Origin: Escherichia phage vB_EcoM_3HA11
Length of the DNA stretch: 64,000 nt
Sequence record: MN342150
Reading direction: 5' to 3' (one strand)
Below the pieces are notes generated by a model. It was not told where the DNA came from. It saw only the letters and a list, made by a program, of their open reading frames with translations, and did not search any database. Position numbers and translations under genes: made by a program. Of the stretch, positions 1-64,000 are shown one piece after another. How positions within the stretch are numbered: position 1 is the first letter of the stretch; every line of letters begins with the position of its first letter.

Positions 1-615
1 GGATATGAACACTTAATGGTGTTTATTGCGATTCAGGGGGCAAAAGAAGGCATCATCAGTTCTGAATATTCTGGAACGATGCGCCTGGCTGATTATGTTG
101 CTCCCGAAGCGTTTATCAAGAAATGTATCGACGCATGGTGCCTTTATGCTATCGGCACGTATCCTACTCCTCCGGCAGGTGAGATACTGTTTACCGTTCC
201 GACCCCAGCCGCTGGCGACACAGACGCGATCTTTGCTGATATGTTGGCCAAAGGTTATCTGGCATATGATAGTGCTCACAATGTCTATGACTTCTCGGCG
301 TTGAATCGTATCTTCGGATACACCATAACATCCGAAGCCAATATTCCCGACTATGGAATTCTGGCATGGGGTATTGACGGTCTCGGCGCAACATATGCGT
401 CTTCTGATGTTGGTCCTGTATTGATTGACACAGGTGTGACAATGGAGCAATACATGTCACAATTCCCTCAGCATAATGTTACCGGAAGCGACATCATTAT
501 TGTCTATCCTGGTTCTAATGCGTTGTCCCGCCTGGTGGACGGCTGGAAGCCTCAGCTGAAGGACATCGTTGCTGGAATCAGATTTCACATCCCTGTCGTC
601 AATCCCACACCTTAA
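1..615 (+). CDS. hypothetical protein, 3' part of a gene that probably begins upstream of the window
   Basis: Frame is open from base 1 (no in-frame stop before the ATG at 16); ends at 615 followed by a hairpin terminator. Confidence 0.4.
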   Translation, partial: GYEHLMVFIAIQGAKEGIISSEYSGTMRLADYVAPEAFIKKCIDAWCLYAIGTYPTPPAGEILFTVPTPAAGDTDAIFADMLAKGYLAYDSAHNVYDFSALNRIFGYTITSEANIPDYGILAWGIDGLGATYASSDVGPVLIDTGVTMEQYMSQFPQHNVTGSDIIIVYPGSNALSRLVDGWKPQLKDIVAGIRFHIPVVNPTP

Positions 616-628
616 ATTATTCAATAAA

Positions 629-650
629 AGGGGCGTTTGCCCCTTTACTT
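629..650 (+). terminator. rho-independent terminator hairpin (GGGGC-GTTT-GCCCC plus T run)
   Basis: GC stem-loop followed by TTT directly after stop of the first ORF. Confidence 0.5.
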
Positions 651-671
651 CTTCAATAACCCACGTATAAT
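644..671 (+). promoter_or_regulatory. T4-early-like promoter (-35 TTTACT, 16 nt spacer, -10 TATAAT)
   Basis: Hexamers with sigma70-like spacing about 50 nt upstream of the ATG at 720; same architecture recurs at 7448, 13899, 33182. Confidence 0.4.
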
Positions 672-719
672 TCTAAACATAAGCAGTACGACACCAACTT
701 GAAAAGCAGGAACTACATT

Positions 720-995
720 ATGAAAATCATCCTCGACGCATATATCCGTTACGGCAGCAAATGTCTCATGGCCAAGGTTTATAACGGCGAAGAATTAGTA
801 CACGCTCAAACTGCTCCTTCTGAACAATTACGTGAAATTATGGCACGTGATTTCCCTGGCGTTGAAATTGTTGAACCCGCCAACCAAGCCGAAGTTGACA
901 AAGAATGGGAACGCGAATGGAGTCCAGCGGCGCTTACCCAGGCTGAAAAGAATTGGTCTAACCGCGAAAACGCCAACCGTCCTTTCCGTCGTTAA
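720..995 (+). CDS. hypothetical small acidic protein
   Basis: ORF track 699..995 begins at TTG; ATG at 720 is preceded by AGGAA at optimal spacing (AGGAACTACATTATG). Confidence 0.5.
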   Translation: MKIILDAYIRYGSKCLMAKVYNGEELVHAQTAPSEQLREIMARDFPGVEIVEPANQAEVDKEWEREWSPAALTQAEKNWSNRENANRPFRR

Positions 996-1073
996 GACCC
1001 TGGGGCATATAACGCCCCTTTCTTTTCGCTAATTAAGGGAAACCGCACCGATTTTATAATCAGGAGAATTACA

Positions 1074-3461
1074 ATGGCCATCCCATCTTTCTTGAACTTT
1101 CTTGAAGAGTCTAAACAATTAGACGAAGCGTTTAACTCATCCCCGTATGAATTGACTTTCGGCAAGAAGAACGCTGGCGACATTTTCTTCACATTTGTTG
1201 ATGAAGACGAAAAAGAATTCCGTATTCAATTCTATACCCCACAAGGTCTAGGCAAGAATGTTCGCCAAGTCTTTATCGGTCAGAAGCGTGGTTCAACCTA
1301 TCCAGACGCAATCGGTCGTTTCAAAAACCCAATGCGTGTCATCGCATCCATGATCGAAGCGACTAAACAATTCATGGCGACACCGCTGGGTAAAACCATT
1401 GATGGGTTTGCGATTAACTTCTCCAAGAAAGCTCTAGAACGCGGAACGACGTTACTCCCAAAAATTATTCGTCAATCTGGTCTGAAGCAGAAACTCAACG
1501 TCATGGATCTGACTTATACCCCAATCCCTGACCGCGCCTTCGTATGGGTTGTGCGTAAAGGCAAGGATCCTGCTCAGGTATTTGATGGTCCGAAAATGAA
1601 AGGTGTCACATGGGATGATCCGGACAAAGTCGGTGACGTTCCTGACCAGGCTGCTCGTGACGCCGCACTACAAGGTGACATGGATGATTTGAGCCAAGCC
1701 GTAAATGCCGATTCTCGCTGGATTCTGACCAAAGCTGATCATACTCAGCCTATGCTTGTCTGGTCTGGTAAAGAACGTGGGCGGACTATTACCGCCAATA
1801 TCGCACCTCACGCGAATGAACCTGGTGTGTATGCTGGTAGTATCATGAACGAGAAACGGATCCGCGCTCAATCCCCAGACGCTATTGTACGCCAACTGGG
1901 ATTACCGCAGATCCCTCTGAATATTCTGAATGATTTCACCAAGCAGTCGTCCATCTTCTGGAAAGAGATGACGGGGGATTCTGGAAAAATAGACATGCAG
2001 ACTCTTCCAAAAACCGGTTCTATGGATGATCTGCGCAACCAGGGTTATATCGCCCGCATCTTGGGCATCGTTGATACATATGCTCCTCAGCAAGTCGGCA
2101 TGTATGCTGGTGAAAAATTGGCTCGGGTTGGTGCTGGCAAATATCGAACTTCTGGCGGGTTGGATATTCAAGTCTATTTTTGGGGGATTGTCAACAGCAA
2201 ACTCTCTGTAGAAGTGGTTTCTGATTTATCTGGCAATGAACAGCTGATGCTGGAAGGCGACGTGAAAAACGCGGCTTTTGAAATCGTCAGTGCGATATCC
2301 CGTGCTGCTGATTCTCAGTTCAACGGTGAAGTGGAATGTCGTGTTGTTCCGATCAACGGTGCCCCATACCCGATTCAAAAGATTTCCCGTTCCCAGGGTT
2401 ATTCTTATGTCGATTGTATTTCGTTTACTTTGAAGATCGCCGATGCATTGTTAAATCGATTTACTCTGGGTAAGGCAGTCAAACTCGATCTGATAAAAGA
2501 GTTCCCTCGAACGACGTTTATTGTTCGTTATGACTGGCGCGGCAAAGATACTCTGATGGTCCAGTCTTCTGATGGGAAGACTATCTTCGGCGAAATCAAC
2601 ACAAATTCCAGTGATAACGCTGTCATCACTGCGAACCTGAAAGCCCCAAGCAATGCGAAGATATTTGGTGAAACCGTTCATGGGTTCTCTGTGGCTTGGG
2701 ACTTCCAGTTCCCTGCGGGTAGCCAGCTGCAAGCCGCACGGTTCGTTACGAACGTGACTTACGACTTCGATCGTAATAAGGCCAACATCACGACCATGCT
2801 GACAGAAAATGGCCGAAATGTAGTCAATAGCCGCGGATATGACATTCAGTTATCTGTCAAGTCTGTGCAAGATGCTTTGAATGAGACTTCACAACGCCTG
2901 AAAGACGCTGCGGCTCAATTGAGCCATCTCAGTTCATCAAACTATAACCCGAACAATCTGTTCCTGAATGATATCACCGTCAGTAAGTTTGGTGCAATTA
3001 TGTTCCAAGACAAAGATCTGGCACAGTCCAGAAACCGCACGGTAGTCATTGATGCTTTGGCTCGGGCGAAAGATCAGGTCGCTGGTGGTAAGAATGCAGG
3101 TGACCTGGCCACCTATGCCGGATCCATTCGTGACAGCGCTCCTAATGGACGAGATCTGGATTGGCAGGTATACACAGCCAGTAATGGTACAGTTCTGAAT
3201 GTTGCTTGGGATATCACTTTCCGTCGCAACACAACCGAAGGCGCATATCGTGAATTCAAAGATCAGATCAACCGTGCCAACCAATACCTGCAAACGGTAT
3301 ACAACGACGCGAAATCTAAAGGCTATAATCCCACCGAGCCAAATCTCATGACTATTGAACGCGCTCGTCAATCCGACGAATGGGCTATGAGTAATGGTGA
3401 TAGTGCATACAGTGAATATGAACAATCGCTGGGTGGTAATCTCCAGATCCGTCTGAAATAA
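1074..3461 (+). CDS. large hypothetical protein (795 aa) with capsid-targeting-sequence-like N-terminus; candidate packaged/injected protein
   Basis: Long ORF with SD AGGAG; N-terminus SFLNFLEES resembles the F-x-x-F-L-x-E pattern of T4 internal-protein targeting peptides. Confidence 0.55.
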   Translation: MAIPSFLNFLEESKQLDEAFNSSPYELTFGKKNAGDIFFTFVDEDEKEFRIQFYTPQGLGKNVRQVFIGQKRGSTYPDAIGRFKNPMRVIASMIEATKQFMATPLGKTIDGFAINFSKKALERGTTLLPKIIRQSGLKQKLNVMDLTYTPIPDRAFVWVVRKGKDPAQVFDGPKMKGVTWDDPDKVGDVPDQAARDAALQGDMDDLSQAVNADSRWILTKADHTQPMLVWSGKERGRTITANIAPHANEPGVYAGSIMNEKRIRAQSPDAIVRQLGLPQIPLNILNDFTKQSSIFWKEMTGDSGKIDMQTLPKTGSMDDLRNQGYIARILGIVDTYAPQQVGMYAGEKLARVGAGKYRTSGGLDIQVYFWGIVNSKLSVEVVSDLSGNEQLMLEGDVKNAAFEIVSAISRAADSQFNGEVECRVVPINGAPYPIQKISRSQGYSYVDCISFTLKIADALLNRFTLGKAVKLDLIKEFPRTTFIVRYDWRGKDTLMVQSSDGKTIFGEINTNSSDNAVITANLKAPSNAKIFGETVHGFSVAWDFQFPAGSQLQAARFVTNVTYDFDRNKANITTMLTENGRNVVNSRGYDIQLSVKSVQDALNETSQRLKDAAAQLSHLSSSNYNPNNLFLNDITVSKFGAIMFQDKDLAQSRNRTVVIDALARAKDQVAGGKNAGDLATYAGSIRDSAPNGRDLDWQVYTASNGTVLNVAWDITFRRNTTEGAYREFKDQINRANQYLQTVYNDAKSKGYNPTEPNLMTIERARQSDEWAMSNGDSAYSEYEQSLGGNLQIRLK

Positions 3462-3508
3462 ACCATAGCCCCTTCGGGGGCTAAATACATCAAAATCCTT
3501 AGGAGATC

Positions 3509-4081
3509 ATGATGAAACCGTTTATCGAATATTTTAAAGAACAAGCCCAGCAGCCGCAAACTCATGGCGGTATACAAGGCAAAAGTGTAACCATCACTAA
3601 ACAAGCCGATGGAACACAATGGTGCTCCGGCGCTACCGTGACCCAGATCACTCCTGACAATCAGGCCGATGTCTATAACCTGGAATTGACTAATGGCAAC
3701 ACCACTAAAGTGAAACTGACGCCGGACCAGGTTCATGCGGTTTCTGTGGGCAAAGATGTTGTTGCCGTTCATGACGGATACGAATTCTTCTTTGGTAAAG
3801 ACGCCAGCAAAGGTCAGGTCACAGAATCCTATGCTCAAGAACTAGCGAATATGGATAAGATGATCGGTAAAGCGCTGGGCGTTGGCAAATCTCGTAAAAG
3901 CGGTCGTACAGAGTTTGAATATTCCGGTATTCCTGGTATTGGAAAACCTGTCGCAATCGACTTCGGCGGCGAAGACGATCCGTATGTGATCGTCACAGTC
4001 GCTGGTAAACAGCATGACATCAGTAAGGGAAAAACCCTAGCTGTGGACATTGCCAAATATATCGGCGTGAAACCTGTCTAA
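3509..4081 (+). CDS. hypothetical protein, weak capsid-targeting-like N-terminus (KPFIEYFKEQA)
   Basis: ORF with SD AGGAG 6 nt upstream; follows a hairpin. Confidence 0.5.
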   Translation: MMKPFIEYFKEQAQQPQTHGGIQGKSVTITKQADGTQWCSGATVTQITPDNQADVYNLELTNGNTTKVKLTPDQVHAVSVGKDVVAVHDGYEFFFGKDASKGQVTESYAQELANMDKMIGKALGVGKSRKSGRTEFEYSGIPGIGKPVAIDFGGEDDPYVIVTVAGKQHDISKGKTLAVDIAKYIGVKPV

Positions 4082-4090
4082 GGAGGTTGT

Positions 4091-4330
4091 ATGAAAGGGT
4101 TCCCGGATTTCCTGAAAGAGGCGAAGGTTGACCATCGCCGCCTTGGACAACAAGGTATGTACGACATCACTGATGTTGGCCGCCCCGAAAAAGGCGAACT
4201 GATCGACTACTATGATCGTAACGGGGACAAACATCAGGGGAAAGTGAAGTCTGTGAACGCACAGAATATCATGACTCTGACAAACACCAGCACTGGTGAA
4301 ACAGTCAAACTGACTCTGATTAAGCCATAA
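4091..4330 (+). CDS. internal head protein-like small protein (N-terminus MKGFPDFLKEAK)
   Basis: SD AAGGAGG; N-terminal 11 residues match the T4 IP capsid-targeting pattern MKTYQEFIAEA. Confidence 0.55.
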   Translation: MKGFPDFLKEAKVDHRRLGQQGMYDITDVGRPEKGELIDYYDRNGDKHQGKVKSVNAQNIMTLTNTSTGETVKLTLIKP

Positions 4331-4360
4331 AAGAAACCCCGCTTCGGCGGGGTTTTTGTT
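4331..4360. terminator. bidirectional rho-independent terminator (ACCCCGC-TTCG-GCGGGGT flanked by A/T runs)
   Basis: Perfect GC stem with UUCG-type loop between convergent genes 4091..4330 (+) and 4359..4964 (-). Confidence 0.6.
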
Positions 4361-4964
4361 ACTTCACGTACATACAGACCTGGACCTTCTTGCCTTTGTC
4401 GTTCTTGACTTCTACTAATTTAGAAGCGCCATTCAGCTTGACGACAGTCCCCTTTTCCTTCCCACCACTTGGCAATTCATATTCAATCTCTTCACCAGGA
4501 GAAGGCATGCCAGCGCTTGGCCCCATAACAGCAGAGATCTTGTAACGTGCCATACCAGGGCGACCACCTTTGAAGGCATACCAGCCACCTTCTTGCATGT
4601 CTTTCCACTGTTTGTTACCGTCAACAACAATGGATGGATTACCGAAACCGGCCTTGATACCCAGCAAGTCAATTGTCTTTCCCGACTTGTTGTATTTTAC
4701 GGCAGTGTCACCATCAAACTTGTCCAGCATCTGAGTACTGGCGAACTGCCCGTCTTTGATACCAGAAGCAGCGATAACGTCCTTGGCGTTTGTCAGGACA
4801 ATCTTGCGCCCGTCTGGGGTTTCGAAAGTCACCTTATCACCAGAAACATCGGCGTGGAGGAACGTACCCGCAACGTCTTCTGTTGATTTACCGATCTTGT
4901 CAGACTTGATATGTGCAGACATCGGCGGCGCGGCTTCGGTCAAAAAGTCTTGAAAAGTTTTCAT
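4359..4964 (-). CDS. internal head protein-like protein (N-terminus MKTFQDFLTEAA)
   Basis: N-terminus nearly identical in pattern to T4 IPI/IPII/IPIII targeting peptide, with an L-x-E site as cleaved by prohead protease. Confidence 0.6.
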   Translation of the reverse strand: MKTFQDFLTEAAPPMSAHIKSDKIGKSTEDVAGTFLHADVSGDKVTFETPDGRKIVLTNAKDVIAASGIKDGQFASTQMLDKFDGDTAVKYNKSGKTIDLLGIKAGFGNPSIVVDGNKQWKDMQEGGWYAFKGGRPGMARYKISAVMGPSAGMPSPGEEIEYELPSGGKEKGTVVKLNGASKLVEVKNDKGKKVQVCMYVK

Positions 4965-5051
4965 TTCGTTCTCCAGTTATATTATTCTATATAGTACCTC
5001 ATAGACCCCATTAACACTAAATACTAGACAGTTCAACAATAGGAAACAATC

Positions 5052-5405
5052 ATGGTAAGCGCGAGTATATTCATCAACCGTGGACTGCTTGCTATAGCCC
5101 ACTCTCATGCCCTCCACTTCGTTACAACTTCCTATGCCAAGCACAAGGCACTCGGGGAGTTCTACGGGGAACTGGAGGACTTGCTGGATACCTTTACAGA
5201 GGCATATATCGGCGCGGGTGGTGTATATGTCCCAGGGTTTGAGAATATTAAACTGTACAACCCAGATCCTATATCGTATGTCAACAGCGTTGTTATCGAC
5301 GTAAACGGAATTTATGGTCAATGTGACAGCCATCTTCAAAATACGCTCGATGAAATCAAAACTTTGTGCTATCAGACCATCTACAAACTGAAGCAATTGT
5401 CTTAA
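5052..5405 (+). CDS. hypothetical protein
   Basis: ORF with SD AGGAAA upstream. Confidence 0.45.
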   Translation: MVSASIFINRGLLAIAHSHALHFVTTSYAKHKALGEFYGELEDLLDTFTEAYIGAGGVYVPGFENIKLYNPDPISYVNSVVIDVNGIYGQCDSHLQNTLDEIKTLCYQTIYKLKQLS

Positions 5406-5467
5406 CTCAATAGAACATCCTTCAGGTTATAATTTGCCCATTCGTCATCAATAGGATACAGATAACA

Positions 5468-6085
5468 ATGGGCAAAATCTTTATACCTTCTCATTCGGAA
5501 GGTTGTCAAATCGCTGCAAAATTTCTACACAAACAAATGAATTGTGGTGCTGTGTTCGTAGAACCAAATTCATTCGATAATCGTGAATCCCCTGACGCCA
5601 TCGGGTTCAGACCTGGGGGTTGTTCTATATTAATGGAAGTGAAAGTTTCTCGTTCTGATTTCCTAACCGATAAAAAGAAACCACACAGAATGGATCCTTC
5701 AACAGGAATGGGGGCATACCGATTTTATGTTTGTCCTGCTGATGTGATCAAAGTTGAAGATCTCCCACCAAAGTGGGGATTATTATATTTCACTCCTCGG
5801 AAATCATTGAAGCCCGTTCACGTTCCGAATATGCAATATTCTTCGTTATCTTCTCCGGAACATTATGCAAAATATTTGTCCACAGCATTAGGCAAAAAGC
5901 GGTCGACAGATATTCCTCCTTACCTGTTAGGATATAAGCAGATGTTGGAAGAATTCGCCCACTTTGAACGAAATCAAGTCGCAGAGCAGAATATTCTATA
6001 TGGTGCATGGAGACAGCTTTGCATAGCTCAAAGTCGCGGTGTAAATTATAATGTGACAGAAGTATTCCAAAGGCCAAATATCTGA
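5468..6085 (+). CDS. PD-(D/E)xK nuclease-fold protein (putative)
   Basis: Motif ESPDAIGF...ILMEVKVSRSDF fits the D...E-x-K catalytic core; stop overlaps start of primase. Confidence 0.45.
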   Translation: MGKIFIPSHSEGCQIAAKFLHKQMNCGAVFVEPNSFDNRESPDAIGFRPGGCSILMEVKVSRSDFLTDKKKPHRMDPSTGMGAYRFYVCPADVIKVEDLPPKWGLLYFTPRKSLKPVHVPNMQYSSLSSPEHYAKYLSTALGKKRSTDIPPYLLGYKQMLEEFAHFERNQVAEQNILYGAWRQLCIAQSRGVNYNVTEVFQRPNI

Positions 6086-7149
6086 TGAAATTCTTAGACG
6101 AACAATACATCAATTTCCTCGCCCCTCGGCTTGACAAGTTCAGCTGGGAACGCGTAGGCGCTGTCGCCAAGTTCCGTTGCCCTCTATGCGGGGACTCTAA
6201 GAAGAGTGCCAACAAACGTCGTGGTCACTTCTTTTATGATCGCGATGAAGATGTGTTTCGTTTTAAGTGTCACAACTGCAACGAGATGAGTGGTTGGTCG
6301 TTTGAGTTTTGGTTGAAGAAGTTTGATGAAAGATTGTACAACGAATATAATCTTGAAAAATTCAGAATCATGGGGGACACCAATTCACGCCCCCTACAAA
6401 AACTCAAGCCATTACAGCGCCTCACCCAAACAGCGCGTATCGGCTCCCAAGTTGCCAAAAGAGATGAAGAGCATCTCGGCAACATGATACGATTAGATTT
6501 ACTTGATCGTGACCATATTGCTCGTCGTTACGTGGAAGGCAGGGGAATGCCGGAGAGCGCGTTATCTCTTTTGTATTACAGCAAGAACTTCCGCAAGGAT
6601 CTTTTGAATTTTGAAACAGACGTTGAAAAACAGAAGAAGATCCCTGAAGATGAACGGTTGGTTATCCCATTCTGGACTCAAGACGGTCGCATGAAGATCG
6701 TTCAGGGGCGCGCATTCGGTGATAACCTTCCTGATAATGTGTTGCGGTACGCCACTGTCAAGCCCAAAAACGAGGATACTAAAATCTATGGGGAAGAGCG
6801 CATCATATGGAATAAGACCAAATTGGTCGTTGAAGGTCCAATTGATAGCCTGTTCCTCCCGAATTGTTTAGCAACTGCGGATGCTGACCTTCTGAGCGCC
6901 AAGGGGGATATCTATATCCCTGACAACCAATATCGAAACAAACAAGTTTGTGATGGTATACAGAAAATGATAGACAGCGGAGTCAAAGTCGTTCTGTTCC
7001 CGCCAGAAATTCCATGGAAGGATATCAACGATATGGTTCGCCCCGACAAGGGAAATATCCCGATACGTGATCTGCTTCAGATCATAGCCAAGAACGTATA
7101 TCAGGGGATGTCGGCGTCCTTACGATTTTCTGACTTGAGGAAGATATGA
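6085..7149 (+). CDS. 61: DNA primase (T4 gp61-like)
   Basis: Zinc-ribbon FRCPLCGDSK plus KIYGEERI, LVVEGPIDSLF and KDINDMVRP blocks matching T4 gp61; 354 aa. Confidence 0.85.
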   Translation: MKFLDEQYINFLAPRLDKFSWERVGAVAKFRCPLCGDSKKSANKRRGHFFYDRDEDVFRFKCHNCNEMSGWSFEFWLKKFDERLYNEYNLEKFRIMGDTNSRPLQKLKPLQRLTQTARIGSQVAKRDEEHLGNMIRLDLLDRDHIARRYVEGRGMPESALSLLYYSKNFRKDLLNFETDVEKQKKIPEDERLVIPFWTQDGRMKIVQGRAFGDNLPDNVLRYATVKPKNEDTKIYGEERIIWNKTKLVVEGPIDSLFLPNCLATADADLLSAKGDIYIPDNQYRNKQVCDGIQKMIDSGVKVVLFPPEIPWKDINDMVRPDKGNIPIRDLLQIIAKNVYQGMSASLRFSDLRKI

Positions 7150-7355
7150 TGGATTTGAAAGAACTGAATAGTATGGACGATGAAGAGATTCTTCGTGGGT
7201 ATATGCAAGCCCGTGAAGGATATGTCCTATCTGGCTTAGAATCTAAGAGTTTCATCCATGGTTGGAGGAACGGAATGGTGGACTTCGGTGGTTGTCCTAT
7301 CACTGAAGAACAAATGAATTTGGCTCGCCAGTATTTGAAAAAGAAGCCGACCTAA
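7146..7355 (+). CDS. hypothetical small protein
   Basis: ATGA-overlapped with primase stop (translational coupling). Confidence 0.45.
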   Translation: MMDLKELNSMDDEEILRGYMQAREGYVLSGLESKSFIHGWRNGMVDFGGCPITEEQMNLARQYLKKKPT

Positions 7356-7367
7356 AACTTTTTAACT

Positions 7368-7398
7368 CAAAAACCTTCTCTCTAGGCCTCATTCTACG
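7368..7398 (+). terminator. rho-independent terminator (AGGCCTC...GAGGCCT plus TTTT)
   Basis: Inverted repeat with T run after the 7146..7355 gene. Confidence 0.5.
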
Positions 7399-7447
7399 AG
7401 GCCTTTTAAAATACTTCAAAAATAATTTAAAAATTTATTGAAAAAGA

Positions 7448-7476
7448 CTTTACTCTTCAATAATCATGCACTATTA
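7448..7476 (+). promoter_or_regulatory. T4-early-like promoter (-35 TTTACT, 17 nt spacer, -10 TATTAT)
   Basis: Same arrangement as the promoter at 644. Confidence 0.35.
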
Positions 7477-7554
7477 TAGTTCACATAGGGCGGTACACAA
7501 CACCCCGCCGAATGAAAAGTGAAACGACCCAACTACATTATGAGGAATTACATC

Positions 7555-8043
7555 ATGGCTACTACCAAAACTCTGATCACCAACGGCACCATCTCTTTTG
7601 AACTGAACACCGAAGTTGCAAAAGTTGAAATGTTCCGCATCGCGCAGGCAGCTGGCTTCACTGGTGGCAAAACTTCCTTCATGAATCTGCTGAACGGCAA
7701 AGTGAAAGCAACCAACGGTTTCACCCTGGTAGAGCAGGTTGTCGTAGACAAAGCCGTGGTTGCCAAGACTGCTGACAAGGTTGGCATGCTGAAAGGCCTG
7801 GGTCATGATATCCACGTCGTTGAAGCCAACACAGAGACCTACGGCACAATCGTAACAGAAAAAGGCCGTGTGCAACTGAACCCTCTTAACAACGGCACCT
7901 TCTCGGTAATGGTCTTCCCTAAAAAGGGCTATGCCAACGACGACATCGTCAAGGCGGCGGGCGGCGAAGCGAAGTCCCAGTATGTCAAGATGGGCAAGCT
8001 GAGCGCCGACGCAGTAGAAACTCTGGTGAACAAACTGGCTTAA
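7555..8043 (+). CDS. hypothetical protein, probably abundant (strong promoter, optimal RBS, strong terminator)
   Basis: ATG at 7555 preceded by GAGGAATTACATC (same initiation cassette as genes at 720 and 13979). Confidence 0.5.
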   Translation: MATTKTLITNGTISFELNTEVAKVEMFRIAQAAGFTGGKTSFMNLLNGKVKATNGFTLVEQVVVDKAVVAKTADKVGMLKGLGHDIHVVEANTETYGTIVTEKGRVQLNPLNNGTFSVMVFPKKGYANDDIVKAAGGEAKSQYVKMGKLSADAVETLVNKLA

Positions 8044-8075
8044 TTGAAAGGGGGAGGTTTCTCCCCTCTTTTTCA
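8044..8075 (+). terminator. rho-independent terminator (GGGGGAGG-TTTC-TCCCCTC plus TTTTT)
   Basis: Strong GC hairpin with T run. Confidence 0.6.
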
Positions 8076-8098
8076 AAGTTTTGGTGGGAGAATGATAC

Positions 8099-8287
8099 AT
8101 GAGTAGAGCAATTATCCAAGCCTCTCCTGGCGCTCTATGGGTTGCCGACCGAATTCCCAACGCGCACTTTCCTCAGTTCCAGGAGGAACTGGAACAAGCA
8201 ATGTTGAAAATATTTGAAAAATATGGGTATGATTCCGAAGTTAGGATTTCCTTCAAAGAAATCATGCCTGTCGTCGTAGTCAGATAA
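8099..8287 (+). CDS. hypothetical small protein
   Basis: ORF only. Confidence 0.35.
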   Translation: MSRAIIQASPGALWVADRIPNAHFPQFQEELEQAMLKIFEKYGYDSEVRISFKEIMPVVVVR

Positions 8288-8356
8288 TCGACACTAAATC
8301 CTCAAGTTCGACTTTCACTTTAAATACCTTCGCATACATTGCGGAGGTATTTTCTT

Positions 8357-9151
8357 ATGGCCATTCTAAAACTTGGCAACCGAGGTTCTGAAGTCAAAGC
8401 GCTTCAACAAAGCCTCAACAAAATCGGTTTCTCCCTTACAGCCGATGGCATATTTGGTAAAGCAACAGAGAATGCTGTCAAATCCGTTCAGGCAGGTGCT
8501 GGATTGGTTATTGATGGTATTGCTGGGCCAAAGACCTTCTATGCTATCCGCAACTCTGGAGACGCTCATCAGGAACATCTGACCGAAGCGGACTTGGTTG
8601 ACGCAGCACGTGAACTTGGTGTTGAGCTGGCCAGTATGAAAGCTGTGAATCAGGTAGAATCCCGTGGCACGGGTTTTACCAAAACCGGCAAGATCAAAAC
8701 TCTGTTTGAGCGCCACATCATGTACAAAAAGGTGACGGCCAAATTCGGACAAGCAAGAGCCAATGCTCTGTACCAACTCTACCCAACATTGGTTAACCCC
8801 AATTCTGGCGGGTATATCGGCGGAGACGCGGAGTTGGAACGCCTTCAGGGTGCAATCGCCCTTGACGAGGACTGCGCTTACGAGAGTGCTTCCTACGGCC
8901 TATTCCAGATCATGGGGTTCAACTGCCAAATCTGTGGATATCCAAATGCCAAAGAGATGTTCACTGATTTCCTGACTGGTGAACGCGCTCATCTTCTGGC
9001 ATTTGTCAAGTTCATCAAGGCTGATGCCAATATGTGGAAAGCCCTGAAGAACAAGAATTGGGCCGAGTTTGCTCGTCGGTACAATGGTCCGGCATATGCG
9101 AAAAACCAGTATGATACTAAACTGGCGGCAGCATACAAGAGTTTCTGTTAA
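8357..9151 (+). CDS. endolysin: peptidoglycan-binding domain plus N-acetylmuramidase-like catalytic domain
   Basis: N-terminal repeat LQQSLNKIGF...DGIFGKATENAV / DGIAGPKTFYAI typical of PG-binding domains; C-terminal ASYGLFQIMGFN muramidase-type block; SD GGAGG before the ATG at 8357. Confidence 0.75.
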   Translation: MAILKLGNRGSEVKALQQSLNKIGFSLTADGIFGKATENAVKSVQAGAGLVIDGIAGPKTFYAIRNSGDAHQEHLTEADLVDAARELGVELASMKAVNQVESRGTGFTKTGKIKTLFERHIMYKKVTAKFGQARANALYQLYPTLVNPNSGGYIGGDAELERLQGAIALDEDCAYESASYGLFQIMGFNCQICGYPNAKEMFTDFLTGERAHLLAFVKFIKADANMWKALKNKNWAEFARRYNGPAYAKNQYDTKLAAAYKSFC

Positions 9152-9180
9152 CAAAAGGCCGGAAACGGCCTTTTTCTTTA
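9152..9180 (+). terminator. rho-independent terminator (GGCCGGAAACGGCC plus TTTTT)
   Basis: Hairpin and T run after endolysin. Confidence 0.6.
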
Positions 9181-9256
9181 TCTAACATACAGGTATGCTG
9201 GGCACGTCGCTTAATTAAAGGTGTCGACAACCCCTGTAGATATAGGAAGGTTCAAC

Positions 9257-10096
9257 ATGCAATCTGCGTCTAAAGTTGTATCCATGAAGCCAGCGAAGAC
9301 AAAATCTGCTCGTAAGAAAGACACCATCCAGAAGGAAGAAGACTGGATGAAGTTTTCCAAAGGCGATTTCAAAATTGCTCCGTTCAATGGCCTCTCAGAA
9401 AATCAGAACCTCGCATATCAATCCGCATTAAACGAACACCTCACTATCGCTATCGGTCCGGCAGGTACAGGCAAATCCTATTGTGGTGCGTCCGCTGCTG
9501 CCAAGCATCTGATTGACAAAACCATCAACAAGATTATCATCACGCGTTCTCCTTTACCGACCGGAACCACAGCGGGGTTCCGGCCTGGTGACACATATGA
9601 AAAGCTGATGCCTTATTTGATGCCGCTCATACAGACATTCAAAAAGGTTCTCAAAACAGATACGGGTTCCGACGGTTTCTTCAACTATCTGTGGGAGAAA
9701 CGGATCATAGAAATTCAAGACCTTGAAACTGTAAAGGGAATGACCTTCGATGATTGTTTTCTGATTATCGAAGAGGCGCAGGAATGCGATATGGAGCAGC
9801 TGAAGAACTTACTGACCCGTGCTTCAGATTCTTCGTACATCTTCGTGAATGGAGATATCAAACAGTCTAACAAGCGACTGCGTGATAGTGCGTTACAGAC
9901 GTATGTGGATTCCTTTAAAGACTTCAACAACAAGCTGGAAACATATTCCTTGCAAATTGACGGTGTAGAAATCGGAGATGAATATCCAGAGTGGGTTCAA
10001 CCATTCAGCATCATCGAATTCGATAAGTCTGATCGTAATGGACGCGGTAACTTCACCCGCCTGATGTTAGAAATTAACGACCTGTACAACATTTAA
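9257..10096 (+). CDS. phoH: PhoH-like ATPase
   Basis: Walker A GPAGTGKS and overall PhoH-family layout; SD GGAAGG before the ATG at 9257. Confidence 0.75.
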   Translation: MQSASKVVSMKPAKTKSARKKDTIQKEEDWMKFSKGDFKIAPFNGLSENQNLAYQSALNEHLTIAIGPAGTGKSYCGASAAAKHLIDKTINKIIITRSPLPTGTTAGFRPGDTYEKLMPYLMPLIQTFKKVLKTDTGSDGFFNYLWEKRIIEIQDLETVKGMTFDDCFLIIEEAQECDMEQLKNLLTRASDSSYIFVNGDIKQSNKRLRDSALQTYVDSFKDFNNKLETYSLQIDGVEIGDEYPEWVQPFSIIEFDKSDRNGRGNFTRLMLEINDLYNI

Positions 10097-10181
10097 ATAC
10101 CACACGAACTTCCCCGTCGCCTTCAATCCATGGAGGCGACGTATAATAACAGCCTGCATTAACACAAACCAAGGAACCGTT

Positions 10182-12464
10182 ATGATTAACATCATTAAAC
10201 GGGACGGATCTTCTGTCCCCTTTGACATTGAAAAACTCCACACTGTTCTTGAACGTGCCTGTGAAGGATTAGAAGGAGTTTCGGTGTCTGAGGTGGAAGC
10301 AGCATCGAAGATTCAGTTCACAGACAATATGAAAACCGAACGCATTCAGGATATTATCATCCAAGCGGCGGCTACATTGATTTCTGTAGAAAAACCCAAC
10401 TACCAATATGTTGCTGCCCGTCTGAAATCGTATGACCTGCGAAAAGTCGTCTATGGGCGATACAAGCCACCTCACTTGCTTGATATATTCGCTAAAAACA
10501 TCAAGCAGGGCGTTTATGATCGTGAATTCCTCGAACTCTATACGAAAGAAGAATTTGAAGAACTGAACACGGTCATCAATCACAAACGCGACAAGAATTT
10601 TACTTGGGCGGCTATGGGCCAGCTCACGCAAAAATATCTTTTGCGCGATCGCTCAGCAGACAGCAAAGTGTATTACGAAACGCCTCAAGTCATGTATATG
10701 GCGATAGCGATGGCTCTGTTCTCTGCATGGGATAAAGAAACCCGCCTGACGATGGTGAAGAAATTTTATGAATACGCCAGTACAGGTAAATTCAGTCTTC
10801 CAACACCCATCATGTCCGGCGTTCGTACCCCAACCCGCCAATTCAGTTCTTGTGTTCTTATCAAAACCGGTGACACTTTGGACTCAATCAATGCTACAGC
10901 CAAAAGTATTGTTGATTATGTATCCAAACGCGCTGGGATCGGATTTGATGTCGGAGCAATTCGCGGCATCGGTAGCCCTATCCGAAAAGGCGAAATGGTG
11001 CACACAGGCCTGGTTCCTTTCATCAAATATCTGACTGGGGCATTAAAGTCTTGCTCTCAAGGCGGTATTCGTGGCGGATCAGCAACTTGCTATATCCCTA
11101 TCTGGCATTATCAATTTGATGATGTTGTGGTCCTGAAGAATAACCGTGGTCTTGAAGAGAACCGTGAACGCCGTATCGACTATGGTATTCAGATCAACCG
11201 CGTCATGTTCGAACGTCTGGTGAACAAACAACCCCTGTATTTGTTCGATCCGAAAGACAACCGCGATATGTACGAAGCGTTTTTCGCAGATGTCGATAAG
11301 TTCCGTACCCTGTACGACAACATGGTCAAAGCTGCTGATGCTGGTTTGGTTCGTGCCAAGAAGATGAATGCGGAAGAAGTATTCCAGATGTTGTTGGATC
11401 AGCGTTCAGATACAGGCCGCATCTACATCGCGTTTGTCGACCACATGAACCAGTACAGTCCATTCAATCTAGACACAATCTATAGTTCTAATCTGTGTCT
11501 GGAGATTGCGCTTCCTACTCGTGAATTCCAACAGTACGACGATGAAGAAGGTCGGATCGCTCTGTGTACTTTGGCCTCTTTTAACCTGACGGCGTTTGAA
11601 GACCCGACAGAAATGGAAGACGTTGCATATGTCTTGGTTTCGGCTTTGGATATGCTGCTGGAATACCAAGATTATCCAGCACGTCAAGCCCGTCTGGCTG
11701 TGGAAGAATATCGTCCTCTGGGTATCGGTGTCGTCAACGTTGCACATTTCTTCGCCAAGAACTTCACGGGGTATGGATCTCCTGTTGGGTTAGAACTCCT
11801 GGACAAGTGGATGGCGCACCTGCATTTCTATCTGGTAAAGGCTTCGAATCGTCTGGCCATGAAGTTTGGGGCATGTAAGAAGGAAACCATTCATCGTTCT
11901 GGTAAGATAACAGCCGACCTTCAACCGTTGCCGCTGGATATCCTCCCCAATGGTAAAAAGCCGGAAGGTATGGCATACGGCCTTGACTGGGACGGTTTGA
12001 AAGACTCTCTGCGTTGCCATGGTATCCGCAATGCTACTCTCTTGGCGATAGCACCAACTGAAAGCTCCTCTCAGGTGCTGAACGCCACGAATGGTATAGA
12101 GCCACCCAAAGGCCTCATCAGTATCAAAGGCAGCAAGGATGGCGTTTACAAGCAGATCGTTCCGGACGTTGAAACCCTTGGTCCTCTATATGACCTGAAA
12201 TGGAATCTGTCTTGTATCGACTATTTGAAAACAGCGGCGGTCGCCCAGCGTTGGGTAGACCAATCCATCAGCGTTAATACACATTATGATCCAGAGAAAT
12301 TCCCAGACGGGAAGATCCCGCGCTCTCTCATGATGCAGGATATTCTGTCTTTCTACATGTGGGGTGGTAAAACTCTGTATTACAACACCAACAAAGACTC
12401 TAAGGAAGATGAAGAGTTGAAACAAATTGAAGATCCGAATCACTGTGACACCTGTGTTGTCTGA
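10182..12464 (+). CDS. nrdA: ribonucleotide reductase class I large subunit
   Basis: 760 aa; N-terminal ATP-cone-like region, conserved RNR core blocks, C-terminal Cys pair (HCDTCVV). Confidence 0.9.
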   Translation: MINIIKRDGSSVPFDIEKLHTVLERACEGLEGVSVSEVEAASKIQFTDNMKTERIQDIIIQAAATLISVEKPNYQYVAARLKSYDLRKVVYGRYKPPHLLDIFAKNIKQGVYDREFLELYTKEEFEELNTVINHKRDKNFTWAAMGQLTQKYLLRDRSADSKVYYETPQVMYMAIAMALFSAWDKETRLTMVKKFYEYASTGKFSLPTPIMSGVRTPTRQFSSCVLIKTGDTLDSINATAKSIVDYVSKRAGIGFDVGAIRGIGSPIRKGEMVHTGLVPFIKYLTGALKSCSQGGIRGGSATCYIPIWHYQFDDVVVLKNNRGLEENRERRIDYGIQINRVMFERLVNKQPLYLFDPKDNRDMYEAFFADVDKFRTLYDNMVKAADAGLVRAKKMNAEEVFQMLLDQRSDTGRIYIAFVDHMNQYSPFNLDTIYSSNLCLEIALPTREFQQYDDEEGRIALCTLASFNLTAFEDPTEMEDVAYVLVSALDMLLEYQDYPARQARLAVEEYRPLGIGVVNVAHFFAKNFTGYGSPVGLELLDKWMAHLHFYLVKASNRLAMKFGACKKETIHRSGKITADLQPLPLDILPNGKKPEGMAYGLDWDGLKDSLRCHGIRNATLLAIAPTESSSQVLNATNGIEPPKGLISIKGSKDGVYKQIVPDVETLGPLYDLKWNLSCIDYLKTAAVAQRWVDQSISVNTHYDPEKFPDGKIPRSLMMQDILSFYMWGGKTLYYNTNKDSKEDEELKQIEDPNHCDTCVV

Positions 12465-12489
12465 TTAGGTCTATACCACACAATCGTTT

Positions 12490-12525
12490 AATATCAGGGG
12501 TGATTCGTCACCCCTTATTCATCAG
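12490..12525 (+). other. stem-loop between nrdA and nrdB (GGGGTGA-TTCG-TCACCCC)
   Basis: Perfect inverted repeat in the 70-nt nrdA-nrdB spacer; possible attenuator or processing site. Confidence 0.35.
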
Positions 12526-12534
12526 GAAAGAAAC

Positions 12535-13638
12535 ATGAACGAACAAAAGCAATTCTCAGTATTCGATCCATCTTCAAATAATACAGGACTGCCATTCTTT
12601 GGCGACCCTGTAAGTATCCAGCGTTATGACAAAGTGGCTTGGCCTTTTGTTCAAAAATGGTATGAAAAAGGCCTCAGCCAATTCTGGCGTCCGGAAGAAG
12701 TGGATGTCACCAAAGACAAAGCGGACTTTGCCACGCTCTCCGCAGCAGAACAACACATCTACTTCAGCAACCTGAAACGCCAAACCATGCTGGACTCTAT
12801 TCAGGGCGCTGCTCCGTTCGAAGCGTTTGGCCCGTGGGCATCAACACCAGAAGCGCAATTTGCTATTCTGGAATGGACGCGCCAAGAAGCCATCCACTCA
12901 CTATCTTACACGCATATCCTTCGTAACACAGTGAATGATCCTGGTATCGTTTTTGACCATGTTCTGGACGTTCAGGAGATCGTAGATTGCGCCGGACAGA
13001 TCAGCGTATACTACGACGACATGGTGCGTTACAGCGGGATGCGTATGGCTGGACGCGCGTTCACCCGTGAAGACATCATGAACGCCAAGCGTGCATTCTG
13101 GCGTGCTCTGTTTGCTGCCAACTCCCTCGAAGGCGTCCGTTTCTATGTTTCATTTGCGTGTTCTTGGGCATTCATGCAATTCCTCAACAAAATGGAAGGC
13201 AATGCCAAGATTATTCGCCAGATCGCTCGTGACGAGCAAGATCACCTCATTCTGACACAGACTTTCCTGAATCGTCTTCCGTTGTTAGACCCTGATTTTG
13301 GTATCATCCGTGAAGAACTGCGTGGCGAAATGACCCAGATGTATGTGGATGTGGTCAACCAAGAGAAAGAGTGGGCGAACTATCTGTTCAAAGACGGATC
13401 CATGCTGGGTCTGAACGCAAATATCTTACACCAAATGGTTGATTGGCTAGCAACACATCGTATGGGCGCGATTGGCCACCCGTACCCTGGGCAAGCCCGT
13501 AAAGACAATCCGGTTCCATGGATAAATGAGTGGCTAGATAATAAAACAATGCAATACGCATTACAGGAAGCGGAAGCCCCTGATTATCTGACTGGTGTCC
13601 TTACTGGATCAGTCTCCGACGGTCTGAAATTTGTTTAA
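12535..13638 (+). CDS. nrdB: ribonucleotide reductase class I small subunit
   Basis: 367 aa; di-iron/tyrosyl-radical family pattern, adjacent to nrdA. Confidence 0.88.
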   Translation: MNEQKQFSVFDPSSNNTGLPFFGDPVSIQRYDKVAWPFVQKWYEKGLSQFWRPEEVDVTKDKADFATLSAAEQHIYFSNLKRQTMLDSIQGAAPFEAFGPWASTPEAQFAILEWTRQEAIHSLSYTHILRNTVNDPGIVFDHVLDVQEIVDCAGQISVYYDDMVRYSGMRMAGRAFTREDIMNAKRAFWRALFAANSLEGVRFYVSFACSWAFMQFLNKMEGNAKIIRQIARDEQDHLILTQTFLNRLPLLDPDFGIIREELRGEMTQMYVDVVNQEKEWANYLFKDGSMLGLNANILHQMVDWLATHRMGAIGHPYPGQARKDNPVPWINEWLDNKTMQYALQEAEAPDYLTGVLTGSVSDGLKFV

Positions 13639-13647
13639 AGGTGAGAA

Positions 13648-13872
13648 ATGATTACGATCTATTCCAAACAAGGTTGTGCGCAGTGTTTACAAGCCGAAAA
13701 CATCTGCCGCATTCGCGGTATTGAACACCAAATTCTGAAGCTAGACAAAGACTACAAGCTGGAAGAATTACAGAAAATCACTGGTAAGCAACGCATGTCT
13801 ATGCCCGTGATTGTTCTGGCTGACCAAACCGTGACCGACGTTACTGGACTCGCCGCAAGTTTGAAACGCTGA
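13648..13872 (+). CDS. nrdC: glutaredoxin/thioredoxin-like redox protein (NrdC/NrdH-like)
   Basis: 74 aa with CAQC active-site motif immediately downstream of nrdB. Confidence 0.7.
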   Translation: MITIYSKQGCAQCLQAENICRIRGIEHQILKLDKDYKLEELQKITGKQRMSMPVIVLADQTVTDVTGLAASLKR

Positions 13873-13902
13873 TCTTTCAAAGCCCCTGATCTAGGGGCTT
13901 TA
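13873..13902 (+). terminator. rho-independent terminator (AGCCCCT...AGGGGCT plus TTT)
   Basis: Hairpin after the glutaredoxin gene. Confidence 0.5.
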
Positions 13903-13927
13903 CTTTTGAAACCTTTCCGCCTATACT
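13899..13927 (+). promoter_or_regulatory. T4-early-like promoter (-35 TTTACT, 17 nt spacer, -10 TATACT)
   Basis: Same architecture as 644 and 7448. Confidence 0.35.
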
Positions 13928-13978
13928 TCCCAGTAATTCATTGGCAAACGCCACAAATTGAATAGCAGGAACTATATC

Positions 13979-14212
13979 ATGACCAACTCTGAAATATATC
14001 ATGCTTCTATGCATTATCACGACCTACGCGCCCGTCCAGGACACGCCAAACAAAAAGCATTCTGGGTGGCAGAACTCAGATTACGCCGTGCTGTCGTTAA
14101 CCACCAAATAATCATGAATCGGAAAAACGACAAATCACCGTTGTTGGCAGATTCTTATCTTGAACTCCGCACAGCCTATGAACAAGCCAAACAGCACGTA
14201 ATAGGAGCATAA
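13979..14212 (+). CDS. hypothetical small basic protein
   Basis: ATG preceded by AGGAACTATATC (shared initiation cassette). Confidence 0.45.
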   Translation: MTNSEIYHASMHYHDLRARPGHAKQKAFWVAELRLRRAVVNHQIIMNRKNDKSPLLADSYLELRTAYEQAKQHVIGA

Positions 14213-14213
14213 T

Positions 14214-14675
14214 ATGTCCAACAAATTACTCACCAACCCCCGCCACAACTTTGGTTATATCCAATTACCAGAAGTGATAGACACGTTGTTTGCTGAAGAC
14301 AAGGAAGAAGTTTGTTGGGCACCAGCGACCCTTATTGAACGCGAAATTTTCAAATCTGAAGTAGACGTGATGTTCCGCATCGGTTCATCCGGAGACCTTC
14401 ATTATTTGGGGAAAGTGACCGAGTTAAAGACCTGCCATGCTCAAAGATTTTTGCGCATTGACACCACTCAATGTGAAGACATTTCATTTAGCATTCTGCG
14501 TGAATATGTTCAGGTCAACCGTCCTGTGTATCAGCACCGTCCTTATTTGACGTCGATGCACATAGACAATTATATTTCCGACATTCATTTACGTGCATCA
14601 ACTATCCATGAAGAAGATTCTGGTATCGCGGTTGATACAGTACTCAATATGATCGTCATTACTTTGGTGCCGTGA
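14214..14675 (+). CDS. hypothetical protein
   Basis: ORF, tightly packed with neighbours. Confidence 0.45.
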   Translation: MSNKLLTNPRHNFGYIQLPEVIDTLFAEDKEEVCWAPATLIEREIFKSEVDVMFRIGSSGDLHYLGKVTELKTCHAQRFLRIDTTQCEDISFSILREYVQVNRPVYQHRPYLTSMHIDNYISDIHLRASTIHEEDSGIAVDTVLNMIVITLVP

Positions 14676-14676
14676 T

Positions 14677-15015
14677 ATGTACAAATTCCCGATATTCGAA
14701 ACAGTGTACTCTGTTCACAAAAAGGAAGGTCCATTATTTGAAAATTTGGATATTCTGTTAAAGGAAAAAGTCCGTATCCCTCTGGTTCTAAAGGGAAAGC
14801 AAATAGGATATAGCCATGACTGCCAAATAATGCGTTCTGAAGGCACCGACGTCTTACGCATCCGTCTAACATTTGTGTTGACGGGGAGACTAGATGGTGT
14901 GGTGGTTAACCTAAAGCCAACCACCATAGTCCACAGAACGGGTGGGAAAATATTATATCGTTTATTAACTCATTTTGAGTTGGTGACAAAATGCTCTGCC
15001 ACGGACGTTCTTTAA
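14677..15015 (+). CDS. hypothetical protein
   Basis: ORF. Confidence 0.4.
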   Translation: MYKFPIFETVYSVHKKEGPLFENLDILLKEKVRIPLVLKGKQIGYSHDCQIMRSEGTDVLRIRLTFVLTGRLDGVVVNLKPTTIVHRTGGKILYRLLTHFELVTKCSATDVL

Positions 15016-15429
15016 TCAATTTGTCCGTTTCAACCATATCGTGTCTGTTATCGGCTCTGGGTTGTTGACCACATAGAACGTGATGGTTACGCCCAGAGAA
15101 TGATAATCGTCAGACAATGACACATCAACTGATTGTATCTCCGCTCTCGGTTCAAATAAAGCAATCGCGTCTTCAACTTTGTTTTTAACATCAACCTGAA
15201 TTGTGGGATTCGTATTTTCCCCCAGCATGGTATACAGCCCAGCCCCGATACTTGGGTATGTCGGCCAATCCCCAACTGTTGTCATCACGATATTTCGTAC
15301 GGATTGCAACACGGCATAGACACCTGTTTTCTTTGTGACATCTTTGGTGACCGGATGCATGCCAAACTTCAGGTCAATGTCCTTGTACTCTTTCATGTTA
15401 ATCCCCTTTGGATATTGCCTCTCCGGCAC
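15016..15429 (-). CDS. 25: baseplate wedge protein (gp25/GPW family)
   Basis: 137 aa, pattern typical of gp25-like lysozyme-fold baseplate proteins; directly downstream of the gp5-like gene. Confidence 0.6.
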   Translation of the reverse strand: MPERQYPKGINMKEYKDIDLKFGMHPVTKDVTKKTGVYAVLQSVRNIVMTTVGDWPTYPSIGAGLYTMLGENTNPTIQVDVKNKVEDAIALFEPRAEIQSVDVSLSDDYHSLGVTITFYVVNNPEPITDTIWLKRTN

Positions 15430-15460
15430 GAGAGGGCATTATCTACCCTCGCCAGTGTAA

Positions 15461-17086
15461 TCATGCGTCTTTACCACCAAAGTTGCCGCCATTATCCTCC
15501 AGTTCCGGTTTTATATCAATTGGACCAGGACCAGAAGTAGATACTGGAGTTGCCCCAGCGCGTGATGCAGCACGACCAGCACCTTCAGCATATTTGATGT
15601 TGCCTTCAATAGTCTGCGCCACCGACAACTTATCACAAACTATTTCACTAGCCAGTATTTTAGGCACTTTTAAAGTATTGGAAACTTCCAACATCTCACA
15701 GATGATACGCATCACGTTTTGCGCTTGAATTTCGGCCAGCTGTGAAAATTTCATCAACGCCGTGCCAGCAACCACATTGGAGTAGTTCGATGAATGTAGA
15801 TGATAGACCTCACCTGTCTTGCGCTGAACTTCAGTCCCACCAATGGTCAGGTTGTGATCACGACCAACATAGTAACGTTTGTCAAACATCGTCAGATCAT
15901 AATGATCTTTGACTGATTTATTGACCACGTCCCCGTCAGGAAGCATCTGCTTATAAGACCCCGAGGAGTGCATCCAATGGAGACGTTCCCCGCCTGGTGT
16001 GTCATCAACCTCCATAATATGCCCCGACCGAGATGCCATGACATTGTTGTAAGGATAACGAGACCCGCCAGCAGAAGGAACCGACACCTCTCCTGTGTTA
16101 TCAATATCTTGAACACGCCCAGAAGGAGGCGGAGTTTCCTGAACTTTTGGTGTACGATCAGGGATTGGCTCAGACCATTTACCATTTTGTTGCGCAGGAG
16201 CCGCCGATGCTGTCGTAGCAGGACCAGGCCAACGATAACCCAACACAGATGAGCGGCTGAAGCGACTCACCTTCACAGAATCTGATTGGTTGCCTCCAAT
16301 ACACCAAACATAATTGGCATCGAATTTCTGCACGAACGCAACGTGTCCGAATGTTGGGTTGTTGCCACGCCGGAATACAACAACAGCGCCGTAACGGGGT
16401 TCTGACAAAGGGGAACCCCATTGCAAATATGAACGAGCCAAAGCCGAGCGCGTTGAAGTGTATCCTGCTTGGATCAACACCCATCCCACAAATGAAGCGC
16501 ACCAGCTGACTTCATCTTCCGAAGCGCCCAAAGATGTTGTCTTGTGATATTCCAAAATCCTTGGGTTATTATTGAATTTGCCAGAATATTCTTTGACACC
16601 TAATTCACCACGAGCCACTGTCATCCATTTCTCGGGATCATAACCGTCCACAGGCGGTTGAGGTTCTGGTTGTGGGTCGTCTTCAATCTTGACAGGAACA
16701 TTTTCAACGGCGTTATATTTCTGTCTTTCTATAGATTGAACAACCTGGCCCAGCGCCAACGGGTTTGTGTCTGAACCATCCGTTGGTGTCGCCGCTGGCC
16801 AAACCCAGGCGATACGAATATTTTGGTATGCTTCATCCAAAGCAAATCCCATAACATCCGACCCGACTGTAATACCCGTTGGAGACCAGCCTAAACCTGC
16901 CGAGGAGGCGTTAGATGCTGGCATGAGCATTTTACCCCAAGGCAATAATTCGGTAGGTAAGAGAGTGGTATCTTCCGTGTGTACACCATAGATGCGCACA
17001 GCGACGCGCCCGTTCTGGTCGGGATCATTCACGTCTTCAACGCGCCCGTAAAACCAACGCATGTTGTCTAACATATTGAAACCCAT
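15461..17086 (-). CDS. 5: baseplate central hub/spike protein (gp5-like) carrying a CHAP/NlpC-P60-type peptidase domain
   Basis: N-terminus FYGRVEDVNDPDQNGRVAVRIYGVH resembles the gp5/VgrG OB-fold; central Cys...His block (CASFVGWVL ... GHVAFV); C-terminal repetitive beta-rich region. Confidence 0.6.
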   Translation of the reverse strand: MGFNMLDNMRWFYGRVEDVNDPDQNGRVAVRIYGVHTEDTTLLPTELLPWGKMLMPASNASSAGLGWSPTGITVGSDVMGFALDEAYQNIRIAWVWPAATPTDGSDTNPLALGQVVQSIERQKYNAVENVPVKIEDDPQPEPQPPVDGYDPEKWMTVARGELGVKEYSGKFNNNPRILEYHKTTSLGASEDEVSWCASFVGWVLIQAGYTSTRSALARSYLQWGSPLSEPRYGAVVVFRRGNNPTFGHVAFVQKFDANYVWCIGGNQSDSVKVSRFSRSSVLGYRWPGPATTASAAPAQQNGKWSEPIPDRTPKVQETPPPSGRVQDIDNTGEVSVPSAGGSRYPYNNVMASRSGHIMEVDDTPGGERLHWMHSSGSYKQMLPDGDVVNKSVKDHYDLTMFDKRYYVGRDHNLTIGGTEVQRKTGEVYHLHSSNYSNVVAGTALMKFSQLAEIQAQNVMRIICEMLEVSNTLKVPKILASEIVCDKLSVAQTIEGNIKYAEGAGRAASRAGATPVSTSGPGPIDIKPELEDNGGNFGGKDA

Positions 17087-17429
17087 TAGTCAATTAGAAT
17101 CATGGGTTATTTATGGCGGGGATTTGAAATCTGTCGAATAGTAATATTATAGGAAGCTCTGCTTCCGTTCAACTTTATTCTTTTCGTTTCTACTCGCTGA
17201 AGCTCGTAACACCGCCTTGACAGGCAGTCCCATTCCAATGCCATGGAGGCATAAAGGCGAGGAAAATACTGTACACCTCAGAACATGCGTAGAAAAGGAT
17301 TATTTTTGCTTCAAAACAAATTCAAACCCCAATTCACACAACACTTACTTCAGCAACAACGGTGTTATAGCAATTTAAGGTTAAATGTTCCTGTCTTAAC
17401 CTATAAAACAGGTAAGCAAAGAAAACCCC

Positions 17430-17457
17430 ACATTACGTGGGGTTGGAAGATTTCTTG
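17430..17457 (-). terminator. rho-independent terminator on minus strand (CCCCACGTAATGTGGGG plus T run)
   Basis: Hairpin downstream of the 17594..18397 gene. Confidence 0.55.
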
Positions 17458-17593
17458 GACAAACGTATCTTTAGTGTCTCTGTTAGCAAATCAAGATGCC
17501 AAGGCATCGACTCGCTTATTTCAAATATGCTATAGCCATGTGCCTTTAATTCGTCACACATCACAAAGTAGGAGAGTAAATCAATTTCAAAAA

Positions 17594-18397
17594 TTAAATG
17601 AAAATTTCAGTGACACTGTTAAATTTGACTTCATGTTCTTTCCCACACGAAGGACATTTAATTTTCGTCGCGTAACGGATACGAGGAATCTTTTTAAAGA
17701 AATCGTCGGATATATCTTGAACAATCTCAGATTCAATATTTTCCCCCACCCATTTAACAAATTCATCTTTGACACGTTGACGTTCTTTAGCAACATCAGG
17801 TGCTATGCCAGGCTCTGCCGGATTCTCTACTTTCCAAACCTGACCATCATCGTCATACAAACAATCAATAAATGTCGCGATCATTTGCTCCACAGATGAT
17901 GCTTCGTTGAGCACTGAGGCGTCCGAGAAGGACGGTTGACGCATCTTGATGTGATAGCCACCAGGGAGGTCAAATGTTTCCCTGAAGCCTTCTGGGGACA
18001 CGCATTTCACTTGGTTGAGGGGGATCGGTAAAACAAGTTCTTGACCACATTCTTTAAGGCCAGAAACTGGTTCTTCACCTTCATTTGTGTCGGATGGAAC
18101 TTTGTTGTTACATTTGTATCGTATCTTCATGACCTCGCCGATAGATATACAGCGCATCTTTAAAAATACTTCTTCAGTAACACCGATTGGCAGTTTACTA
18201 AAGGGAACCCCAGCGTCAACACAACTATCAAACAGTTGCTCCAGCGTCGCTACACGTTCACTCATAGGAGTGTTCGGATCAGCAACCTGAAGTAGCATGG
18301 TCTGTTGCCCAGCTGTGAAAGCGCGGTATTTAATCACCGTCGGCCAGAAATCACTTTTGTGTGTTCTCTCAGTTTTGGGCAATGATGGTAAATTCAT
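17594..18397 (-). CDS. late-expressed hypothetical protein with C-terminal zinc ribbon (CPSCGKEH); possibly baseplate/assembly
   Basis: Start moved to ATG at 18397 (SD GGAGAT); TATAAATA late-promoter motif about 25 nt upstream on the minus strand. Confidence 0.5.
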   Translation of the reverse strand: MNLPSLPKTERTHKSDFWPTVIKYRAFTAGQQTMLLQVADPNTPMSERVATLEQLFDSCVDAGVPFSKLPIGVTEEVFLKMRCISIGEVMKIRYKCNNKVPSDTNEGEEPVSGLKECGQELVLPIPLNQVKCVSPEGFRETFDLPGGYHIKMRQPSFSDASVLNEASSVEQMIATFIDCLYDDDGQVWKVENPAEPGIAPDVAKERQRVKDEFVKWVGENIESEIVQDISDDFFKKIPRIRYATKIKCPSCGKEHEVKFNSVTEIFI

Positions 18398-18424
18398 AAT
18401 GTATCTCCACGGTATATTGTAACC

Positions 18425-18433
18425 ATATTTATA
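18425..18433 (-). promoter_or_regulatory. T4-type late promoter core TATAAATA (minus strand)
   Basis: Exact TATAAATA on minus strand upstream of the ATG at 18397. Confidence 0.45.
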
Positions 18434-18446
18434 ATGAGGACCGAAA

Positions 18447-18971
18447 ATGCACGCGTTCTGTTTCAGTAAAGTTGGAGAACAACTTACCATTAATTATCCG
18501 GATACAAATACGGATTTCTTTGTATTGCTAACGGATTTCGCAAATAAATTGGGGATCAAGAATATCGCCATGACTGTGGACGATATGAAATTTGGTCGTC
18601 TGGGTGTAAAAGATTTATTGAATTACGGATTCAACGTAATCATCGTCGATCAGACATACAGCCCAATTGACGAGGAAGATGTTATTCCAGTTTGGGTTCA
18701 ACGAGACATAAACACTCTGGATAAGCATTATCCCGATTGTGTCATCATTGGCGAATTAATACCATATTTTCATAAACGTCGTCGGCTTGAATCAATTAAA
18801 AGTTATTTTCAAGATAGCGATGACGGATATAAAATGGATGTCCTTACGAGCGGTTGGGTTGTGAAGAATACCACAGGCAATGCCGACCGAATTACTTCCC
18901 GTCTTTATGAATATGTTAAAGAACGGGATTATGAACTGGAGAACAATAATGCCAAACGTAGAACGCGCTGA
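18447..18971 (+). CDS. hypothetical protein
   Basis: ORF with SD GAGGA. Confidence 0.45.
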   Translation: MHAFCFSKVGEQLTINYPDTNTDFFVLLTDFANKLGIKNIAMTVDDMKFGRLGVKDLLNYGFNVIIVDQTYSPIDEEDVIPVWVQRDINTLDKHYPDCVIIGELIPYFHKRRRLESIKSYFQDSDDGYKMDVLTSGWVVKNTTGNADRITSRLYEYVKERDYELENNNAKRRTR

Positions 18972-19434
18972 TATTCAGCAGGTACAAGACGTCATCCTTC
19001 AACGCCTCCGCGCCGTGATCACAAATGAAAAGGGAGAAATTGCGCCAGGGTTTGAAGGCGCATTCGACGGTTTCGTTGCCGATGATCAGGGGAACCCCGT
19101 TGTACAAACGATCGCTGGCATGATTATGCTGAATAGCGAATTTATGGCTGATGGTAAAATCCATTATTCTCCCAATCTCAGTGTTGACGGAGAATCTTTG
19201 GCTTCCGAAGTGGTTGATTTAACGGTTGCCGTTGGTGAGTTGGGTTATGTTTTGATGGTTTGCACCGCGCATTATGTGGACGCCAACGGCCATGTGTCAT
19301 ATGGTGATGAAGCGCGGGGAATCAAACGTCATGTAGATACTGCGGCGGTTCTGCAGCAGATCCGTCAGATGCAAGACAATATGGATTCCAAACCCCGCCT
19401 GATTTTGCCAGATAGTAAAATCGTGACAAGATAA
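18949..19434 (+). CDS. hypothetical protein
   Basis: ATG at 18949 with SD GGAG; overlaps the upstream gene's end. Confidence 0.45.
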   Translation: MPNVERADIQQVQDVILQRLRAVITNEKGEIAPGFEGAFDGFVADDQGNPVVQTIAGMIMLNSEFMADGKIHYSPNLSVDGESLASEVVDLTVAVGELGYVLMVCTAHYVDANGHVSYGDEARGIKRHVDTAAVLQQIRQMQDNMDSKPRLILPDSKIVTR

Positions 19435-19471
19435 TCCGGTCTAAATACCCATAACACAATGAAACTTCGTT

Positions 19472-20083
19472 ATGGGTATTTTTATGAAATTTTGCGGAAT
19501 CGACTATTCTTATGGCTGTCCTGCCATGTGCTTCTGGGATGATAAAGATCCTTTGGATTTTGACCATCTTCATTTCTATGCGCATCATACTGTAGAAAAA
19601 CATTGTCGTCAGGTACGGCATAACATCCTCATTTTACGCCAGCCGAAATATGAATCCCCAGAAGAACGCTTCTACAATATCTCCAAATGGGCCGAAGCTG
19701 TTCTTCTAACCGAGAAGCCTGATTTCATCACCCTTGAGGGGTACGCAATGGGCAACTCGAAGAATTCCAATAACATATGCCAGACTGCTGAAAATACATC
19801 TTTATTGAAGCAAGCAATGCGCCGGAATAATATGGAATTCCAGATCGTCACTCCTTCTTTCGTTAAAAAGCATTTCTGTGGTAAAGGAAACGCCGATAAA
19901 TTGGTAATGATCGATCATTTCGAGAAGCTGTTCAACGTTAAGATGCGTGGTATAATGGACATGTTGGACGTGAAGGATCCAAAGCCTATCGATGATCTTG
20001 TAGACTCATTCGCAAACATGGTGTCTGGACCTTACTTCATAGAAAATTATCCCGATTTCAATAGAGGTGTAAGAAATGATTAA
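19472..20083 (+). CDS. RuvC-like Holliday junction resolvase (putative)
   Basis: N-terminal CGIDYS, central ITLEGY, and GKGNADK...MIDHFEK blocks resemble RuvC-fold acidic catalytic residues. Confidence 0.5.
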   Translation: MGIFMKFCGIDYSYGCPAMCFWDDKDPLDFDHLHFYAHHTVEKHCRQVRHNILILRQPKYESPEERFYNISKWAEAVLLTEKPDFITLEGYAMGNSKNSNNICQTAENTSLLKQAMRRNNMEFQIVTPSFVKKHFCGKGNADKLVMIDHFEKLFNVKMRGIMDMLDVKDPKPIDDLVDSFANMVSGPYFIENYPDFNRGVRND

Positions 20084-20372
20084 TTACTGGCTGTTGGCAG
20101 ACATACTGCTTTTCGCCTTGCTGTTGATAACGGCATTTATTTGGGTTAAGGGATTTCTGACATTCCTACACTCGTTGAGTGCCATGATATCTTTCTATGC
20201 TGTGTCCCCCCATAGTGACGTCAATGTACGAGCGGCAAATCAATCTGACATGTTGGCTGAATACGTCATGATGCGTGATAAAGCATCCAGGATCGTCCTG
20301 TTTTCTACACTGGCGGGGGCGGTTATTATATTCATACAACACGTCTTGGAGGCAACTCATGCCGTTTTATGA
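20076..20372 (+). CDS. small membrane protein (two predicted TM helices)
   Basis: Hydrophobic segments LLADILLFALLLITAFIWV and AGAVIIFI. Confidence 0.45.
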   Translation: MINYWLLADILLFALLLITAFIWVKGFLTFLHSLSAMISFYAVSPHSDVNVRAANQSDMLAEYVMMRDKASRIVLFSTLAGAVIIFIQHVLEATHAVL

Positions 20373-20604
20373 TTATGCCTGTACAGGTTGTGGTAATTCT
20401 TTCAGTACCAGAAGGTCTTGTGCTGAACGCCATACGCCTGAATTAGATCCATGCGCTGAATGTGGCGGTGAAATCAAAATGGTCATTGGAGCACCAAAGA
20501 TCGTATCTGGTGTCCGTGGCCCACAATCCGCACCTGATGGCTTCAAAGACGTATTGCGTCATATTAAGAAGCAGTCTGGTAAGGGGAATACAATCGATGT
20601 CTGA
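20359..20604 (+). CDS. zinc-ribbon protein (FmdB-like CxxC...CxxC)
   Basis: MPFYDYACTGCG...CAECGG motif; SD GGAGG before the ATG at 20359. Confidence 0.5.
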   Translation: MPFYDYACTGCGNSFSTRRSCAERHTPELDPCAECGGEIKMVIGAPKIVSGVRGPQSAPDGFKDVLRHIKKQSGKGNTIDV

Positions 20605-20839
20605 CCAACAAATAGCACAAGTCCTCACACCTGATTCATTCTCAGAATTGGTGTTGATGCGAGCGAGCCAACGCAAGGAATCAATCCTTGAAACAATGGC
20701 CAGTGTTTGTGAAGAGTATGACATCGAAGAAGCAAAGGTCAAAAAATTGATCACGCCCCCTCTTCTGTCAAGGCTAACAGCTGAATGTTCTGATGCTCGG
20801 TTGTTGAAGGGTGAATTGAAATCTAAAAAACTCATTTAA
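20597..20839 (+). CDS. hypothetical small protein
   Basis: ATG at 20597 overlapping the upstream stop. Confidence 0.4.
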   Translation: MSDQQIAQVLTPDSFSELVLMRASQRKESILETMASVCEEYDIEEAKVKKLITPPLLSRLTAECSDARLLKGELKSKKLI

Positions 20840-20848
20840 GGTTGTAAC

Positions 20849-21088
20849 ATGAGCAAAGAGCAAATTTATAAATTGTTGAAGGCGCAAGAGTATCTGCCAG
20901 GTTCTATCCGCTGGCGTCACGGTAGCCTCAATGAACATGCTGATGATATGGATCGCGTTCGTTTCACAACGCCGGAAGGTAAATCCTATGTCATTGAGTA
21001 CCATACATTCTTGGAAGGTCATAAAACCTTCTCGGATGTGTACGACATTATTGAAATAAACCCAGCAAAACAAATGATTGCAGGTTAA
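20849..21088 (+). CDS. hypothetical small protein
   Basis: ORF. Confidence 0.4.
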   Translation: MSKEQIYKLLKAQEYLPGSIRWRHGSLNEHADDMDRVRFTTPEGKSYVIEYHTFLEGHKTFSDVYDIIEINPAKQMIAG

Positions 21089-21184
21089 CTCAATAGCAAA
21101 ACGCAGTATAATTACACCGTCGGAATAATTGACAAATACATTTACAGAATAGCCCGAAGGGGCGGATTATAGAGGAATATTAAA

Positions 21185-22222
21185 ATGGGTAATTTATTTG
21201 ATCGTCTTAAACAATCTCGTGGCCAACAAGCCGAAGCTATGCAACAGCGACTCGCTCAGCAAGGCCAGCGTGTTGGTGGCGGTCGTGACCCACGCATCTG
21301 GAAGTGGACCTGGAATGAAAAGGGTACTTCCGAAAACATCATTCGTTTCCTGCCGATCCCTTTAGTGGACATGAAGGCTCAAGAAGAAGGCACCATCCCT
21401 GAAGATGCTGTGTTAACTCCGTGTGCCATGATCATGAAACACGCATTCCAGGGTGCTGGTGGTTGGTATATCGAAAACTCACCTCAGACTTTCGGTAACG
21501 ATGATCCGGTTCGTGACCACGATCGTCCTCTGTGGGCACAACAGAAAGAAACGAACGATGAAAAACTGAAGACAGTCTTGAAAAAACGTCTGCCGGACAC
21601 CAAATACTACGCCAATATCCTGGTGATCAAAGATGGCAATAATCCGGAAAATAACGGCAAGGTCTTCTTGCTGGAATTCGGTAATGCCGTCAAGAAAATC
21701 CTGGATTCGGCTCAGAATCCTAAGTTCTCAACCGACCCGAAATTCGACCCGTTCGATATGTGGGAAGGTGCGAATCTGATTCTGAACCTGTTTGGTGAAG
21801 AGAAAGAGTTCGGAAACTGGAAAGGCCTGGTTGCCAACTTCACCAACGTGAAGTGGGATAGTCCGGCACCGCTGGGAACCGACGAATACATTGAAGAGAT
21901 CTGGGAAAAAGAGCACAGCTTGTTTGAGTTCTTTAATCCGGCCAACTTCAAATCGTACGAAGATCTGGAAAAACGTTTGCGCAAAGTTCTGTCCATCCCT
22001 GATAATCAGCCTCTGGTTGAAGGTGGTGCTTCTACTATGGCACATGCGCCTACCCAGTCTCAGGAACCCCAGCGCCCGACAGCGCAGGAAAGTCTGAACC
22101 AACAACAATCTCAGCCTTCTAATGCACAGCAATCTGTTCCAGCCAATAATGGTGGTGCGGGTGCCGATGCGAAACAGACGGCTTCCATTGATGAGTTCGA
22201 GCAGTTCCTGAAGCAAGACTAA
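21185..22222 (+). CDS. 32: single-stranded DNA-binding protein (T4 gp32-like)
   Basis: Blocks NIIRFLP, GGWYIENS and DRPLWAQ match T4 gp32; Gln/Ser/acidic C-terminal tail. Confidence 0.85.
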   Translation: MGNLFDRLKQSRGQQAEAMQQRLAQQGQRVGGGRDPRIWKWTWNEKGTSENIIRFLPIPLVDMKAQEEGTIPEDAVLTPCAMIMKHAFQGAGGWYIENSPQTFGNDDPVRDHDRPLWAQQKETNDEKLKTVLKKRLPDTKYYANILVIKDGNNPENNGKVFLLEFGNAVKKILDSAQNPKFSTDPKFDPFDMWEGANLILNLFGEEKEFGNWKGLVANFTNVKWDSPAPLGTDEYIEEIWEKEHSLFEFFNPANFKSYEDLEKRLRKVLSIPDNQPLVEGGASTMAHAPTQSQEPQRPTAQESLNQQQSQPSNAQQSVPANNGGAGADAKQTASIDEFEQFLKQD

Positions 22223-22225
22223 TTT

Positions 22226-22252
22226 CACTAAAGCCCCTTCGGGGGCTTTTTA
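22226..22252. terminator. bidirectional terminator (AGCCCC-TTCG-GGGGCT plus TTTTT)
   Basis: Hairpin between convergent gp32 gene and the minus gene at 22250. Confidence 0.6.
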
Positions 22253-23194
22253 GTTTTTAACGACGTCCTGTAACAATCCGAGTAAACTACTCTTCTCAGA
22301 CGCCGTCAGGTTATCATTGCCTAATATATCCCTCTGGATGCCGATAGAGATCCTTTCGAAGTCTGCCAGGCTGATACCCGCCAAATTATTTACAAGCTGA
22401 TCGAGTTGCTTGTAGGCCAGTAGGGCTTCACCTGTAAAGTTTCCTTCCTTAATCTTTTTATACAGCTGTCCGGCTTTTGACGCTGCGGTTTCCCAATCTC
22501 CGGAAGCAAGAGCATCAGCAATGCCCAAAGGAAGAAAATCGCTGGCGAGGCTGCGCGTTTCATATTCAGTCTCCGATAATACTTTATTGTAAGAGAACGA
22601 TATATTGTACTGGTTAAATTGGTCGGCGGCACTTTTGTCGAGGTCGATGGAACTGAAGTTAATAGGATGAGCCTCAGTCACATAAACGCGATGAACAACC
22701 TGATCTTCCGTATCCATCTGCTCTATACAAATGTCTGTAACGAAGTCTTCATAATAACCCATCTTGGTTGTGTATGGGTCGAATATCAGGTTCTTCCATT
22801 TGTCCATGACCGACTTTTCATAATAATCGTTGGCGAGGAGGAACGACAACTCCAGATCAACGTTCGTCTTGTTATTTGGCATTTTAATGTGGTTGCCGTT
22901 GTTGGTCATGGGAGTAGTGTCAATCCCTGTACCAGGTAAAGATGCGACCATACACATCATTTGTAAGGAACGAGACGTCTGGTTTGTCCCTCCAAAGAAA
23001 GCGTTTACAATACGGGCGCTTTGTTTGAACAGATCCCCAAATGATGAAGATGAAGGATATGCGTTGCCGTCATTGGATAGAGTCGCATTAGAATCGAAAA
23101 TACCAGGCGGCAACGGGATTGTAACACGAAATCTGTTCTTGCGGGAAATCCCCCGCTGAAGCAATTGCGTTAGAAAATTGCGATAGTCTTCCAC
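22250..23194 (-). CDS. late-expressed hypothetical protein (probable virion/structural); start uncertain
   Basis: ORF runs to 23389 but then overlaps the divergent plus gene; a minus-strand TATAAATA lies at about 23229-23236 and GGAG-N8-GTG gives a start at 23194. Alternative starts 23389, 23350 or 22960. Confidence 0.4.
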   Translation of the reverse strand: MEDYRNFLTQLLQRGISRKNRFRVTIPLPPGIFDSNATLSNDGNAYPSSSSFGDLFKQSARIVNAFFGGTNQTSRSLQMMCMVASLPGTGIDTTPMTNNGNHIKMPNNKTNVDLELSFLLANDYYEKSVMDKWKNLIFDPYTTKMGYYEDFVTDICIEQMDTEDQVVHRVYVTEAHPINFSSIDLDKSAADQFNQYNISFSYNKVLSETEYETRSLASDFLPLGIADALASGDWETAASKAGQLYKKIKEGNFTGEALLAYKQLDQLVNNLAGISLADFERISIGIQRDILGNDNLTASEKSSLLGLLQDVVKN

Positions 23195-23228
23195 GATGAG
23201 GACTCCATTTAAATAATATATCTGCTGA

Positions 23229-23236
23229 TATTTATA
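23229..23236 (-). promoter_or_regulatory. T4-type late promoter core TATAAATA (minus strand)
   Basis: Exact TATAAATA on minus strand in the divergent intergenic region. Confidence 0.4.
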
Positions 23237-23248
23237 AGGAGTTGACAA

Positions 23249-23953
23249 ATGGCCAAGAACGCTATGGGTGAAGAAGACCCGTTGTTGCTTCCTGCCGAGA
23301 TGGACGCCCCAGAATTGGTCAAGCGTTACATCCGCAAATATCGTCAACATTTTGGACCAGAAGCGAAACGTAATATCCGTCGGTCTCACGTGTGGTTTAT
23401 GGAACGCGTATCGAAAGATGCCAATTTATCCCCCAACCACATGATGAAGGCGTTTGCTGAAAATAAACGTCCTGTTCAGGGTGTGCGCTATATTGTTGGT
23501 CGCATGTACTATTTCAAATATGATGCGCTGACCAAAGATGAACTCCCGTATTGGGATATGTATCCTCTTGTATTCTTCTTCAATTTTGTGAAGGGTGACG
23601 GGGTAAAATTTGGGGAACGTGGTGTGACCTATCTTTATGGTCTCAACCTTCATTATTTGCCACCAAAGCTCAGATTATTAGTGTTTGAAGATCTTATCAA
23701 GTTGAGGAACGAAAGAGCGTATCGTTCTAAAACTCGTTTGAGACTTACTTGGGATGCCCTGAAACGGTTCGCCAATCACCCTCTATACAACCATTGTGTG
23801 AAACTGTACCGCGCTGATCAATTTCGTTCACAGCTTTATGAGATTGAGCCTCAATACTGGGAAGTTGTTTTGTTTATGCGCACTGCTCGATTCCAGAAAC
23901 AGAGCCAGATGTCTGTTTGGAAAGACGCTCGTCGTAAACACAAAAATGGTTAG
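23249..23953 (+). CDS. hypothetical protein (late region; possibly head completion or DNA-end associated by position only)
   Basis: SD AAGGAG 8 nt before ATG; divergent from a late-promoter gene, an arrangement seen for T4 genes 4 and 53. Confidence 0.5.
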   Translation: MAKNAMGEEDPLLLPAEMDAPELVKRYIRKYRQHFGPEAKRNIRRSHVWFMERVSKDANLSPNHMMKAFAENKRPVQGVRYIVGRMYYFKYDALTKDELPYWDMYPLVFFFNFVKGDGVKFGERGVTYLYGLNLHYLPPKLRLLVFEDLIKLRNERAYRSKTRLRLTWDALKRFANHPLYNHCVKLYRADQFRSQLYEIEPQYWEVVLFMRTARFQKQSQMSVWKDARRKHKNG

Positions 23954-23954
23954 T

Positions 23955-23995
23955 TCTAAAAGCCGTTCTATGGGATAATTCGCGAACGGCTTTCT
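23955..23995 (+). terminator. terminator-like hairpin (AAAGCCGTTC...GAACGGCTTT)
   Basis: 10-bp inverted repeat followed by T-rich sequence. Confidence 0.45.
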
Positions 23996-24015
23996 ATAAA
24001 CATGAGGTTCCATAT

Positions 24016-24747
24016 ATGTCATATCTACACAGAATTTTTGGTATTGAATTCGGTTCCAACAGCGTTCGTTATGACCGCACTCACAAAGACTCCGGCGGCA
24101 AGACTGGTTACGAACTTGGATCTCGTTTGGGGTATACTGAAGAGCGCCGCCTGAGTGAACAAACTCTTTTCACAGCTATGGGTATTGAATTTGAATCCGA
24201 GGCTGCTTTAGATCTGGGGGATGAGGTTCGTTTTGGTAAGCCTGAAGTCTTAGAATTTGTTGAAGACTTCGTGACAGGTTATACCCATGCCGCTAACAAT
24301 CGTCGCGCCGCCAATGATGCTGTTGGTAAATTTCATTTTGCTGTGAAATACCTTGCCGACAAGCGTATTCAAATGGAAGCCGAATTCAGTGAAGAAAACT
24401 TGAAAGCAGTTTTCGGAGAGACTGGCGATTTCCTATTGACAGAAGAATCCGGCACTTCTTCCGCTCGTCATTTCTTTAGTCAACCGTTTATCGTGAAGGG
24501 ATGTAAAATTCTGATTGATGAAGAACATGTTTTTGGTATTCATCCGGATGTTGTATACGATGAAGAGACGTGTCTGATCATTTCCAGATTGTTTAACAGC
24601 CTGGCGTACACTTCATATTCATTGATCGAACGCTGTATGGAAGAAGAGCATCGCCAAGTTGTTGTCAACAAAATTCGCTTACATGTTGAGCAGAATTTTA
24701 ATGGATTCCATTGCGCGTCTGGTGAGATTCCAAACTTCTACATGTAA
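24016..24747 (+). CDS. hypothetical protein
   Basis: ORF with SD GAGG. Confidence 0.5.
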   Translation: MSYLHRIFGIEFGSNSVRYDRTHKDSGGKTGYELGSRLGYTEERRLSEQTLFTAMGIEFESEAALDLGDEVRFGKPEVLEFVEDFVTGYTHAANNRRAANDAVGKFHFAVKYLADKRIQMEAEFSEENLKAVFGETGDFLLTEESGTSSARHFFSQPFIVKGCKILIDEEHVFGIHPDVVYDEETCLIISRLFNSLAYTSYSLIERCMEEEHRQVVVNKIRLHVEQNFNGFHCASGEIPNFYM

Positions 24748-24764
24748 AGATATCAGGGGGCTGT

Positions 24765-25052
24765 ATGAAGAAATATGTTCGTCTGAACACTGTACTTGAA
24801 TCAGTTATAGAATATTTCATAATGCAGCACCTCAGAGCAGAAAATGATCATGTGAGCGATGCTTTGACTTATGACCACAGGATAGTGGTTCATTCCGTCG
24901 AAATAGTGGATGACGAATTGTTGATTGCCAATGTTGAGCATGCTCTCTGGGATGAAGTGTTAGATCAGTATGTTCAACCGAAGTTCACACAGATCGAGTT
25001 ATCTGCCATGTGGCCACCTGAAACAGTTTTCAATATTGATATACAAAGTTAA
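24765..25052 (+). CDS. hypothetical small protein
   Basis: ORF with SD GGGGG. Confidence 0.4.
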   Translation: MKKYVRLNTVLESVIEYFIMQHLRAENDHVSDALTYDHRIVVHSVEIVDDELLIANVEHALWDEVLDQYVQPKFTQIELSAMWPPETVFNIDIQS

Positions 25053-25129
25053 TATTCACGTCAGTCCGCGCTGTTCCAGCGTTCCGTTGTCTAACACAGA
25101 AGTGTTAACCAACTTTTCAATAAAAAGTG

Positions 25130-25158
25130 GTTTACATCTTCTAAAAAGGCAGTATATT
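25130..25158 (+). promoter_or_regulatory. T4-early-like promoter (-35 GTTTAC, 17 nt spacer, -10 TATATT)
   Basis: GTTTAC is the T4 early -35 consensus; located about 70 nt upstream of the gene at 25226. Confidence 0.4.
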
Positions 25159-25225
25159 AATGTTCCAGACGCACAGTTGAACATTAAACTGCCAAAGAAG
25201 GTTACTACACAAAAGGGTTTTTATT

Positions 25226-26185
25226 ATGTCCTATATTCTTCATATCGAGTCCGGCCTGAAATTTGAAATTGATGGTAAAACCGCTGCTGATCTTCAAGCA
25301 GAAATCAAAGGTGCAGACCTTATCATCGGCAACGTCACGTTACGCCGTATGATGGAAGGCGTCCTCCAGTCAGCCAACGGCTTTGAACTCATTGAAGGTC
25401 TGAGCCAGGAAGAGAAAGAAGAGACTCTCGAAGCTCTTGACCGCGCTGAAGCCGAAAAAGTTAAACCGACCGAAGATGCGGGGGTTAAACAGGGCGACGG
25501 TGAATCAAATCCGGTGATTGACGCTGAAGAAACGGTTGGGCAACCTGCCGGTGATCAAAATTCCCAGACCGTCGAAGACGGTTCTCTTGAAGTCAACAAA
25601 GACGGTTCCATTTCCCTGGTAGTTGAAGGCGAAGAAGTTCTTGACGAAGAAGCGCAAGCCCGTGCTGAAGAAGTTCGCCGTCGTATGCTGGGCACAACCG
25701 TTGCTGAAGCAATCGCCGACGTTGAAAATCCGAAGGATGATCAGGCTTTAGCGAACGCGAAGGCGGTTCTGGCCAAGAAATCTTCTGAAATGCGTCCTGC
25801 GTCTTCTACTGAAGAACGCAAGCGTCGTCATAACAAACGTGAAGAAATGGTTGACGCCGCTCGTGCTTCTAACTATGGTCCAATCCTGGCGGCGGTTGAA
25901 GCAGGGGTTACTCCTGAAGTATATTTGAGTTATGTGAACCCTGATATGCGCTGGTTCCAGTTCCCTGTCACTGAATTGGCAGACGAAGCCAATCCGCATG
26001 CCCGCACCAACACCTATGTTGATCTGGCACCTATCGTTTCCGGCGGCTGGGGTTTCAGTCTGTATGTGAATGGTAAGTCATTCACCAAGCGTCAGAAAAT
26101 CAAAGAAACTGACGCTGAATCTCTGGTAAAGGCTATCAACGAATGGTTGCCTCAGGCGTTGGCCGAAGCGAAAGCTGCTGCGTAA
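25226..26185 (+). CDS. hypothetical acidic protein (319 aa)
   Basis: ORF, Glu/Asp-rich central region. Confidence 0.5.
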   Translation: MSYILHIESGLKFEIDGKTAADLQAEIKGADLIIGNVTLRRMMEGVLQSANGFELIEGLSQEEKEETLEALDRAEAEKVKPTEDAGVKQGDGESNPVIDAEETVGQPAGDQNSQTVEDGSLEVNKDGSISLVVEGEEVLDEEAQARAEEVRRRMLGTTVAEAIADVENPKDDQALANAKAVLAKKSSEMRPASSTEERKRRHNKREEMVDAARASNYGPILAAVEAGVTPEVYLSYVNPDMRWFQFPVTELADEANPHARTNTYVDLAPIVSGGWGFSLYVNGKSFTKRQKIKETDAESLVKAINEWLPQALAEAKAAA

Positions 26186-26257
26186 TTTAACTCAGAAGCA
26201 TTCAATAGATGAAGGGGTTGCTATAATAGCAGCTCCTTTTGTTTATTGGAGCATGTC

Positions 26258-26920
26258 ATGTCTTATTCGCTCAAAGGGCTGTTGAAGCGCCCTGTGCATT
26301 TGTTTGTCAAACCACCTGCTGTAGAAGGGGAATATTCGGCACGAGGAGAGTTGTATTACATTAAAGGCTCCAATGGTAGTGGTAAGTCTACTGTGCCCTC
26401 TTATTTGGCGGAGAATGATCCTCAGGCGTATGTCGTAACCCATAACAGTAAGATCATGCTCACGGTTTGTCCATCTTACAATATTGTCTGTGTCGGTAAA
26501 TATGACAAGTCTAAGTCCAAAGGGGTTGATTCTCTGAAGGATACTGAGCAGATGTTGTTCGCGTTGTCTATTTCTGACCAACCAGAATACCTGAAATATG
26601 ATGTGATTTTCGAAGGCATCATTCCGTCTACATTATTGAGTTCTTGGATCCCCCGCCTGACACGCCCACCACGTGAATTGGTCGTCCTCTTTATGGATAC
26701 CCCTCTTGAAACCTGTATTGCCCGTGTTAAATCGCGTAACGGTGGCGCAGACTTCAATGAAAGTCTGGTGGTCGAGAAGTGGGAGCGCGTTCACAACCAT
26801 CGGGGGCGGCATAAAGAGTTGTTCCCTACCGTGTGTGCGGGTATGATGAAGTCTCACGGTCTAACTGTAGACCAAGCTGTAATGGCGTTCCTCCTCCGTG
26901 ACTTTGGGAGCATTGACTAA
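26258..26920 (+). CDS. P-loop kinase (candidate nucleotide or DNA-base kinase)
   Basis: Walker A GSNGSGKST; first gene of a translationally coupled operon; its stop overlaps the start of the hydroxymethylase gene. Confidence 0.55.
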   Translation: MSYSLKGLLKRPVHLFVKPPAVEGEYSARGELYYIKGSNGSGKSTVPSYLAENDPQAYVVTHNSKIMLTVCPSYNIVCVGKYDKSKSKGVDSLKDTEQMLFALSISDQPEYLKYDVIFEGIIPSTLLSSWIPRLTRPPRELVVLFMDTPLETCIARVKSRNGGADFNESLVVEKWERVHNHRGRHKELFPTVCAGMMKSHGLTVDQAVMAFLLRDFGSID

Positions 26921-27966
26921 TGGAAATTAAAGCTATCAATAACAACGACATGCTGAAACAGGCTGTCTTGGCTATCCGTGAATACGGGATTGAATCTGAT
27001 CCTGGCAACGCGGAGATCAACACTGACGGCACCCGCTTTCTTGATGGTGTGACTATCACCGTCAGTGATATCCGTGACCGCTGGTTATCCGTTGAAGGTC
27101 GCAACTCATCGGCCATCGCAGCTATCGGTGAGACTTTCTGGGTGCTGGCTGGGCGCAATGACCTGAAGTTCCTGTCACGTGTCCTGCCCCGCGCTGCCAA
27201 CTTCTCCGACGATGGCCTAACATGGCGAGCCGCTTATGGGCCGCGCCTGTACGCCCATGGTCAGTTACAGAGCGTCATCAACCGTCTCCGCAAAAACATC
27301 AACACCCGTCAGGCGTATCTCACCATCTATGATCCGTCTCTGGACTCTGATGTTGGTCTGGCCAAGCACAACGGCTCAAACGAAGCGAAGACCAAAGACA
27401 TGGTGTGTAACCTGGCTCTGTTATTTGCTGTCGTTGAAGGTCGTCTGAACCTGACGGTCATCAACCGCTCACAAGATGTCCTGTGGGGTATGAGTTCAAT
27501 CAACTTCATTGAGTTCTCTATCCTTCAGGAAGTGATCGCGCAGGTGCTGGATGTAGACGTCGGCCAGTACAAGCTGTTCTCTAACAATCTTCATTACTAC
27601 AACAATGAAGTCAGCCAGAAGCAGCTGGGTAAGATCACGAAGGACACCAAAGTAGAAGCTGGGTTCATCAACTCCATGATTCACTTCACGAACGTGACCA
27701 ACCAGAACCATATCCGCAATCTGTTCACTGGTGTGCTTCATCACTGTGATATCGGTAGCCCGTGGGAAACTGTGGTCGCCCACCTGAAGGAGTACGATGC
27801 TGATCGCGGCCTGATCGTACAGATGGCATACTGCCTGTACTGCAAGCTGAACGACAAGCTCATCAACATGAACCTGATTCAGGATCATGGCCTGAACATT
27901 GCACTCACTCACTCTCCGGTTGACCGCAAGATCGTTGATCCAAAGTTCCTGGAAGGTGCGTTATGA
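26920..27966 (+). CDS. thymidylate synthase-family pyrimidine hydroxymethylase (gp42-like; base specificity uncertain)
   Basis: Blocks GETFWVLAGRND, DMVCNLA (catalytic Cys without the P-C-H of true TS, as in T4 dCMP hydroxymethylase DFMCTNT), NRSQDVLWG and GQYKLFSNNLHYY; 348 aa. Confidence 0.65.
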   Translation: MEIKAINNNDMLKQAVLAIREYGIESDPGNAEINTDGTRFLDGVTITVSDIRDRWLSVEGRNSSAIAAIGETFWVLAGRNDLKFLSRVLPRAANFSDDGLTWRAAYGPRLYAHGQLQSVINRLRKNINTRQAYLTIYDPSLDSDVGLAKHNGSNEAKTKDMVCNLALLFAVVEGRLNLTVINRSQDVLWGMSSINFIEFSILQEVIAQVLDVDVGQYKLFSNNLHYYNNEVSQKQLGKITKDTKVEAGFINSMIHFTNVTNQNHIRNLFTGVLHHCDIGSPWETVVAHLKEYDADRGLIVQMAYCLYCKLNDKLINMNLIQDHGLNIALTHSPVDRKIVDPKFLEGAL

Positions 27967-28532
27967 TGTATCCAAACCTTGAATTCTTTACGGGGCGTAA
28001 GCGCTCCGGCAAGGACTTCTGTTTGGAGTCCCTGATCAGCTACCACCATCTACAGGGAGACAAGGACATTCAACGCCTGTCTTTCTCGGATGAGCTGCGC
28101 CGTGTTGCCAACTACATCTACCCGTGGCTGCCTGAGGAGGTGGAGGATGCTGTGAAGGACGTTTCATTCATACACCCCGATAACCCCAAGGGCTTAACTC
28201 CACGGCAGATCTGGCTTCATCTCGGCAGCGATACGGGCTTGCGTTACGTACAGCCTGATCTGTTCCTGGCGTTCTTCAAGCGCTTCCAGCTTCCTCTGGT
28301 AGAGCAGAACCCTCACGTCCATTATATCGTGAGCGACCTGCGCACCCCCCAGGAATATGAATGGGCGCTGAGTACGAAATGTCCTATCACCCGCATTTCA
28401 AAGGCCGACCGCGCTGGTATCATAGAGGACGATATAGAGGCTTTCATTGATAAGATGGAAGTTGATTATGAATTTGTCAATCCGTTTGAAGGTTGGCAAC
28501 CGTTCGTCAAATTTTATAGGGATCGGAAATGA
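27963..28532 (+). CDS. 1: deoxynucleoside monophosphate kinase (T4 gp1-like)
   Basis: P-loop GRKRSGKDF matches the T4 gp1 GVKRSGKDT pattern; ATGA overlap with the upstream gene. Confidence 0.65.
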   Translation: MMYPNLEFFTGRKRSGKDFCLESLISYHHLQGDKDIQRLSFSDELRRVANYIYPWLPEEVEDAVKDVSFIHPDNPKGLTPRQIWLHLGSDTGLRYVQPDLFLAFFKRFQLPLVEQNPHVHYIVSDLRTPQEYEWALSTKCPITRISKADRAGIIEDDIEAFIDKMEVDYEFVNPFEGWQPFVKFYRDRK

Positions 28533-29077
28533 TCACAACAGAGCATATTAAAAGTCTGCTCGAACTTCAAAAGGCCACCAACGTGGCCTATTTTGGGGAA
28601 GAGTGGAAGAATGTATGGAGTCAGAACGCGATCATCAACTCCATCTATCGCGAGTGGGCGGAGTTCCTTGACGAAACCACCCGCGACTGGAAGGTCTATG
28701 GTAACGACATCGGGTTTCACCATGCGAACGCAGTCTATGAACTGGTGGACGTGGTTCACTTCATGCTGTGTTTCATCCTCGTCGATCGCACCAAAGGAGA
28801 GATTGAAGAAGAAATGGAGAATCTTGGCCGACGGCTCGTCCCAGGGACGAGTTCAGTAGGGCATCGCAATGTTACGTATCGCCTTGGGCAGTTCATGAAC
28901 GATCCTTGCGTCGAGACTCTCATGGTCTTCCTATCGACTGTGTGTTCTTACATGGAGATCGACATTGAGACCTACATGCTGGCACACAAGCGCAAAAACG
29001 ATCGCAATCGGCTGCGTGCTGCTGGCGGCGCGAATTACGATAAGTCCGCAGAAACCCCTCTGACCCTGGAGTTCTAA
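28529..29077 (+). CDS. 56: dCTPase/dUTPase-type all-alpha NTP pyrophosphatase (T4 gp56-like)
   Basis: ELVDVVHFMLCFIL block matches T4 gp56 ELVDIFHFVLNMFV; 182 aa. Confidence 0.65.
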   Translation: MITTEHIKSLLELQKATNVAYFGEEWKNVWSQNAIINSIYREWAEFLDETTRDWKVYGNDIGFHHANAVYELVDVVHFMLCFILVDRTKGEIEEEMENLGRRLVPGTSSVGHRNVTYRLGQFMNDPCVETLMVFLSTVCSYMEIDIETYMLAHKRKNDRNRLRAAGGANYDKSAETPLTLEF

Positions 29078-29607
29078 TGTTTACAGTTGTCGTATCATAT
29101 TATGCGGAACATGCCCCGCAAATGGCAGAGAACTTTGCTGAGTTTATTAAACCTGGCAGACATGTCGTTATCGCGACCAAATTCAACAAAGAACCAGATG
29201 GTGCGGCTACTGTAACGCAACATATTACAACTCCAGAGCCGGAAACCCTTTTCAAACGTATTGAAGATTTTGCTTTTGGCGGGGAAGAAATTCCAGAGTC
29301 ATTACAGCATATCTATTTTGAAGATGCGATATATTATGTTCATGCTATTCCAAAGGATGTTACAACTGAACAAATGATGTATATCCTGAATATCGCATTG
29401 AATGTTTCTTGTGTCAACAGGGCACAGCACAATCGTCTGCGTAATATGTATTTAACAGAACGCGGGGGTTCCGAAATTAACGATGAAAAACTCCCGTCAA
29501 TAATGGCGATTCACGAAGCAATCAATATATTGTCCAAGAAAGTCTTGGGCACCGATTTATTAATTACGATCAACAAGCAAGAGGAAACGAAATGGCCGAT
29601 TCATTGA
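29077..29607 (+). CDS. hypothetical protein (176 aa) within the nucleotide-modification operon
   Basis: ORF coupled to dCTPase (TAATG overlap) and overlapping the uvsX start. Confidence 0.45.
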   Translation: MFTVVVSYYAEHAPQMAENFAEFIKPGRHVVIATKFNKEPDGAATVTQHITTPEPETLFKRIEDFAFGGEEIPESLQHIYFEDAIYYVHAIPKDVTTEQMMYILNIALNVSCVNRAQHNRLRNMYLTERGGSEINDEKLPSIMAIHEAINILSKKVLGTDLLITINKQEETKWPIH

Positions 29608-30677
29608 TGGCTCGCATGCTCAAGACAGCAAAGAAACTGGACCCGAATGCCGAAGTGCTGTCAAAGACCGATGCGCTGAAGCCTGACATTATTTGCAGTA
29701 CGGGTATTCCTATTCTGAATTTGGCCTGGTCCGGTCGTATTGATGGTGGTCTGATATCAGGCATCAAACAGTTGGTGGGGGATTCTCGTACATTCAAAAC
29801 CATGTTTGGGCTGGTAGATGTTAAGGCTTACATGGATAAGTTTCCTGATGCAATTTGTATCTTCGCGGATTCCGAAGGCGGTGCGAATGAAAACTACTGG
29901 ACATCTATGGGTATTGACATGGACCGTGTCTTGTATCTGCCGATTGAAAACGTTGAAAAGACGAAGATCAAGCTGACACAGCTTCTGAATGATGCTCAGA
30001 AAGGTGACAAGATCATCGTATTCATCGACTCAATCAGCCAGTTGCCGTCTACCAAAGAAGTTGATGATGCTATCGCGGGCAAAGACACACAAGATATGAC
30101 TCGCGCTCGCGCTCTCAATAGTTTTTGGCGTGTTATCACTCCGTTGGTCACTGAAAAGAAATTCGTTTTGGTATGGATCAACTCGTACTATGATGAAATC
30201 GGGAACCAATACGCCGAGCCGAACATCAAAGGCGGTAAACAGGGGTTCCTGTCTTCTAACCAATTGTGGTTCATCACGCGTTCTCAAGTAAAAGAAGACA
30301 AAGACCTTTTGGGATGGCAGTTTACAGTCAACATCATGAAAGGTCGCTTTGTCCGTGAAAAATCCAAGTTCCCTGTCACTGTGTTGTATGAAGGCGGTAT
30401 TGACCGTTGGTCCGGTATGTTAGAAATTGCGCGCATGCTGGGGTATGTGGATTTGGTGAGTGGTTCTTGGTATCAACGTACTGCCAAAGGCGGGTTTGAT
30501 CCAGAAAAAGAAAAGAAATATCGTAAGGCAGAGCTGGGGGATGACTTCTGGTATCCGTTGCTGGAAAACCCAGACTTTGTTGACGATGTGAACAACATGT
30601 TCGGTATCTCTCAGAGTTCGGTTATGCCTGCAGATATGCTGGAGCGCCTCGATAATGTCATCAAAACAACCGAGTAA
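29592..30677 (+). CDS. uvsX: recombinase UvsX (RecA family)
   Basis: PDAICIFADSE, IVFIDSISQL, DMTRARALNSFWRVITP and REKSKF blocks match T4 UvsX. Confidence 0.9.
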   Translation: MADSLMARMLKTAKKLDPNAEVLSKTDALKPDIICSTGIPILNLAWSGRIDGGLISGIKQLVGDSRTFKTMFGLVDVKAYMDKFPDAICIFADSEGGANENYWTSMGIDMDRVLYLPIENVEKTKIKLTQLLNDAQKGDKIIVFIDSISQLPSTKEVDDAIAGKDTQDMTRARALNSFWRVITPLVTEKKFVLVWINSYYDEIGNQYAEPNIKGGKQGFLSSNQLWFITRSQVKEDKDLLGWQFTVNIMKGRFVREKSKFPVTVLYEGGIDRWSGMLEIARMLGYVDLVSGSWYQRTAKGGFDPEKEKKYRKAELGDDFWYPLLENPDFVDDVNNMFGISQSSVMPADMLERLDNVIKTTE

Positions 30678-30984
30678 TATTGCAGGGGGAGGAGACTCCC
30701 CCGTTAATTACAAAATCATCGACCCTGGTTCTGATCAGTTAGCTATTATCGAAATAACGGAAGGCAAGTTCCGCGGTGTTCAATTTCGTATAGGAAAAGT
30801 GGGTGTCCATGTAGACAATGGAGAACCTCGGTTATCCTTTACGACGGATATATTGAAGAAACCATGGCGTTTGTTATTTGTTAATTTGAAAGAAAATGAC
30901 TTGTTCACTGTGGTGTCTGGGGATATCTTAGTTGATCTGATACAGCAAAATGCTCAGGATTACAACAAAATTTTGGTGGGGTAG
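30655..30984 (+). CDS. hypothetical protein (109 aa; occupies the position of T4 gene 40)
   Basis: ORF between uvsX and gene 41. Confidence 0.4.
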   Translation: MSSKQPSNIAGGGDSPVNYKIIDPGSDQLAIIEITEGKFRGVQFRIGKVGVHVDNGEPRLSFTTDILKKPWRLLFVNLKENDLFTVVSGDILVDLIQQNAQDYNKILVG

Positions 30985-30990
30985 TTGCCA

Positions 30991-32415
30991 ATGTTACTCG
31001 AATCTGTCGTGCTTTCCCAATTAATCTACAATGAAGAATATCAAAGAAAGATCCAGCCGTATTTGAAAGCCGATTATTTCGATAACGAAGGCGAGAAGAT
31101 TATATTTGGTCTTATAGACCATTACACTTGCGAATATAATGCTCGTCCTTCGGTTGAAGCGCTGTCTATTATGCTGGAAAAGACTTCGCTCAATGAACAC
31201 GTATTTGATCAGGCCATTTCTGCTCTTGAAAATATTAATGACAATACTTTTCATCAGGACTGGTTAGTAAAAGAAACAGAAAGTTGGGCGCGTCAGAAAG
31301 CTGTTCATAACGCAATTAGACAAGCCGTTAACATATACGGCGATGAGAAACGCAAAGATGAGATGAACAACATCCCTACTTTGCTGCAAGAAGCCCTGGC
31401 GATTCAGTTTGATTCATATCTCGGTCACATCTATTGGGAAATGGCTGAGCAACAATACGACCACATGAACTCTAATGAAGCGAAGATCCCTTTCGCCGTA
31501 GAGATATTCAACAAAGCAACTCGTGGTGGTGTTGGCAAGAAGACATTGAACATCGTTACAGGCGCAATCAACGCAGGTAAGACAACAACTCTGATTGATT
31601 TGGCTGCTGGTTATGCCGAGCAGGGGTTGAATGTGTTCGTATTCACCCTCGAAGTGGCCGAGAACGTCTGGCGACACCGCCTTGATGCCCGTATGATGCG
31701 CAGGGACTTCGAGTCCTTAGAGAAGCTCTCACGGCACGAGTATATTGCCACCATACAAAAACTGAGAACCCGTCAAGACGGTTCCATGAAGGGTGATATT
31801 GTTATCAAGGAATATCCTTCGGGCGCGGGGCATACAGGTTTGTATCGTCGTGATATTCTTGATTATGCGACTGTAACAGGAATTACACCCGATGTCATCA
31901 TTATTGACTACTTGGGGGAATCTGCGTCTTCTCGCCTTCCCGCTCACTTGATGCAAAACACCAACGTGTATTATACATCCGTGGCGCGAGAATTCCGTGC
32001 TCTTGGGTTTGAGTTTGATTGCCCTGTTTGGACAGGTATGCAGTTTAACCGTGAAACGCAATCAGCAACTGATGGTAATATCAGTGACTTGGCAGACGCT
32101 ATCGGTATCCCGAAGGTCGCTGACTTTATCATGGCGTTTTATGCCCCAGACGAACTGGCGGCTGTTAAGAAAGCCAGAGCATCAATCTTGAAAAATCGTT
32201 ATGCCAACAAGCAGAAACTCAAATCATTCTTGTTTGGTATGGACCAAGATAAACAGATCTTGTTCGACTTGGACTGGAATGAAGTCAAACGAGACCTGAC
32301 TGATGAAGAAGCCCGTTATGTTGAGAACGTGCATATCAAGCATGACTTGAATAAAACGGGGGACTCAAATGATGTTAAAAAAGCCGAGACCGTCAATAGT
32401 TGGAATTTCGGTTAA
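30991..32415 (+). CDS. 41: replicative DNA helicase (DnaB family, T4 gp41-like)
   Basis: Walker A GAINAGKTT, DnaB-like C-terminal RecA fold; ATG at 30991 (track ORF begins at TTG 30985). Confidence 0.88.
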   Translation: MLLESVVLSQLIYNEEYQRKIQPYLKADYFDNEGEKIIFGLIDHYTCEYNARPSVEALSIMLEKTSLNEHVFDQAISALENINDNTFHQDWLVKETESWARQKAVHNAIRQAVNIYGDEKRKDEMNNIPTLLQEALAIQFDSYLGHIYWEMAEQQYDHMNSNEAKIPFAVEIFNKATRGGVGKKTLNIVTGAINAGKTTTLIDLAAGYAEQGLNVFVFTLEVAENVWRHRLDARMMRRDFESLEKLSRHEYIATIQKLRTRQDGSMKGDIVIKEYPSGAGHTGLYRRDILDYATVTGITPDVIIIDYLGESASSRLPAHLMQNTNVYYTSVAREFRALGFEFDCPVWTGMQFNRETQSATDGNISDLADAIGIPKVADFIMAFYAPDELAAVKKARASILKNRYANKQKLKSFLFGMDQDKQILFDLDWNEVKRDLTDEEARYVENVHIKHDLNKTGDSNDVKKAETVNSWNFG

Positions 32416-32478
32416 CTTCAATAATGGTGGTCATAGGGTATAATCTCTATGATCTGAATATTAACCCAGGAGCACATC

Positions 32479-32811
32479 ATGTCGGATGTTGCATTTATAG
32501 CTGACCTGATTCGGGCGGCACAACAGGTGTGCCAGTCTGGAGAAACCAGTCTCAAACTCACTACAGAGCAGACTCTAGAATTTTATAAGAATCGTCGGCA
32601 TTGGGGTAAGAATGTCAAGATACATTGCGAACCAGGTGAATTGGTTCAGCTTGATCTTCCGTCTTTTCCATTGCCGGTACAGACCAACACTCAGGAATAT
32701 TACAATGTTGAAGGCGTTGATATTATTCCTAAGTTTGGTTTTCACAGTATCGTTTACTTCTTCCTACGCCGTTTGGGAACCAGTATCGGCCCACTCGGTT
32801 CTCGTCATTAA
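32479..32811 (+). CDS. hypothetical protein
   Basis: ORF with SD AGGAG. Confidence 0.4.
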   Translation: MSDVAFIADLIRAAQQVCQSGETSLKLTTEQTLEFYKNRRHWGKNVKIHCEPGELVQLDLPSFPLPVQTNTQEYYNVEGVDIIPKFGFHSIVYFFLRRLGTSIGPLGSRH

Positions 32812-32823
32812 TGAGGATATATT

Positions 32824-33135
32824 ATGTCAGTTGAACAAATTGGTTTTTATCAACTCCCTTCTGATCCGAAACTGCGTCAAAAGATGATGCAGACATTGGA
32901 AAATTGCCGCGCCGCCCAGATCCGTATCAAGTCTGAACAGACATTTGTTACCGAAGCTCTGGCCGAATTGGCAAAAGAAACAGGCATCAAAGCCGTTGAT
33001 CTGCGCAAAGTCGTTACTGACCGCGCTGGCGGAACTTACACCAAGACCATCGAGACCAGCGCCAAATACCAAGATCTCTATGAGTCTCTGTATCCTAATG
33101 CAGCGCCTGATCGCGCAGCCGATCCTCAGCCATAA
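32824..33135 (+). CDS. hypothetical protein
   Basis: ORF with SD GAGGA. Confidence 0.45.
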   Translation: MSVEQIGFYQLPSDPKLRQKMMQTLENCRAAQIRIKSEQTFVTEALAELAKETGIKAVDLRKVVTDRAGGTYTKTIETSAKYQDLYESLYPNAAPDRAADPQP

Positions 33136-33136
33136 A

Positions 33137-33172
33137 TCCCCCAGAAAGCCCAACAAATTGTTGGGCTTTTTA
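33137..33172 (+). terminator. rho-independent terminator (AAGCCCAACAA-ATT-GTTGGGCTT plus TTTT)
   Basis: 11-bp stem with T run. Confidence 0.6.
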
Positions 33173-33181
33173 TTTGAAACC

Positions 33182-33210
33182 TTTACTTCAATAAAACATA
33201 CGGCTATCAT
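33182..33210 (+). promoter_or_regulatory. T4-early-like promoter (-35 TTTACT, 17 nt spacer, -10 TATCAT)
   Basis: Same architecture as 644, 7448 and 13899. Confidence 0.35.
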
Positions 33211-33253
33211 TTAACCTACTTTGAAAAGTTTCACTATATCATGAGAGGCAGAT

Positions 33254-34447
33254 ATGAAAGCCAAGACCTTCAGTATTCCTATCGACAACATTGGTCGTGT
33301 CAAGGAACGTCTGGCCAAACTTGAAAGAACGGCCAAGCGCCTGAATCTCGAGTTCCCTCTTGTCGAATACAGCGAACCATACAAAACCCAGCATCGCGAT
33401 TCTATCACTGGTGAAAAATTCTATCGGTGGTGGCAGGATTGTACACTCACTGGTGAAGGCATCGACCGCCCCGTTTCCTACGGCGGGTGGAGCATTATTG
33501 GACAATTCAATCACCAATATCCAAAAGTCATCTTGAATAAATTAGCAGATGACATCCACCCTAATTTCATTCAAAGATTCGAAGCCGAAAACGTGTCTTG
33601 GTGTGAGCATTGTAATAAATCTGTGCGTCGTCATAACACATATGTTGTTCGTAACGAACAATCCGGCGCTCAAATGTTGGTCGGCAGTAGCTGTATGCAC
33701 CATTACGTTCCTCATCAGAAATCGCTTGATGCCGTGATGTCTTATTATATGTCGATACATGAAATGTTCTCACCTGATGAAGATGACCCTGAAGGCATCT
33801 ATCGAGTGAACGAACCTGATTACGTTGACACTGAAGGTTATTTGCGGAATTGCTTTCAGGTTCTGCTGTCTGGTATGAGTATGAAGAGCGATGATTTTGG
33901 TCGAGTTCTTGGTCATATTTCTAGCGGGACTCGTCCGGAGAAAGGTTCTGACATTGAGATATTCTATAACAAGGCTGTTAAAGCCCGTGAAGATGCTCAA
34001 TCAGAAATGTACCATATGATGCTTTTCATCGCCGCGTTGTCTGAGAACAATGATTTCAACGTTCGCCTGAAACGTATGTGTGAACCTGGATATCACCTCG
34101 TTAAGGACTCCACGACAGTTCGTTGGGGAGCAGCAAAGTATTATGATTATATCCACACCCCCCGCCAAATGCGTTCTGTATCAAATTGGGTGGGGGAAGT
34201 CGGTGAAATGTTAGAAGTGCAAGTCAAATTCGAAGCAAGGATTTTCCTGCATTCATCTGATTATGGTGACACGTATCTGTATACTTTCAAAACCAAAGAA
34301 GGCAATACCATTACATGGAAGACTTCTTATATGGAAACCGAATTCCTGGAAGGTGATATGATCATTCGTGGTCGCGTCAAAGAATTGACCGAATTCAAAG
34401 ATGTTAAACAAACTCAGGTAACAAGGGCAAAACTGAGGAAATTATGA
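33254..34447 (+). CDS. hypothetical protein (397 aa) with Cys/His cluster (CEHC...CMHH)
   Basis: Long ORF, SD GAGAGG; putative zinc site around residues 115-150. Confidence 0.55.
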   Translation: MKAKTFSIPIDNIGRVKERLAKLERTAKRLNLEFPLVEYSEPYKTQHRDSITGEKFYRWWQDCTLTGEGIDRPVSYGGWSIIGQFNHQYPKVILNKLADDIHPNFIQRFEAENVSWCEHCNKSVRRHNTYVVRNEQSGAQMLVGSSCMHHYVPHQKSLDAVMSYYMSIHEMFSPDEDDPEGIYRVNEPDYVDTEGYLRNCFQVLLSGMSMKSDDFGRVLGHISSGTRPEKGSDIEIFYNKAVKAREDAQSEMYHMMLFIAALSENNDFNVRLKRMCEPGYHLVKDSTTVRWGAAKYYDYIHTPRQMRSVSNWVGEVGEMLEVQVKFEARIFLHSSDYGDTYLYTFKTKEGNTITWKTSYMETEFLEGDMIIRGRVKELTEFKDVKQTQVTRAKLRKL

Positions 34448-34560
34448 TTCTTTTACAATTTGTTTTGAAAGCATTTGCATTCGGTCTTATCGCATGCGGA
34501 GTGATCACAGCTATGCTGTTAATCATAGCCCTGATCATCCCCTTTAAGAGGAAACGCTGA
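34444..34560 (+). CDS. micro-ORF encoding a 38-aa hydrophobic peptide (MILLQFVLKAFAFGLIACGVITAMLLIIALIIPFKRKR)
   Basis: ATG overlaps the upstream stop (ATGA) and its stop overlaps the next start (TGATG); not in the supplied track because it is under 60 aa. Confidence 0.3.
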   Translation: MILLQFVLKAFAFGLIACGVITAMLLIIALIIPFKRKR

Positions 34561-34769
34561 TGGAATGTTCATGCGGAGGGCAAGGCACAAGTGCATACTT
34601 GCCATTTAACACCGTCAAGGAAGCCGAAGACGCTGGATATGCCGTGGATAAGGCTCCCTGTGTAATTGCCACCAAGGATTGTCCGTGCTGTAAGAGGCAC
34701 TCTCAGAACGTTTGGTATGCCCCAGAAGCAAAGGGCAAAATTAATTTATTGAATATGATGAGGAAGTAA
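34560..34769 (+). CDS. small Cys-rich protein (CSCGG...CPCCKRH)
   Basis: ORF with 6 Cys in 69 aa. Confidence 0.45.
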   Translation: MECSCGGQGTSAYLPFNTVKEAEDAGYAVDKAPCVIATKDCPCCKRHSQNVWYAPEAKGKINLLNMMRK

Positions 34770-34770
34770 T

Positions 34771-35112
34771 ATGACCACACTCGTAGAAACATTATTCCCA
34801 GGATGCACCCTTGGGCGCGGTGGTAGCGAAGCCAACGGGCTGGCAATTGACGCCGAACCCCAGAACTGCGTTGTTATCGACAAATTCCATGACAATCATT
34901 ATGCTCTGAATGATCGTCGCGATCATTATTTGGTTTCTGTGGGAGAATCTTTGGTTCACCTTCGAATCTGTTCTGCTTTACCAGGATATGGGTATGACGC
35001 ATTTGCTTATATCCATGATGTTTCCAACGGCGCGTTGGGGAAAGAATCCCTGATTGAAAAATTCAAGAGTTGGAAGGAGTCCTTCACCTCTGTCACACCA
35101 CCTAAGAAATAA
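34771..35112 (+). CDS. hypothetical protein
   Basis: ORF. Confidence 0.45.
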   Translation: MTTLVETLFPGCTLGRGGSEANGLAIDAEPQNCVVIDKFHDNHYALNDRRDHYLVSVGESLVHLRICSALPGYGYDAFAYIHDVSNGALGKESLIEKFKSWKESFTSVTPPKK

Positions 35113-35127
35113 TTGAGGAATATATTA

Positions 35128-35736
35128 ATGTCACTGAAAACATTTTTAAACCGCCTGTTCAGCACTGTCGAGGCCAATTTAACTGCAGGTTTGGATAAAC
35201 TCACAGATACCGAGAAGCGTTTGAATCTGGCTGCACGGAAACTATCTGATGAAATCCGGCGTTTAGAAGAAGCCCGTGTAACCAATGTCCACCATGGCGT
35301 TAAGATGAAGAAGACCGCTGATGAAAATCTGGCTGAAGCCATCAAGCGAGAAACCATTTTGAAAGATGCGATCGCTCGTGGAGTAACTCCTACCCGCGCC
35401 GAAGCTTTAATCATACTCCACCGCCGTCGTATTGGTGAAGCCTTGCTGGATAAAGTCAAAGAGATCGAATCTGGCAGCGTGAAATTGAATTCGGCGATTG
35501 TTGAATTGGGTGACAAACTGGACGCTGTTAAGTCTAATCTCGAATTGGTCCGAATTCAGAAAGAATCGAATGATCTTGGGTTAACTTTACCGGAAGACAT
35601 CGATTACGCGGCTGGAATGATTAATGTCGATGTTGATGCTATCCTTCGGGAAGCTGAAATCGCAGATTCCAATTATTCTACCAATAGCCCTTCAGCAACA
35701 GAAGCGGACAATTATCTGGCAAATTTATCAAAATAA
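35128..35736 (+). CDS. PspA/IM30-like coiled-coil protein (putative)
   Basis: N-terminal amphipathic helix MSLKTFLNRLFSTVEANL followed by long heptad-like helices, reminiscent of PspA/Vipp1; ATG at 35128 with SD GAGGAA. Confidence 0.4.
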   Translation: MSLKTFLNRLFSTVEANLTAGLDKLTDTEKRLNLAARKLSDEIRRLEEARVTNVHHGVKMKKTADENLAEAIKRETILKDAIARGVTPTRAEALIILHRRRIGEALLDKVKEIESGSVKLNSAIVELGDKLDAVKSNLELVRIQKESNDLGLTLPEDIDYAAGMINVDVDAILREAEIADSNYSTNSPSATEADNYLANLSK

Positions 35737-35773
35737 TATAGAAGGGGCATGTGCCCCTTCATTTGGGGGATTT

Positions 35774-36346
35774 ATGGTCATTATTGACTCAACAGATATT
35801 TTGATTGCTGTTCTTAGTATGGTTGGGGTCTGTATTCTCGTTATGGGAATCAAAAAATCTTTGGGAAAACAAGTTGTTGAGGCCGTCTCCTCAGATTTAC
35901 AACCAGAAAATACCACGAAAAATGTTAAAGACATAAAACTTATTCTGAGTAGCCGTGTGTCCAAAAGTTTGGTTCCGAGCATAGATGATTTCAACTTACA
36001 CTACAAAGACCCAGACACTACTCCTGAAGAATATTTTCAATATTTCATGAAAGGTTTGGGTTGGCCGTTCATAGAATCGTGTGTATCAAAATCAAATTGT
36101 TTCTATTTGAAAATAGCATGTAAAGGTGAATATCAGGCTGTATGGTTTTGGAATTACGACGACACTTACGATAAACAATTTTTGATATATCTTCACAGGT
36201 TGTTTAAAGAGTATATGAACAACGGCAATGTCCCTGTTCACAAGGTAGAAACTGTAGAATCTATCGTGGATCGTGCTCGAACTCGTAATGGAACGAAACC
36301 AGATTATCTTTCCAAGTATGGATTTGTTTGGAAGGAGGACATATGA
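35774..36346 (+). CDS. membrane-anchored protein (N-terminal TM helix plus about 165-aa soluble domain)
   Basis: TM segment ILIAVLSMVGVCILVMGI right after the ATG at 35774 (SD GGGGGA). Confidence 0.45.
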   Translation: MVIIDSTDILIAVLSMVGVCILVMGIKKSLGKQVVEAVSSDLQPENTTKNVKDIKLILSSRVSKSLVPSIDDFNLHYKDPDTTPEEYFQYFMKGLGWPFIESCVSKSNCFYLKIACKGEYQAVWFWNYDDTYDKQFLIYLHRLFKEYMNNGNVPVHKVETVESIVDRARTRNGTKPDYLSKYGFVWKEDI

Positions 36347-36510
36347 AAGACATTTCATTTTATATTTGGTCTGCAATATTATTTTTCGGGATCTTGATTA
36401 TTCTTTTTCAACCGTTTTGGGCCGAATGGATCAATAATAGAAGAATGCGCAAATATGGAGTGGATGTTCTTCAGATTGTAGATAAGGCTAGAAAAAGACG
36501 CAGCAAATAA
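36343..36510 (+). CDS. small single-TM protein (55 aa)
   Basis: SD GGAGGA; hydrophobic IWSAILFFGILIILF; ATGA overlap with the upstream gene. Confidence 0.4.
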   Translation: MKDISFYIWSAILFFGILIILFQPFWAEWINNRRMRKYGVDVLQIVDKARKRRSK

Positions 36511-36563
36511 ATCTATTGAAGTCTCTGGGGTTATAATAACAAGACGAATAACCCTGGAGACAC

Positions 36564-37991
36564 ATGATGCTTCCTCTCTTAGAAATAATCCAAAATCTTC
36601 GTGATACCAAAGGCACTAATGCTAAGAAAGCCGTGTTGACCGAAGCGTTCAGAACCAATCCGGAACTGGTTGATTTCCTTCAATACGTTTATGATCCAAT
36701 GCGTTCTTATTATCGCACCCAATTCAATCTGAATGCATTCCCTCGTATGCTTTCGCGCGGCGTTGTCGGTAGCTGGGATCAGGTTTATGACGTTCTTGAT
36801 ATGATGTCAGAACGTCGTATTGGCGGGATGAAGGCCGACCAAGAACTGGCAAAAGCCGCAACGAATATTCACTCTGATTATCACACCCTCATCCAGATCA
36901 TTCTCGACCGAGACATTAAAGCGGGGATTGCTGAGAAAGGTATCAACGCAGCATTCAACGCAGCCGGAGGCACAGGTCGCCTGATTAACATCCTCCCATA
37001 TCATCGTTATGGCAACATGACGATTGATTTGTTGAAGACGATGGACTTTAAGCGTGGCGTCTTCAGCCAGCTGAAGTCAGATGGCATGTTCGCCAACATC
37101 ATCTGTCGTTATGGAAGAGACCCAGAGATTCGTTCTCGTTCCGGTTCTCTTATTGCAGGAGGTTCTGTTGATAACCTGTCATTAGTTTTCAAAGACCTGA
37201 TCTACGATGCGGGGATTGGTGAAAGTGTATTCCATGGTGAACTCCTCGTCATTGATCTGAAAACGAATACAGTGTTGCCTCGGGCTATCGGCAATGGTAA
37301 GCTCAACAGTGTCATCCAAACGGGTGAACCCCTGGAAGATCGTTACAAGGTGATCTACCGAGTGTGGGATGTTGTGCCGTATGACAAGTGGTTCGCCGCC
37401 GAGCGCGTGGACACGCCTTACGAGCAGCGCTTCGATATCATACAGCAACTGTTTGATGAAGGCGATGGTCTGGTTCAGGTTCAGGAGACCCGTGTCGTTC
37501 ATTCGTTCGAAGAGGCGGTTGATCATTTCAAGGACGCACTGGCCCGTGGTGAAGAAGGAACGATCTGCAAAGCGGCTGATATGCCATGGGAAGACGGCAC
37601 GTCCTCTGAAGGTCTGAAGCTGAAGATGGAAGTAGAATGTGACCTTGAAATCGTTGGCTTCAATGAGGCCGACAAGAAAGGGAAACACGCCAAGACATTT
37701 GGTTCCCTCCTCTGCAAGACATCCGACGGCCTATTAGTCGTTGGTGTCTCTGGGATCTCAGATGAGCTGAGACTCCGGATGTGGGAAAACCAGGGCGACT
37801 ACATTGGCATGATAGCTGCAGTGCTCTCTAACGGTGTCCAGGATAAAACAGATGACGCCATGAAGTCCTTGTTCCTCCCGCGACTTGTCGAAGTGCGCAC
37901 AGACAAGAAAGTTGCCAACACGCTGGCTGAAGTCTATGCTATCCAGAAAGCGTACATTGAAAACATTCTGGTGTTGTTAGAGGCAGCATAG
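36564..37991 (+). CDS. 30: ATP-dependent DNA ligase (T4 gp30-like)
   Basis: Adenylation motif KSDG (LKSDGMFAN), 475 aa, nucleotidyltransferase plus OB-fold layout. Confidence 0.85.
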   Translation: MMLPLLEIIQNLRDTKGTNAKKAVLTEAFRTNPELVDFLQYVYDPMRSYYRTQFNLNAFPRMLSRGVVGSWDQVYDVLDMMSERRIGGMKADQELAKAATNIHSDYHTLIQIILDRDIKAGIAEKGINAAFNAAGGTGRLINILPYHRYGNMTIDLLKTMDFKRGVFSQLKSDGMFANIICRYGRDPEIRSRSGSLIAGGSVDNLSLVFKDLIYDAGIGESVFHGELLVIDLKTNTVLPRAIGNGKLNSVIQTGEPLEDRYKVIYRVWDVVPYDKWFAAERVDTPYEQRFDIIQQLFDEGDGLVQVQETRVVHSFEEAVDHFKDALARGEEGTICKAADMPWEDGTSSEGLKLKMEVECDLEIVGFNEADKKGKHAKTFGSLLCKTSDGLLVVGVSGISDELRLRMWENQGDYIGMIAAVLSNGVQDKTDDAMKSLFLPRLVEVRTDKKVANTLAEVYAIQKAYIENILVLLEAA

Positions 37992-37992
37992 T

Positions 37993-38020
37993 CACGATTG
38001 AATTAAGGGGGGTATAACCC
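37993..38020 (+). terminator. rho-independent terminator (GGGGGGT-ATAA-CCCCCC plus TTT)
   Basis: Hairpin after ligase. Confidence 0.5.
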
Positions 38021-38076
38021 CCTTTCAATAAATCTATGGCAGTATAATTCCAACAAATCATCACAACGGTATTGTT

Positions 38077-38340
38077 ATGAAACTTGTTGACAAACAACCA
38101 AGAAAGAATAATGACTCATTACATCTCTTAACCATTATGCGGGAGTTGGGAGTTTCTGAATTGCAAATGATGAAGATGATGAATTGTTCTGACGTTGTCT
38201 ATAATTGGACAAACGGTTATCGTCTTATCCCAAAATCATTCCGTCGTTTTATTTTGGCATTGGTGTTTATTCATCGCCAAGGAAAAACAGAAGAGTTTCA
38301 ACGTTTCGTTAAATCAGAGGAGAGATCACGTGGTTGGTAA
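38077..38340 (+). CDS. small helix-turn-helix-like protein (putative regulator)
   Basis: LLTIMRELGVSELQMMKMM resembles an HTH. Confidence 0.4.
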   Translation: MKLVDKQPRKNNDSLHLLTIMRELGVSELQMMKMMNCSDVVYNWTNGYRLIPKSFRRFILALVFIHRQGKTEEFQRFVKSEERSRGW

Positions 38341-38483
38341 AAATCCGCCGTCATATGTCAAAATCGGGATCGCTTTCCGGAACGCCATGCTTTTCATTAA
38401 AGAGAAAGGCTTGATGTCGGAGTTCAATCAGTTCTGTTCTGAACGCCGCAGATTACAGAAACAGAAAAGCAGGGAGAAACGCC

Positions 38484-39146
38484 ATGATAACTGAGTGGGA
38501 GAAAATGCAATATGAACGTGCATTTAACGTTTATTGCATATATATGGCGATCAAGTTGCATTTCACCACCAAAGATTTTGATTATGGTCTGTATGGGCCG
38601 ATGAACAATTACAAGTTTGAAACATTCTATTCTAAACAGGGTGTGGCCAAACAATTTGCCAAACTTGCTCGTCGGTTTGAATCTTCCCAGGGTGAAGTGG
38701 TGGAAAATTATATCATCGCCAACTTTGTTAAATCACCAAAAACATGGGTGACAACATTACTCACCCGTCAGGCTCAAGAAAATTATAATGAATATCGCCG
38801 CCTGTACGATAACTTTTCATATAATTTTCTTGACCATTTTGAACGTTATATGATTCCGGAAATAAAAGAAAGAGGTGTGAACTTTATCCAGTACATCAAA
38901 GGAAATGGGAATGGTCACCCACCGTTGCTGACAGACATTATCATCAAACGTTATCCGATTTGGTTTTTGGTTGGATTGAATAAAGTGGTGGGATTTATTC
39001 ATTTGTATGATACAATACTCAAGGAAGATATTTATTGGAATTCTGAGTCGTTCTTATTGAAAAAGACTAATTCTGTGGTTCCGGATGAAAATACAGAATA
39101 CACGAAAGGAAAACTCCGTGAGCTAATCCTTGCCCACGGAATTTGA
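38484..39146 (+). CDS. 59: helicase loader (T4 gp59-like, putative)
   Basis: N-terminal NVYCIYMAIKLHFTTKDFD resembles T4 gp59 VYKLYLMIKQHMNGKYD; 220 aa. Confidence 0.45.
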   Translation: MITEWEKMQYERAFNVYCIYMAIKLHFTTKDFDYGLYGPMNNYKFETFYSKQGVAKQFAKLARRFESSQGEVVENYIIANFVKSPKTWVTTLLTRQAQENYNEYRRLYDNFSYNFLDHFERYMIPEIKERGVNFIQYIKGNGNGHPPLLTDIIIKRYPIWFLVGLNKVVGFIHLYDTILKEDIYWNSESFLLKKTNSVVPDENTEYTKGKLRELILAHGI

Positions 39147-41087
39147 TTACCAATCCCAAAGAATACGACCTGCGTCAGTACGGTTGGACGGCTCCAGTTG
39201 TGAACTGTTGAAGTTGTTTGTCGTACTGACTTTCTTCGAGTTATCAACATTTTGTTGTACAGGCATTACCACACTGGCTGGCGGGTTGGCGTAGGAAGAT
39301 TTAACTTCCTCAATGTTGTTAGCCGCTCTCCCCTGAACCGGATATGCCCCACCCAGAGTACCTCCCCCGATCCCAGCATATGCATCTTTCAATTGAGAAG
39401 TGCGATCTGTTACGTTCACAGCATCCGAAGAAACCCCAGAAGGCATTGGAGTCAGCGTGCTGATATCTGCATTAGGTTGTGCTGGCGATTGACTGTTCGG
39501 TGGTGCAGAGGCATTCTCAGGAGCCTTATCGTCTTGGCTTATCAGCATAGACTGTCTTGCTTCCGCCATCTTATTCCTGGCTGCTTCACCACCCAACGCA
39601 TCGGGGATAATGCTGACAAACTTATCCACGATATCAAACATCGCATTGGTGATAGCATTCAACATGTTGAAGAAAGGTTTCTTCACATTTTCAGCAAATC
39701 CTTTCTTCATGTCTTCAACGACTTTGTTTGCAGCCGCCATGCCGTCATCTATCAGGCCAGTTATTCCACCCGTTACCCAATCAACCAATTTTATCAATTG
39801 GCCTTGCAAGTTATCTGCAAGTTTACCAGGTATTTCGGTCAGTGATGTACTCTTCCCGATACCCGCAAACAAATCGTTGGTGACCCAATCAACAATCGAG
39901 TTCAACCAACGCACGGGCGCTTCGGTCATTTTCAGCACTTGTTCACGGAACGCCTTTCCAAACCCAGCATTGTTCCATCCGAATATTTCAGCAACCCAAT
40001 CGGCGAGATCCCCGAAACTACCGACCAGCTCTGTTATCCCTGCCTGAACCCGATCAACGATCGATACTTGCGCTTTACCAAGGATTTCTTTAGCATTAAA
40101 GAACCCTTTACCGAATTCAAATACAGATGTTATTAACGCCAGAGGTCCAACTCGAAGCATCTTGGTTGCTGCTTTCAGAGGCGCAAGCAACCCGCCGATC
40201 CCAGCACCAAACCCCATGAATAATTTAATGAAGCCACCAACAAGTTTTAATGGGGACATCAGGAGTTTTAACGCGCCCAGTCCAAGGAGTGCCCCCAGCG
40301 CCGCGCCTAACCCAGAAGATTGACCATCTTGTTTAGGCTCAGACGGAGGGATAGAACCAGCCTCTGGATTGTTCTTGTTTTCCTTACCTTCTTCGCCACG
40401 ACGGAATTTCTCTTCTTCTCTATATTTTTGATCACTTTCATAGATACGTGTCAGAGTATCATTAAGATCTTCGTTCATGTATCCCAATTTGTCATCAATG
40501 CTGTCGAGGCGGGTAACAGTTTCGTTACTGGCATCTTTATTGAAATCTAGCGTGTCCTTATGCGTTTGAAGCATTATGTCAGTCAGGTTTACGATCTTCC
40601 CTCCGACCAACGCCAGCTTATCCTTTAATCCATCAAGGCGTTCAAGACTATCTTCGTTGGCCGCGCCCAATTGATCTGATATCATGTCAAGATATTCAAC
40701 TGACATGTCGTCAACCGGACCATTCGCTGCTTCACCAAATTTTTCGATCTTGGTGGCGATACGCATCAGTTCTTCATTGCCATCCTTTGTTAGACTGACG
40801 GTGTCTTTCATCCAAGTGCTGTAATCCCTTGTGAAAATAGGACTGACGCGGACAAACCCACCAACAATATCATTCACCGATGGGAATTTAATTGGCGGGA
40901 CTTTCTGCTCCTGATTAGACGCCTGGCGTGTCTTCAGAGATTGCAGTTGTTTGTTGACATCGGCGAGCTGTTTATTCGTCTCGGATTGGGCGCGCAATTG
41001 CTTGCGCTCCATCATTTCTTTTTTGATTTTATCCAAAACCTTGACGATGTCTTGCTGCCCTGGTGTCGGTTGATTGTTATCTGCCAT
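39147..41087 (-). CDS. 29: tail tape-measure / baseplate hub protein (T4 gp29-like)
   Basis: 646 aa; N-terminal coiled coil, central Gly/Ala/Leu-rich hydrophobic stretch, last gene of a baseplate operon. Confidence 0.6.
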   Translation of the reverse strand: MADNNQPTPGQQDIVKVLDKIKKEMMERKQLRAQSETNKQLADVNKQLQSLKTRQASNQEQKVPPIKFPSVNDIVGGFVRVSPIFTRDYSTWMKDTVSLTKDGNEELMRIATKIEKFGEAANGPVDDMSVEYLDMISDQLGAANEDSLERLDGLKDKLALVGGKIVNLTDIMLQTHKDTLDFNKDASNETVTRLDSIDDKLGYMNEDLNDTLTRIYESDQKYREEEKFRRGEEGKENKNNPEAGSIPPSEPKQDGQSSGLGAALGALLGLGALKLLMSPLKLVGGFIKLFMGFGAGIGGLLAPLKAATKMLRVGPLALITSVFEFGKGFFNAKEILGKAQVSIVDRVQAGITELVGSFGDLADWVAEIFGWNNAGFGKAFREQVLKMTEAPVRWLNSIVDWVTNDLFAGIGKSTSLTEIPGKLADNLQGQLIKLVDWVTGGITGLIDDGMAAANKVVEDMKKGFAENVKKPFFNMLNAITNAMFDIVDKFVSIIPDALGGEAARNKMAEARQSMLISQDDKAPENASAPPNSQSPAQPNADISTLTPMPSGVSSDAVNVTDRTSQLKDAYAGIGGGTLGGAYPVQGRAANNIEEVKSSYANPPASVVMPVQQNVDNSKKVSTTNNFNSSQLEPSNRTDAGRILWDW

Positions 41088-41097
41088 TTGTCACCTC

Positions 41098-42486
41098 TCA
41101 GACCTTCTGGGCTTGTCCTTTCTCTATTGGCGTCGGAGTTGGTGTAGAAGCCACAGTTTGACCAGTCTGAGGCGGTAAGACCTTCTGGATCATACTATCT
41201 TTGGCAATCTCAGCGACGCATTGATAATCATTTGTCAGGCGTGAAATCTTGTGGCGTATCTTTGTGACGATATAATGGCCTGTTGATAACTTACTTAACT
41301 CGGCAATGTTTTCATTAGATTTCGGGCGGTTCGACAAATCTTCAATATAATAAACCTGCCCAACATTCAGACGGTTATCCCCCACGACCAGCAAACGCAT
41401 AACCGTTGACGCGAGGCTGAATTCTATAACGCGTCGTGCGTAATCTATTTGTTCGGCACCATCCGGTTGCGCTTCAATGTACCTAACGTTCTCACGGTCG
41501 AATTGATCAGAGAACAAAGGGAACGGATCAAGGTGAGCAGTGCTGTCAAACCATTCTGAATAAATGCGTTGGGTCGCTGTCGTGGATTTTGTACTAAAGT
41601 CATACACGCGCTCGTTCACTGCCAAGATATCCCGATAATTCGCCATGTACTGATCACGCGCCAGTTTCTTTTCAGCCTTGATGATCGTCCGCATAAAACG
41701 TTCGGAGTTGAAGTTATTGTCTTGCATCAACGGGGCATCTTGAGGATCACGGAAGAATTTCTTTTCCGCGCTTGCCTCTTGTTTCTCTTCGGCAGTCATG
41801 GACTGATTGCCCTGGTTGAACAATGTCGTCATGCTCTTGAAGTGATAGCCTGTGAAGTCTTCATAGAAAACAAATGGCATAAACAATTCGTCGTATGCGC
41901 GGCTGGCCATATAATCGATGGAACGAAGTACAGGCCAAAGAGGAGTTGCGAATCGTTCTTGCACGCCATACGACGGATCTATGTCTTCAAATTTGGTTCG
42001 AGAATTTAACTGCTCAAAAATCTTGGCCGCCATTTCTGAATAAGAACCGTTCAGACCGATAGACTTACGCAGCATGCTGTCACGGTACGCATCTGTTGTC
42101 ACCAAGTGCAGCCAAAATGCTTTTTTAGATGATGAATTGGATTCATCCGCAACTCTACCCACCCGACTCACGCGCAATGAGAGAGTAGTGTAATCAGAAG
42201 CCGCTGGTGATTTGAATGACACCACTACTTCTTCACCGCCAAGTATCGGCATTGTGTCCAATATATCCCAACCTTCTTTTATCAAGATATTGGCTGTCAG
42301 TGAAGGAGAAGCATTACCTTCCAAACCAAGATCTTGGTAGACGTTGAATTCTTGAAATAAAGAAGACAGGTCATATGGTCTTGGCGTACCACCTTCTGGA
42401 GTATGTGGTAGGATCGCCATATACTTCAAATCAAATGTGGTGGACGGTGTTAAAATACCGTCTTGAGATTCTTTATTTTCGATCAT
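41098..42486 (-). CDS. baseplate hub protein (gp27-like, putative)
   Basis: 462 aa, immediately upstream of the tape-measure gene in the same operon. Confidence 0.45.
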   Translation of the reverse strand: MIENKESQDGILTPSTTFDLKYMAILPHTPEGGTPRPYDLSSLFQEFNVYQDLGLEGNASPSLTANILIKEGWDILDTMPILGGEEVVVSFKSPAASDYTTLSLRVSRVGRVADESNSSSKKAFWLHLVTTDAYRDSMLRKSIGLNGSYSEMAAKIFEQLNSRTKFEDIDPSYGVQERFATPLWPVLRSIDYMASRAYDELFMPFVFYEDFTGYHFKSMTTLFNQGNQSMTAEEKQEASAEKKFFRDPQDAPLMQDNNFNSERFMRTIIKAEKKLARDQYMANYRDILAVNERVYDFSTKSTTATQRIYSEWFDSTAHLDPFPLFSDQFDRENVRYIEAQPDGAEQIDYARRVIEFSLASTVMRLLVVGDNRLNVGQVYYIEDLSNRPKSNENIAELSKLSTGHYIVTKIRHKISRLTNDYQCVAEIAKDSMIQKVLPPQTGQTVASTPTPTPIEKGQAQKV

Positions 42487-43040
42487 TTGGTCAGCTCCTG
42501 TTCCAGCTGATTAACAAAGGAAGAAACATAATCTGGATCGAGCACTTGGATGTTACGTTTGGCTTCGTTTTTGTTTATTGCATCATCGTGATATGTAATG
42601 CCAGTCAGCCCGTAATTCGCGATGATTGTCGCGTCGTCCATAGCGCCAAGGCCATATGCCAAACGGATAGCGCGGGGATCTGTTTCATTCCCAAATTCGT
42701 CAACGTAGTATTTTACGTCCCACATCCCATCGAGTCCATAACGAGCAGTTAGCTCTTCAATGATTCTGCGTTCTGGTTTTGGCCAGTCTTCTGTGATATC
42801 CATGATACCATTGATAAGACATGGTATCCAGAACAACTCGAAGGAACCATAGACCCGTTCCGCAAAAGACCTTGGGGTTTCCCCATCAAAAACAGTATAA
42901 GGCAGGAGAAGCCCTTCTATGTCCCGAATTTTCTTAACAACCATAACCCGTCGTGTCAAGTTTTGCAACAGGACTTGGTCATTTTCTTTGACACCAATTA
43001 GTTGATGCCATACGAGTGGAAATTTCTCAAAATATTTCAT
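42483..43040 (-). CDS. baseplate-associated protein (putative)
   Basis: 185 aa, coupled within the hub operon. Confidence 0.4.
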   Translation of the reverse strand: MKYFEKFPLVWHQLIGVKENDQVLLQNLTRRVMVVKKIRDIEGLLLPYTVFDGETPRSFAERVYGSFELFWIPCLINGIMDITEDWPKPERRIIEELTARYGLDGMWDVKYYVDEFGNETDPRAIRLAYGLGAMDDATIIANYGLTGITYHDDAINKNEAKRNIQVLDPDYVSSFVNQLEQELTK

Positions 43041-43052
43041 GGCATCTTCCCC

Positions 43053-44021
43053 TTAGAAGCTGTCGCCTTCGGTATCAAAGCGGCCTTTGTGCAACGGTTC
43101 CAGTTCGATAAATGTCATATCAATCTGGGTTGACACGATGCTGTCATCTTTGTGGACAGCATATGAAGAATCCGGCGTCTCGTTGACAAACATGTTTGAC
43201 AAAACACAAGTCGATATCCGATGCAACCATTTGTTGCGTTCCCCCTGCACCATGAACGTGATGTCAAATGTGGAAGGGTGTAGATAGAATGCACTGGAAT
43301 TCTTGTTGTATTTGTATTCGGGGTACATATGCATCTTGAACAGACGAATGATTTCCCTCACCATTTTCGCCTCTTTTTGCGATCTTGGAGTGAATTTGAA
43401 TGTGAACGGGATTTCTCGGTTGCGCACCCCTTGGAAAATCATTTCCACATACGGGTTGGTCATCGTACCTGTAAACAATTCTAATGTATCATGAGCATTA
43501 ATTGTCGGCAAGAAAGGAATTGCTTCCGAAGCAGATTGGATGGCCTTTGTCGCCGCAAATCTCCCCATTTCTTTCCCAACATTCAAAGCATCCCCAAGTT
43601 TGAATTGACTCATATCTTGGGCGGCGCGTGATAAGAATTGGGCACCCATACCTGCTAATCCCAACTCGGAGCCGTTCCAGCCAACGCCATAGTTGGTTGT
43701 AATGGATTCGGGCATACACAACACGATTGATTCGTTAGAGCGGACGTGACGCGCCCAAGCATATTTGCTAATAGAACCCGATTTAGAACCATAAACCACA
43801 GGAGTCTTACCCAATGGATTTTGTATCGGATTTTCGACGGTTTGGGTTGTGGTGTCCCCATATGAAGAACCGGATATTCGGTTGATGTTGAATAGAACAT
43901 AATGGCCGAGGGTTTTACCCCCTGTTATGTCTAATGGATAGACCAATTGCTTCTGAGACTTGGCCAAGCCTTTTGTGTTCAGAACTTTGATCTTATCGAT
44001 GGTCGACTTGAAATTCGCCAT
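43053..44021 (-). CDS. baseplate/tail-tube junction protein (gp48/gp54-like, putative)
   Basis: 322 aa, first gene of the hub operon. Confidence 0.45.
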   Translation of the reverse strand: MANFKSTIDKIKVLNTKGLAKSQKQLVYPLDITGGKTLGHYVLFNINRISGSSYGDTTTQTVENPIQNPLGKTPVVYGSKSGSISKYAWARHVRSNESIVLCMPESITTNYGVGWNGSELGLAGMGAQFLSRAAQDMSQFKLGDALNVGKEMGRFAATKAIQSASEAIPFLPTINAHDTLELFTGTMTNPYVEMIFQGVRNREIPFTFKFTPRSQKEAKMVREIIRLFKMHMYPEYKYNKNSSAFYLHPSTFDITFMVQGERNKWLHRISTCVLSNMFVNETPDSSYAVHKDDSIVSTQIDMTFIELEPLHKGRFDTEGDSF

Positions 44022-44074
44022 GGTCTGAAGCCCTTTAATTAGAATAGAGTGATGACACTATTTAGGACTAGAAT

Positions 44075-44695
44075 ATGGCTATGTATTTGCAGGGGAAGTA
44101 TGTTCCCGTAAATCCCAAGAAATATAAAGGCGACGTGAACAAAATAGTATTTCGTTCTTCGCTAGAACTTGTCGCCTTTAAATTTTGTGATATGAATCCT
44201 GCTATCGTCTATTGGTCTTCAGAAGAAACTGTAATCCCTTACATATCTCCGGTTGATGGTCGCGCCCATCGTTATTTCATGGATTTGAAGGTTTGGACTC
44301 GTCGGCAGGATTCCGATGAATTACAAATTACTCTTATTGAAATAAAACCCAAAGACCAGATTAAAGAACCTCGCAAAACTAAAACGATGAAGGAATCAAC
44401 ATTCAATAATTCAATGCGCACTTGGTTGGTAAATCAGGCAAAGTGGACAGCAACTAAAGAACATTGCGCGAAGGTAGGTTGGAAATTCATTATCTGGACA
44501 GAAGAACATTTGGTGCCAGGTGAAGACCCAGAAGTTAAAAAACAATTTGCTCTTCGTTCTAAGAAAAAGCGCGAAGTCGAAATGGAAGATCGACGCCGCG
44601 CTCAAAGGATTAATGCGTTGAAAGAGCAAATGAAGAAGGAAACTGCTAATAAACAACCAACGCAATTGAAAGATGATGGTTTGTTATTACCCTGA
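44075..44695 (+). CDS. PD-(D/E)xK-like protein (possibly head-completion-type nuclease fold) with basic C-terminal tail
   Basis: YFMDLKV ... LIEIKPK resembles the D...E-x-K core. Confidence 0.4.
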   Translation: MAMYLQGKYVPVNPKKYKGDVNKIVFRSSLELVAFKFCDMNPAIVYWSSEETVIPYISPVDGRAHRYFMDLKVWTRRQDSDELQITLIEIKPKDQIKEPRKTKTMKESTFNNSMRTWLVNQAKWTATKEHCAKVGWKFIIWTEEHLVPGEDPEVKKQFALRSKKKREVEMEDRRRAQRINALKEQMKKETANKQPTQLKDDGLLLP

Positions 44696-44905
44696 TTTCC
44701 TTGGATGTCCAGGGGCAAAGCAAGTTTGTTTGTCCCTGCATATCATCCACCCATCAGCACGGGCTTGTCTAGCACAGTCTCCCCAAGATTCACCAGCATA
44801 AGACTTCATCCCACATCTGGGGTGATGCTCTTGCCAAGCCCAATCACAAGATTTGCATTCCACACATTCACAATACAAATCTATCGTGTATCCTGCGGTA
44901 ATCAT
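44687..44905 (-). CDS. small Cys-rich protein
   Basis: 9 Cys in 72 aa (CECVECKSC, CRDKQTC). Confidence 0.35.
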   Translation of the reverse strand: MITAGYTIDLYCECVECKSCDWAWQEHHPRCGMKSYAGESWGDCARQARADGWMICRDKQTCFAPGHPRKSG

Positions 44906-45313
44906 TTAATCCGCCAGGCGTTCGTAAATTTTTTGACGGAACTCATTCCCTTTTGCACAACCTGTGGCCAGCAAACGAGTACCGCCTGTCCCGATGACAC
45001 TGATAGTTGAAAATCTTAAAATACGGCCTGTAATGGACTGATCCACTTTGATGGTCTCAACTTTACCCAGGCGAAGTTCATCAGCATCACGGCGGATAAA
45101 TCCTCGTTTTACGATAACCCGTTTGTTGGTGACTGCGAATTCCGTGGTCATCACATTCAAGATAGTTGGGATCAGGAATAACAAACTGAAACCAAATGTT
45201 GGAATAATCGTTAAAGCGACGAGAACATAAATCCAGAATCCACTCCACCAAGTCGGACGAGTGAATGCAACCACATATTCATTTTCGCTCAGCATACGAT
45301 CGACGTAACGCAT
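44906..45313 (-). CDS. membrane protein with bacterial PH-like domain (YdbT/DUF304-like)
   Basis: Two N-terminal TM helices followed by a PH-like beta region. Confidence 0.45.
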   Translation of the reverse strand: MRYVDRMLSENEYVVAFTRPTWWSGFWIYVLVALTIIPTFGFSLLFLIPTILNVMTTEFAVTNKRVIVKRGFIRRDADELRLGKVETIKVDQSITGRILRFSTISVIGTGGTRLLATGCAKGNEFRQKIYERLAD

Positions 45314-45314
45314 T

Positions 45315-45836
45315 TTAATTCCTTACTTTGTCAGGATTAGATAATATTTGTTCGTATCCGACTTCTCCTTGATAGTCGAAAACATGCTGAAGAATCGCCA
45401 TATCGTCTACCATCCGATAAACTTCAATTCCAGCGTTCATCAATTTTTTGATTCCATCCATAATACGATATGGCTCACGATAATATACTTTATCGATTTT
45501 ACCGCTATCTATTATCTTTTGAGTGCAATTAGGGCAAGGACTATGTGTCACAAACATAACCAACCCTGTGAAATCATCTGCATTTTCGGGGATACGCATT
45601 AGAGCATTTTCCTCCGCATGAACAACACACGGGTTTGTAACAATTTGCCCGTGTTGCTCCATCTCACAAACATTCGGCATGCCAGGAGGCGTTCCGTTCC
45701 ATCCGATAGCCACAGGCTGATCAGTTTCAGGGTTTACGATAACACAACCGACTTGCAGACGCCGAGCATAACTGGTTACACCATATGCTGCAGCTGATCG
45801 CATATGAGCAAACATCATACGTGGTTTGATAGCCAT
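45315..45836 (-). CDS. cd: dCMP deaminase
   Basis: Zinc-binding motifs VHAEENA and SPCPNC. Confidence 0.8.
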   Translation of the reverse strand: MAIKPRMMFAHMRSAAAYGVTSYARRLQVGCVIVNPETDQPVAIGWNGTPPGMPNVCEMEQHGQIVTNPCVVHAEENALMRIPENADDFTGLVMFVTHSPCPNCTQKIIDSGKIDKVYYREPYRIMDGIKKLMNAGIEVYRMVDDMAILQHVFDYQGEVGYEQILSNPDKVRN

Positions 45837-46153
45837 TATTTTATCAGAGCCTTTTCAAGTAAAAAGATCATGTCATCCTGGTCGGCGCGGCCAAAGATCT
45901 GACCGAGGGACACCATGGAATGAACCTCTTTGACAATCAGGTCTTTGCCTGTTACACCGCTGTTGTCCAATTCGAGAATTGTAGACATGCGCTCAACCAT
46001 ATGAGGTGGATGATTGATATAACGTTGAAGATACTTTTCACGCAACGCAATTTTTTCGATAAGATCTGACATTTCTGCATTCTCTTCTGAATACAGACGT
46101 TCTTTAGATTTCAGTTCTTCGAGGCGTTCGTACATTTCTTTTAATGAAATCAT
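45836..46153 (-). CDS. hypothetical protein
   Basis: ATG at 46153 with SD GGGAGAG. Confidence 0.4.
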   Translation of the reverse strand: MISLKEMYERLEELKSKERLYSEENAEMSDLIEKIALREKYLQRYINHPPHMVERMSTILELDNSGVTGKDLIVKEVHSMVSLGQIFGRADQDDMIFLLEKALIK

Positions 46154-46215
46154 GTTTATCTCTCCCAATAAATTAAGGGGAAGTATACCTTCCCCTTCTT
46201 CAATAAAATAAATTA

Positions 46216-46566
46216 TTATTCAGTACAAGCTCGACCAAGTTCAGTCAGGCGGTAGAATGTTACTTCTGATTTCGGCCAATGCTTATACTCTTCAGAGTCA
46301 TCATGAACCATTGTAAACGCAGGTTCGATCAGACCTTTAGATAATAATGATTGCCCTGAACGTGTATCCCACGGATCACCTTTTACAGAACGAAACCCAC
46401 CAGCAATCGGAGGGGTATGGAATGTCCATACTGTCTTGCCCTTTTCATTCGTCCAAGACTTCGGATTGAAATACCAATGACAAAGGCGTCTGGCTTCACC
46501 CTTTTCAAAATTTAACATTCCTAAAAGGACGCAGAGTTGATGTCCTGTGATTCTTGGCTTTTTCAT
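46216..46566 (-). CDS. hypothetical protein
   Basis: ORF. Confidence 0.4.
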   Translation of the reverse strand: MKKPRITGHQLCVLLGMLNFEKGEARRLCHWYFNPKSWTNEKGKTVWTFHTPPIAGGFRSVKGDPWDTRSGQSLLSKGLIEPAFTMVHDDSEEYKHWPKSEVTFYRLTELGRACTE

Positions 46567-46895
46567 AAGATCCCCAAGTCAGTAAGGTAACGATAAGACA
46601 GGACTACAGATAGAAATCCAATTAACGCCCAAGACGACAGAATAGGCTTGCAATTTAGCGTAGTCTTTCCATTGGGTATGTTGGGACTTCCAGTAATAAC
46701 AACCGAATCCGTTTCAGCTCTCAGTGTCATGACAGAACCCATGAGAATGATTGGGCGCACATAATATCCTTCATTATTGCGCTTTACGATACATGGTGAA
46801 GAAAATCGCAGGAACGGATCACCGCTTTTATAACCGAATAACTCGACCTTTTCTATTTCTTCGGGTACTTTCTGACCAGGAAAGAATATTTTCAT
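46563..46895 (-). CDS. hypothetical protein
   Basis: ORF, ATGA overlaps with neighbours. Confidence 0.4.
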
Positions 46896-47470
46896 AATGC
46901 AATTCCTAAATTTGTGTATAACAACTCAGCCAGGGTGACAGGACGCTTGAATTGTTCCCAACTGCAGTTCAGGTATTCGCGCTCTTCGCGAATATTTTCG
47001 TGAAGATGGCCATGGATATTATACGCCCAACGGTCTAATTGATAAGGAACATGTGTTGTCAACACACGGCCAACAGGCGTGTCACGTTCGTACATAGCGC
47101 CGAAGGAGCTAATCCAGCCGTCCATATACAAAGACAACAGCATCTTAAAGCTGTCGTGGTTGCCCTGTGCCACCCTGATGATAAAGTTCGGACGCCAGTC
47201 ATCGGGGACGGGGCGTCGCTTAAACTCATCAATGTTTCGCTTGGCACCCTCCCGCATCAGGCGAATGAACCCTTCAGCCCCGATGAAGCATATATCACCA
47301 GCCAGTTCAAGGACGTCCCGAGACTTCAGCCCCTGGAAGATCGTGTCGATAACCGCAGCGTCATGCGCTTCCTGTGTATCAAATCCACGCGGTTTAAAGA
47401 CCTTCTTATGCCCAAGGTGAGTGTCACCAAGGTACTTTACGATTCCCGCCATTATGGTTTCCTCAGCCAT
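46892..47470 (-). CDS. calcineurin-like metallophosphoesterase
   Basis: Motifs GDTHLG, GNHD and GHLH. Confidence 0.6.
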
Positions 47471-47793
47471 TCTAAAATTGGTACGTTCACAAACCCTTTG
47501 TGCCAGCGGTGTGGGTTGTGGCCTCTGTTATGATCTAGTAAGCACGTATCGGGAGGAACACTGAAGTGAATGCCTTCGATGTCATAATAATTCCCATCAA
47601 TCAGGGTGTATACATGACCTTCAATCTGGCTATAATGGATCTCTGCTTGGGGATACACATGCTTCAGAACCAGAGCAACCTGATAGCACTTTCCGTTCTT
47701 CCCGATATACTCGACATCGACCTGTTGTGGGAACACGTCTTTGATAAGATTTATCAATCTCGTGATATCATTTACAACAACCGAACGTTTCAT
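47452..47793 (-). CDS. hypothetical protein
   Basis: ORF. Confidence 0.4.
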
Positions 47794-47795
47794 CT

Positions 47796-48458
47796 CTATG
47801 ATAACTCATGGCGGTGTCGAACACACGCAGGGCAATTACAATTCTTTTTCAAAATTGGCATTTCACACCATGTCATTAAGTCATGTATTGGGGACATGTG
47901 ATGATAGAACCAAGATTTCTTGAGACTAATCAATGGATATAAAATTTCAATAGGTCTTTCCCCGTCTCTGGTCATCATGTTGTACCCTTCAATGACTTTA
48001 TTAAAAGCGGGTATCCAGTGTATTGCGTCATCGCCGTTAACATATGCCAATATATACGTGGACGGCAAGCCCCTGCCTTTAAATTGCGTGTTTAATAACC
48101 ATATCGGGGCTTGTGCTAAACAAGCGCGAAAACCACCGTCAGGGACGTTGATGCCACTGATAGGTTCTTGATGATGTGTCCAACGATACATAAGAAGTGG
48201 GGCATTTTTATTAATCCAGTTGTGAATTTTATTCCTCGCCCAATTTTCGCGTTTAGATTTGCATTTATTATTTTCGAGGTGGCAATACACAGTATGAACT
48301 GAATATCCTTTCGATAACAACCAAATCAACATGTATGTGCTATCCACCCCACCAGACCAGAACAACGTCACTTCTTGATTATTCTCCGGCAATGGAGCAT
48401 CCCCTTGAAGAACACGGTATACAAAATCACAATCAGATATTGAGACAACAATTTCCAT
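47796..48458 (-). CDS. queC: QueC-like PP-loop ATPase (7-cyano-7-deazaguanine synthase family, putative)
   Basis: PP-loop SGGVDST near the N-terminus and a C-terminal Cys cluster C-x8-C-N-C-P-A-C as in QueC zinc sites; 220 aa. Confidence 0.55.
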   Translation of the reverse strand: MEIVVSISDCDFVYRVLQGDAPLPENNQEVTLFWSGGVDSTYMLIWLLSKGYSVHTVYCHLENNKCKSKRENWARNKIHNWINKNAPLLMYRWTHHQEPISGINVPDGGFRACLAQAPIWLLNTQFKGRGLPSTYILAYVNGDDAIHWIPAFNKVIEGYNMMTRDGERPIEILYPLISLKKSWFYHHMSPIHDLMTWCEMPILKKNCNCPACVRHRHELS

Positions 48459-48534
48459 TAAAATATTCCTCTTAAAGAATCATTTGTTGTGCGCCATAAA
48501 GATATGATGGTGCAATGATAATACATTATACAAA

Positions 48535-48560
48535 TAGAAAAGCCCCTTTCGGGGCTTATT
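48535..48560 (-). terminator. rho-independent terminator on minus strand (AGCCCCGAAAGGGGCT plus T run)
   Basis: Hairpin just downstream of the 48556..48846 gene. Confidence 0.5.
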
Positions 48561-48846
48561 TGTCTTCAGATTCATACAAACGCCAATTGCCGATGCTAAA
48601 CCATTCCCCTACATTATTTGAATATCTGGTTGTTCGGACTCCTCCGACTTCATACGCCCATTTGAAGAATTTCCATTTGGACGATAAAGAAGGACATTCG
48701 CTTCCGGATTTCAGAGAACACGCTGTGAGCCAACGCGTAATACTGAGAGCCTGAAAAATCGGATGGATAAATGAAGAATACAATATCCAAAGCGTTATGA
48801 CAACAAAAATAATGGTCGTGATCACCCCGACAATTTGAAAGAACAT
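48556..48846 (-). CDS. small membrane protein (N-terminal TM helix)
   Basis: SD GGAGG before ATG; hydrophobic IVGVITTIIFVVITLWILY. Confidence 0.4.
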   Translation of the reverse strand: MFFQIVGVITTIIFVVITLWILYSSFIHPIFQALSITRWLTACSLKSGSECPSLSSKWKFFKWAYEVGGVRTTRYSNNVGEWFSIGNWRLYESEDK

Positions 48847-48922
48847 TTAAGAACCTCCAAAATATTGAACACTGACTATGAAGAAAACCATGATTGTAAA
48901 CAACCATGAAACAAGGAAAGAT

Positions 48923-49555
48923 TCATCCTTCCACCTTCAGTCCCATCAGGTCTTCCATGGTTTTCTGAATGCGTAACCAATCAAGCGCCGCATCATAACG
49001 AGGATCATGATAGACCATACCTTCCAGTTCCCACGCCTTGATACCAGCATATCGATCTTGCTGCCCAACACCCTTCAGCCAGCTTACGATGTCAAATGTG
49101 TGGTGATAGTCCCAAGGTTCGTTGGAATCTTGCTTACACGTCACCTCAATGATGTGCTGAGCCTTGCGTAGGTCAAACAGATTCCTATCACACCAGTCAA
49201 CCGAGCGTGGGTCGATCCCAAGGCGATGGCACCCCTTGCGAATTTCATCGGCCAATTCGAAAATAGAAATATCCTTGTCGGTCGGATATAGACTGATAGC
49301 TCGGGCGGCGTCGCACGGGTTGCGTTTACCTGTACCCAGCCACCATTCCACAGTACCCTGGTCTTTCACACGGCCAAGTTCAATCTGTTCTTTGACATTC
49401 AGTTTGATAAATGTCGTGCGCTCTTCAACAAGCTGCTGAAGAGTATAACGCTTTGTCAGGTCGGCGATAGTCTGTGCCCAAGACAACATGACAGCATCAT
49501 CCCAACGACCGAGAGTTTCGCTATCAGCGACGGCCAAGAAATTAGATTTATACAT
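48923..49555 (-). CDS. dexA: DnaQ-like 3'-5' exonuclease (T4 DexA-like)
   Basis: Exo I motif VADSETLG (compare T4 DexA IDFETMG) and a C-terminal H..D motif. Confidence 0.55.
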   Translation of the reverse strand: MYKSNFLAVADSETLGRWDDAVMLSWAQTIADLTKRYTLQQLVEERTTFIKLNVKEQIELGRVKDQGTVEWWLGTGKRNPCDAARAISLYPTDKDISIFELADEIRKGCHRLGIDPRSVDWCDRNLFDLRKAQHIIEVTCKQDSNEPWDYHHTFDIVSWLKGVGQQDRYAGIKAWELEGMVYHDPRYDAALDWLRIQKTMEDLMGLKVEG

Positions 49556-49892
49556 CAGTTTCCCCTGCTTTCTCTAAAAGGAGTTTCAAAGGATATGTCC
49601 CACAAGCGGTGGCATACTCGACTTTGAAATATGAATTATCGTTCATGGCGAAATTTCGATGTGGGAAATATTCCCCGTCATCCAACCCGCCTAATCCCCC
49701 GCCGACGCGATATTGTTTCAACTCAACTTCGCCGCCATAACGGAGTTGGGCATATAGGCCGATAGGAGCGCGAACGTAATTCTCCAGCCATACCCAATTT
49801 CCATCGTGTAAACGTGTAGGGATAAATGCAAAACGCACCTTGGGATGAAGAACGGCTTTGGCGAGCATCTCTTCTGTTATTTCACGTTTCAT
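49548..49892 (-). CDS. hypothetical protein
   Basis: ORF. Confidence 0.4.
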   Translation of the reverse strand: MKREITEEMLAKAVLHPKVRFAFIPTRLHDGNWVWLENYVRAPIGLYAQLRYGGEVELKQYRVGGGLGGLDDGEYFPHRNFAMNDNSYFKVEYATACGTYPLKLLLEKAGETDV

Positions 49893-50509
49893 CCAATACC
49901 TTCCTCTTCGATAATATCTTCTTCACTAGCGACGACAGAGATTCCGTAGTCTACCATCTGGGAAAGTTCTTGTAAATCTTGTTCAAACCCGTCACCCTGT
50001 CGGATATAAAAGACGGGTACGACACGACGCCTGGTATCTTCGAAGATAGTCTCCGCGATTTTATTAATCTGGCTCACTACATGAAACAGTTTCAAACCAC
50101 CGATACCACAGCCGATGGCGGGTAAACCGACATAGACTGTTTCGTCGGTTTTTGCCTCAATGATATCGTGAACTTGTTCAAACATAATCTGAACTGAACT
50201 GATAATGGAAGGCATGCGTGCGTTAGGACCAGGATAGAACTGAGTGTACAAATTGAATCCCCAGACACCCGTGTCATGATCAAACGCATAGGACATGTTC
50301 CCCAAACGTTGTTCCGGACCACGTTCATCTAATTGGTCGGCTCGGTAAATTTCTGGGAAATCCAATCGAACATGGTTGGCGATACCTGCGCCCATCACAG
50401 ACCAACAATTTGCGCCATGAGCAAAGGCATTGATGAGATTGAAACTCGTGGCAGCTTTCAGTAAATCGCCGTTTGTGATAACATATGTGGTCATGCGTAA
50501 CGTCTCCAT
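49889..50509 (-). CDS. macro-domain protein (putative ADP-ribose binding/hydrolase)
   Basis: NAFAHGAN...MGAGIA and LPAIGCGIGG resemble the macro-domain NAAN...GGGV and PAI(S/G)TG signatures. Confidence 0.5.
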   Translation of the reverse strand: METLRMTTYVITNGDLLKAATSFNLINAFAHGANCWSVMGAGIANHVRLDFPEIYRADQLDERGPEQRLGNMSYAFDHDTGVWGFNLYTQFYPGPNARMPSIISSVQIMFEQVHDIIEAKTDETVYVGLPAIGCGIGGLKLFHVVSQINKIAETIFEDTRRRVVPVFYIRQGDGFEQDLQELSQMVDYGISVVASEEDIIEEEGIG

Positions 50510-50727
50510 TGTATAATTTCGTTGTTGACACAGCTAACCTGGATGATACACATATTCTGGCGATGGTCAGTGAGTGTCATAATAAAACTGTCTGGTTGTG
50601 ACATGACACGATTAACAGATATCCCGCGCGACATCAAACGAACACAGATTTCTTGATACAAACGTTGCATGTATCCTGAAACAGAAGCCGATTCATACAC
50701 ACGTTCAAATTCATATAAGTCGTTCAT
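50491..50727 (-). CDS. hypothetical small protein
   Basis: ORF. Confidence 0.35.
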   Translation of the reverse strand: MNDLYEFERVYESASVSGYMQRLYQEICVRLMSRGISVNRVMSQPDSFIMTLTDHRQNMCIIQVSCVNNEIIQWRRYA

Positions 50728-50948
50728 TTGTTCAGACCATTAATAGCATTTTCAGAGATGTATTCGACAAATTGATTGTCAGCCGCCATTTTTAAAAGTT
50801 CAAATAATTCCGTTCCGACGGTACTCCCGAACATTCCTTCCAATACGCCTTGGACATCTTCATCTATTTCTTCGATGATGAGTCCATAAGATTTCAGGCG
50901 GCGCGAAATAGCACGGAACTGGGCGATATCACCAATTTCATTTGCCAT
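50724..50948 (-). CDS. hypothetical small acidic protein
   Basis: ORF. Confidence 0.4.
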   Translation of the reverse strand: MANEIGDIAQFRAISRRLKSYGLIIEEIDEDVQGVLEGMFGSTVGTELFELLKMAADNQFVEYISENAINGLNK

Positions 50949-50996
50949 GTTATTGTCTCATTATGGGATTAGGCGGCAATTATACCGCCAATTTAT

Positions 50997-51410
50997 TCAA
51001 TAGAGGTCTTCGGAAAAGAGTTCACGGAAAGGAGTGTTCTTCAAACGAACTTGATTAGTTTGTCCGGCTTCACGGGCGACCACAGCGGCCTCTTCACGGG
51101 ACATCCATTGCCCATAGTTATCAATAAAACCTTGTTCACGAGTGTGAGTGGTTTCGATAATACCTGCTTCTTTCAATCGTTTGAGTTGCGCGTTCATCAA
51201 TTTGTCGTGATGTCGAGCGCTTACAACGATCACATCACCATATTTGTTGGCAGCAGCCACAACACGCCGATCAAACTTGGTTGGGTCAGGTATATCACGA
51301 GCATACAAGGCGATGTGAGTGTCGTCCACGTCCCCTTTCACTTCAGAGTATAACTGACACCCATTAGGAGATCCAGTAGGTAAAGAACGAAAATATCCAA
51401 GTAATTTCAT
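50997..51410 (-). CDS. hypothetical protein
   Basis: ORF. Confidence 0.4.
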   Translation of the reverse strand: MKLLGYFRSLPTGSPNGCQLYSEVKGDVDDTHIALYARDIPDPTKFDRRVVAAANKYGDVIVVSARHHDKLMNAQLKRLKEAGIIETTHTREQGFIDNYGQWMSREEAAVVAREAGQTNQVRLKNTPFRELFSEDLY

Positions 51411-51413
51411 AAT

Positions 51414-51725
51414 CTAATCTATCCATATTTCAGGTTCAGGAATATCGACCATCTCCACGGTTTGATTCTTTAATTCGTGGAAACAATCTCCAAGGAATTG
51501 TAATTTACCATCTGTCAAAAATAAATGGCAACGGCTATTTGGATCAGAATGATTCACCAACAGACTAGGAGTGAAAGTCGGTGATTCGAGATCGTGATTC
51601 CATTGCCATATTGGGCCAGGCATTTGCCCTGAAATGCGATAAGGATGAAGCATATTACAACCAGGACAATGAAAATATATGGAACCACCCATTGACAATA
51701 ATTTTGAAGTCAGCAACTTTGACAT
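51414..51725 (-). CDS. hypothetical Cys/His-containing protein
   Basis: ATG at 51725 with SD GGAGG; CPGC...H motif. Confidence 0.4.
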   Translation of the reverse strand: MSKLLTSKLLSMGGSIYFHCPGCNMLHPYRISGQMPGPIWQWNHDLESPTFTPSLLVNHSDPNSRCHLFLTDGKLQFLGDCFHELKNQTVEMVDIPEPEIWID

Positions 51726-51726
51726 A

Positions 51727-52005
51727 TTACGCCTCCACTTCTTCATCAGGAAAATAAGGGCGTAAATCCCCAATTAATTTAGGGAAGAGGGCAAACCCGA
51801 ACAGATTAAAAGAACGCATGGTCCCAACCATACCAACATCATCCAATTCGGTAACGTCAGAAAGGGCACACAACGGTATCCACACGTCTTCTTGTCCTTC
51901 GTAATTTACGAAGGCAACTTCCTCTTTGATGAATCGAGGACACAGAATATCAAACAGCCAATAGACGTATGCCAGCAATGAGAGACTGCGGAAATATACA
52001 AACAT
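51727..52005 (-). CDS. hypothetical protein
   Basis: ATG at 52005 with SD GAGGGG, downstream of a hairpin that follows gp52. Confidence 0.35.
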   Translation of the reverse strand: MFVYFRSLSLLAYVYWLFDILCPRFIKEEVAFVNYEGQEDVWIPLCALSDVTELDDVGMVGTMRSFNLFGFALFPKLIGDLRPYFPDEEVEA

Positions 52006-52047
52006 GGTGAACCCCTCACAGGTTTGGAGGGAATTCACCCTCCAGAT

Positions 52048-53379
52048 TTATAGGCTTAATACCTTTTCAAGATCATCTAAATCATCATTGTAGAGATCAA
52101 TGTCTTGTTTGTTATTTAATTCTTCTCTTTGTTCTTCCAGATTCTTTATCTGATTCAACAATCGTTCACGTGCGTCTAACGTGATTGATGATAAAGACAT
52201 CTTGAATAATTCATCAAGATCACCATCAAAATCCGGATAATCCGTTTGAAACAACGCTTTCAGTTCTGTAATGCTGCGACGCATATCCGTAACCACAGCC
52301 CAACTGATGAATAATGCACGGTTGTTCAGGCGATGAATTTTATCAGTCATCTCCTTTAACAGGTATTGACGACGGTCTTCATAACGGATCAAACGATAGT
52401 TGAAGAAGGAAAGCAGCATCTCCTTCCACCCAGAATAACGTCGGATGACACCATCTTCATCCCATGCCGTCCAGACGGGTTTGTTCGCAGAGTACAGTTT
52501 GAACATCTGCTCGATTTGTGCATCATCCAGCTTAGACAATTCACCACGTTTGAACACGACAGTAATGTCCCAGCCGTCTTCGGTCGTGTCATTGGCGTAT
52601 TCAGTGAGCAAACCCGCCTTATACAACGGCAACAGAACTTTGGTCTCATACGATTTAGCGAACCAACCAATTGGGACCTCGGTGATGTGAAGGGTTGTAG
52701 CATTGATGCGTTTGAAGATGCCGCGACTGTATGCTCTTCCTTCCTCAGTATAGCCTGTCTCTCCTTTATATCCATTCCAGTACGGTTTTAAGTCCGTAGG
52801 GTCTTCGCCACGGAGAAGTGCTCTCAGAGCGCCGAGGACTGATTTAACGCAATGGCATGGGGTGTCCGTTGAGTACCCAGATCCGATACCATTAATTCCG
52901 TTCACCAAGAACATGGGAATAACAGGCAAAAAGAACTTTGGTTCCAATTGTTCTTCACCCAAGTAGTTGTAATCCAAAATCCCCTCATCTTCCTTACGGA
53001 ATATTTTACGGATAACATCGGATACAGAAACAGAGATGTAACGAGCAGACGATGCATCACGTCCCATGATAGAACCAAATTGACCATCACGGTCAAAGTA
53101 TGGAATATTGTTCGTACCAGGAAACGCCTGAGCCATGTTCACAATCGTATTGCCCATGTTCTCACCACCGGACTTGTAGTTGGTACGAGCGGCGGCGAAC
53201 ATACCCAGACGATCAACAATCTCTTCCTTGCCATATTCTAATGCAGTGAAAAGAATTTTGCGCTGACTTGGTTTCAAACTGTCAATCAACTGAGGTATTT
53301 GACGGATGCTGTTGAACACAGAAAATGCCTTGTGATCATTATTGACATAATCCGTGACATTGATACTTTGAGCGACCAT
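52048..53379 (-). CDS. 52: DNA topoisomerase II medium subunit (GyrA-like, T4 gp52)
   Basis: Blocks IDSLKPSQR, IPYFDRDGQFGS and HITEVP match T4 gp52; ATG at 53379 (SD GAGGGAG) one base after the gp39 stop. Confidence 0.88.
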   Translation of the reverse strand: MVAQSINVTDYVNNDHKAFSVFNSIRQIPQLIDSLKPSQRKILFTALEYGKEEIVDRLGMFAAARTNYKSGGENMGNTIVNMAQAFPGTNNIPYFDRDGQFGSIMGRDASSARYISVSVSDVIRKIFRKEDEGILDYNYLGEEQLEPKFFLPVIPMFLVNGINGIGSGYSTDTPCHCVKSVLGALRALLRGEDPTDLKPYWNGYKGETGYTEEGRAYSRGIFKRINATTLHITEVPIGWFAKSYETKVLLPLYKAGLLTEYANDTTEDGWDITVVFKRGELSKLDDAQIEQMFKLYSANKPVWTAWDEDGVIRRYSGWKEMLLSFFNYRLIRYEDRRQYLLKEMTDKIHRLNNRALFISWAVVTDMRRSITELKALFQTDYPDFDGDLDELFKMSLSSITLDARERLLNQIKNLEEQREELNNKQDIDLYNDDLDDLEKVLSL

Positions 53380-53380
53380 C

Positions 53381-55291
53381 TTATTCTCCCTCTGTTTCAA
53401 ACAAACAAACATCACTAAACCAGGTTTTGCGGTAATCGGAGGCCTCATCACCGAAGCCGTTCTTCAGTGATTCTTTGTAGTTGTCATCCAACGTGACCGT
53501 CGTAGTATACGCATCCAGATTGTTTAGAATACGTTTGAAGTCTTCAGTGCTGTTACCACCAAGACCTTTCAGATATTTCTTCTTCGTAATCTTCTTGGCG
53601 TCAGGGGTTTTTAAAAATTCTTCATATTCCGTATTGCTCATAAACTCATACATCGTTTTACCACACCAAATACGCATGTATGGTGTGCGCAGGAGTTTCA
53701 GCCTACCCTGACGGACGTACTCCGGCCAATATGTGCAATACAGGGTAATCAACAAACCACGGATGTGAATGCCATCATCGTCCGCATCGGTGGCTACAAC
53801 AGTCTGTGGATAGCGGGTGATATCAATCGGCTGACCTGGGACTGCGCCTCCATGAATCGTGCAAAGATTCTTGAACTCCTCATTATTCATTACCTTTGAT
53901 CGCGGATTGTTTAAACAATTGATGAATTTACCACGCAAAGGGAATAATCCGATCTTTTTAGTATCACGGGCGTTCAGGATAGGATTGGACGCGCTGTCAC
54001 CTTCAGTCAATAACAGAGAGCACCCACTGCGATCACCACGGGCGGTCGCCGGATAATACTTCTCTATCTCACGATAATCCCGTTTGCTAATATCCTTCTT
54101 GGCCTTTTCAAATTCAGCATCATCTTGGTCGTTACGCAAGGCGGCCAATTCTTTGCTCAGGCCAGCTGTGACAAACTCCAGAGCCTTCCGGATTAGTTTA
54201 TCGCTGGGTTTATAGGTCGTACCAAACTGACTAACAGGAGTCGTCATGCGCTCCTTGGTTTGGCTATCAAAGCGTGGATTGTTGATATCCGCCGAGATGA
54301 AAAGCATCATATGGTTTTTAATCATAGAAGGCTTCAGATCAGTCTTAAACTTTTTCACCAATTGTGGGCGAATCGCATTCACGATCTGGTCAGCAACGTA
54401 ATCCACATGAGGACCACCGATATGGGTGGCAATGCTGTTCACATATGATGCATGAATAAACGCCCCCTGCGAAGGAGCAACAGCGACAGACCACTCCTCT
54501 GTTTCATCAACAGAAGAACCTTGGCAAAAGTAATCCACAAAATGGCCAAAGCGGTCGATACGGATTTGTTTCCCGTTCAGAATGACTTTCAGGCGCGGGT
54601 TACAAGCAGCCACTTCAAATGCTCGGCGATAGATCATCAACAAGTTATTTTGATCAAGACCTTTGACACCCAGACGCGCATAATCAGGTATCCATGCGAT
54701 AGACGTCCCAGGGGCATTCAAATTACTGATCACCGGATTAGAACGTTTGCTCAAATTGTCTTCAAATGTTTGAGTGTAAGACTTCTTCCCGTCATTTGTC
54801 GTGACACGGAACCATTTTGAAAATACGTTGACCAGTGAAGCCCCTTCACCGTTCTGACCACCTGATTTTTTGTTATTGTATTCTTCATCGTCGTCGTTGA
54901 AGTTGCTACCCGCATAGAGGGAGCCAAATAACATTTCAGGGAGCCATTCTTTGGTCTCCCCGTGTTTAACAACCGGAATACCCCCATTGTCAGCCACGAT
55001 GATCTGACCATTCATAGGAGAAACGGTAATGGTGATTTCTGTGAGGCTTTTACCTTCTGGCGTTTTGCTATGATCTACAGAGTTGGTGATAATTTCATCA
55101 AACTGTTTAATCAATGCAGGAGAATATTCAAAATTATCCTTGAATATAACTTGATCTTTTATTGGATCATATATCCAAGTTGTTCCAACGGATGAACGGA
55201 TACTGCCCAGATGACGCTCTGGGCGAAGAAGGATATGCTCTATGTGAGTGAGCTTTTTGTATTTTCGTTCAATATCAATCATATTAGACAT
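53381..55291 (-). CDS. 39: DNA topoisomerase II large subunit (GyrB-like ATPase plus Toprim, T4 gp39 with gp60 portion fused)
   Basis: GHKL block LIKQFDEIITNSVD, RFDSQTKERMTTP and Toprim LLLTEGDSA match T4 gp39; 636 aa. Confidence 0.9.
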   Translation of the reverse strand: MSNMIDIERKYKKLTHIEHILLRPERHLGSIRSSVGTTWIYDPIKDQVIFKDNFEYSPALIKQFDEIITNSVDHSKTPEGKSLTEITITVSPMNGQIIVADNGGIPVVKHGETKEWLPEMLFGSLYAGSNFNDDDEEYNNKKSGGQNGEGASLVNVFSKWFRVTTNDGKKSYTQTFEDNLSKRSNPVISNLNAPGTSIAWIPDYARLGVKGLDQNNLLMIYRRAFEVAACNPRLKVILNGKQIRIDRFGHFVDYFCQGSSVDETEEWSVAVAPSQGAFIHASYVNSIATHIGGPHVDYVADQIVNAIRPQLVKKFKTDLKPSMIKNHMMLFISADINNPRFDSQTKERMTTPVSQFGTTYKPSDKLIRKALEFVTAGLSKELAALRNDQDDAEFEKAKKDISKRDYREIEKYYPATARGDRSGCSLLLTEGDSASNPILNARDTKKIGLFPLRGKFINCLNNPRSKVMNNEEFKNLCTIHGGAVPGQPIDITRYPQTVVATDADDDGIHIRGLLITLYCTYWPEYVRQGRLKLLRTPYMRIWCGKTMYEFMSNTEYEEFLKTPDAKKITKKKYLKGLGGNSTEDFKRILNNLDAYTTTVTLDDNYKESLKNGFGDEASDYRKTWFSDVCLFETEGE

Positions 55292-55338
55292 CGGCCTATC
55301 CCGTCAATGGTAAACACAAGATTATGTATGGGGTCGGC

Positions 55339-55917
55339 TTATAGACCAAATTTACCGCGCCATTTCTGTACTTTGTGTTCAATGGCATGCTCAACTTTGA
55401 CTATGGTGCTTTTTAGATTATGGTTGTGATCACAAGCCAGTTTGGCAGTGTGTCGGATGACACCATTTACCAAATCGGCCAGATTATCATCTGTTCTTTG
55501 TGGTTGGTTGAGTAATCTGGTAATGCGACCTTTGTAGTGGTTGATCATCGCTAGTTGCTCGTCCAAACTATCAACCCCACCACAGAACCAATAATCTTCT
55601 AAGGTGTGTTGTGTGAGGTCACTTGTACAGTTGGCCCGAGACAGAGAGAACACGATCGAATCAAATATCTCGTCTTTGTTCATAGAGCCGTATTGTTGAA
55701 TATGCTGATATTCACAAACATACAACAAGTCCAGTGCTGAAATAATAACGTCTGCCACTTCACCATTCAGAGGTTCTGAAGCAGAAATCTCATATAACAC
55801 GTCAGACAATTCGCAAGTTTCTTCAACAAGTTTACAGAACACAAATACAGATGGGCGATTCGGTTCTTTCTGGCTGAGTTCATAAGATGTTTCTAAGATG
55901 CGACGAATAAATTTCAT
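55339..55917 (-). CDS. MazG-like all-alpha nucleotide pyrophosphohydrolase (putative)
   Basis: Acidic helix motifs LVEETCELSDV ... EVADVIISALDL. Confidence 0.5.
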   Translation of the reverse strand: MKFIRRILETSYELSQKEPNRPSVFVFCKLVEETCELSDVLYEISASEPLNGEVADVIISALDLLYVCEYQHIQQYGSMNKDEIFDSIVFSLSRANCTSDLTQHTLEDYWFCGGVDSLDEQLAMINHYKGRITRLLNQPQRTDDNLADLVNGVIRHTAKLACDHNHNLKSTIVKVEHAIEHKVQKWRGKFGL

Positions 55918-56399
55918 TTCAAATATCCTTCTAAGCGAAAGCGGTTGATATGTTGTATGATAAAGTCCATAGAGTTTTGAAAACTATATTTCCCCTGATG
56001 CTCATATGCATGAATAAGGGGAAGTCGGCTGTGAGCCAATTGGAATCGCAGTCTTGGTGGCATAGACAACAACTTGGCTGATGTCGCCGCGATAATACGA
56101 GAACGCAATATGGGGGAATCCGAATCAACGAGAGGGATTTGCGTTTTACCCAAATCCAATCCATACTTCTTGGCTTCATAACCACTCAGATGCCGAAGAG
56201 CATCATCGCGATATTTTATCCAGTACCAATAACCCTCGATAGAATCGAAGTGTCCGTCCAGGGTTTCAATCGGATGATGGGTAAAATGCGATAGGAATTT
56301 TCCCAGATCAGTCCGGCTTTGGCTGTATATGTTGTAATGATTGACACCCTCAGTTATAGGCGTCATCGCTTTCTTTGAAACATTCAGTAATATAAGCAT
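55914..56399 (-). CDS. NADAR (YbiA/DUF1768)-like protein, putative ADP-ribose-processing enzyme
   Basis: LGKFLSHF...PI...DGHFDSIEGYWYW resembles the NADAR G-x-F-S-N-F ... E-H-Y-F core; start uncertain (TTG 56414 or ATG 56399). Confidence 0.45.
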   Translation of the reverse strand: MLILLNVSKKAMTPITEGVNHYNIYSQSRTDLGKFLSHFTHHPIETLDGHFDSIEGYWYWIKYRDDALRHLSGYEAKKYGLDLGKTQIPLVDSDSPILRSRIIAATSAKLLSMPPRLRFQLAHSRLPLIHAYEHQGKYSFQNSMDFIIQHINRFRLEGYLK

Positions 56400-56439
56400 G
56401 ATATAGAGTCTCAAATCAAAATTGCTGTGTGTAATCAGG

Positions 56440-56631
56440 TCAAATCTTTTTATATGCTTTCAGGGTACAGATAATAGAGACGCCGCCAAACAGAACGAGC
56501 AATATGAATCGTTCCATCCTGAAATCAGGAAGGGAAAGCAGTCCCACAAGGCTGTCTAAAGCAATCATGAACGTTACTCCAGTCAGCATGCCTAACTTAA
56601 AGGAGTTGGAACCTCTTTTGCAACGTAGCAT
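56440..56631 (-). CDS. small membrane protein
   Basis: Two hydrophobic segments in 63 aa. Confidence 0.3.
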   Translation of the reverse strand: MLRCKRGSNSFKLGMLTGVTFMIALDSLVGLLSLPDFRMERFILLVLFGGVSIICTLKAYKKI

Positions 56632-56678
56632 AAATCACCTCCGATTCAAATGGGGAGTTTCCTCCCCATACAAATTAT

Positions 56679-57182
56679 CTAGCCCAGAAACACTACTAAA
56701 GTCAAATTTGTAAAGCAGCTGCGATTATCTTTTAACATTTGATGGGCAGCGGAAAGGCGCTTAGCATCATGCAGAGTATCTGAAAACACGATGATATTGG
56801 CCTTGTCGATTTTGGTTCCCATAAAATTGGCCATGGTCGACGTTTTCTCTTTTCGATCAAATTTTTCATACTGCTCCCCTGTGGTTACATTTTTCGATTG
56901 AGTGAAAAACGTATCACGTTCACGAGCAGTGTGAAATACACCGAATACGTCGATTTCATTTTCAATTTGGAATTTTTCAGAAAGGAGTTTCTTTAACGCC
57001 GCAGTGTGACCAGTCTGGCGAAGCATTCGATAGTAGAGCATGCTCCCACTGTCTGCGGGATCAAGGTCGTGACGAATCCGACGATCTTTTTGAATTTCAT
57101 ACACATCTAGAACCAATTGTTGTAGCATTTCAATATGCGCATTAAGGGATACTTCTACTTTTCGTTTAACTAAAGATTTCAT
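56679..57182 (-). CDS. hypothetical protein
   Basis: ORF. Confidence 0.4.
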   Translation of the reverse strand: MKSLVKRKVEVSLNAHIEMLQQLVLDVYEIQKDRRIRHDLDPADSGSMLYYRMLRQTGHTAALKKLLSEKFQIENEIDVFGVFHTARERDTFFTQSKNVTTGEQYEKFDRKEKTSTMANFMGTKIDKANIIVFSDTLHDAKRLSAAHQMLKDNRSCFTNLTLVVFLG

Positions 57183-57242
57183 TGTTGTAGCCTCGAATTT
57201 ACGTTCCGCTCATGGGGAACATAAAAATTATACCCTTAGACA

Positions 57243-57270
57243 CAACAATGAAAAAGAGGCCGAAGCCTCT
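57243..57270 (-). terminator. rho-independent terminator on minus strand (GAGGC-TTCG-GCCTC plus T run)
   Basis: Hairpin after the gene at 57271. Confidence 0.5.
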
Positions 57271-57492
57271 TTAATCGTCATATTTGCCTGTCCTGAAATT
57301 CCATTTCCTGGCCTTGGATAGGTCAAGATCTTTGAATATATTACCGAAGATCTTTTTAAACCCTGACTCTTCTTCAAGATCTTTCGGTCTCTTGACAGGT
57401 TCTTGAACCATACCGCCTTCGGGTTTCCCCACATCAGCGGTAGTGGTGGCCGGAGCAGAAGAGTCTTCGAGGTAATCCTGGAAGCTCTTCAT
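57271..57492 (-). CDS. small internal-protein-like protein (N-terminus MKSFQDYLEDS)
   Basis: Capsid-targeting-like N-terminus; directly downstream of the Hoc-like gene. Confidence 0.5.
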   Translation of the reverse strand: MKSFQDYLEDSSAPATTTADVGKPEGGMVQEPVKRPKDLEEESGFKKIFGNIFKDLDLSKARKWNFRTGKYDD

Positions 57493-57495
57493 AAA

Positions 57496-58305
57496 TTACA
57501 CCACAGCCAGTTCACAACGGGCGGAAGTTACAGAATGGCCGTCCGCGTCTTCTACAACACACCAGTACTCACCCTCAGAAGCAGCGGTGACAGCGTGGTT
57601 GACCAGAGACGCAGTCGCTGCTGTTGGGTTAACACCAGCATCAATCACCACACCTTCGCCGCCAGGGGTGTCAGAGTAATACCACACATAAGAGTACGGC
57701 GCGGTGCCGCCAGCAGCAACGATAGTGAATGTCGCATCAGCGCCGTCGGCCACGTCCTGAGAAGCAGCCAGATCGGTTGTCAACGACAACAGTCCTGCGA
57801 TGGTAATGACGGTAGAATCGGTGTGATTTCCTTCTACAGTAACACCATAAACTGTAACAGAACCAGACTGAAGCAGTTTGAATTTACCACCGCCGATATG
57901 GATCGCCTTCGCCAGGTCGCCAGAATACCAGTTCACTCCTTGATATGTTGCGTTCACAGGAGCAACAGTGGCCAGCAATTCAACGATTTGGCCTATTTCC
58001 CCGCTGGCAGTAGCCGGAGTAATGGTCAGACCCGTGGTCAGAACAGCAGTCGGATCATGGATTTCATAAGAAACCTGGAAACCTACTGGCTTGGTCGGAT
58101 CAACTTTGGTGACACCGTCCGCTTGCAGATTGCTTTTGGTCAGCAATGCATCAAGACCTTTACATTCGGTCAGGATCTCATCAGGATCTTGATTTAGGCT
58201 GGTTTTTTGCCAACCCTTTGCAACACCCGTCACGACATGATTGCGTTCGGTTTCCGGTTTGTTGCGGACAACTTCCGGCGCGACTAATACTGTGATTGTT
58301 GGCAT
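57496..58305 (-). CDS. Ig-like domain capsid decoration protein (Hoc-like)
   Basis: Ala/Thr/Val/Gly-rich beta repeats with C-terminal I-set-like signature GEYWCVVEDADGHSVTSARCELAV; ATG at 58305 with SD GGAGGA. Confidence 0.5.
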   Translation of the reverse strand: MPTITVLVAPEVVRNKPETERNHVVTGVAKGWQKTSLNQDPDEILTECKGLDALLTKSNLQADGVTKVDPTKPVGFQVSYEIHDPTAVLTTGLTITPATASGEIGQIVELLATVAPVNATYQGVNWYSGDLAKAIHIGGGKFKLLQSGSVTVYGVTVEGNHTDSTVITIAGLLSLTTDLAASQDVADGADATFTIVAAGGTAPYSYVWYYSDTPGGEGVVIDAGVNPTAATASLVNHAVTAASEGEYWCVVEDADGHSVTSARCELAVV

Positions 58306-58676
58306 GGTTTCCTCCACTCATCCAAATCGTTGTTCAGAGCCATCATCAGCTCGTTATCTGGTTCGTATGAACCGGAACATAAATCATCTCTCCAAACTCC
58401 TAACGTCAACAGTGCTGCCTTTAGACGAGGATGTTGGTTCTTATCCGTTTTCAACACCAGCATTCGACACACAGCTTCAGTTTCGAAAGTATTGAAAAGA
58501 ATAATCAATTGATTGATAAGCACACGAGGACTTTTCCCTGGCACAAATCTCTTCAATGATTGATTAATTAGCGAAATTCGCTGAATGTCTACCATCAAAT
58601 CATCCCGTGAGACACCAGCAGTGATATAGTGTCTCAGGGCATATTCCATCAAATTGCTTTCGTCAACGATAGCCAT
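58284..58676 (-). CDS. hypothetical protein
   Basis: ORF. Confidence 0.4.
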   Translation of the reverse strand: MAIVDESNLMEYALRHYITAGVSRDDLMVDIQRISLINQSLKRFVPGKSPRVLINQLIILFNTFETEAVCRMLVLKTDKNQHPRLKAALLTLGVWRDDLCSGSYEPDNELMMALNNDLDEWRKPCQQSQY

Positions 58677-58708
58677 ATTGAATTATAATCAGCAGTTATA
58701 CACTGGGA

Positions 58709-59122
58709 TTATTTAATCTGGAGTTTTTCAGTCAATTGAGCAATAATTTCATTCCGGTCGGTAGAAACAATTCCCAAAGGTTCGGCCAATGTTTTAAGAT
58801 CATTGATGTCAAGCAAGAGAAGGACTTCAACCGTAATATCGGTGGATACCACAGTGCCTGGTTTCATAGGCTTACCGAACTTGTCTAACCCATATCGACG
58901 TAAAGTACCCGCCAGCCCCGTAAGTTCCTCCAGAAGCTCCTTCGTGCCGTCTTTGTATTCACAGACCCAACCGTAGTCACCAGCATAAACTACGCCACCG
59001 TCGCCCCCCTGAGGGATGTTATCCACCACACGCTGGAGATAACTTGGAAGTTTGTTTTCTTCCTGGGCGGTGATTTCCTGGGAAGTTTGGGTATTTTCAA
59101 TTTTCTTTGGTGTCTTCGCCAT
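58709..59122 (-). CDS. hypothetical protein
   Basis: ATG at 59122 with SD GGAGAA. Confidence 0.4.
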   Translation of the reverse strand: MAKTPKKIENTQTSQEITAQEENKLPSYLQRVVDNIPQGGDGGVVYAGDYGWVCEYKDGTKELLEELTGLAGTLRRYGLDKFGKPMKPGTVVSTDITVEVLLLLDINDLKTLAEPLGIVSTDRNEIIAQLTEKLQIK

Positions 59123-59396
59123 GATCAGTTCTCCTATAGACTGTAATGTATTTACCACAGCAATTGCAGCAATAAACGTGCATGGAATATCCGTCGTCAT
59201 TGAAATCACACCCACCACAACGACAGAACAATTTCACAAACTGGTCACCACTGACTTCTCTTGGAGGAAAATTCTTAAACGAGTATTCTCTGAGTTCACC
59301 CTCAAATTGGAATGAATCAACAAGGAACTTTGTTTTTCGGCGCAGTGATCCAAATGCCTGTTGCTCATACACGAAGTAAACATCTCTGGTTTCCAT
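59097..59396 (-). CDS. small Cys-rich protein (CRCGGC ... CCNCCGK)
   Basis: 8 Cys in 99 aa. Confidence 0.4.
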   Translation of the reverse strand: METRDVYFVYEQQAFGSLRRKTKFLVDSFQFEGELREYSFKNFPPREVSGDQFVKLFCRCGGCDFNDDGYSMHVYCCNCCGKYITVYRRTDHGEDTKEN

Positions 59397-59407
59397 ATTA
59401 ACCTCAA

Positions 59408-59438
59408 AGAAAAGGAGGCCGAAGCCTCCTCTTTTATG
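59408..59438. terminator. terminator hairpin (GGAGGC-CGAA-GCCTCC flanked by A and T runs)
   Basis: Perfect stem between rIIB and the downstream small genes. Confidence 0.55.
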
Positions 59439-59449
59439 TCAGTTCGCGG

Positions 59450-61033
59450 TTACTTGTACAGACCGTCAACGTCAATAGATTTATGTTGGCGGTTGTATTC
59501 CGTGGTATAGTCATCCATCACGAGATATTCACAGCAACGGATTTTACTAGAACCGTAATCATCAGTGATAGACACGATGTCTTTCGGGTTCAGTTTACAA
59601 CGCACAACCCGCTGGCCCAGGCTACCGAAACATTGTTTCAGATACGCCAGAGAACAAACGTGAAGACCATAGGAGCACAGGTCTTTGTTGTTATCGTTCA
59701 CGAATGAGCGAGCCATCCGGACGATAGTGCCAGGTGCGTTGCTGACTTTACCTGTGCGCTTATCCATATAATTTCCGCGAACGGATTTGTATAGAATAAT
59801 GTCGCCGTCTTCATGAATCTCAATGTCTGAGTATGCCATGAATTCATAGATCCGACCAGACTGAACCAGCGCGGCGCTCGGGTTTTGGAACATCTTGTCA
59901 AGGAAACGGCCCAAGCGTTCCAAGTTCGGATAATCGCCTTTTAATGCCAAAGCCAAAATGCGTTTGGCAACGGAAGTTCCGGTGATATCATAGCCACCCC
60001 AGCGAACACGGTTGTCTGAAAGATCAACCATGCCTGTAGTGAATTGTTTGATGGCTTCACGCGGTTTCATCAGAGTGTAAGCTGTTTTGACGTCACGATT
60101 TTTAATCGCTTCAACAATACGGTCATACGCCTGGTGGCTCGTTGTGATCGTTTCCGGTTTACCATCGACCACAATCACGATACTTTCCGGCAAAATCATG
60201 ATCTGGTGTTCGTTCAGGAACACAGACAGTTCTTTTTCATTAAATGAATTCTGAGTTTGCTTGTCGCCTGTTTCTTCAACAACTGCAACCGTCTTGACCA
60301 CGAATAATACGGATGACAATGCCAGACGAAGTGTACGGCCTAAAATTGCATCAAAGTAACCCACGCGCCGACGGGCATCAAGGGAACCGCGCATCGGATA
60401 TGTTTCACCGTCATGCTGTACGCTGATTTCCACACCATCATTGACTTTAACCACGCCATCAACCAATGCAGTAGCCAGTTCTGCTAACGGCGAAATATTT
60501 TCTTCATTGAAGCGGCTTGACCGAGTTTCTAACGGTTTCAGTTCTTCGCTTCTGAAAAGTTTGGCCTGAATAGCAGCAGAGCTATCATAACGCATACAGA
60601 TAAACACTGTTTGGTTTTCCAGGAAACGGCCAACATACCATTCTTCGCCTTCAGAATCGACAGACACCGAACCTTCCAGAACTTCATAGGTGTCGGGGAT
60701 TTTGCCTTCTTCAGTCAATTCTTTAATTGGCGAAATCACGACCACGTTATTAGATTCTTTGATGATACGAACCATCAGGGCGCGGGCAATTGTTTTGGCA
60801 CTGACACCATAAATTGATGCCAGAGAAGAATTGCTTTCACCTTTGCTGCTCTTGGTTTGTATTTCTTGAATCTGTTCTGTGGTCAGAGACTTAATCGAAG
60901 CCGGATCCACTCCCAGTTCTTTATCCGACACGCGTTGTATCATTGAGCGCGGTACGCCCAATTCACTGGCTATTGAACTTTGACTTCTGTTCTCATTCAA
61001 CAGCTTGAGAATACGTTTTTCTATAGCATTCAT
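59450..61033 (-). CDS. rIIB: rIIB-like protein (membrane-associated rII protein B)
   Basis: N-terminal HTH-like region plus C-terminal block CSYGLHVCS...RVVRCKLNPKDIVSI matching T4 rIIB; 527 aa, directly downstream of rIIA. Confidence 0.8.
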   Translation of the reverse strand: MNAIEKRILKLLNENRSQSSIASELGVPRSMIQRVSDKELGVDPASIKSLTTEQIQEIQTKSSKGESNSSLASIYGVSAKTIARALMVRIIKESNNVVVISPIKELTEEGKIPDTYEVLEGSVSVDSEGEEWYVGRFLENQTVFICMRYDSSAAIQAKLFRSEELKPLETRSSRFNEENISPLAELATALVDGVVKVNDGVEISVQHDGETYPMRGSLDARRRVGYFDAILGRTLRLALSSVLFVVKTVAVVEETGDKQTQNSFNEKELSVFLNEHQIMILPESIVIVVDGKPETITTSHQAYDRIVEAIKNRDVKTAYTLMKPREAIKQFTTGMVDLSDNRVRWGGYDITGTSVAKRILALALKGDYPNLERLGRFLDKMFQNPSAALVQSGRIYEFMAYSDIEIHEDGDIILYKSVRGNYMDKRTGKVSNAPGTIVRMARSFVNDNNKDLCSYGLHVCSLAYLKQCFGSLGQRVVRCKLNPKDIVSITDDYGSSKIRCCEYLVMDDYTTEYNRQHKSIDVDGLYK

Positions 61034-61065
61034 CTTGTAGTTCTCACTGTGGGGTAATGGGGCTA

Positions 61066-63807
61066 TTATGCCCCGAGAATACGTTTTGAAATAGCCTTCA
61101 CAAATCTAGTGGCATCTTCAATCGCATTATGCGCCGTTGGCTGATATTTTGACATCATGAATTTCACCAAACGATGACATTCAACTCGGTATCGGTTTTT
61201 GGCCTTTTGCTTTTGAGATATAGTGCTAGTGACCTTTATCTCATCAAATCCTTCAGTAGTTAATTTTTCATTCAATAAATCAACAACTTGAGTTAACTGG
61301 TTACAGGCGCGGAAAAATCTCGTAGTTGAGAAAGGCATTTCTATACGATAATGTAATTCCTCAACAGCCTTGCGGAAATAACCGTACCCCGATCCAGACG
61401 GGTTTCGTTTGGCCAGCATACGAACAACCTTCCATTCTTCTTCAGTGATTTGTTGTTTCGCATAACCGATGATTGCTTTTGCCCTGTGTTGATGATGAGC
61501 ATAGCCATCCGTAACTTCTCCATGGGAATCAATCAACAGCTTGGCACCATAATCAATGCGATGAGACATGATGTTTATGCCCTTGCGAAGTTTCAGGAGT
61601 TTCTTAGATTCAAGCGCCTGAAATTCATCTTTATAATGCTCAAGCAACATATCAAACACTGCGTCAATGGGGATGAATACTTCTGGGAATTTCTTCATCA
61701 TCGGAACAGATTTACGACGCGCAAGAACGATTGTTGGATGCGCTCCCAGCAAATCAAACATGTTTTCGTTTCCATTCTCGCCGAACTTCGTTCTTTCCAT
61801 CGCTTCACGCAAATGTCCAGCCGTGGATTGTCGTAAGGTATTACCATGAATTTTATGGATACCTTCTCGGCCAGATACTTCGATGTATACGATCTTTTTG
61901 CCTGAATCAATAATATCTGAAACGGTTTTTCCATCCAATTCATAAACGCTGTCGAAGTTAAATGAATTGTAATGGAAACTAAACATCCCAGGATCTTTTT
62001 CAACGGTCGGGCGAACATATTCCATTTCATGCATGAAATAAACTTCATCCGGATTGAATAAATCGCCAAAAACCTCGATCAGTTTATCGGCAAAGACCAG
62101 GTAGTCCGGTGTTGTTTCTTGTACACCGATCCATGATTCAAAATAAGACTTCAATTCCTCATGGTTGGTGAATGATTCTTTATGTGCCGCCAGCTGATTC
62201 CGATTACTGAAATAATTTTCATTCGGTTTGACGACGATAACGACATTGAAGTTATTGCGTGCTGTTTGTATCTTCAGGTTTCGAGCACGATTCGAGTTAT
62301 CAATAATAACAGCAATTTTTGATTTAGATTTCAACCAATTTCCGACAGAGTTCACATAAATGCTGTCGTGTACTACACCGTCGTCGTGTACTTCAATTTC
62401 GTAAGGACTACCAATAGACCGGAAAGGTGCATCCACAGAGTAATCGCGCACGACGTCCGGCGCTCCGATATAACGGAACGTGCCTTTGTAGAAACGGTTA
62501 TCTGCAGGAAATTCTCGCTCCACTAATTTACGGAAACCACTACCGAACATATCGGTCAATTGAGCCTTCTTCATATAAAGCATAAGAGGACCCATAGATT
62601 CGGCCTGGCGAAGTTCATACATCTTCGCCTGCATAATATTGTCAGCCACATATTTGAACACTCGGTTCAGGCTTTCACGGGTGAACTCGTCATATGACAA
62701 GTCTTCACGTGATGGAGGAACATTCAATTCTCCAAGTTCAAAGAATGTATAGGAACTCGGGAATTTCTCCAGCACCGAACGTATTTCAGAATCCAATTGC
62801 TCAAGATCTATCGGATAAGAAACCCCGCCCATAACGGCATAGTGGGTATTATCAGAATCAGACTTCGGCTGAATATACGTGTTGCCCACACGGTTTTCAA
62901 AATTGATGTCCTGCCAGCGGAAAGAATAACTGGCATTTTCAACCTTCGGGCGCATTGATGGGCGCATAACTCGACCCAGACGGACCAGTTCTTGTTCAAA
63001 TGCGGTAAATCGCTGATTCTTTACAGGCACTTTAACAGTCAGACCATTGAACTCATCAGTGTCTTCTGGTTTCGGATCACGGGTATCCAAATCCTTGGTG
63101 ATCAGGTCCACAGTAGGAATCCTGTCCGCATTCAGATACATAAGGAAGCGATACAGTTTACCTTCATAACGACTTTCTACAGTAAATGAGTCCGACACTG
63201 CAAATGGGGATTTAGAACCCAGACCAAACGCGCCGATCTGCCCGTCGTCGTCCTCTTTGGTGCTATGGAAGAGTGTGGTGTACAAACCAGGTCCACGGAT
63301 GATCTCGCCATCCTCAGCGCGGAATACCAACACCCCATTGTAATAACCAGGCGTCCCAATAACAGCAGTGCTGTCAGGGATCTCATCTTCCTTTACAACA
63401 ATGTTGCCTTCGACAAGCACTTCATCTTCCCGCGCTGCGATAGGTTCCCCGATAATCATTTCTAACGGAAGGCCAATCCCATAATCCTTGATTTCCAACC
63501 ATGGTTCCATAACATCAGGTAAATGGACCACAACGGGCGTCCCTTTGGGAGCAAGATGCTTGCTGTATCTTTGGGGCATAGGGGTAAGAGGGGCATAATG
63601 GGACGGCAACCAACGCTGTTGGCGATCGCGCATATTATGCGAGTCTATACCGTTACATAACGTCTCACGCAAAGATGCGGCCTCTTTATATTTGTAGAGA
63701 CTTGAGAACAATGTTTCAAATAATTTATCCGTCATCTTGACATTAAATGTCTGTCCGACGATAGTGGAAGAAGAGCGCACGAAATGCTCAGACTTGCGCA
63801 TTTTCAT
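61066..63807 (-). CDS. rIIA: rIIA-like protein (GHKL ATPase-fold rII protein A)
   Basis: N-terminal LFSSLYKYKEAASLRETLCNGIDSH matches T4 rIIA [25 protein letters not shown]; 913 aa. Confidence 0.82.
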   Translation of the reverse strand: MKMRKSEHFVRSSSTIVGQTFNVKMTDKLFETLFSSLYKYKEAASLRETLCNGIDSHNMRDRQQRWLPSHYAPLTPMPQRYSKHLAPKGTPVVVHLPDVMEPWLEIKDYGIGLPLEMIIGEPIAAREDEVLVEGNIVVKEDEIPDSTAVIGTPGYYNGVLVFRAEDGEIIRGPGLYTTLFHSTKEDDDGQIGAFGLGSKSPFAVSDSFTVESRYEGKLYRFLMYLNADRIPTVDLITKDLDTRDPKPEDTDEFNGLTVKVPVKNQRFTAFEQELVRLGRVMRPSMRPKVENASYSFRWQDINFENRVGNTYIQPKSDSDNTHYAVMGGVSYPIDLEQLDSEIRSVLEKFPSSYTFFELGELNVPPSREDLSYDEFTRESLNRVFKYVADNIMQAKMYELRQAESMGPLMLYMKKAQLTDMFGSGFRKLVEREFPADNRFYKGTFRYIGAPDVVRDYSVDAPFRSIGSPYEIEVHDDGVVHDSIYVNSVGNWLKSKSKIAVIIDNSNRARNLKIQTARNNFNVVIVVKPNENYFSNRNQLAAHKESFTNHEELKSYFESWIGVQETTPDYLVFADKLIEVFGDLFNPDEVYFMHEMEYVRPTVEKDPGMFSFHYNSFNFDSVYELDGKTVSDIIDSGKKIVYIEVSGREGIHKIHGNTLRQSTAGHLREAMERTKFGENGNENMFDLLGAHPTIVLARRKSVPMMKKFPEVFIPIDAVFDMLLEHYKDEFQALESKKLLKLRKGINIMSHRIDYGAKLLIDSHGEVTDGYAHHQHRAKAIIGYAKQQITEEEWKVVRMLAKRNPSGSGYGYFRKAVEELHYRIEMPFSTTRFFRACNQLTQVVDLLNEKLTTEGFDEIKVTSTISQKQKAKNRYRVECHRLVKFMMSKYQPTAHNAIEDATRFVKAISKRILGA

Positions 63808-63875
63808 AGTATAGAATTCCTATTCAGTTTCAAAGGGAAACACATTATTGGGTAATGGGTATGATACTGGTGGGA

Positions 63876-63904
63876 GACTCAATAGAAAAAGCCTCCAAAA
63901 GGAG
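63876..63904 (-). terminator. rho-independent terminator on minus strand (GCCTCC-TTTT-GGAGGC plus T run)
   Basis: Hairpin between a truncated upstream gene and rIIA. Confidence 0.5.
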
Positions 63905-63916
63905 GCTTAATCAGGT

Positions 63917-64000
63917 TTAACTCTGGTCTACATTTACAACGGCAGCGTTAAAGTTGAATGTCGGATGGGTAGCGCCTGGCTCTAACGTTTCTTCCAGATA
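63917..64000 (-). CDS. 3' end of a minus-strand gene that starts beyond the window
   Basis: Open frame from the window edge ending at a TAA near 63917 (translation ...VVNVDQS). Confidence 0.25.
   Translation of the reverse strand, partial: YLEETLEPGATHPTFNFNAAVVNVDQS

Follow-up and report, generated by a model that had tools for sequence, protein, structure and literature searches.

The open reading frame described here lies in a window of 64,000 nucleotides of Escherichia phage vB_EcoM_3HA11 (MN342150) and encodes a RuvC-family protein. With a probability that we put at about 80%, this protein is a late-translated resolvase that does in Vi1-like phages the job done in T4 by endonuclease VII (gp49). 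The frame was found exactly where the original prediction had placed it, with the same strand and length (Table 1), and it is 100% identical at the nucleotide level to F416_gp057 of phage PhiSH19 and to many other Kuttervirus genes, including that of ECML-4. The RefSeq name of these identical genes is "RuvC-like Holliday junction resolvase", and the same label stands in RefSeq for other Ackermannviridae and in a published gene table. The assignment was hence already known, and the RuvC-like resolvase that had been put forward is in itself an ordinary finding. A literature search returned no biochemical or genetic data on the protein or on any Ackermannviridae ortholog.

Table 1. Features of the resolvase gene and its surroundings (window positions)
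Feature	Position	Strand	Remarks
CTAAATA box, candidate late promoter	19441..19447	+	T4 late consensus TATAAATA
Perfect 13-bp inverted repeat, 13-nt loop	19443..19481	+	arms 19443-19455 and 19469-19481
ORF, 203 aa, MGIFMKF...	19472..20083	+	extent used in most Kuttervirus records
Most probable CDS, 199 aa, MKFCGIDYS...	19484..20083	+	stop TAA 20081-20083
D11 codon GAC, predicted first catalytic carboxylate	19502..19504	+	invariant; equivalent to E. coli RuvC D7
E89 codon GAG, predicted second catalytic carboxylate	19736..19738	+	invariant; equivalent to E. coli RuvC E66
K132...K143 segment (VKKHFCGKGNADK)	19865..19900	+	equivalent to E. coli RuvC K107...K118 (VKQTVVGIGSAEK)
D175-L-V-D178 codons, predicted third and fourth catalytic carboxylates	19994..20005	+	equivalent to E. 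coli RuvC D138/D141 (DAAD)
Predicted membrane protein, 98 aa	20076..20372	+	ATG overlaps the resolvase stop (ATGATTAA)

Family membership, fold and catalytic residues

The protein matched PHROG 159, "RuvC-like Holliday junction resolvase", over residues 1-201 (E=1.4e-54, 186 bits) and, weakly, phrog_1770, "Holliday junction resolvase" (E=2e-5). Of the two profiles that the original prediction had named, Pfam RuvC (PF02075) was reached marginally, at 22.7 bits against a gathering cutoff of 22.2 and over residues 61-157 only, whereas Pox_A22 gave no Pfam match at E<=10, and neither did YqgF (RuvX). PF02075 was matched by 17 of 20 homologs, with a best E of 6.4e-7. A search of PDB sequences with the single ORF sequence returned noise only (E>1), so that profiles were needed. 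With an alignment of 20 sequences, hhalign produced a correct-looking but non-significant alignment to E. coli RuvC (probability 3.9%), and with an alignment of 133 relatives (25-71% identity) the probability rose to 67% (E=5e-5), a value that is still modest because the template is one sequence. The 133-sequence profile matched RuvC of Deinococcus radiodurans at 4.1e-8 and also those of Thermus thermophilus and E. coli, while 4,461 clusters at 50% identity matched the family profile at E<=1e-3. The scores stayed far below the cutoffs of the NCBIfam RuvC equivalogs NF000711 and TIGR00228 (24.5 versus 163 bits and 11.4 versus 100.65, respectively). By these profile comparisons the protein is a member of a distant phage subfamily and no ortholog of cellular RuvC.

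An AlphaFold2 model of the protein (pLDDT 89.8, pTM 0.89) has an RNase H-like fold with RuvC topology. The 12 best matches to this model in the PDB were all bacterial RuvC chains, with E values from 2e-8 to 1e-5 (2.1e-8 for the best single match) and TM scores of 0.66-0.73 on the target, and they covered nearly the whole RuvC chain. After them came Ydc2, MOC1 and the RuvC of Lactococcus phage bIL67, and the matches in BFVD were phage RuvC-like resolvases. The mitochondrial and chloroplast RuvC-like resolvases (Ydc2/Cce1, MOC1) and poxvirus A22 belong to the same RuvC superfamily; as matches to the model, Ydc2 and MOC1 were weaker than bacterial RuvC. Two other assignments were set aside: for a TnpB/IscB-type RuvC domain there was no more than a weak match to IsrB at rank 42, and a terminase-nuclease domain did not fit the size and context of the protein.

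Only seven columns are invariant in the 133 sequences: D11, E89, K132, G139, K143, D175 and D178. E89 was aligned with the catalytic Glu of RuvC by both HMMER and hhalign, and hhalign paired DDLVD with the ADAAD of E. coli RuvC, which equates D175 and D178 with D138 and D141; both stand at the start of a helix predicted at 173-184, within KPIDDLVDSF. D11 lies outside every profile alignment, and its probable catalytic role is assigned from its lack of variation and from where it stands, at the end of predicted strand beta1 and in a GID motif that resembles the GIDPG of RuvC. The published catalytic set of E. coli RuvC consists of D7, E66, D138 and D141 (PMC3864405). The alignments thus support a predicted tetrad, D11/E89/D175/D178, that is intact, and conservation of the catalytic acids, on which the original prediction had staked itself, extends to all four. 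The basic residues of the DNA-binding cleft have counterparts as well, since hhalign paired K132 and K143 with K107 and K118 of E. coli RuvC, the lysines that contact DNA in RuvC.

All three motifs quoted in the original prediction are present, namely CGIDYS (residues 8-13), LEGY (88-91) and MIDHFEK (146-152). The first two hold D11 and E89, but the third had been misassigned as catalytic: D148 and H149 vary even in close homologs (MIAHFEK, MIARFEK, MVDYF), and the stretch aligns to the non-catalytic helix that follows the conserved Lys of RuvC. Together, the profiles, the structure model and the seven invariant residues support the prediction of an active RuvC-family nuclease.

Compared with the bacterial enzymes (E. 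coli, T. thermophilus, Pseudomonas aeruginosa and D. radiodurans; PF02075), the phage protein shares the fold, a significant profile match, the order and spacing of the D...E...DxxD tetrad and the two conserved lysines. It differs in being about 40 residues longer, with an extra predicted beta-hairpin (47-56) ahead of helix 1 and a tail at the C-terminus. The PhiSH19 annotation contains neither RuvA nor RuvB as a partner, and the identity of the phage protein to canonical RuvC is low (12-17% in structural alignments). Its substrate would probably also differ, being phage DNA with modified thymidine (PMC5889632). The RuvC of bIL67 (PDB 4KTW), which has been characterised biochemically, is likewise a phage resolvase of RuvC fold with a DEDD tetrad (D8, E71, D145 and D149; PMC3864405). 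It matched the model with E=1.7e-3 and TM 0.55/0.67, more weakly than bacterial RuvC, and its last two Asp form a DxxxD instead of the DxxD of the ORF protein.

Endonuclease VII and the junction-resolving step

The window comes from a Kuttervirus (Ackermannviridae) and not from the Straboviridae, so that the earlier description of a T4-like genome holds for T4's order, the Pantevenvirales, but not for its family. The observation that no endonuclease VII-like gene is visible in the window was confirmed, and the whole-genome check for gp49 that had been proposed with it was run on the complete genome of the close relative PhiSH19, in which no endonuclease VII is annotated. In the window and in PhiSH19, tblastn of gp49 gave a best E of 0.42 and an HMM of 88 endonuclease VII sequences a best E of 1.1, against 1.2e-88 for the T4 gp49 control; the CxxC...HxH...CxxC pattern was found only in the T4 control. 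The T4 enzyme (PF02945 and PF09124) is a zinc-binding nuclease of the His-Me finger (HNH-like) type, whereas the ORF protein is, by its model, an RNase H-like DEDD nuclease that has no sequence similarity to gp49 and lacks the Cys4 zinc site and the His-Me finger motif of PF02945 members. These sequence comparisons support a resolvase different from that of T4.

PhiSH19 encodes RecA/UvsX-like, UvsY-like, gp46/47-like, gp59-like and gp32-like proteins and a gp17-type terminase, together with T4-type late-transcription genes. T4-type recombination and late-transcription genes imply a need for a debranching enzyme and, because the recombination genes are accompanied by a gp17-type large terminase, the DNA of Vi1-like phages would be expected to form branched concatemers by analogy with T4. 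The RuvC-like enzyme would act as a homodimer, by analogy with bacterial and phage RuvC. D11, E89, D175 and D178 of each subunit would form a Mg2+ site, and at a junction with four arms or another branched structure each subunit would cut a single strand of an opposing pair. The enzyme would most likely fill the role of endonuclease VII, its proposed functional equivalent in a phage with T4-type recombination genes, by removing branches before packaging and by resolving recombination intermediates. Phage RuvC enzymes, that of bIL67 among them, have been proposed to take away branches ahead of packaging, as happens in T4 and T7 (PMC3864405).

The same genome offers another candidate for this step. 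Its other annotated nucleases are an RNase H, a GIY-YIG protein and a RecB/Cas4-type PDDEXK_1 protein; the last of these, gp111, is a PD-(D/E)XK nuclease (PF12705, E=6e-7) encoded beside a UvsW-like helicase and UvsY. The resolvase families Hjc, RecU and T7 endonuclease I have the PD-(D/E)XK fold, which is that of gp111, and the roughly half of the PhiSH19 genome that is annotated as hypothetical proteins could include a novel or very divergent resolvase. If either were the resolving enzyme, the RuvC-like protein would be redundant or specialised and no one-for-one replacement of gp49. We judge this very improbable, since PDDEXK_1 is an exonuclease family and no resolvase family, the endonuclease VII signal is absent throughout the genome, and the RuvC-like protein retains every catalytic residue under deep conservation.

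The original prediction had spoken of a swap of the junction-resolving enzyme. The part of that claim that stands is that the enzyme is a different one and that endonuclease VII is undetectable; an event and its direction are not borne out. The RuvC-like gene lies in a Kuttervirus neighbourhood of the order baseplate hub...RuvC-like...gp33-gp32, whereas T4 has nrdD-49-pin and, because it is conserved and syntenic in every Ackermannviridae genus sampled, the gene is on this comparison ancestral to the family and not a recent replacement. With two genes in unrelated neighbourhoods and an ancestral RuvC-like gene, the word swap is an overstatement.

Upstream hairpin, candidate late promoter and start codon

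A CTAAATA box and a perfect inverted repeat precede the gene (Table 1). The 5' arm of the resulting hairpin overlaps the TAAATA and its 3' arm contains GGG; as RNA, the hairpin has a dG of -15.7 kcal/mol (z=-3.8). Ten orthologous upstream regions, from six named genera and one unclassified Aglimvirinae phage, all carry the TAAATA unchanged, and the hairpin is kept in orthologs with compensatory changes. The latter result comes from folding each sequence separately, as MAFFT displaces Agtrevirus by one base within the 5' arm. The upstream regions of the Vibrio and Aeromonas phages fall out of register in the MAFFT alignment, and the conservation of the hairpin is stated for the remaining orthologs.

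According to a paper of 2011 (PMC3184105), Vi1-like phages had no identified late promoter, and no experimental mapping of one was found in the literature. A sequence that we had taken to be its consensus, 'CTAAATAcCcc', was dropped, its exact 10-mer occurring once in the window and the searchable literature holding no match. CTAAATA itself is not over-represented in the window (4 sites versus 6.4 expected), and a scan for consensus sigma-70 promoters and terminators around the gene gave nothing persuasive. As the assumed consensus was without support, the position of the sites relative to gene starts was tested instead, and here a signal was found: of the 22 CTAAATA sites in the PhiSH19 genome, 17 precede an ORF start by 12-70 nt, a placement seen for 30% of permuted 7-mers (p=6.9e-6), and the genes that follow are mostly virion genes. 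From this placement we infer that the box upstream of the resolvase gene would act as a late promoter.

The endolysin, gp5-like hub and tail-spike genes share the design in which the box lies in the 5' arm and the 3' arm reaches the ATG, and T4 gene 49 has the same upstream layout, with a hairpin that ends at the ATG and bears TAAATA in its 5' arm. A control mechanism with the promoter inside the hairpin has been described for T4 late genes (PMC2988022). With the box in the 5' arm and the 3' arm over the ribosome-binding region, the analogy suggests that the resolvase may be translated only from late transcripts. The hairpin could instead serve as an intrinsic terminator for the gene before it, which ends at 19434, with an incidental TAAATA and no T4-style translational control: the stem begins 9 nt past the upstream stop codon, and a T-rich tract (TATTTTT) comes after the stem. 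This is an unlikely reading, as the loop, at 13 nt, is long, the hairpin does not come up in the consensus terminator scan, the TAAATA stays unchanged in 10 of 10 orthologs while neighbouring stem positions covary, and the same design is found at the three phage genes and the T4 gene named above. The two roles are, moreover, compatible with each other.

The hairpin also bears on the start of the gene. Because the annotated ATG at 19472 stands inside this conserved structure, with the first four codons of the 203-aa frame in the 3' arm, translation probably begins at a second ATG, that at 19484, which lies 2 nt past the hairpin end. All six of the ten compared sequences that lie outside Kuttervirus and Taipeivirus are annotated from the equivalent of this ATG, Serratia phage 3M has ACG where the upstream ATG stands, and more distant homologs start with MK[FY]CGIDYS. 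A start at 19484 would make the first catalytic Asp residue 7, as in E. coli RuvC. The gp5-like hub gene seems to carry the same artefact of a mis-annotated start. On the downstream side, the overlapping gene for a 98-aa predicted membrane protein is likely co-transcribed with the resolvase gene. This neighbour occurs in six other genera or groups, in some of them with a membrane-protein annotation, and its belonging to the resolvase system is uncertain.

These signals also weigh on the possibility that the protein is an active RuvC-fold nuclease aimed at host forks or the host chromosome, for scavenging or shut-off, or used in some other conflict. The RuvC of bIL67 is toxic when expressed and introduces nicks at replication forks in vivo, and the authors of that study suggest degradation of the chromosome as a possible added benefit (PMC3864405); the RuvC-like family is, besides, so large and diverse that the functions of its members may differ. 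Functions directed at the host, however, tend to be early ones, whereas the signals ahead of this gene are like those of virion, endolysin and tail-spike genes. The gene also belongs to the core, in a syntenic position next to gp33 and gp32 in every genus sampled, and no second resolvase can be recognised in PhiSH19, even though recombination-dependent replication of the T4 type needs such an enzyme. A host-directed role is, in our estimate, quite improbable, and a resolvase acting in place of gp49 remains the preferred reading.

Significance for Vi1-like phages

As a discovery, the resolvase is of little importance. The analysis yields a catalytic set corrected to D11, E89, D175 and D178 in place of MIDHFEK, a probable correction of the start codon from 19472 to 19484, and a testable proposal of late translation through a late promoter and hairpin in Vi1-like phages, a group that finds wide use in biocontrol and phage engineering.

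Two further ideas follow at lower strength. Late-only translation of branch-cutting nucleases might be a selected requirement across the Pantevenvirales, with endonuclease VII and the RuvC-like enzyme placed behind the same device, since such a nuclease, if made early, would destroy the intermediates of replication and recombination; we hold this only tentatively and rather doubt it. If it were true, the CTAAATA box would define the late promoter of Vi1-like phages. More speculatively, the enzyme could be adapted to junctions in hypermodified-thymidine (5-NeOmdU) DNA. The preferred cleavage sequence of host RuvC contains TT, and the host enzyme might fail on such junctions. At the level of the family, the comparison with T4 would provide a clean case of non-orthologous enzymes at one step, a His-Me finger nuclease in T4 and an RNase H-fold nuclease in the Vi1-like phages.

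RuvC-family fold and active site

The ORF encoding the RuvC-like protein (203 aa; see the table of coordinates) competes with opposite-strand ORFs of only 59 and 99 aa, and the three strings quoted in the original prediction, CGIDYS, LEGY and MIDHFEK, are all present in it. The RuvC fold proposed there was borne out by profile searches, in which PHROG 159 ("RuvC-like Holliday junction resolvase") matched residues 1–201 with E = 1.4e-54 and Pfam RuvC (PF02075) matched residues 61–157 only, at 22.7 bits against a gathering score of 22.2. PF02075 was also matched by 17 of 20 homologs (best E = 6.4e-7). The family is large: a 20-homolog profile retrieved 4,461 clusters (50% identity) at E ≤ 1e-3 and 240 at E ≤ 1e-30 from 1.84 billion representatives. 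Among sequences of solved structures, a profile built from 133 diverse relatives reached Deinococcus radiodurans RuvC at 4.1e-8, and RuvC of T. thermophilus and E. coli were also matched. The AlphaFold2 model was confident (pLDDT 89.8, pTM 0.89), and the 12 top-ranking PDB hits from Foldseek were all bacterial RuvC chains (E 2.1e-8 to 1.1e-5; TM up to 0.73 on the target), followed by yeast Ydc2, chloroplast MOC1 and the RuvC of Lactococcus phage bIL67; the predicted viral structures matched were phage proteins called RuvC or RuvC-like resolvase. NCBIfam equivalog models for cellular RuvC scored far below cutoff (24.5 versus 163 bits); the protein represents a distant phage subfamily within the RuvC family and not an ortholog of bacterial RuvC. 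Its closest known proteins are bacterial RuvC, by fold and active site, and the phage RuvC-like resolvases of PHROG 159, with bIL67 RuvC as a phage example that has been studied. Orthologs of 260–264 aa from Serratia phage 3M (1201–1995 of its own record) and other Miltonvirus-like phages carry an extra C-terminal stretch of ~65–70 aa that the window protein lacks.

In an alignment of the 133 sequences, which are 25–71% identical to the window protein, seven columns and no others were invariant (D11, E89, K132, G139, K143, D175 and D178, counted from the annotated ATG). Alignment by hhalign with E. coli RuvC (MG1655 sequence, literature numbering) paired E89 with E66 (FITLEGY / YFAIEQV), K132 with K107 and K143 with K118 (both within VKKHFCGKGNADK / VKQTVVGIGSAEK), and D175 with D138 and D178 with D141 (PIDDLVDSFA / PQADAADALA). 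The catalytic sets described are D7/E66/D138/D141 in E. coli, D7/E70/H143/D146 in T. thermophilus and D8/E71/D145/D149 in bIL67 RuvC (PMC3864405). D11 is part of an invariant GID motif and sits where predicted strand beta1 ends on its C-terminal side; it would correspond to RuvC D7 by position and invariance, although it falls outside every statistically significant sequence alignment. The acidic residues, whose lack of conservation would have spoken against a resolvase, are thus invariant, and these data show that the fold is that of the RuvC family and that the DEDD tetrad and two conserved lysines are intact. Of the three motifs originally cited, CGIDYS (D11) and LEGY (E89) hold catalytic residues, but MIDHFEK is not catalytic: D148 and H149 vary in close homologs (MIAHFEK, MIARFEK, MIKRFEA) and the segment aligns to the helix after K118 of RuvC.

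Phage affiliation, gene neighbourhood and endonuclease VII

Megablast against 50,697 phage records matched the ORF in 174, of which 61 were at least 99% identical; nearly all were Salmonella or Escherichia phages of ~157 kb (PhiSH19, ECML-4, CBA6, SFP10, Det7-like and others), and at ~97% this group also matches the window's first 25 kb. RefSeq places PhiSH19 in Ackermannviridae, Cvivirinae, Kuttervirus, and a newer record assigns Ackermannviridae to the order Pantevenvirales. These matches indicate, by sequence, that the window belongs to a Vi1-like phage. The description "T4-like genome" therefore stands in a broad sense only: the family is Ackermannviridae, and the Vi1-like phage CBA120 has 53 homologues in common with T4, arranged in another order (PMC3184105). 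Since the identical PhiSH19 gene, F416_gp057, is named "RuvC-like Holliday junction resolvase" in RefSeq, many other phage records carry the same or an equivalent name, and a published gene table of Vi01-like phages likewise lists a RuvC-like resolvase (PMC10892097), the identification is not new. Kuttervirus-like sequence including the RuvC-like gene also occurs in OR844944.1 (38.5 kb, labelled Enterococcus phage Efm 3-10) and in one record labelled Pseudomonas phage, both likely contaminated or mislabelled entries.

By tblastn the protein was found in 399 phage records, including Ackermannviridae of Salmonella, Klebsiella, Escherichia, Dickeya, Serratia, Shigella and Erwinia and, more distantly, myophages of Vibrio, Aeromonas, Rhizobium and Agrobacterium, mostly of 140–165 kb. 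The gene order (baseplate hub on the opposite strand, two hypothetical genes, RuvC-like gene, small membrane protein with its ATG overlapping the resolvase stop, zinc-ribbon protein, gp33-like late-transcription factor, small ORF, gp32) is kept in Kuttervirus, Taipeivirus-like Klebsiella phages, Limestonevirus, Agtrevirus and Miltonvirus; Tedavirus and a Vibrio phage show a looser version of it. The context of T4 gene 49, between nrdD and pin, is unrelated. This conserved neighbourhood, set against that of T4, argues that the RuvC-like gene is an ancestral core gene of Ackermannviridae. The small ORF 3' of the resolvase gene is present in all Ackermannviridae genera examined, and several records call it a membrane protein; a coupling to a nuclease would have no obvious reason.

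Endo VII was sought with T4 gp49 (from the T4 RefSeq record) in the window and in the complete genome of its close relative PhiSH19 (four loci), where tblastn (word size 2) gave a best E of 0.42. An HMM of gp49 and 87 fairly close homologs (≥53% identity) recovered the T4 gene at 1.2e-88 and nothing better than E = 1.1 in the six-frame Kuttervirus ORF set; the Cys4/His motif pattern occurred in T4 only, and no Endo VII is annotated in the four PhiSH19 loci. Pfam scans of the other annotated PhiSH19 nucleases returned RNase H, GIY-YIG homing endonucleases and PDDEXK_1 (RecB/Cas4-type), none of a known resolvase family. These searches show Endo VII to be absent, at the sequence level, from the window, as originally noted, and from PhiSH19. 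The proposed swap of resolvases is thus right in that the enzyme differs from that of T4 and Endo VII is lacking, but no sign of in-place replacement was seen in the compared neighbourhoods, the contexts are unrelated and a direction is unreadable. In a part of PhiSH19 outside the window, genes for a UvsW-like helicase, a PD-(D/E)XK (PDDEXK_1) nuclease and a UvsY-like mediator adjoin, and the helicase gene too has a CTAAATA box in front of it. This helicase could act with the resolvase as its branch-migration partner, and the nuclease could be the only other candidate for branch processing.

Coordinates of the features discussed (window positions unless stated)
Feature	Position	Strand	Detail
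RuvC-like ORF	19472–20083	+	203 aa
CGIDYS	residues 8–13		
LEGY	residues 88–91		
MIDHFEK	residues 146–152		
CTAAATA box	19441–19447	+	in hairpin 5' arm
Perfect 13-bp inverted repeat	19443–19455 and 19469–19481		13-nt loop
Predicted membrane protein	20076–20372	+	98 aa; ATG overlaps resolvase stop (ATGATTAA)
Endolysin box-hairpin	8320–8360	+	3' arm contains GGAGG
gp5-like hub box-hairpin	17114–17070	-	first ATG in 3' arm, second 12 nt later
PhiSH19 box-hairpins	124918, 127128, 130253 (PhiSH19)	-	
PhiSH19 box-hairpin	141919 (PhiSH19)	+	
PhiSH19 helicase, nuclease, mediator	43293–46023 (PhiSH19 locus L002)		
PhiSH19 CTAAATA box, UvsW-like gene	94825 (PhiSH19)	-	
T4 gene 49 box-hairpin	8857–8905 (T4 locus)	-	hairpin ends at ATG

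Start codon, hairpin and candidate late promoter

The inverted repeat folds as RNA at -15.7 kcal/mol (z = -3.8), with the annotated ATG inside its 3' arm; another ATG in the same frame (19484, MKFCGIDYS) stands 2 nt past the stem. TAAATA, a CC/GGG core and the downstream ATG are unchanged in all ten orthologous upstream regions compared, which represent six named genera and one unclassified Aglimvirinae phage. The stems of these regions show compensatory changes (ATAAC/GTTAT to ATATC/GATAT in IME250 and CRW-SP2; CCCA/TGGG to CCCG/CGGG in 3M and Bue1), and Agtrevirus has one extra G:C pair. In 3M the stem change turns the upstream ATG into ACG, and the downstream ATG is the annotated start in six of the ten regions, namely all those outside Kuttervirus and Taipeivirus. 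From the hairpin position, the invariant downstream ATG, the ACG of 3M and these annotations, the true start is most probably 19484, giving a protein of 199 aa with its first catalytic Asp at residue 7. In the RuvC-like gene (MGIFM...), and apparently also in the gp5-like hub/lysozyme gene (MGFNM...), the annotated start lies on ATGGG in the 3' arm, and in each the second in-frame ATG, 12 nt downstream, is likelier (19484, not 19472; 17074, not 17086, on the minus strand). For PhiSH19 tail protein gp137, whose gene is arranged in this way too, the annotated start is the downstream ATG. In addition or alternatively, the hairpin of the RuvC-like gene might be a terminator of the upstream gene.

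Promoter activity and translational control are inferred here for the RuvC-like gene. An ORF of at least 60 aa starts 12–70 nt downstream of 17 of the 22 CTAAATA sites in PhiSH19, against 30% for 104 composition-matched 7-mers (binomial p = 6.9e-6). The genes that follow these sites, as placed by coordinates, include tail-tube cap, baseplate wedge, neck protein, tail sheath, prohead scaffold and three tail-spike or tail proteins, and a (C)TAAATA box stands 30–49 nt upstream of many virion-gene starts. The genome also encodes gp55-, gp33- and gp45-like late-transcription proteins. We consider (C)TAAATA a candidate late promoter of Vi1-like phages, which the 2011 CBA120 paper called not yet identified (PMC3184105). 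Some of these boxes, those of the RuvC-like, endolysin, gp5-like hub and tail-spike genes, form part of the 5' arm of a strong hairpin (AAATACCC(C)AT...ATGGG(G)TATTT), the 3' arm of which extends up to the start codon or stops just short of it.

Comparison with T4 gene 49 and proposed role

The late promoter of T4 is TATAAATA (PMC3184105). Some T4 late genes that lie within early regions are translated from late transcripts only: long early or middle RNAs form a hairpin that sequesters the RBS, and the position of the late promoter leaves the 5' arm out of late RNAs (PMC2988022, which cites, among others, Barth et al. 1988 on gene 49). Direct reading of the T4 sequence upstream of gene 49 gave AATAAATACCCTTATC-TATTT-AAGGTAAGGGTTTATTATG, with a TAAATA box likewise in the 5' arm of a hairpin. 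The two genes are unrelated, and T4 Endo VII is a functional analogue unrelated in sequence and fold to the RuvC-like protein. As the layout is a general late-gene device in T4 and Vi1-like phages, its common presence supports late expression, but not a shared origin of the two genes.

The phage has T4-type recombination and packaging genes, no Endo VII, and late-gene-like signals upstream of the RuvC-like gene. Following the RuvC literature (PMC3864405, PMC3834835), a homodimer would bind a four-way junction and make two near-simultaneous Mg2+-dependent nicks and, as phage RuvC versions tend to, would accept other branched substrates. By this analogy we give a probability of about 0.8 to a junction-nicking homodimer that clears branches which would block packaging. 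No experimental work on any Ackermannviridae resolvase was found in the literature. The resolvase annotation itself is established; the additions are modest, consisting of a corrected motif assignment, a likely start-codon error and a promoter-in-hairpin layout common with T4 gene 49.

Follow-up and report, generated by a model that had tools for sequence, protein, structure and literature searches.

The window, by which we mean the whole stretch of 64,000 nucleotides that was analysed, carries five tightly packed genes that are preceded by a hairpin and run straight into the genes for UvsX and a gp41-like helicase; a dCMP deaminase gene that bears on their interpretation lies further along, on the opposite strand. 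The features are as follows:

26198–26252, plus strand: conserved stable hairpin, between an upstream 319-aa ORF and the kinase gene
26258–26920, plus strand: predicted 5-hmdU DNA kinase gene, 220 aa from its ATG (ORF start 26246/26258)
26920–27966, plus strand: thymidylate-synthase (TS)-family gene, 348 aa
27963–28532, plus strand: dNMP kinase gene, 189 aa
28529–29077, plus strand: predicted NTP pyrophosphohydrolase gene (dUTPase_2 type), 182 aa
29077–29607, plus strand: gene for an ACT-like protein, 176 aa
29592–30677, plus strand: UvsX gene (PF00154 and PF21134; 36% identity to T4 UvsX)
30655–30984: 109-aa ORF following the UvsX gene
30985–32415: gp41-like helicase gene
45315–45836, minus strand: dCMP deaminase gene (100% identity to ViI Vi01_030 by tblastn)

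Following the operon from its kinase end, the junctions read TAATG (1 nt), ATGA (4 nt), ATGA (4 nt) and TAATG (1 nt), with a final 16-nt overlap between the end of the ACT-like gene and the start of uvsX. Each start has a GGAG-like Shine-Dalgarno sequence placed within the 3' end of the previous gene; an arrangement consistent with translational coupling. Tight start/stop overlaps are frequent in phage operons and, taken alone, unremarkable. The five genes and their 1/4/4/1/16-nt overlaps are as the first-pass annotation of this DNA had described them, the ORF list and the junction letters both agreeing, and its statement that the operon leads directly into uvsX and gene 41 is borne out by the ORFs at 29592–30677 and 30985–32415. 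UvsX itself is a downstream neighbour, outside the modification chemistry.

The source of the window is a Kuttervirus, i.e. a ViI-like phage of the Ackermannviridae. Collinearity between the window and ViI (NC_015296) extends over 15122–63807, and the five operon genes match ViI Vi01_061c to 057c in order, followed in both phages by uvsX and gp41, with gp32 and a gp2-like gene also common to the flanks. Identity to the ViI proteins is 91% for the kinase, 75% for the TS-like protein, 94% for the dNMP kinase, 63% for the NTP pyrophosphatase and 93% for the ACT-like protein. Comparison of related loci reveals allelic mosaicism within the operon; in and beside it, the genes for the TS-like protein, the NTP pyrophosphatase (whose central segment, ~28770–28967, is a divergent allele) and UvsX represent a second allele type, common to other genera of the Ackermannviridae. 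Gene order is nonetheless identical in 19/19 related loci (on contigs of 152–161 kb), and the operon is present in 272 phage records.

Family assignments of the operon products

The product of the first gene matches PF18748 (HMUDK_HMUD1) over profile positions 1–195 of 196, with 370.9 bits against a cut-off of 27 (E = 1.6e-111), and contains a Walker A motif (G37-SNGSGKST-45). It is 91% identical, over 220/220 residues, to gp67 of ViI (YP_004327432), which likewise lies upstream of a TS homolog. Judged by its sequence, the 26258 product is a 5-hydroxymethyl-dU DNA kinase (5-HMUDK) and the ortholog of ViI gp67; the latter phosphorylates, in vitro, the 5-hydroxymethyl group of hmdU within DNA, giving 5-PmdU (PMC8989533). 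Other kinases are far more distant: weak matches to thymidylate and guanylate kinases were seen, and a comparison with PDB sequences returned no match below E = 0.2. The proposal of the first-pass annotation that this extra P-loop kinase could perform a downstream modification step is backed by both the PF18748 match and the orthology with gp67, which make the step a post-replicative one.

The TS-like protein scores 56.3 bits against PF00303 (cut-off 24.3, E = 3.4e-15) and belongs to phrog_3676 (6e-183); T4 gp42 sits in a separate group, phrog_160. Its residues Cys163, Arg183, Ser184, Asp186, His225 and Tyr227 align with C146, R166, S167, D169, H207 and Y209 of E. coli TS (the E. coli sequence used agrees with the PDB alignment ranges). 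At the position of greatest interest, Asn195 aligns with Asn177 of E. coli TS and with Asp179 of T4 gp42, and a TS of solved structure likewise has Asn there; an Asn where the T4 dCMP hydroxymethylase has Asp indicates an enzyme of the uracil type. We reject a bona fide ThyA, as all seven NCBIfam TS (ThyA) equivalog models fall far under their cut-offs (23–52 bits versus 108–427). In addition, the protein has a C-terminal extension of ~110 aa, absent from both ThyA and T4 gp42, and its closest solved structures are hydroxymethylases (MilA, 2e-15), ahead of TS (4e-8). The TS homolog of CBA120/ViI groups with dUMP hydroxymethylases in a published phylogeny, and CBA120 does not incorporate 3H-thymidine (PMC3184105). 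Taken together, the sequence comparisons point to a dUMP hydroxymethylase that would convert dUMP and methylene-THF to 5-hmdUMP, methylase chemistry being not fully separable from this by sequence. Of the earlier description as a hydroxymethylase-type member of the TS family, the hydroxymethylase part probably stands; the cytosine specificity suggested by a dCTPase beside it falls to Asn195, which is not Asp.

Similarity between the dNMP kinase and T4 gp1 is remote: the 27963 protein matches phrog_139 at 9e-48 and gp1 matches the same group at 2e-65, with the direct similarity of the two weak and at the level of the P-loop only; a phmmer search of the PDB matched no solved structure. We take the protein to be a remote member of the gp1 family and, by analogy with the pathway of the hmU phages, a likely converter of 5-hmdUMP to 5-hmdUDP.

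For the 28529 protein, PF08761 (dUTPase_2) gives 34.8 bits (cut-off 22.9, E = 2.5e-8), the match covering residues 7–165 and profile positions 2–159 of 162, and the top PDB match is the Campylobacter dUTPase 1w2y (1.6e-3); against the NCBIfam dUTPase equivalog the protein scores 30 bits, below the cut-off of 300. The protein also falls in phrog_173 (1e-40), a PHROG that contains T4 gp56, with the pairwise match to gp56 confined to an 11-residue motif (E = 0.008). It had been called a gp56-like dCTPase; the remote family relationship with gp56 holds, and the protein scores as a dUTPase_2. It is an all-alpha NTP pyrophosphohydrolase of the dimeric dUTPase_2 type, and we predict that it acts as a dUTPase/dTTPase and so rids the pool of rival pyrimidine triphosphates; a dUTPase/dTTPase role was proposed by Kutter et al. 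2011 (PMC3184105). The profile matches uphold the remaining family calls of the first-pass annotation (P-loop kinase, TS family, gp1-like dNMP kinase, gp56 family).

Although encoded at a distance, the dCMP deaminase appears to be a member of the same pre-replicative pathway, supplying dUMP to the hydroxymethylase; its part in the pathway of hmU phages has been described (PMC8989533).

Probable thymidine hypermodification and its relation to other phage systems

With a probability that we put at about 0.9, the region belongs to the pathway by which Ackermannviridae phages hypermodify thymidine in the ViI manner, and encodes its nucleotide-pool module and the first of its post-replicative enzymes. 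By homology, the dCMP deaminase and the NTP pyrophosphatase would supply dUMP and remove competing dUTP and dTTP, the TS homolog would convert dUMP to 5-hmdUMP and the gp1-family dNMP kinase would take this on to 5-hmdUDP; an NDP kinase of the host would then prepare 5-hmdU for incorporation into DNA by the phage polymerase. The 26258 kinase would transfer one ATP phosphate onto the 5-hydroxymethyl of hmdU in the DNA polymer to give 5-PmdU, as seen for its 91%-identical ViI ortholog. Two further steps, both seen in ViI and both encoded outside the window, would follow: aGPT-Pplase2 (gp247) would exchange the phosphate for the side-chain oxygen of free L-serine, and a PLP decarboxylase (gp226) would trim the adduct to 5-(2-aminoethoxy)methyl-dU (5-NeOmdU). 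The gp247 serine:DNA transferase and the gp226 decarboxylase of ViI have been described (PMC8989533). The first-pass annotation had suggested that a further transferase should be sought; in relatives of this phage one is present, namely gp247.

Within the 64-kb window we find no orthologs of ViI gp226, gp243 (a second kinase), gp247, gp160 or the second MazG. This is expected from the synteny with ViI, where gp226, gp243 and gp247 are located at 140–152 kb, beyond the syntenic span. Genes resembling gp247 at ≥60% identity occur in 282 records, with host-genus counts near-identical to those of the 272 operon records, and by analogy with these relatives the genome of this phage probably carries the downstream genes too.

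The principal alternative keeps the same front end and leads, via the divergent TS-like and NTP pyrophosphatase alleles or via different downstream genes, to another end product (bare hmdU, O-seryl-T or some other adduct) or to another level of modification. Room for this is left by the location of the downstream genes outside the window, by the allelic mosaicism of the operon and by the variable level within the family (~40% in ViI, 16% in phiHS2). Against it, gp247-like genes accompany the operon in some 280 records; four different ViI-like phages, and phiHS2 too, have yielded one and the same nucleoside of 301 Da, 5-NeOmdU; and a review describes the modification genes as all conserved family-wide; we consider this outcome distinctly unlikely.

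The first-pass annotation, with its dCTPase, had pointed to a cytosine pathway: dC would be kept out of the DNA by a dCMP hydroxymethylase together with a dCTPase, and a novel hypermodification derived from hmC would be built by the kinase and the 176-aa protein. This accords with the placement of the NTP pyrophosphatase in the PHROG of gp56, with CMP hydroxymethylases being, among solved structures, the nearest to the TS homolog, and with the position of the operon beside uvsX and 41, the site of gene 42 and b-gt in T4. We reject it on two grounds: the specificity residue Asn195, at the position of the Asp of cytosine-specific enzymes, and the match of the kinase to the 5-hmdU DNA kinase family, where it is 91% identical to a characterised enzyme. 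Relatives, moreover, have modified T and normal dC in their DNA, and the phage-encoded dCMP deaminase feeds dUMP; a modified cytosine is very improbable, and the modified base is almost certainly thymine/uracil. The broader proposal, of a base modification built on a hydroxymethyl-pyrimidine and different from glucosyl-hmC, fits both the PF18748 kinase and the ViI orthology, and its corollary that glucosyltransferases are missing agrees with a tblastn search of the 64-kb window with T4 beta-gt, which found no homolog (best E 2.9).

Equally hard to sustain is ordinary nucleotide salvage or synthesis (a true TS, two kinases, one for nucleosides or thymidylate and one for dNMPs, and a dUTPase of the housekeeping kind, the DNA staying unmodified), for although many database records label the genes ‘thymidylate synthase’ and ‘dUTPase’ and the kinase has its weak thymidylate/guanylate kinase matches, the low ThyA scores, the full-length 371-bit PF18748 match and the experimental literature on close relatives all contradict it.

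ViI-type thymidine hypermodification, our preferred reading, is not new: the operon is real, and the pathway is already described for ViI-like Salmonella phages, its chemistry and enzymology having been published in 2011–2021. The 5-NeOmdU pathway of ViI/CBA120 is the subject of Kutter (2011), Iyer (2013) and Lee (2018, 2021). 5-NeOmdU takes the place of ~40% of T in ViI, CBA120, CBA6 and 1.255.O. Relative to the pathway of ViI and the E. coli phage CBA120, the window shows the same genus, gene order and orthologous proteins, with allelic differences only, the downstream genes falling outside its 64 kb.

More distant systems share parts of this scheme. Delftia phage PhiW-14 (alpha-putrescinylthymine) and Bacillus phage SP10 (alpha-glutamylthymine) also use a dUMP hydroxymethylase, hmdU incorporation, and a 5-HMUDK and aGPT-Pplase acting on the DNA polymer, with T replaced in part; they differ in their nucleophile (putrescine or glutamate, not serine), in doing without PLP decarboxylation, and in an unrelated genome backbone with the genes arranged otherwise. 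The Bacillus hmU phages SPO1, SP8 and phi-e have the dCMP deaminase, dUMP hydroxymethylase, dNMP kinase and dTTPase/dUTPase, but end at 5-hmdU with full replacement of T, and lack a 5-HMUDK or later decoration. T4 follows the same logic, with genes beside uvsX and 41: its hydroxymethylase is of the TS family, its dNMP kinase of the gp1 family and its NTP pyrophosphatase of the gp56 family, and decoration comes after replication; its modified base, however, is cytosine (Asp179, here Asn195), its decoration is by UDP-glucose glucosyltransferases (a-gt, b-gt) rather than by phosphorylation and amino-acid transfer, and its base replacement is complete, whereas that of the ViI type is partial. Genes 42, 1 and 56 are dispersed in T4 and their counterparts here form one coupled operon; the T4 order, 41-40-uvsX-segA-b-gt-42 with 56 and 1 elsewhere, bears out the comparison drawn by the first-pass annotation.

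The pathway matters on several counts. 5-NeOmdU blocks many restriction enzymes, the resulting resistance of phage DNA being established for ViI, CBA120 and relatives; the pathway is a source of enzymes that attach amino acids to DNA; and it bears on sequencing and phage-therapy work with Ackermannviridae. The window adds one more member of the family and confirms the conserved layout of the coupled operon.

The ACT-like protein and the upstream hairpin

The 176-aa protein matches PF24021 (ACT_phage) and consists of an N-terminal beta-alpha-beta-beta-alpha-beta domain followed by two long helices and ending in an invariant tail, EE[VT]KWP[IV]H. It is restricted to the Ackermannviridae, lacks an enzyme signature, and its gene is always coupled translationally between those for the NTP pyrophosphatase and UvsX. 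A remote-homolog search of 1.8 billion representatives yielded 18 small stand-alone proteins and zero informative fusions. The protein had been put forward as a possible modification enzyme; this finds no support in its ACT/ferredoxin-like, non-catalytic fold or in the in vitro reconstitution of the final ViI base, for which five other proteins sufficed. Most likely the protein assists or regulates the pathway as a partner that is not catalytic, and carries out no chemical step.

The hairpin ahead of the kinase gene folds, as RNA, with -28.2 kcal/mol (z = -5.7) and has a terminator-like form, an inner stem (26211–26239) being followed by a T-run. Its apex bears TGCTATAAT, which occurs once in the window, not above chance, and so gives no ground for positing a promoter class. 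The 3' arm covers the Shine-Dalgarno sequence GGAG of the kinase (26248–26251), such that the hairpin, terminator-like in form, may also mask this site.

A more speculative, and in our estimation unlikely, extension makes the ACT-like protein a ligand-sensing ‘tuner’ of the pathway (the ligand perhaps serine, folate or a nucleotide), its invariant tail being of a docking type, or a participant in a reversion of part of the incorporated 5-hmdU to thymidine that sets the 16–40% level, with the masking of the kinase ribosome-binding site by the hairpin as an added control of timing. The hairpin itself is kept in ViI and in phage ‘barely’, with one G·U to G–C change.

Operon layout and relationship to phage ViI

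The five genes of the operon all lie on the same strand and lead into the gene for UvsX, a short conserved ORF and then a gp41-type helicase:

Operon genes and downstream neighbours, from the ORF list
26258-26920, + strand, kinase (5-HMUDK, 5-hmdU DNA kinase)
26920-27966, + strand, thymidylate synthase (TS) homolog
27963-28532, + strand, dNMP kinase
28529-29077, + strand, NTP pyrophosphatase
29077-29607, + strand, ACT-like protein, 176 aa
29592-30677, + strand, UvsX
30655-30984, + strand, 109-aa ORF, phrog_3998, conserved
30985-32415, + strand, gp41-type helicase

Successive junctions read TAATG, ATGA, ATGA and TAATG, followed by a 16-nt overlap, with a GGAG-like motif ahead of every start, inside the preceding gene; both the gene set and the start/stop overlaps are exactly as the first-pass annotation had them. 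Translational coupling of this kind is frequent in phage operons and unremarkable on its own. The 109-aa ORF shares its first 23 nt with the end of uvsX and, flanked by uvsX and gene 41, takes the place that gene 40 has in T4; the gp41-like gene after it appears to start with TTG.

A megablast search with the operon region matches 272 phage records, nearly all of them Ackermannviridae, with Salmonella, Klebsiella, Escherichia, Dickeya or Shigella as hosts. The window and Salmonella phage ViI (NC_015296) are collinear between window positions 15122 and 63807, with the ViI record running in the opposite direction; in ViI the five genes have as counterparts Vi01_061c (orf00067), 060c (thyA), 059c (dnk), 058c (dUTPase) and 057c, followed by uvsX, 055c and gp41. 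The closest overall relatives are about 97% identical, and the phage is therefore a Kuttervirus distinct from every record in the collection.

The probable modified base and the proposed route

The first gene encodes a full-length member of PF18748, the ‘5-hmdU DNA kinase’ family (Pfam, E=1.6e-111), with 91% identity to ViI gp67 (YP_004327432). The TS homolog matches PF00303 in Pfam and falls well below every NCBIfam ThyA equivalog cut-off; among solved structures it sits nearest to hydroxymethylases, with MilA at 2e-15 and the best TS at 4e-8. When its specificity residues are aligned with those of the ViI enzyme, T4 gp42 and E. coli ThyA, we see that the catalytic Cys163 is retained along with the set Arg183/Ser184/Asp186/His225/Tyr227, and that Asn195 occupies the position of E. 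coli TS Asn177, which is Asp179 in the cytosine-specific T4 enzyme—judged from the alignment, the pattern of the uracil type. The next two proteins share families with T4 gp1 (dNMP kinase; phrog_139) and T4 gp56 (NTP pyrophosphatase; phrog_173), direct similarity being weak in both cases; the pyrophosphatase scores as Pfam dUTPase_2, its top solved match a dimeric dUTPase.

For Ackermannviridae the genes, the chemistry and the enzymes of this system have all been described already. CBA120, a ViI-like phage, fails to incorporate 3H-thymidine; its ‘thymidylate synthase’ groups with the dUMP hydroxymethylases of hmU phages and is adjoined by a dNMP kinase gene, and its dUTPase was proposed, by analogy with T4 gp56, to be probably also a dTTPase (Kutter et al. 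2011, PMC3184105). In ViI, CBA120, CBA6 and 1.255.O about 40% of T is replaced by 5-(2-aminoethoxy)methyl-2'-deoxyuridine (5-NeOmdU); 5-HMUDK co-associates with a dUMP hydroxymethyltransferase, and lysates expressing gp67, gp160, gp226, gp243 and gp247 yield 5-NeOmdU when supplied with hmdU DNA (Lee et al. 2018, PMC5889632). Both gp67 and gp243 move one phosphate onto the hydroxymethyl of hmdU in DNA, after which gp247 joins free L-serine via its side-chain oxygen; the resulting adduct is then decarboxylated by gp226, a PLP enzyme (Lee et al. 2021, PMC8989533). According to a 2024 review the whole family has kept the modification genes, and a 2026 preprint again reports 5-NeOmdU, at about 16% of T, from another family member.

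By homology, the route at this locus would begin with dUMP supplied by a dCMP deaminase (45315-45836, - strand; 100% identical to that of ViI), which the 26920 enzyme would convert to 5-hmdUMP and the 27963 kinase to the diphosphate, whilst the 28529 pyrophosphatase would clear dUTP and probably dTTP. Polymerase would then place hmdU in DNA, where the 26258 kinase is expected to activate it as 5-PmdU, as shown for its ortholog gp67. Genes for a class Ia ribonucleotide reductase (nrdA, nrdB) and glutaredoxin are found at 10182-13872 (+ strand; 99-100% identity to ViI), and together with the deaminase form the upstream nucleotide supply of the pathway.

Later steps would fall to genes beyond the window: as predicted from synteny with ViI, the 64 kb contain no orthologs of gp226, gp243, gp247 or gp160. 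The operon occurs in 272 records and gp247-like genes in 282 (at least 60% identity), with almost identical genus counts, and from this co-occurrence in relatives we infer the downstream genes in this phage also.

The first-pass annotation is partly supported. Its logic was good: a hydroxymethylpyrimidine-derived, non-glucosyl hypermodification matches the published 5-NeOmdU pathway of ViI and its relatives, and the extra kinase, envisaged as a downstream step, belongs to the PF18748 family whose member gp67 phosphorylates hmdU in DNA. The search it suggested for aminoacyl-transferases was apt in that gp247 attaches serine in ViI, but finds no gp247 ortholog in the window. The base, taken to be cytosine, is instead thymine/uracil, as indicated by Asn195 and the kinase family.

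The ACT-like protein

The 29077 product belongs to Pfam PF24021 (‘Phage ACT-like domain’), a very small family (8 clusters in a 5.8-billion set; 18 representatives among 1.8 billion) whose members all stand alone at about 170-190 aa. Its gene lies between those for the NTP pyrophosphatase and UvsX in 19 of 19 IMG/VR loci, all on contigs of 152-161 kb. The family alignment reveals conserved Cys112 and Arg115 and an almost invariant C-terminal tail (residues 169-176; EE[VT]KWP[IV]H-COOH). The tail is disordered in the AF2 prediction and resembles a peptide that docks onto another protein. There is no sign of catalysis, and the protein is absent from the five sufficient for reconstitution in vitro (PMC5889632); its casting as a modification step is unsupported, and a part in DNA modification is possible but likewise unsupported. 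An accessory or regulatory role beside the other proteins seems the best reading.

Upstream hairpin, annotation and allelic mosaicism

Within the 72-nt gap 5' of the kinase gene lies a very stable hairpin (26198-26252, + strand; -28.2 kcal/mol, z = -5.7) with a terminator-like T-run after its inner stem and an apex, TGCTATAAT, that resembles an extended -10 element. In the predicted fold its 3' arm sequesters the Shine-Dalgarno GGAG of the kinase. The hairpin is also conserved in phage ‘barely’ and in ViI, where a single pair differs (G.U to G-C); it may serve to end transcription, to control translation, or to do both.

The 5-HMUDK gene is commonly misannotated, as ‘terminase small subunit’ (RefSeq phage records, PHROG 800) or ‘baseplate hub’ (Det7 gene 107). 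The error has been propagated between records; the true small terminase of ViI is Vi01_162c, its kinase gene Vi01_061c.

Two further genes of the window match ViI; near the first there are no obvious 7-deazaguanine partner genes:

47796-48458, - strand, QueC-like gene (92% identity to Vi01_023)
55339-55917, - strand, MazG-like pyrophosphatase (100% to Vi01_011)

Comparison of loci L007-L025 with the window (26920-27966, 28529-29077 and 29592-30677) shows the TS-like, NTP pyrophosphatase and UvsX genes as discrete allele types, shuffled independently of genus-level markers: identity to the window is about 74% or 90-98% for the TS-like protein, 58-64%, 77-87% or 100% for the pyrophosphatase, and 70-72%, 77-78% or 98-100% for UvsX, with flanking genes at 97-99% within the genus. 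Loci of other genera (ACT-like protein only 55% identical) have TS-like proteins with 91-95% identity to that of the window, ViI’s own being 74-75%. These sequence comparisons suggest that the three genes are exchanged across genera.

Follow-up and report, generated by a model that had tools for sequence, protein, structure and literature searches.

A probable dUMP 5-hydroxymethylase of the thymidylate synthase superfamily, encoded next to a 5-hmdU DNA kinase in Escherichia phage vB_EcoM_3HA11

In 2011, Kutter and colleagues reported that phage CBA120 takes up no 3H-thymidine into its DNA, and argued that the 'thymidylate synthase' (TS) of CBA120, ViI and AG3 is a dUMP hydroxymethylase (PMC3184105). 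Lee et al. (2018) found 5-NeOmdU in the DNA of ViI and labelled the gene 'dU hmt' (PMC5889632), Lee et al. (2021) reconstituted the downstream hypermodification steps, and an enzyme set that included the SH-Ab 15599 homolog put hypermodified thymine into E. coli DNA. The function discussed here is already published for the ViI-like (Kuttervirus) Salmonella phages, and our assignment of it is not a new result. The fold, the diagnostic residues, the orthology and the synteny come from this analysis; the DNA chemistry of ViI and CBA120, the downstream enzymes and the activity of SPO1 gp29 come from the work of others.

Here we examine a 348-aa protein encoded in a 64,000-nucleotide stretch of the vB_EcoM_3HA11 sequence (MN342150; the window), for which a sequence-only reading had suggested, among other possibilities, a dUMP hydroxymethylase. 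Its ORF was verified, and the product carries KTKDMVCNLALLF and VINRSQDVLWGMSSINFIEF, both quoted in that reading. We predict it to be a folate-dependent dUMP 5-hydroxymethylase of the TS superfamily, with a probability of about 0.93; both activity and mechanism we infer from homology, residues and gene context. The gene and the neighbours with a probable or possible part in the same pathway are:

26258..26920, plus strand: 5-hmdU DNA kinase (5-HMUDK), ortholog of ViI gp67 (Pfam PF18748, E=1.7e-111)
26920..27966, plus strand: predicted dUMP hydroxymethylase (deoxyuridylate hydroxymethyltransferase), 348 aa (residues, fold, 75% identity to ViI Vi01_060c)
27963..28532, plus strand: dNMP-kinase-like protein (PHROG 139, E=8.9e-48)
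28529..29077, plus strand: all-alpha NTP pyrophosphohydrolase, dUTPase_2/MazG-like (PF08761, E=2.5e-8; PHROG 173, E=1e-40)
29077..29607, plus strand: conserved 'phage ACT-like domain' protein, 176 aa (PF24021, E=1.6e-86)
45315..45836, minus strand: dCMP deaminase (Pfam PF00383, E=1.4e-17; annotated so in the collinear phage SP1)

The closest described orthologs are the Kuttervirus proteins ViI Vi01_060c ('thyA') and CBA120 orf073, whose genes lie in identical synteny from 5-HMUDK through UvsX. The megablast matches of the region are to SP1, Se-J, Det7 and other Kuttervirus phages (ViI-like Ackermannviridae); the hydroxymethylase is 99.7% identical to the SP1 copy, and the window is collinear with SP1 across at least 44 kb. 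Kuttervirus alleles of the gene fall into two groups by tblastn, at 93-99% and at about 74-76% identity. The present allele belongs to the SP1/Se-J/Det7 group (93-99.7% identity). Divergence from ViI is mosaic inside this one operon (26258..30677 of the window against the ViI locus L013): identity is high for 5-HMUDK (91%), the dNMP kinase (94%), the ACT-like protein (93%) and an upstream 319-aa protein (99%), and low for the hydroxymethylase (75%), the NTP pyrophosphatase (63%) and UvsX (73%).

More distant relatives are SPO1 gp29 (DUHM_BPSP1), SP10 gp188, YuA/M6 gp17 and SH-Ab 15599 AXF41386, which have in common with the phage protein the TS-fold core, the D-x-x-C-N motif, Asn at the position of E. 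coli N177, Asp at that of L143 and the Arg/Ser deoxyribose residues. All four share a one-residue insertion before the Asn, carry a conserved FSDDG motif where TS has the W80 region, are 350-383 aa long with a C-terminal extension, and are linked to 5-hmdU pathway genes. Their identity to the phage protein is only 26-33%, however, and sequence alignment of the C-terminal domains is poor. T4 gp42 resembles it in lacking both the TS C-terminal lid and a His after the Cys, and the same CH2-THF-dependent chemistry with an Asp-activated water would be expected, but at the base-specificity position T4 gp42 has Asp (D179) where the phage protein has N195. With E. coli ThyA it shares the fold, the nucleophile, equivalents of Glu58, Tyr94, Arg166, Asp169, Asn177, His207 and Tyr209, and presumably the dUMP substrate, whereas R127 of ThyA is Gln. 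MilA of mildiomycin biosynthesis (PDB 5jnh/5b6d), at ~19-20% identity, differs in having Asp186 (cytosine) and Lys133'/Ala176 (ribose), against Asn195 and Arg130/Ser184 in the phage protein.

Membership of the TS superfamily is evident from Pfam PF00303 (E=3.4e-15), and PHROG 3676 is matched over the full length (E=5.7e-183). On the NCBIfam ThyA equivalog models, whose cut-offs lie at 108-427 bits, the protein scores 23-52 bits, its top score being 52.5 against a cut-off of 327 for that model. In a sequence comparison with the PDB, the CMP 5-hydroxymethylase MilA comes first (E=2.3e-15) and outranks every TS, while a BFVD fold search gave matches solely with the uninformative name 'thymidylate synthase'.

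Residues were compared in a panel alignment with SPO1 gp29, SP10 gp188, YuA gp17, SH-Ab 15599 AXF41386, T4 gp42 and E. coli ThyA, and in a second alignment of the 348-aa protein with 72 database homologs. Due to local insertions, MAFFT misplaced E. coli R21, L143 and, by one column, T4 D179; the L143 and D179 equivalences were taken from literature positions instead, and R21 had no unambiguous column in the MAFFT alignment. The key residues are Cys163 (the nucleophile), Asp160, Asn164, Glu71, Tyr106, Arg130, Arg183, Ser184, Asp186, Asn195, His225 and Tyr227. Among these the catalytic set is intact (E. coli = phage: E58=E71, Y94=Y106, C146=C163, R166=R183, D169=D186, H207=H225, Y209=Y227), and its seven members are invariant in the 73 homologs.

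Four positions are diagnostic. At the E. coli N177 position Asn goes with uracil and Asp with cytosine (PMC5175136; PMC13326640), and its equivalent N195 is Asn in 73 of 73 homologs, as also in SPO1, SP10, YuA and 15599. A hydrophobic residue at the L143 position leads to a methyl product, and Asp or Glu there activates the water for hydroxymethylation (PMC6400193; PMC13326640); the equivalent residue, three N-terminal of the Cys, is D160, again in all 73. The change D169N marks the flavin-dependent 5-hydroxylase branch (PMC13326640), and the hydroxymethylase keeps Asp (D186). The sugar signature, finally, is Arg/Ser for deoxyribose and Lys/Ala for ribose (K133'/A176 in MilA; PMC5175136), and reads R130/S184 here, the deoxyribose type. 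The base, product, cofactor and sugar positions thus all agree with a dUMP hydroxymethylase that uses folate.

The sequence-only reading had placed the catalytic Cys in a DMVCNLA motif lacking the Pro-Cys-His of TS, and had read an apparent Asn rather than Asp at the specificity position; both are borne out, by V162-C163-N164 and by N195. The features that it had named as counter-evidence do not show up in the panel alignment: the Cys lacks a following His, the specificity position is not Asp, and the folate-site residues that would have marked an ordinary TS are absent, as is the TS-type C-terminal tail. Its suggestion of a dUMP hydroxymethylase gains support from Asn195, Asp160, Arg130/Ser184, the retained D186 and the gene context. 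The features that it called atypical, the Cys-Asn pair and the extra length, are present, and both are the norm of the dUMP hydroxymethylase clade. What is, judged from the alignment, the sole peculiarity of the Ackermannviridae clade is the residue before the Cys, which is Val or Ile in 23 of its 23 members and Pro in 42 of the 50 sequences elsewhere. This replacement counts among the points against the assignment, together with the Ser of the Ser-x-Tyr 'hydroxymethylation signature' described for T4 dCH, which is Ala104 here, and Ala in SPO1 and SP10 too.

The 73-sequence alignment yielded a confident AF2 model (pLDDT 93.7, pTM 0.93), which consists of a TS-fold core (residues ~1-240) followed by a C-terminal domain of five helices (~260-340). 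Its best structural match in the PDB is MilA, and a helical domain like that of MilA stands in for the tail that seals the folate site in TS. A search of the PDB with SPO1 gp29 matched only MilA and TS, and found no dUMP hydroxymethylase structure. Identity to the ViI ortholog is 85% in the core, 50% in the C-terminal domain and 75% overall. One speculative and rather unlikely idea is that this fast-evolving domain is more than a folding scaffold and serves as a docking module for the co-translated 5-hmdU kinase, the dNMP kinase and the replisome, comparable to a T4-style dNTP-synthetase complex, or as a surface selected by host defence, and that the Val/Ile-for-Pro replacement might tune the chemistry.

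Most GenBank and RefSeq records would have the gene encode an ordinary TS that turns dUMP into dTMP, and this name is backed by the PF00303 match and PHROG families titled 'thymidylate synthase', by Asn at N177 and the conserved core catalytic residues, and by the plain T that occupies ~60% of the T positions in ViI virion DNA. It is nonetheless very improbable: the ThyA equivalog scores fall far below their cut-offs, L143 has become Asp and H147 Asn, W80 is absent (a gap column), and a helical domain stands where the folate-sealing tail would be, and it is on these cut-offs and features that we rejected it. Furthermore, CBA120 excludes the thymidine label, and the canonical T of ViI-like phages is reported to be formed from 5-hmdU after replication. 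That last report bears equally on the idea of an enzyme with two products, in which hydration and hydride transfer would yield both 5-hmdUMP and dTMP. Such an enzyme would account for the coexistence of plain and modified T in virion DNA, and it would suit both the presence of a single TS-family gene in the genome and the description in the literature of the route from 5-hmdU to T as unknown. Yet the literature describes T formation as post-replicative and sequence-specific, the dTTPase-type pyrophosphatase of the operon would destroy dTTP, and the open, Asp-containing active-site architecture is of the hydroxymethylase type, which leaves little to recommend a dual product.

That MilA is the top PDB match, by sequence as well as by structure, raised the candidate of a cytosine-specific enzyme, acting on dCMP like T4 gp42 or on CMP like MilA, and both enzyme types have, as the phage protein does, an acidic residue where E. 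coli ThyA has L143. It was rejected on Asn195, which takes the place of Asp in 73 of 73 homologs, and on R130/S184, which differ from the Lys/Ala ribose signature of MilA; since the adjoining kinase is moreover specific for 5-hmdU in DNA, cytosine is a highly implausible substrate. Even more remote is a flavin-dependent pyrimidine C5 hydroxylase acting on dUMP, of the newly described TS-fold class of 5-hydroxy-dCMP synthases (RB69 gp48, PDB 9iqc). Neither D169N nor N177D is present, as D186 is kept and invariant and N195 is kept as well; in addition, the ViI modification retains the C5 methylene carbon, and the kinase requires 5-hydroxymethyl-dU.

For the preferred reading, a folate-dependent dUMP hydroxymethylase, a mechanism can be modelled on TS and T4 dCMP hydroxymethylase. 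Cys163 would add to C6 of dUMP, after which C5 would attack the iminium form of 5,10-methylene-tetrahydrofolate; proton abstraction via Tyr106 and water would follow, and THF would depart. Rather than undergoing reduction by hydride transfer, the exocyclic methylene would then take up a water molecule that Asp160 activates, at a site left open by the missing TS C-terminal lid, giving 5-hmdUMP and THF. Asn195 would read the base as uracil, and Arg130'/Ser184 the sugar as 2'-deoxyribose.

The surrounding genes are consistent with such a product. Their order is 5-HMUDK, hydroxymethylase, dNMP-kinase-like, NTP pyrophosphatase, ACT-like, UvsX, and the junctions overlap throughout: the TAA stop of 5-HMUDK with the ATG of the hydroxymethylase (TAATG), the hydroxymethylase stop with the start of the dNMP-kinase-like gene (ATGA), and the two that follow (ATGA and TAATG), so that the three junctions after the first TAATG read ATGA, ATGA, TAATG. 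This suggests a translationally coupled operon. One candidate for its promoter is the TATAAT-bearing GTTGCTATAATAGCAGC at 26215..26235, which lies ~25 nt ahead of the 5-HMUDK start. The 5-HMUDK is 91% identical to ViI gp67 (YP_004327432), which was shown experimentally to phosphorylate 5-hmdU in DNA (PMC8989533). The dNMP-kinase-like protein is 31% identical to gp18 of SH-Ab 15599 across the N-terminal half of the latter and presumably phosphorylates 5-hmdUMP. The pyrophosphohydrolase has 30% identity to the C-terminal dTTPase/dUTPase domain of gp18, which on assay spares 5-hmdUTP (PMC13458397), and presumably acts as a dTTPase/dUTPase itself, removing dTTP and restoring dUMP. These two genes, separate and overlapping here, correspond to one fused protein in SH-Ab 15599 (gp18, L004:7108-8283); the activity assigned to the fusion is that of its C-terminal dTTPase/dUTPase alone, the role of the kinase-like half being inferred. 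The gene of the ACT-like protein, between those of the pyrophosphatase and UvsX and overlapping both, may encode a small-molecule-sensing regulator of the pathway. The dCMP deaminase, further away, presumably supplies the dUMP substrate; near it, a 220-aa protein (47796..48458, minus strand; 'QueC-like' in the SP1 annotation) has weak N-terminal matches to PP-loop ATPases (QueC E=1.6e-5, ThiI E=2.8e-4).

In the proposed pathway, the co-transcribed dNMP kinase and the host NDP kinase would convert 5-hmdUMP into 5-hmdUTP, the adjoining pyrophosphatase would remove dTTP and dUTP, and the phage polymerase would incorporate 5-hmdU. After replication, 5-HMUDK and genes elsewhere (a serine transferase and a PLP decarboxylase) would turn part of the 5-hmdU into 5-(2-aminoethoxy)methyl-dU (5-NeOmdU). 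Pfam recognised no second 5-HMUDK, aGPT-Pplase or PLP decarboxylase among 20 further ORFs of the window. The ViI counterparts of these hypermodification genes (gp160, gp226, gp243, gp247) are distant from gp67, and the remaining genes therefore probably lie outside the window.

Thymidine hypermodification in Ackermannviridae phages starts with the hydroxymethylase gene. Many of these phages are being considered for therapy or biocontrol, and the modification blocks many restriction enzymes. Although most database records name the gene 'thymidylate synthase' and the adjoining kinase 'terminase small subunit', the four residue positions suffice for a correct assignment of the hydroxymethylase. 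RefSeq phage records give that second name to the experimentally verified 5-HMUDK family, to which the present copy (26258..26920), SP10 gp186 (L002:3511-5424), YuA gp13 (L003:3733-4296) and ViI gp67 (L013:4704-5366) belong. The present copy matches PHROG 800, titled 'terminase small subunit', at E=6.7e-69, and the name of that family is apparently the source of the systematic mis-annotation.

Seventeen of the homologs carry Lys130 together with Ala184, the ribose signature of MilA, in perfect covariation and with Asn195 and Asp160 kept (P0048, P0050, P0054, P0055, P0058, P0062, P0065, P0067, P0068, P0071, P0076, P0079, P0080, P0087, P0091, P0094 and P0096); all those with a named source are bacterial. 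Two of their gene loci were inspected (L008:7526-12749 and L011:1-9077). The gene in Dickeya overlaps one for a MilB-like N-glycosidase, and genes for an MFS transporter and two ATP-grasp ligases come after it; that in Streptomyces lies in a polyoxin/nikkomycin-like set with an enolpyruvyl transferase fusion, a carbamoyltransferase, a 2OG oxygenase, a phosphatase and an aminotransferase. We read these homologs as predicted UMP 5-hydroxymethylases that would serve natural-product pathways. Many metagenomic homologs, about 520-560 aa in length (among them P0041, P0043-P0045, P0049, P0052, P0057, P0060, P0063 and P0064), exceed the phage protein by ~200 aa, which suggests a hydroxymethylase core fused to another domain.

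Follow-up and report, generated by a model that had tools for sequence, protein, structure and literature searches.

We suggest that the 176-aa protein encoded at positions 29077 to 29607 on the plus strand of the window (the whole 64,000-nucleotide stretch of DNA analysed here) acts without catalysis of its own, as an accessory or regulator of an operon for nucleotide supply and recombination, and is specific to the Ackermannviridae. We give this low-confidence assignment a probability of about 0.35. It is based on the fold class, the context and the evolutionary rate of the protein, and the points in its favour are the operon context, the lack of a match to any catalytic family, the reconstitution of the DNA modification of this phage group without the gene, the evolutionary rate and the concentration of conserved residues in the helical half of the protein. 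The original prediction had taken the gene, called gene X in the following, as a prime candidate for a novel modification or modification-associated function because of its map position, which recalls that of the β-glucosyltransferase gene (b-gt) in T4. This step from position to modification is unsupported, since the modified base of these phages, 5-NeOmdU, has been reconstituted without gene X, the protein resembles no glycosyltransferase, kinase, aGPT-Pplase or PLP enzyme, its predicted ACT/ferredoxin-like fold is generic and the context is uninformative. Map position alone is no evidence for a modification enzyme.

Gene X, its family and its neighbours

Gene X is an exact open reading frame with an ATG start, and its product is matched over the full length by both Pfam (PF24021, ACT_phage) and PHROG (PHROG 3839). 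The match to PF24021, the “Phage ACT-like domain”, has an E-value of 1.6e-86 and a score of 288.9 bits (curated cut-off 27), and it aligns residues 1-176 with positions 1-176 of the profile, while the PHROG 3839 match has an E-value of 3e-90. When the protein was used as a tblastn query, 269 phage genomes were matched and 267 of them covered at least 80% of it. Pairwise dN/dS values of gene X were between 0.07 and 0.19 among relatives with unsaturated synonymous sites. From the full-length family matches, the coverage and the dN/dS values together, gene X is judged to be a genuine gene under purifying selection and no chance reading frame. Its family has been catalogued before, with no function assigned, so the gene itself is not new, and its orthologues CBA120 orf069 and SeF3a_114 are both annotated as “hypothetical protein”. 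In our literature search we found no paper mentioning PF24021 or PHROG 3839 and no transcriptome study of CBA120, and one phage transposon-mutagenesis preprint made no mention of Kuttervirus, CBA120, Vi01 or Det7.

The window genome is that of a Kuttervirus, a ViI-like Salmonella phage of the Ackermannviridae. A 3-kb stretch round gene X is 99% identical to the Salmonella phages SeF3a and barely, with 271 phage records matched, and the phages barely and rabagast encode a 100% identical protein in a region annotated as hypothetical protein. Among 40 sampled rows of the tblastn search, 39 had the match on a “hypothetical protein” or on an unannotated record, the exception being H152, where residues 103-176 only were matched with no annotated feature beneath; a dUTPase-type gene and a recombinase were also listed in most of these sampled rows. 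Practically all members of the Ackermannviridae, a phage family used for biocontrol and therapy, have kept gene X intact. The protein family is nevertheless tiny. Eight clusters came from a word-indexed search through 5.8 billion proteins. When 1.84 billion representatives were searched exhaustively with a HMMER profile, 18 proteins passed E ≤ 0.001, including several fragments and two long proteins (917 and 1,702 aa) that were matched in several short stretches and are taken to be spurious. IMG/VR contributed 16 loci, all on contigs of 152-162 kb, and a metagenome scan contributed two further loci.

All members whose context was examined are found in Ackermannviridae-type genomes. Miltonvirus 3M, a Taipeivirus, two Logan contigs and one metagenome contig all share the slot order NTPase, gene X, UvsX of the window, which we regard as an empirical property of the family and not as a formal definition. 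A structure search of the viral models in BFVD gave weak matches to uncharacterised proteins of Erwinia phage Bue1, Vibrio phage Kuja, Aeromonas phage phiA8-29 and Vibrio phage VAP7, which belong to other Ackermannviridae genera. In Vibrio phage D495 the slot is occupied by a 204-aa open reading frame that sequence methods do not link to the family and that does not overlap uvsX. Outside the Ackermannviridae, T4 and Stenotrophomonas phage IME-SM1 have UvsX without gene X. The family was not seen by sequence search in other phages that hypermodify hmdU, and the 10-108 kb region examined in PhiW-14 held no homologue of any gene of the block described below.

Gene X lies in a block of eight plus-strand genes (26246 to 32415) that all abut or overlap, successively by 1, 4, 4, 1, 16, 23 and 0 nt. 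The first gene (26246 to 26920, start codon uncertain) encodes a 5-hmdU DNA kinase (PF18748, E = 1.7e-111) orthologous to ViI gp67, for which kinase activity has been demonstrated (PMC8989533). It is followed by genes for a thymidylate-synthase-family enzyme (26920 to 27966; PF00303, E = 3.4e-15; PHROG 3676, E = 5.7e-183), a dNMP kinase (27963 to 28532; PHROG 139, E = 8.9e-48) and an all-alpha NTP pyrophosphohydrolase of the dUTPase_2 type (28529 to 29077; PF08761, E = 2.5e-08; PHROG 173, E = 1e-40), referred to below as the upstream NTPase. Downstream of gene X are uvsX (29592 to 30677; PF00154 and PF21134, T4_UVSX_C; PHROG 97, E = 3.9e-96), encoding a RecA-like recombinase, a gene for a 109-aa protein of PHROG 3998 without a Pfam match (30655 to 30984), and, as the last gene, one for a DnaB-like replicative helicase of the gp41 type (30985 to 32415; PF03796, E = 1.2e-14; PHROG 19, E = 6.2e-104). 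A terminator-like hairpin is located at 26211-26239, just before the block. Inside the block there is no T4-type late promoter motif (TATAAATA); its only two occurrences in the window are on the other strand, upstream of structural genes.

The coupling of gene X to both of its neighbours was correctly predicted. On the upstream side the stop and start codons overlap as TAATG (29075-29079), so that the TAA of the upstream NTPase gene shares an A with the gene X ATG, and a GGAG motif resembling a Shine-Dalgarno sequence can be read at 29068-29071 (plus strand), 5 nt before the ATG. On the downstream side the final 16 nt of gene X are shared with the start of uvsX (ATG at 29592, GAGG at 29581-29584). 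Such tight coupling is however common to the whole block and not specific to gene X.

The junction with uvsX is dual-coding (29580 to 29607, plus strand): the last nine codons of gene X, which read EETKWPIH followed by the stop codon, contain the ribosome-binding site of uvsX (AGAGGAA) as well as its codons 1-5. The two glutamates are encoded by GAGGAA of the ribosome-binding site, the lysine-tryptophan pair gives the uvsX ATG, and the later codons correspond to UvsX residues 2-5. This overlap is kept in 20 of the 20 related loci compared, which range from Kuttervirus to Miltonvirus and include two metagenomic relatives. The residue before the tryptophan is K, Q or R in these 20 loci, and also T and A in the metagenomic members P0011 and P0017; in all three variants that were checked in the DNA (AAA, CAA and AGA) its codon ends in the A that completes the ATG. 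One natural genome (L018) has TGA in place of TGG at the tryptophan, which makes the protein four residues shorter and leaves uvsX intact. The conserved tail EE(V/T)KWP(V/I)H was considered as a partner-binding tail and rejected, since it coincides with the ribosome-binding site, start and first codons of uvsX and since L018 has its stop at the tryptophan. We ascribe the conservation of the C-terminal tail to the overlapping ribosome-binding site and start codon.

Comparison with T4 and the chemistry of ViI-like phages

The gene order in T4 is 42 / b-gt / segA / uvsX / 40 / 41, and the original prediction had read the window as the corresponding series 42 / x / uvsX / 40 / 41, with gene X between a dCTPase gene and uvsX. 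The T4 order as such, uvsX and the gp41-type helicase gene are borne out by our analysis. The gene taken as 42 is the one for the thymidylate-synthase-family enzyme three genes upstream of gene X, and its product shows merely 21% identity to T4 gp42 over 145 aa. The 109-aa protein occupies the slot of T4 gene 40 but is not homologous to gp40; BLASTP against T4 gp40, which corresponds to PF11113, gave no alignment. The neighbour read as a dCTPase, our upstream NTPase, does fall in the same Pfam family (PF08761) as T4 gp56, but its substrate is expected to be dUTP or dTTP rather than dCTP. The dUTPase of CBA120 has been proposed to act as a dTTPase too (PMC3184105).

The chemistry of the phage group bears directly on this reading of the locus. 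ViI-like phages carry 5-(2-aminoethoxy)methyl-dU (5-NeOmdU) at approximately 40% of the T positions, formed post-replicatively from 5-hmdU (PMC5889632), and the remaining approximately 60% of the T positions in the virion DNA are ordinary thymidine. The group makes hmdU and then 5-NeOmdU, not hydroxymethyl-C. The CBA120 orthologue of the thymidylate-synthase-family enzyme clusters with hmdU synthases and has been assigned to dUMP hydroxymethylation (PMC3184105), and from this clustering and the hmdU chemistry it follows that the presumed gene 42 encodes a dUMP hydroxymethylase and not a dCMP hydroxymethylase. The T4-based reading of the locus in terms of hydroxymethyl-C is thereby corrected to hmdU chemistry. 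5-NeOmdU has been reconstituted in lysates with the five ViI products gp67, gp160, gp226, gp243 and gp247, without gene X (PMC5889632), and individual steps have been carried out with the purified kinase, gp247 and gp226 (PMC8989533). Therefore the chemistry at the DNA level does not require gene X.

What gene X and T4 b-gt share is an approximate map position, with a hydroxymethylase of the thymidylate synthase family upstream and uvsX downstream. The idea of a positional replacement thus holds loosely for position and fails for function on the grounds of sequence, size and fold. Even the position differs in detail, because T4 has segA between b-gt and uvsX, while in the window the hydroxymethylase gene and gene X are separated by two additional genes. 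T4 β-glucosyltransferase matches PF09198 at E = 9.4e-98 and the gene X protein does not match it at all; the former is a GT-B enzyme of about 350 aa with two Rossmann-like domains, whereas the latter is predicted to consist of one four-stranded ferredoxin-like domain and helices. Moreover, the substrate of the T4 enzyme, hydroxymethyl-C DNA, is not made by the phage group of the window. The earlier statement that gene X shows no Rossmann or GT-B motifs agrees with the lack of any such Pfam match, a BLASTP E-value of 1.0 against T4 β-glucosyltransferase and a predicted fold of β-α-β-β-α-β plus helices. There is likewise no Pfam or NCBIfam similarity between the gene X protein and the enzymes of thymidine hypermodification (5-HMUDK, aGPT-Pplase and PLP decarboxylase).

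Predicted fold and conservation of the gene X protein

An AlphaFold2 model based on an alignment of 15 sequences has a mean pLDDT of 79. Residues 1-95 (29077 to 29361, plus strand) are predicted to form an N-terminal ACT/ferredoxin-like domain with strands at residues 2-10, 30-38, 44-52 and 79-90 and helices at residues 13-27 and 55-67, for which the block-mean pLDDT values are 85-94. This is the acidic and less conserved half of the protein. The C-terminal part (29365 to 29577, plus strand) is modelled as helices 97-128, 142-157 and 161-167, with block-mean pLDDT values of 91-85 for residues 91-110 and approximately 50-70 thereafter, so that helix 97-128 is confident in its first half and confidence in the rest is moderate or low. 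The protein is mildly acidic, with pI values of 4.6-5.6 in the family and 4.1-5.3 for the N-terminal domain (4.9 in the window protein). DNA binding or DNA mimicry was considered on account of the charge and set aside, as a pI of about 4.6-5.6 is only mildly acidic and not diagnostic.

A remote-homology search and a structure prediction had been proposed as a check, and they delivered the family PF24021 and a fold, but no similarity to a glycosyltransferase, a kinase, an aGPT-Pplase or a PLP enzyme. Structure searches with the model returned only generic ferredoxin-like matches, in which bS6, CutA and MgtC-C score equally with ACT domains, and found no structural match for the C-terminal helical part. 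PDB sequence searches gave noise only, whether the protein itself or a profile served as the query, and no catalytic family was found for the protein by Pfam, NCBIfam or PDB sequence searches. Nor did the homology searches find any clear homology to a housekeeping or structural protein of unrelated function, the finding that had been named as one that would speak against a modification-associated role.

ACT/ferredoxin-like folds are usually binding or regulatory modules and not catalysts, and ligand-binding ACT domains typically have a glycine in the β1-α1 loop. In the gene X family this loop lacks a conserved glycine; close members have A-E-(H/N) there, and the sequence is not conserved across the family. 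The ACT-family Pfam models did not match the protein at E ≤ 0.1. Regulatory ACT domains (the GcvR-like 1u8s, the IlvN small subunit 2lvw/6wo1 and the stand-alone 1zpv) have 5-13% sequence identity to the gene X protein and lack a counterpart of its conserved helical C-terminal half. We consider “ACT-like” a fair label for the predicted fold only, which does not imply membership in the ligand-binding ACT family.

In an alignment of 15 diverse members, residues E63, R115, N150, V156, G158, W173 and H176 are invariant, and Y86, P92, N105, C112 and E170 are nearly so, with C112 replaced by alanine in member P0019. The helical half holds most of the conserved residues together with the motif AINILSxKVLGxELL, and this concentration suggests a protein-binding surface. 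A 9-bp hairpin at 29531-29551 was examined as a regulatory RNA that might lie behind AINILSxKVLG and was rejected, because synonymous changes destroy it outside Kuttervirus; the motif is accordingly regarded as a feature of the protein.

The evolutionary rate of gene X was compared with that of its neighbours in four genomes (Limestonevirus-like, Taipeivirus, Miltonvirus and Vibrio phage D495, in this order). Identity to the window is 57%, 41%, 24% and undetectable for gene X, against 78%, 78%, 66% and 51% for UvsX, 87%, 59%, 42% and 33% for the upstream NTPase, and 93%, 86%, 64% and 39% for the dNMP kinase. By these comparisons gene X is the fastest-evolving gene of the eight-gene block. Such a pattern is more in keeping with an adaptor or regulator than with a core enzyme.

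Candidate functions

If the gene X protein is an accessory protein of the operon, the conserved helical face (N105, C112, R115, N150, V156 and G158) would dock on a conserved phage partner, most likely a co-expressed enzyme of pyrimidine precursor synthesis and otherwise UvsX. Dimerisation or binding of a small ligand might be the task of the fast-evolving acidic ACT-like domain. The protein could then tune or organise the supply of hmdUTP that replaces dTTP for replication, and it would not modify DNA chemically. Several considerations weigh against this proposal: the polar residues E63, C112, R115 and N150 could form an active site, the protein matches no canonical ACT model and lacks the usual glycine in the β1-α1 loop, and the fold match is generic, with only moderate confidence in the helical half of the model. 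The context does not separate the nucleotide enzymes from UvsX as the link of gene X, because the gene order is the same in every relative examined. We also tried the context of distant relatives as a discriminator, but the order was the same in viral, metagenome and Logan contigs and in GenBank phages. As a regulator or organiser of the switch from dTTP to hmdUTP, or as a blocker of a host enzyme, the protein would fill a gap in a hypermodification pathway that is otherwise well worked out.

A somewhat different possibility, which we find doubtful, is that the protein serves UvsX specifically, being made in step with it and modulating the formation of its filaments or its loading on hmdU DNA. 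The conserved 3' overlap described above, the position of gene X directly before uvsX in all contexts that were examined, and the fact that the tblastn matches of a divergent member run into the recombinase gene in most sampled rows are all in line with such a role. But its coupling to the upstream NTPase gene through TAATG is just as close, in a block that is coupled throughout, and the slot gene of D495 lacks the uvsX overlap. A separate UvsY-like mediator is encoded elsewhere in Ackermannviridae genomes (PMC10892097, PMC10458263), so that gene X is no UvsY analogue, in agreement with the lack of a match to the Pfam UvsY family. T4 UvsY is likewise small and genetically associated with UvsX, but no homology to the gene X protein was detected. 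T4 and IME-SM1 have UvsX without gene X, and the acidic character of the protein makes DNA binding unlikely.

By analogy with the thymidylate-synthetase inhibitor reported for Bacillus hmU phages and with Ugi of PBS2, the gene X protein might bind and block a host protein that disturbs hmdU DNA or the switch of the pools, such as thymidylate synthase or a DNA glycosylase that acts on 5-hmU. It is small and acidic with a predicted fold that is not that of an enzyme, and it is encoded by the fastest-evolving gene of an operon that redirects the pyrimidine supply. Furthermore, CBA120 keeps labelled thymidine out of its DNA (PMC3184105), although the proposed dTTPase already explains this exclusion. 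We consider such an inhibitor unlikely, as the protein has no similarity to known inhibitors, its charge is mild and not like that of a DNA mimic, and its invariant residues, located on the helices, would rather be expected to contact a partner that is itself conserved.

That gene X encodes a novel DNA-modifying enzyme which replaces T4 β-glucosyltransferase in function as well as position is, in our view, very improbable. It is true that the gene lies between a hydroxymethylase-family gene and uvsX like b-gt, that some polar residues of the protein (E63, C112, R115 and N150) are nearly invariant, and that the conversion of 5-hmdU to thymidine in such phages was called unknown in 2018 (PMC5889632). 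However, no transferase family is matched, and with 176 aa against the 351 aa of the T4 enzyme the protein cannot have the GT-B fold. ViI and CBA120, close relatives of the window phage, carry a modification that is no sugar and for which five other gene products are responsible, C112 is alanine in P0019, and the family is absent, by sequence search, from the other hmdU-hypermodifying phages.

Hardly credible is the further idea that the protein decides the fate of 5-hmdU, either as an enzyme or specificity subunit (with E63, C112 and R115) for the conversion of activated 5-hmdU to thymidine or by setting the approximately 40:60 split between 5-NeOmdU and T: it would account for plain thymidine at about 60% of the T positions of ViI-like DNA in spite of the exclusion of exogenous thymidine by CBA120, but the family is confined to the Ackermannviridae while the conversion has been described for PhiW-14 and SP10 (PMC5889632), C112 is not invariant, and the fold does not correspond to a known enzyme. 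A looser association of gene X with modification, for example through tuning of the hmdUTP and dTTP pools, may nonetheless hold. Gene X is a reasonable knockout target for research on DNA modification of the ViI type.

Coupling in the eight-gene block and the naming of its kinase

Eight genes, running from the 5-hmdU DNA kinase to the gp41-type helicase, follow each other in series between positions 26246 and 32415, and all of them abut or overlap their neighbours (1, 4, 4, 1, 16, 23, and 0 nt). Directly upstream of the first gene we found a terminator-like hairpin (26211-26239), and the arrangement suggests a single translationally coupled operon uniting nucleotide supply, recombination, and replication.

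The first gene of the block (26246-26920) encodes the 5-hmdU DNA kinase, an orthologue of ViI gp67 (PF18748, E 1.7e-111). The same PF18748 kinase is labelled "terminase small subunit" in the annotated Salmonella phage SeF3a, in Serratia phage 3M, in Klebsiella phi1_175010, and in the PhiW-14 RefSeq record, and PHROG 800 carries the same name; as applied to a 5-hmdU DNA kinase, this label looks like a propagated misannotation. The thymidylate-synthase-family protein encoded at 26920-27966 is 348 aa long, with a Pfam TS match limited to residues 69-235 and approximately 110 residues at the C-terminus without assignment.

Variation at the gene preceding uvsX

When the window was compared with the Limestonevirus-like locus L013, the kinase, the hydroxymethylase, the dNMP kinase, and the NTPase were each 87-93% identical, while identity fell to 57% at the 176-aa ORF (29077-29607) and was 78% for UvsX downstream, followed by 70% and 90%. 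A different constraint on the ORF could account for the drop, and so could a recombination boundary where the NTPase gene meets the ORF.

A natural variant of the 3' end is present in IMGVR_UViG_2974546820_000001 (locus L018, 6001-6519), where the codon of the otherwise invariant W173 reads TGA and not TGG, leaving the ORF four codons shorter, and where uvsX starts with ATG ACC. Either the C-terminal tail of the ORF is dispensable or the TGA is a sequencing error. Within the window's ORF, approximately 40 nt before the uvsX start, lies a 9-bp hairpin, TGTCCAAGA-AAG-TCTTGGGCA (29531-29551), which is followed by a T-rich stretch and was found only in Kuttervirus genomes.

In the Ackermannviridae-like Vibrio phage D495 (OZ196227, locus L026; features noted at 36-1220 and 5378-5992) the 5-hmdU kinase is of another type, with a PF18723 helical domain, and is positioned three genes upstream of the hydroxymethylase. 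In the slot before uvsX, D495 encodes a protein of 204 aa that has no sequence match, and the gene for this protein does not overlap uvsX but is separated from it by 8 nt.

Late-promoter-type motifs and other genes in the window

The T4 late-promoter-type motif TATAAATA occurs twice in the window, at 18426-18433 (-) and 23229-23236 (-), directly upstream of two minus-strand ORFs (17594-18490 and 22250-23389). From their position against the SeF3a annotation, these ORFs appear to encode the baseplate hub and the tail tube. Two copies are not above chance (expected mean 1.9), and despite this count their placement is suggestive.

ORF 22250-23389 (-) overlaps ORF 23249-23953 (+) in antisense by approximately 140 nt. 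Their apparent counterparts in SeF3a are the genes for the tail tube and the DNA end protector, for which the overlap is likewise annotated, and in one of the two ORFs the start codon may have been placed too far upstream. The window also encodes a PspA/IM30-like protein (35113-35736; PF04012, E 3.9e-08, at 33.6 bits slightly below the 33.9-bit cut-off), annotated in SeF3a as "shock protein A".
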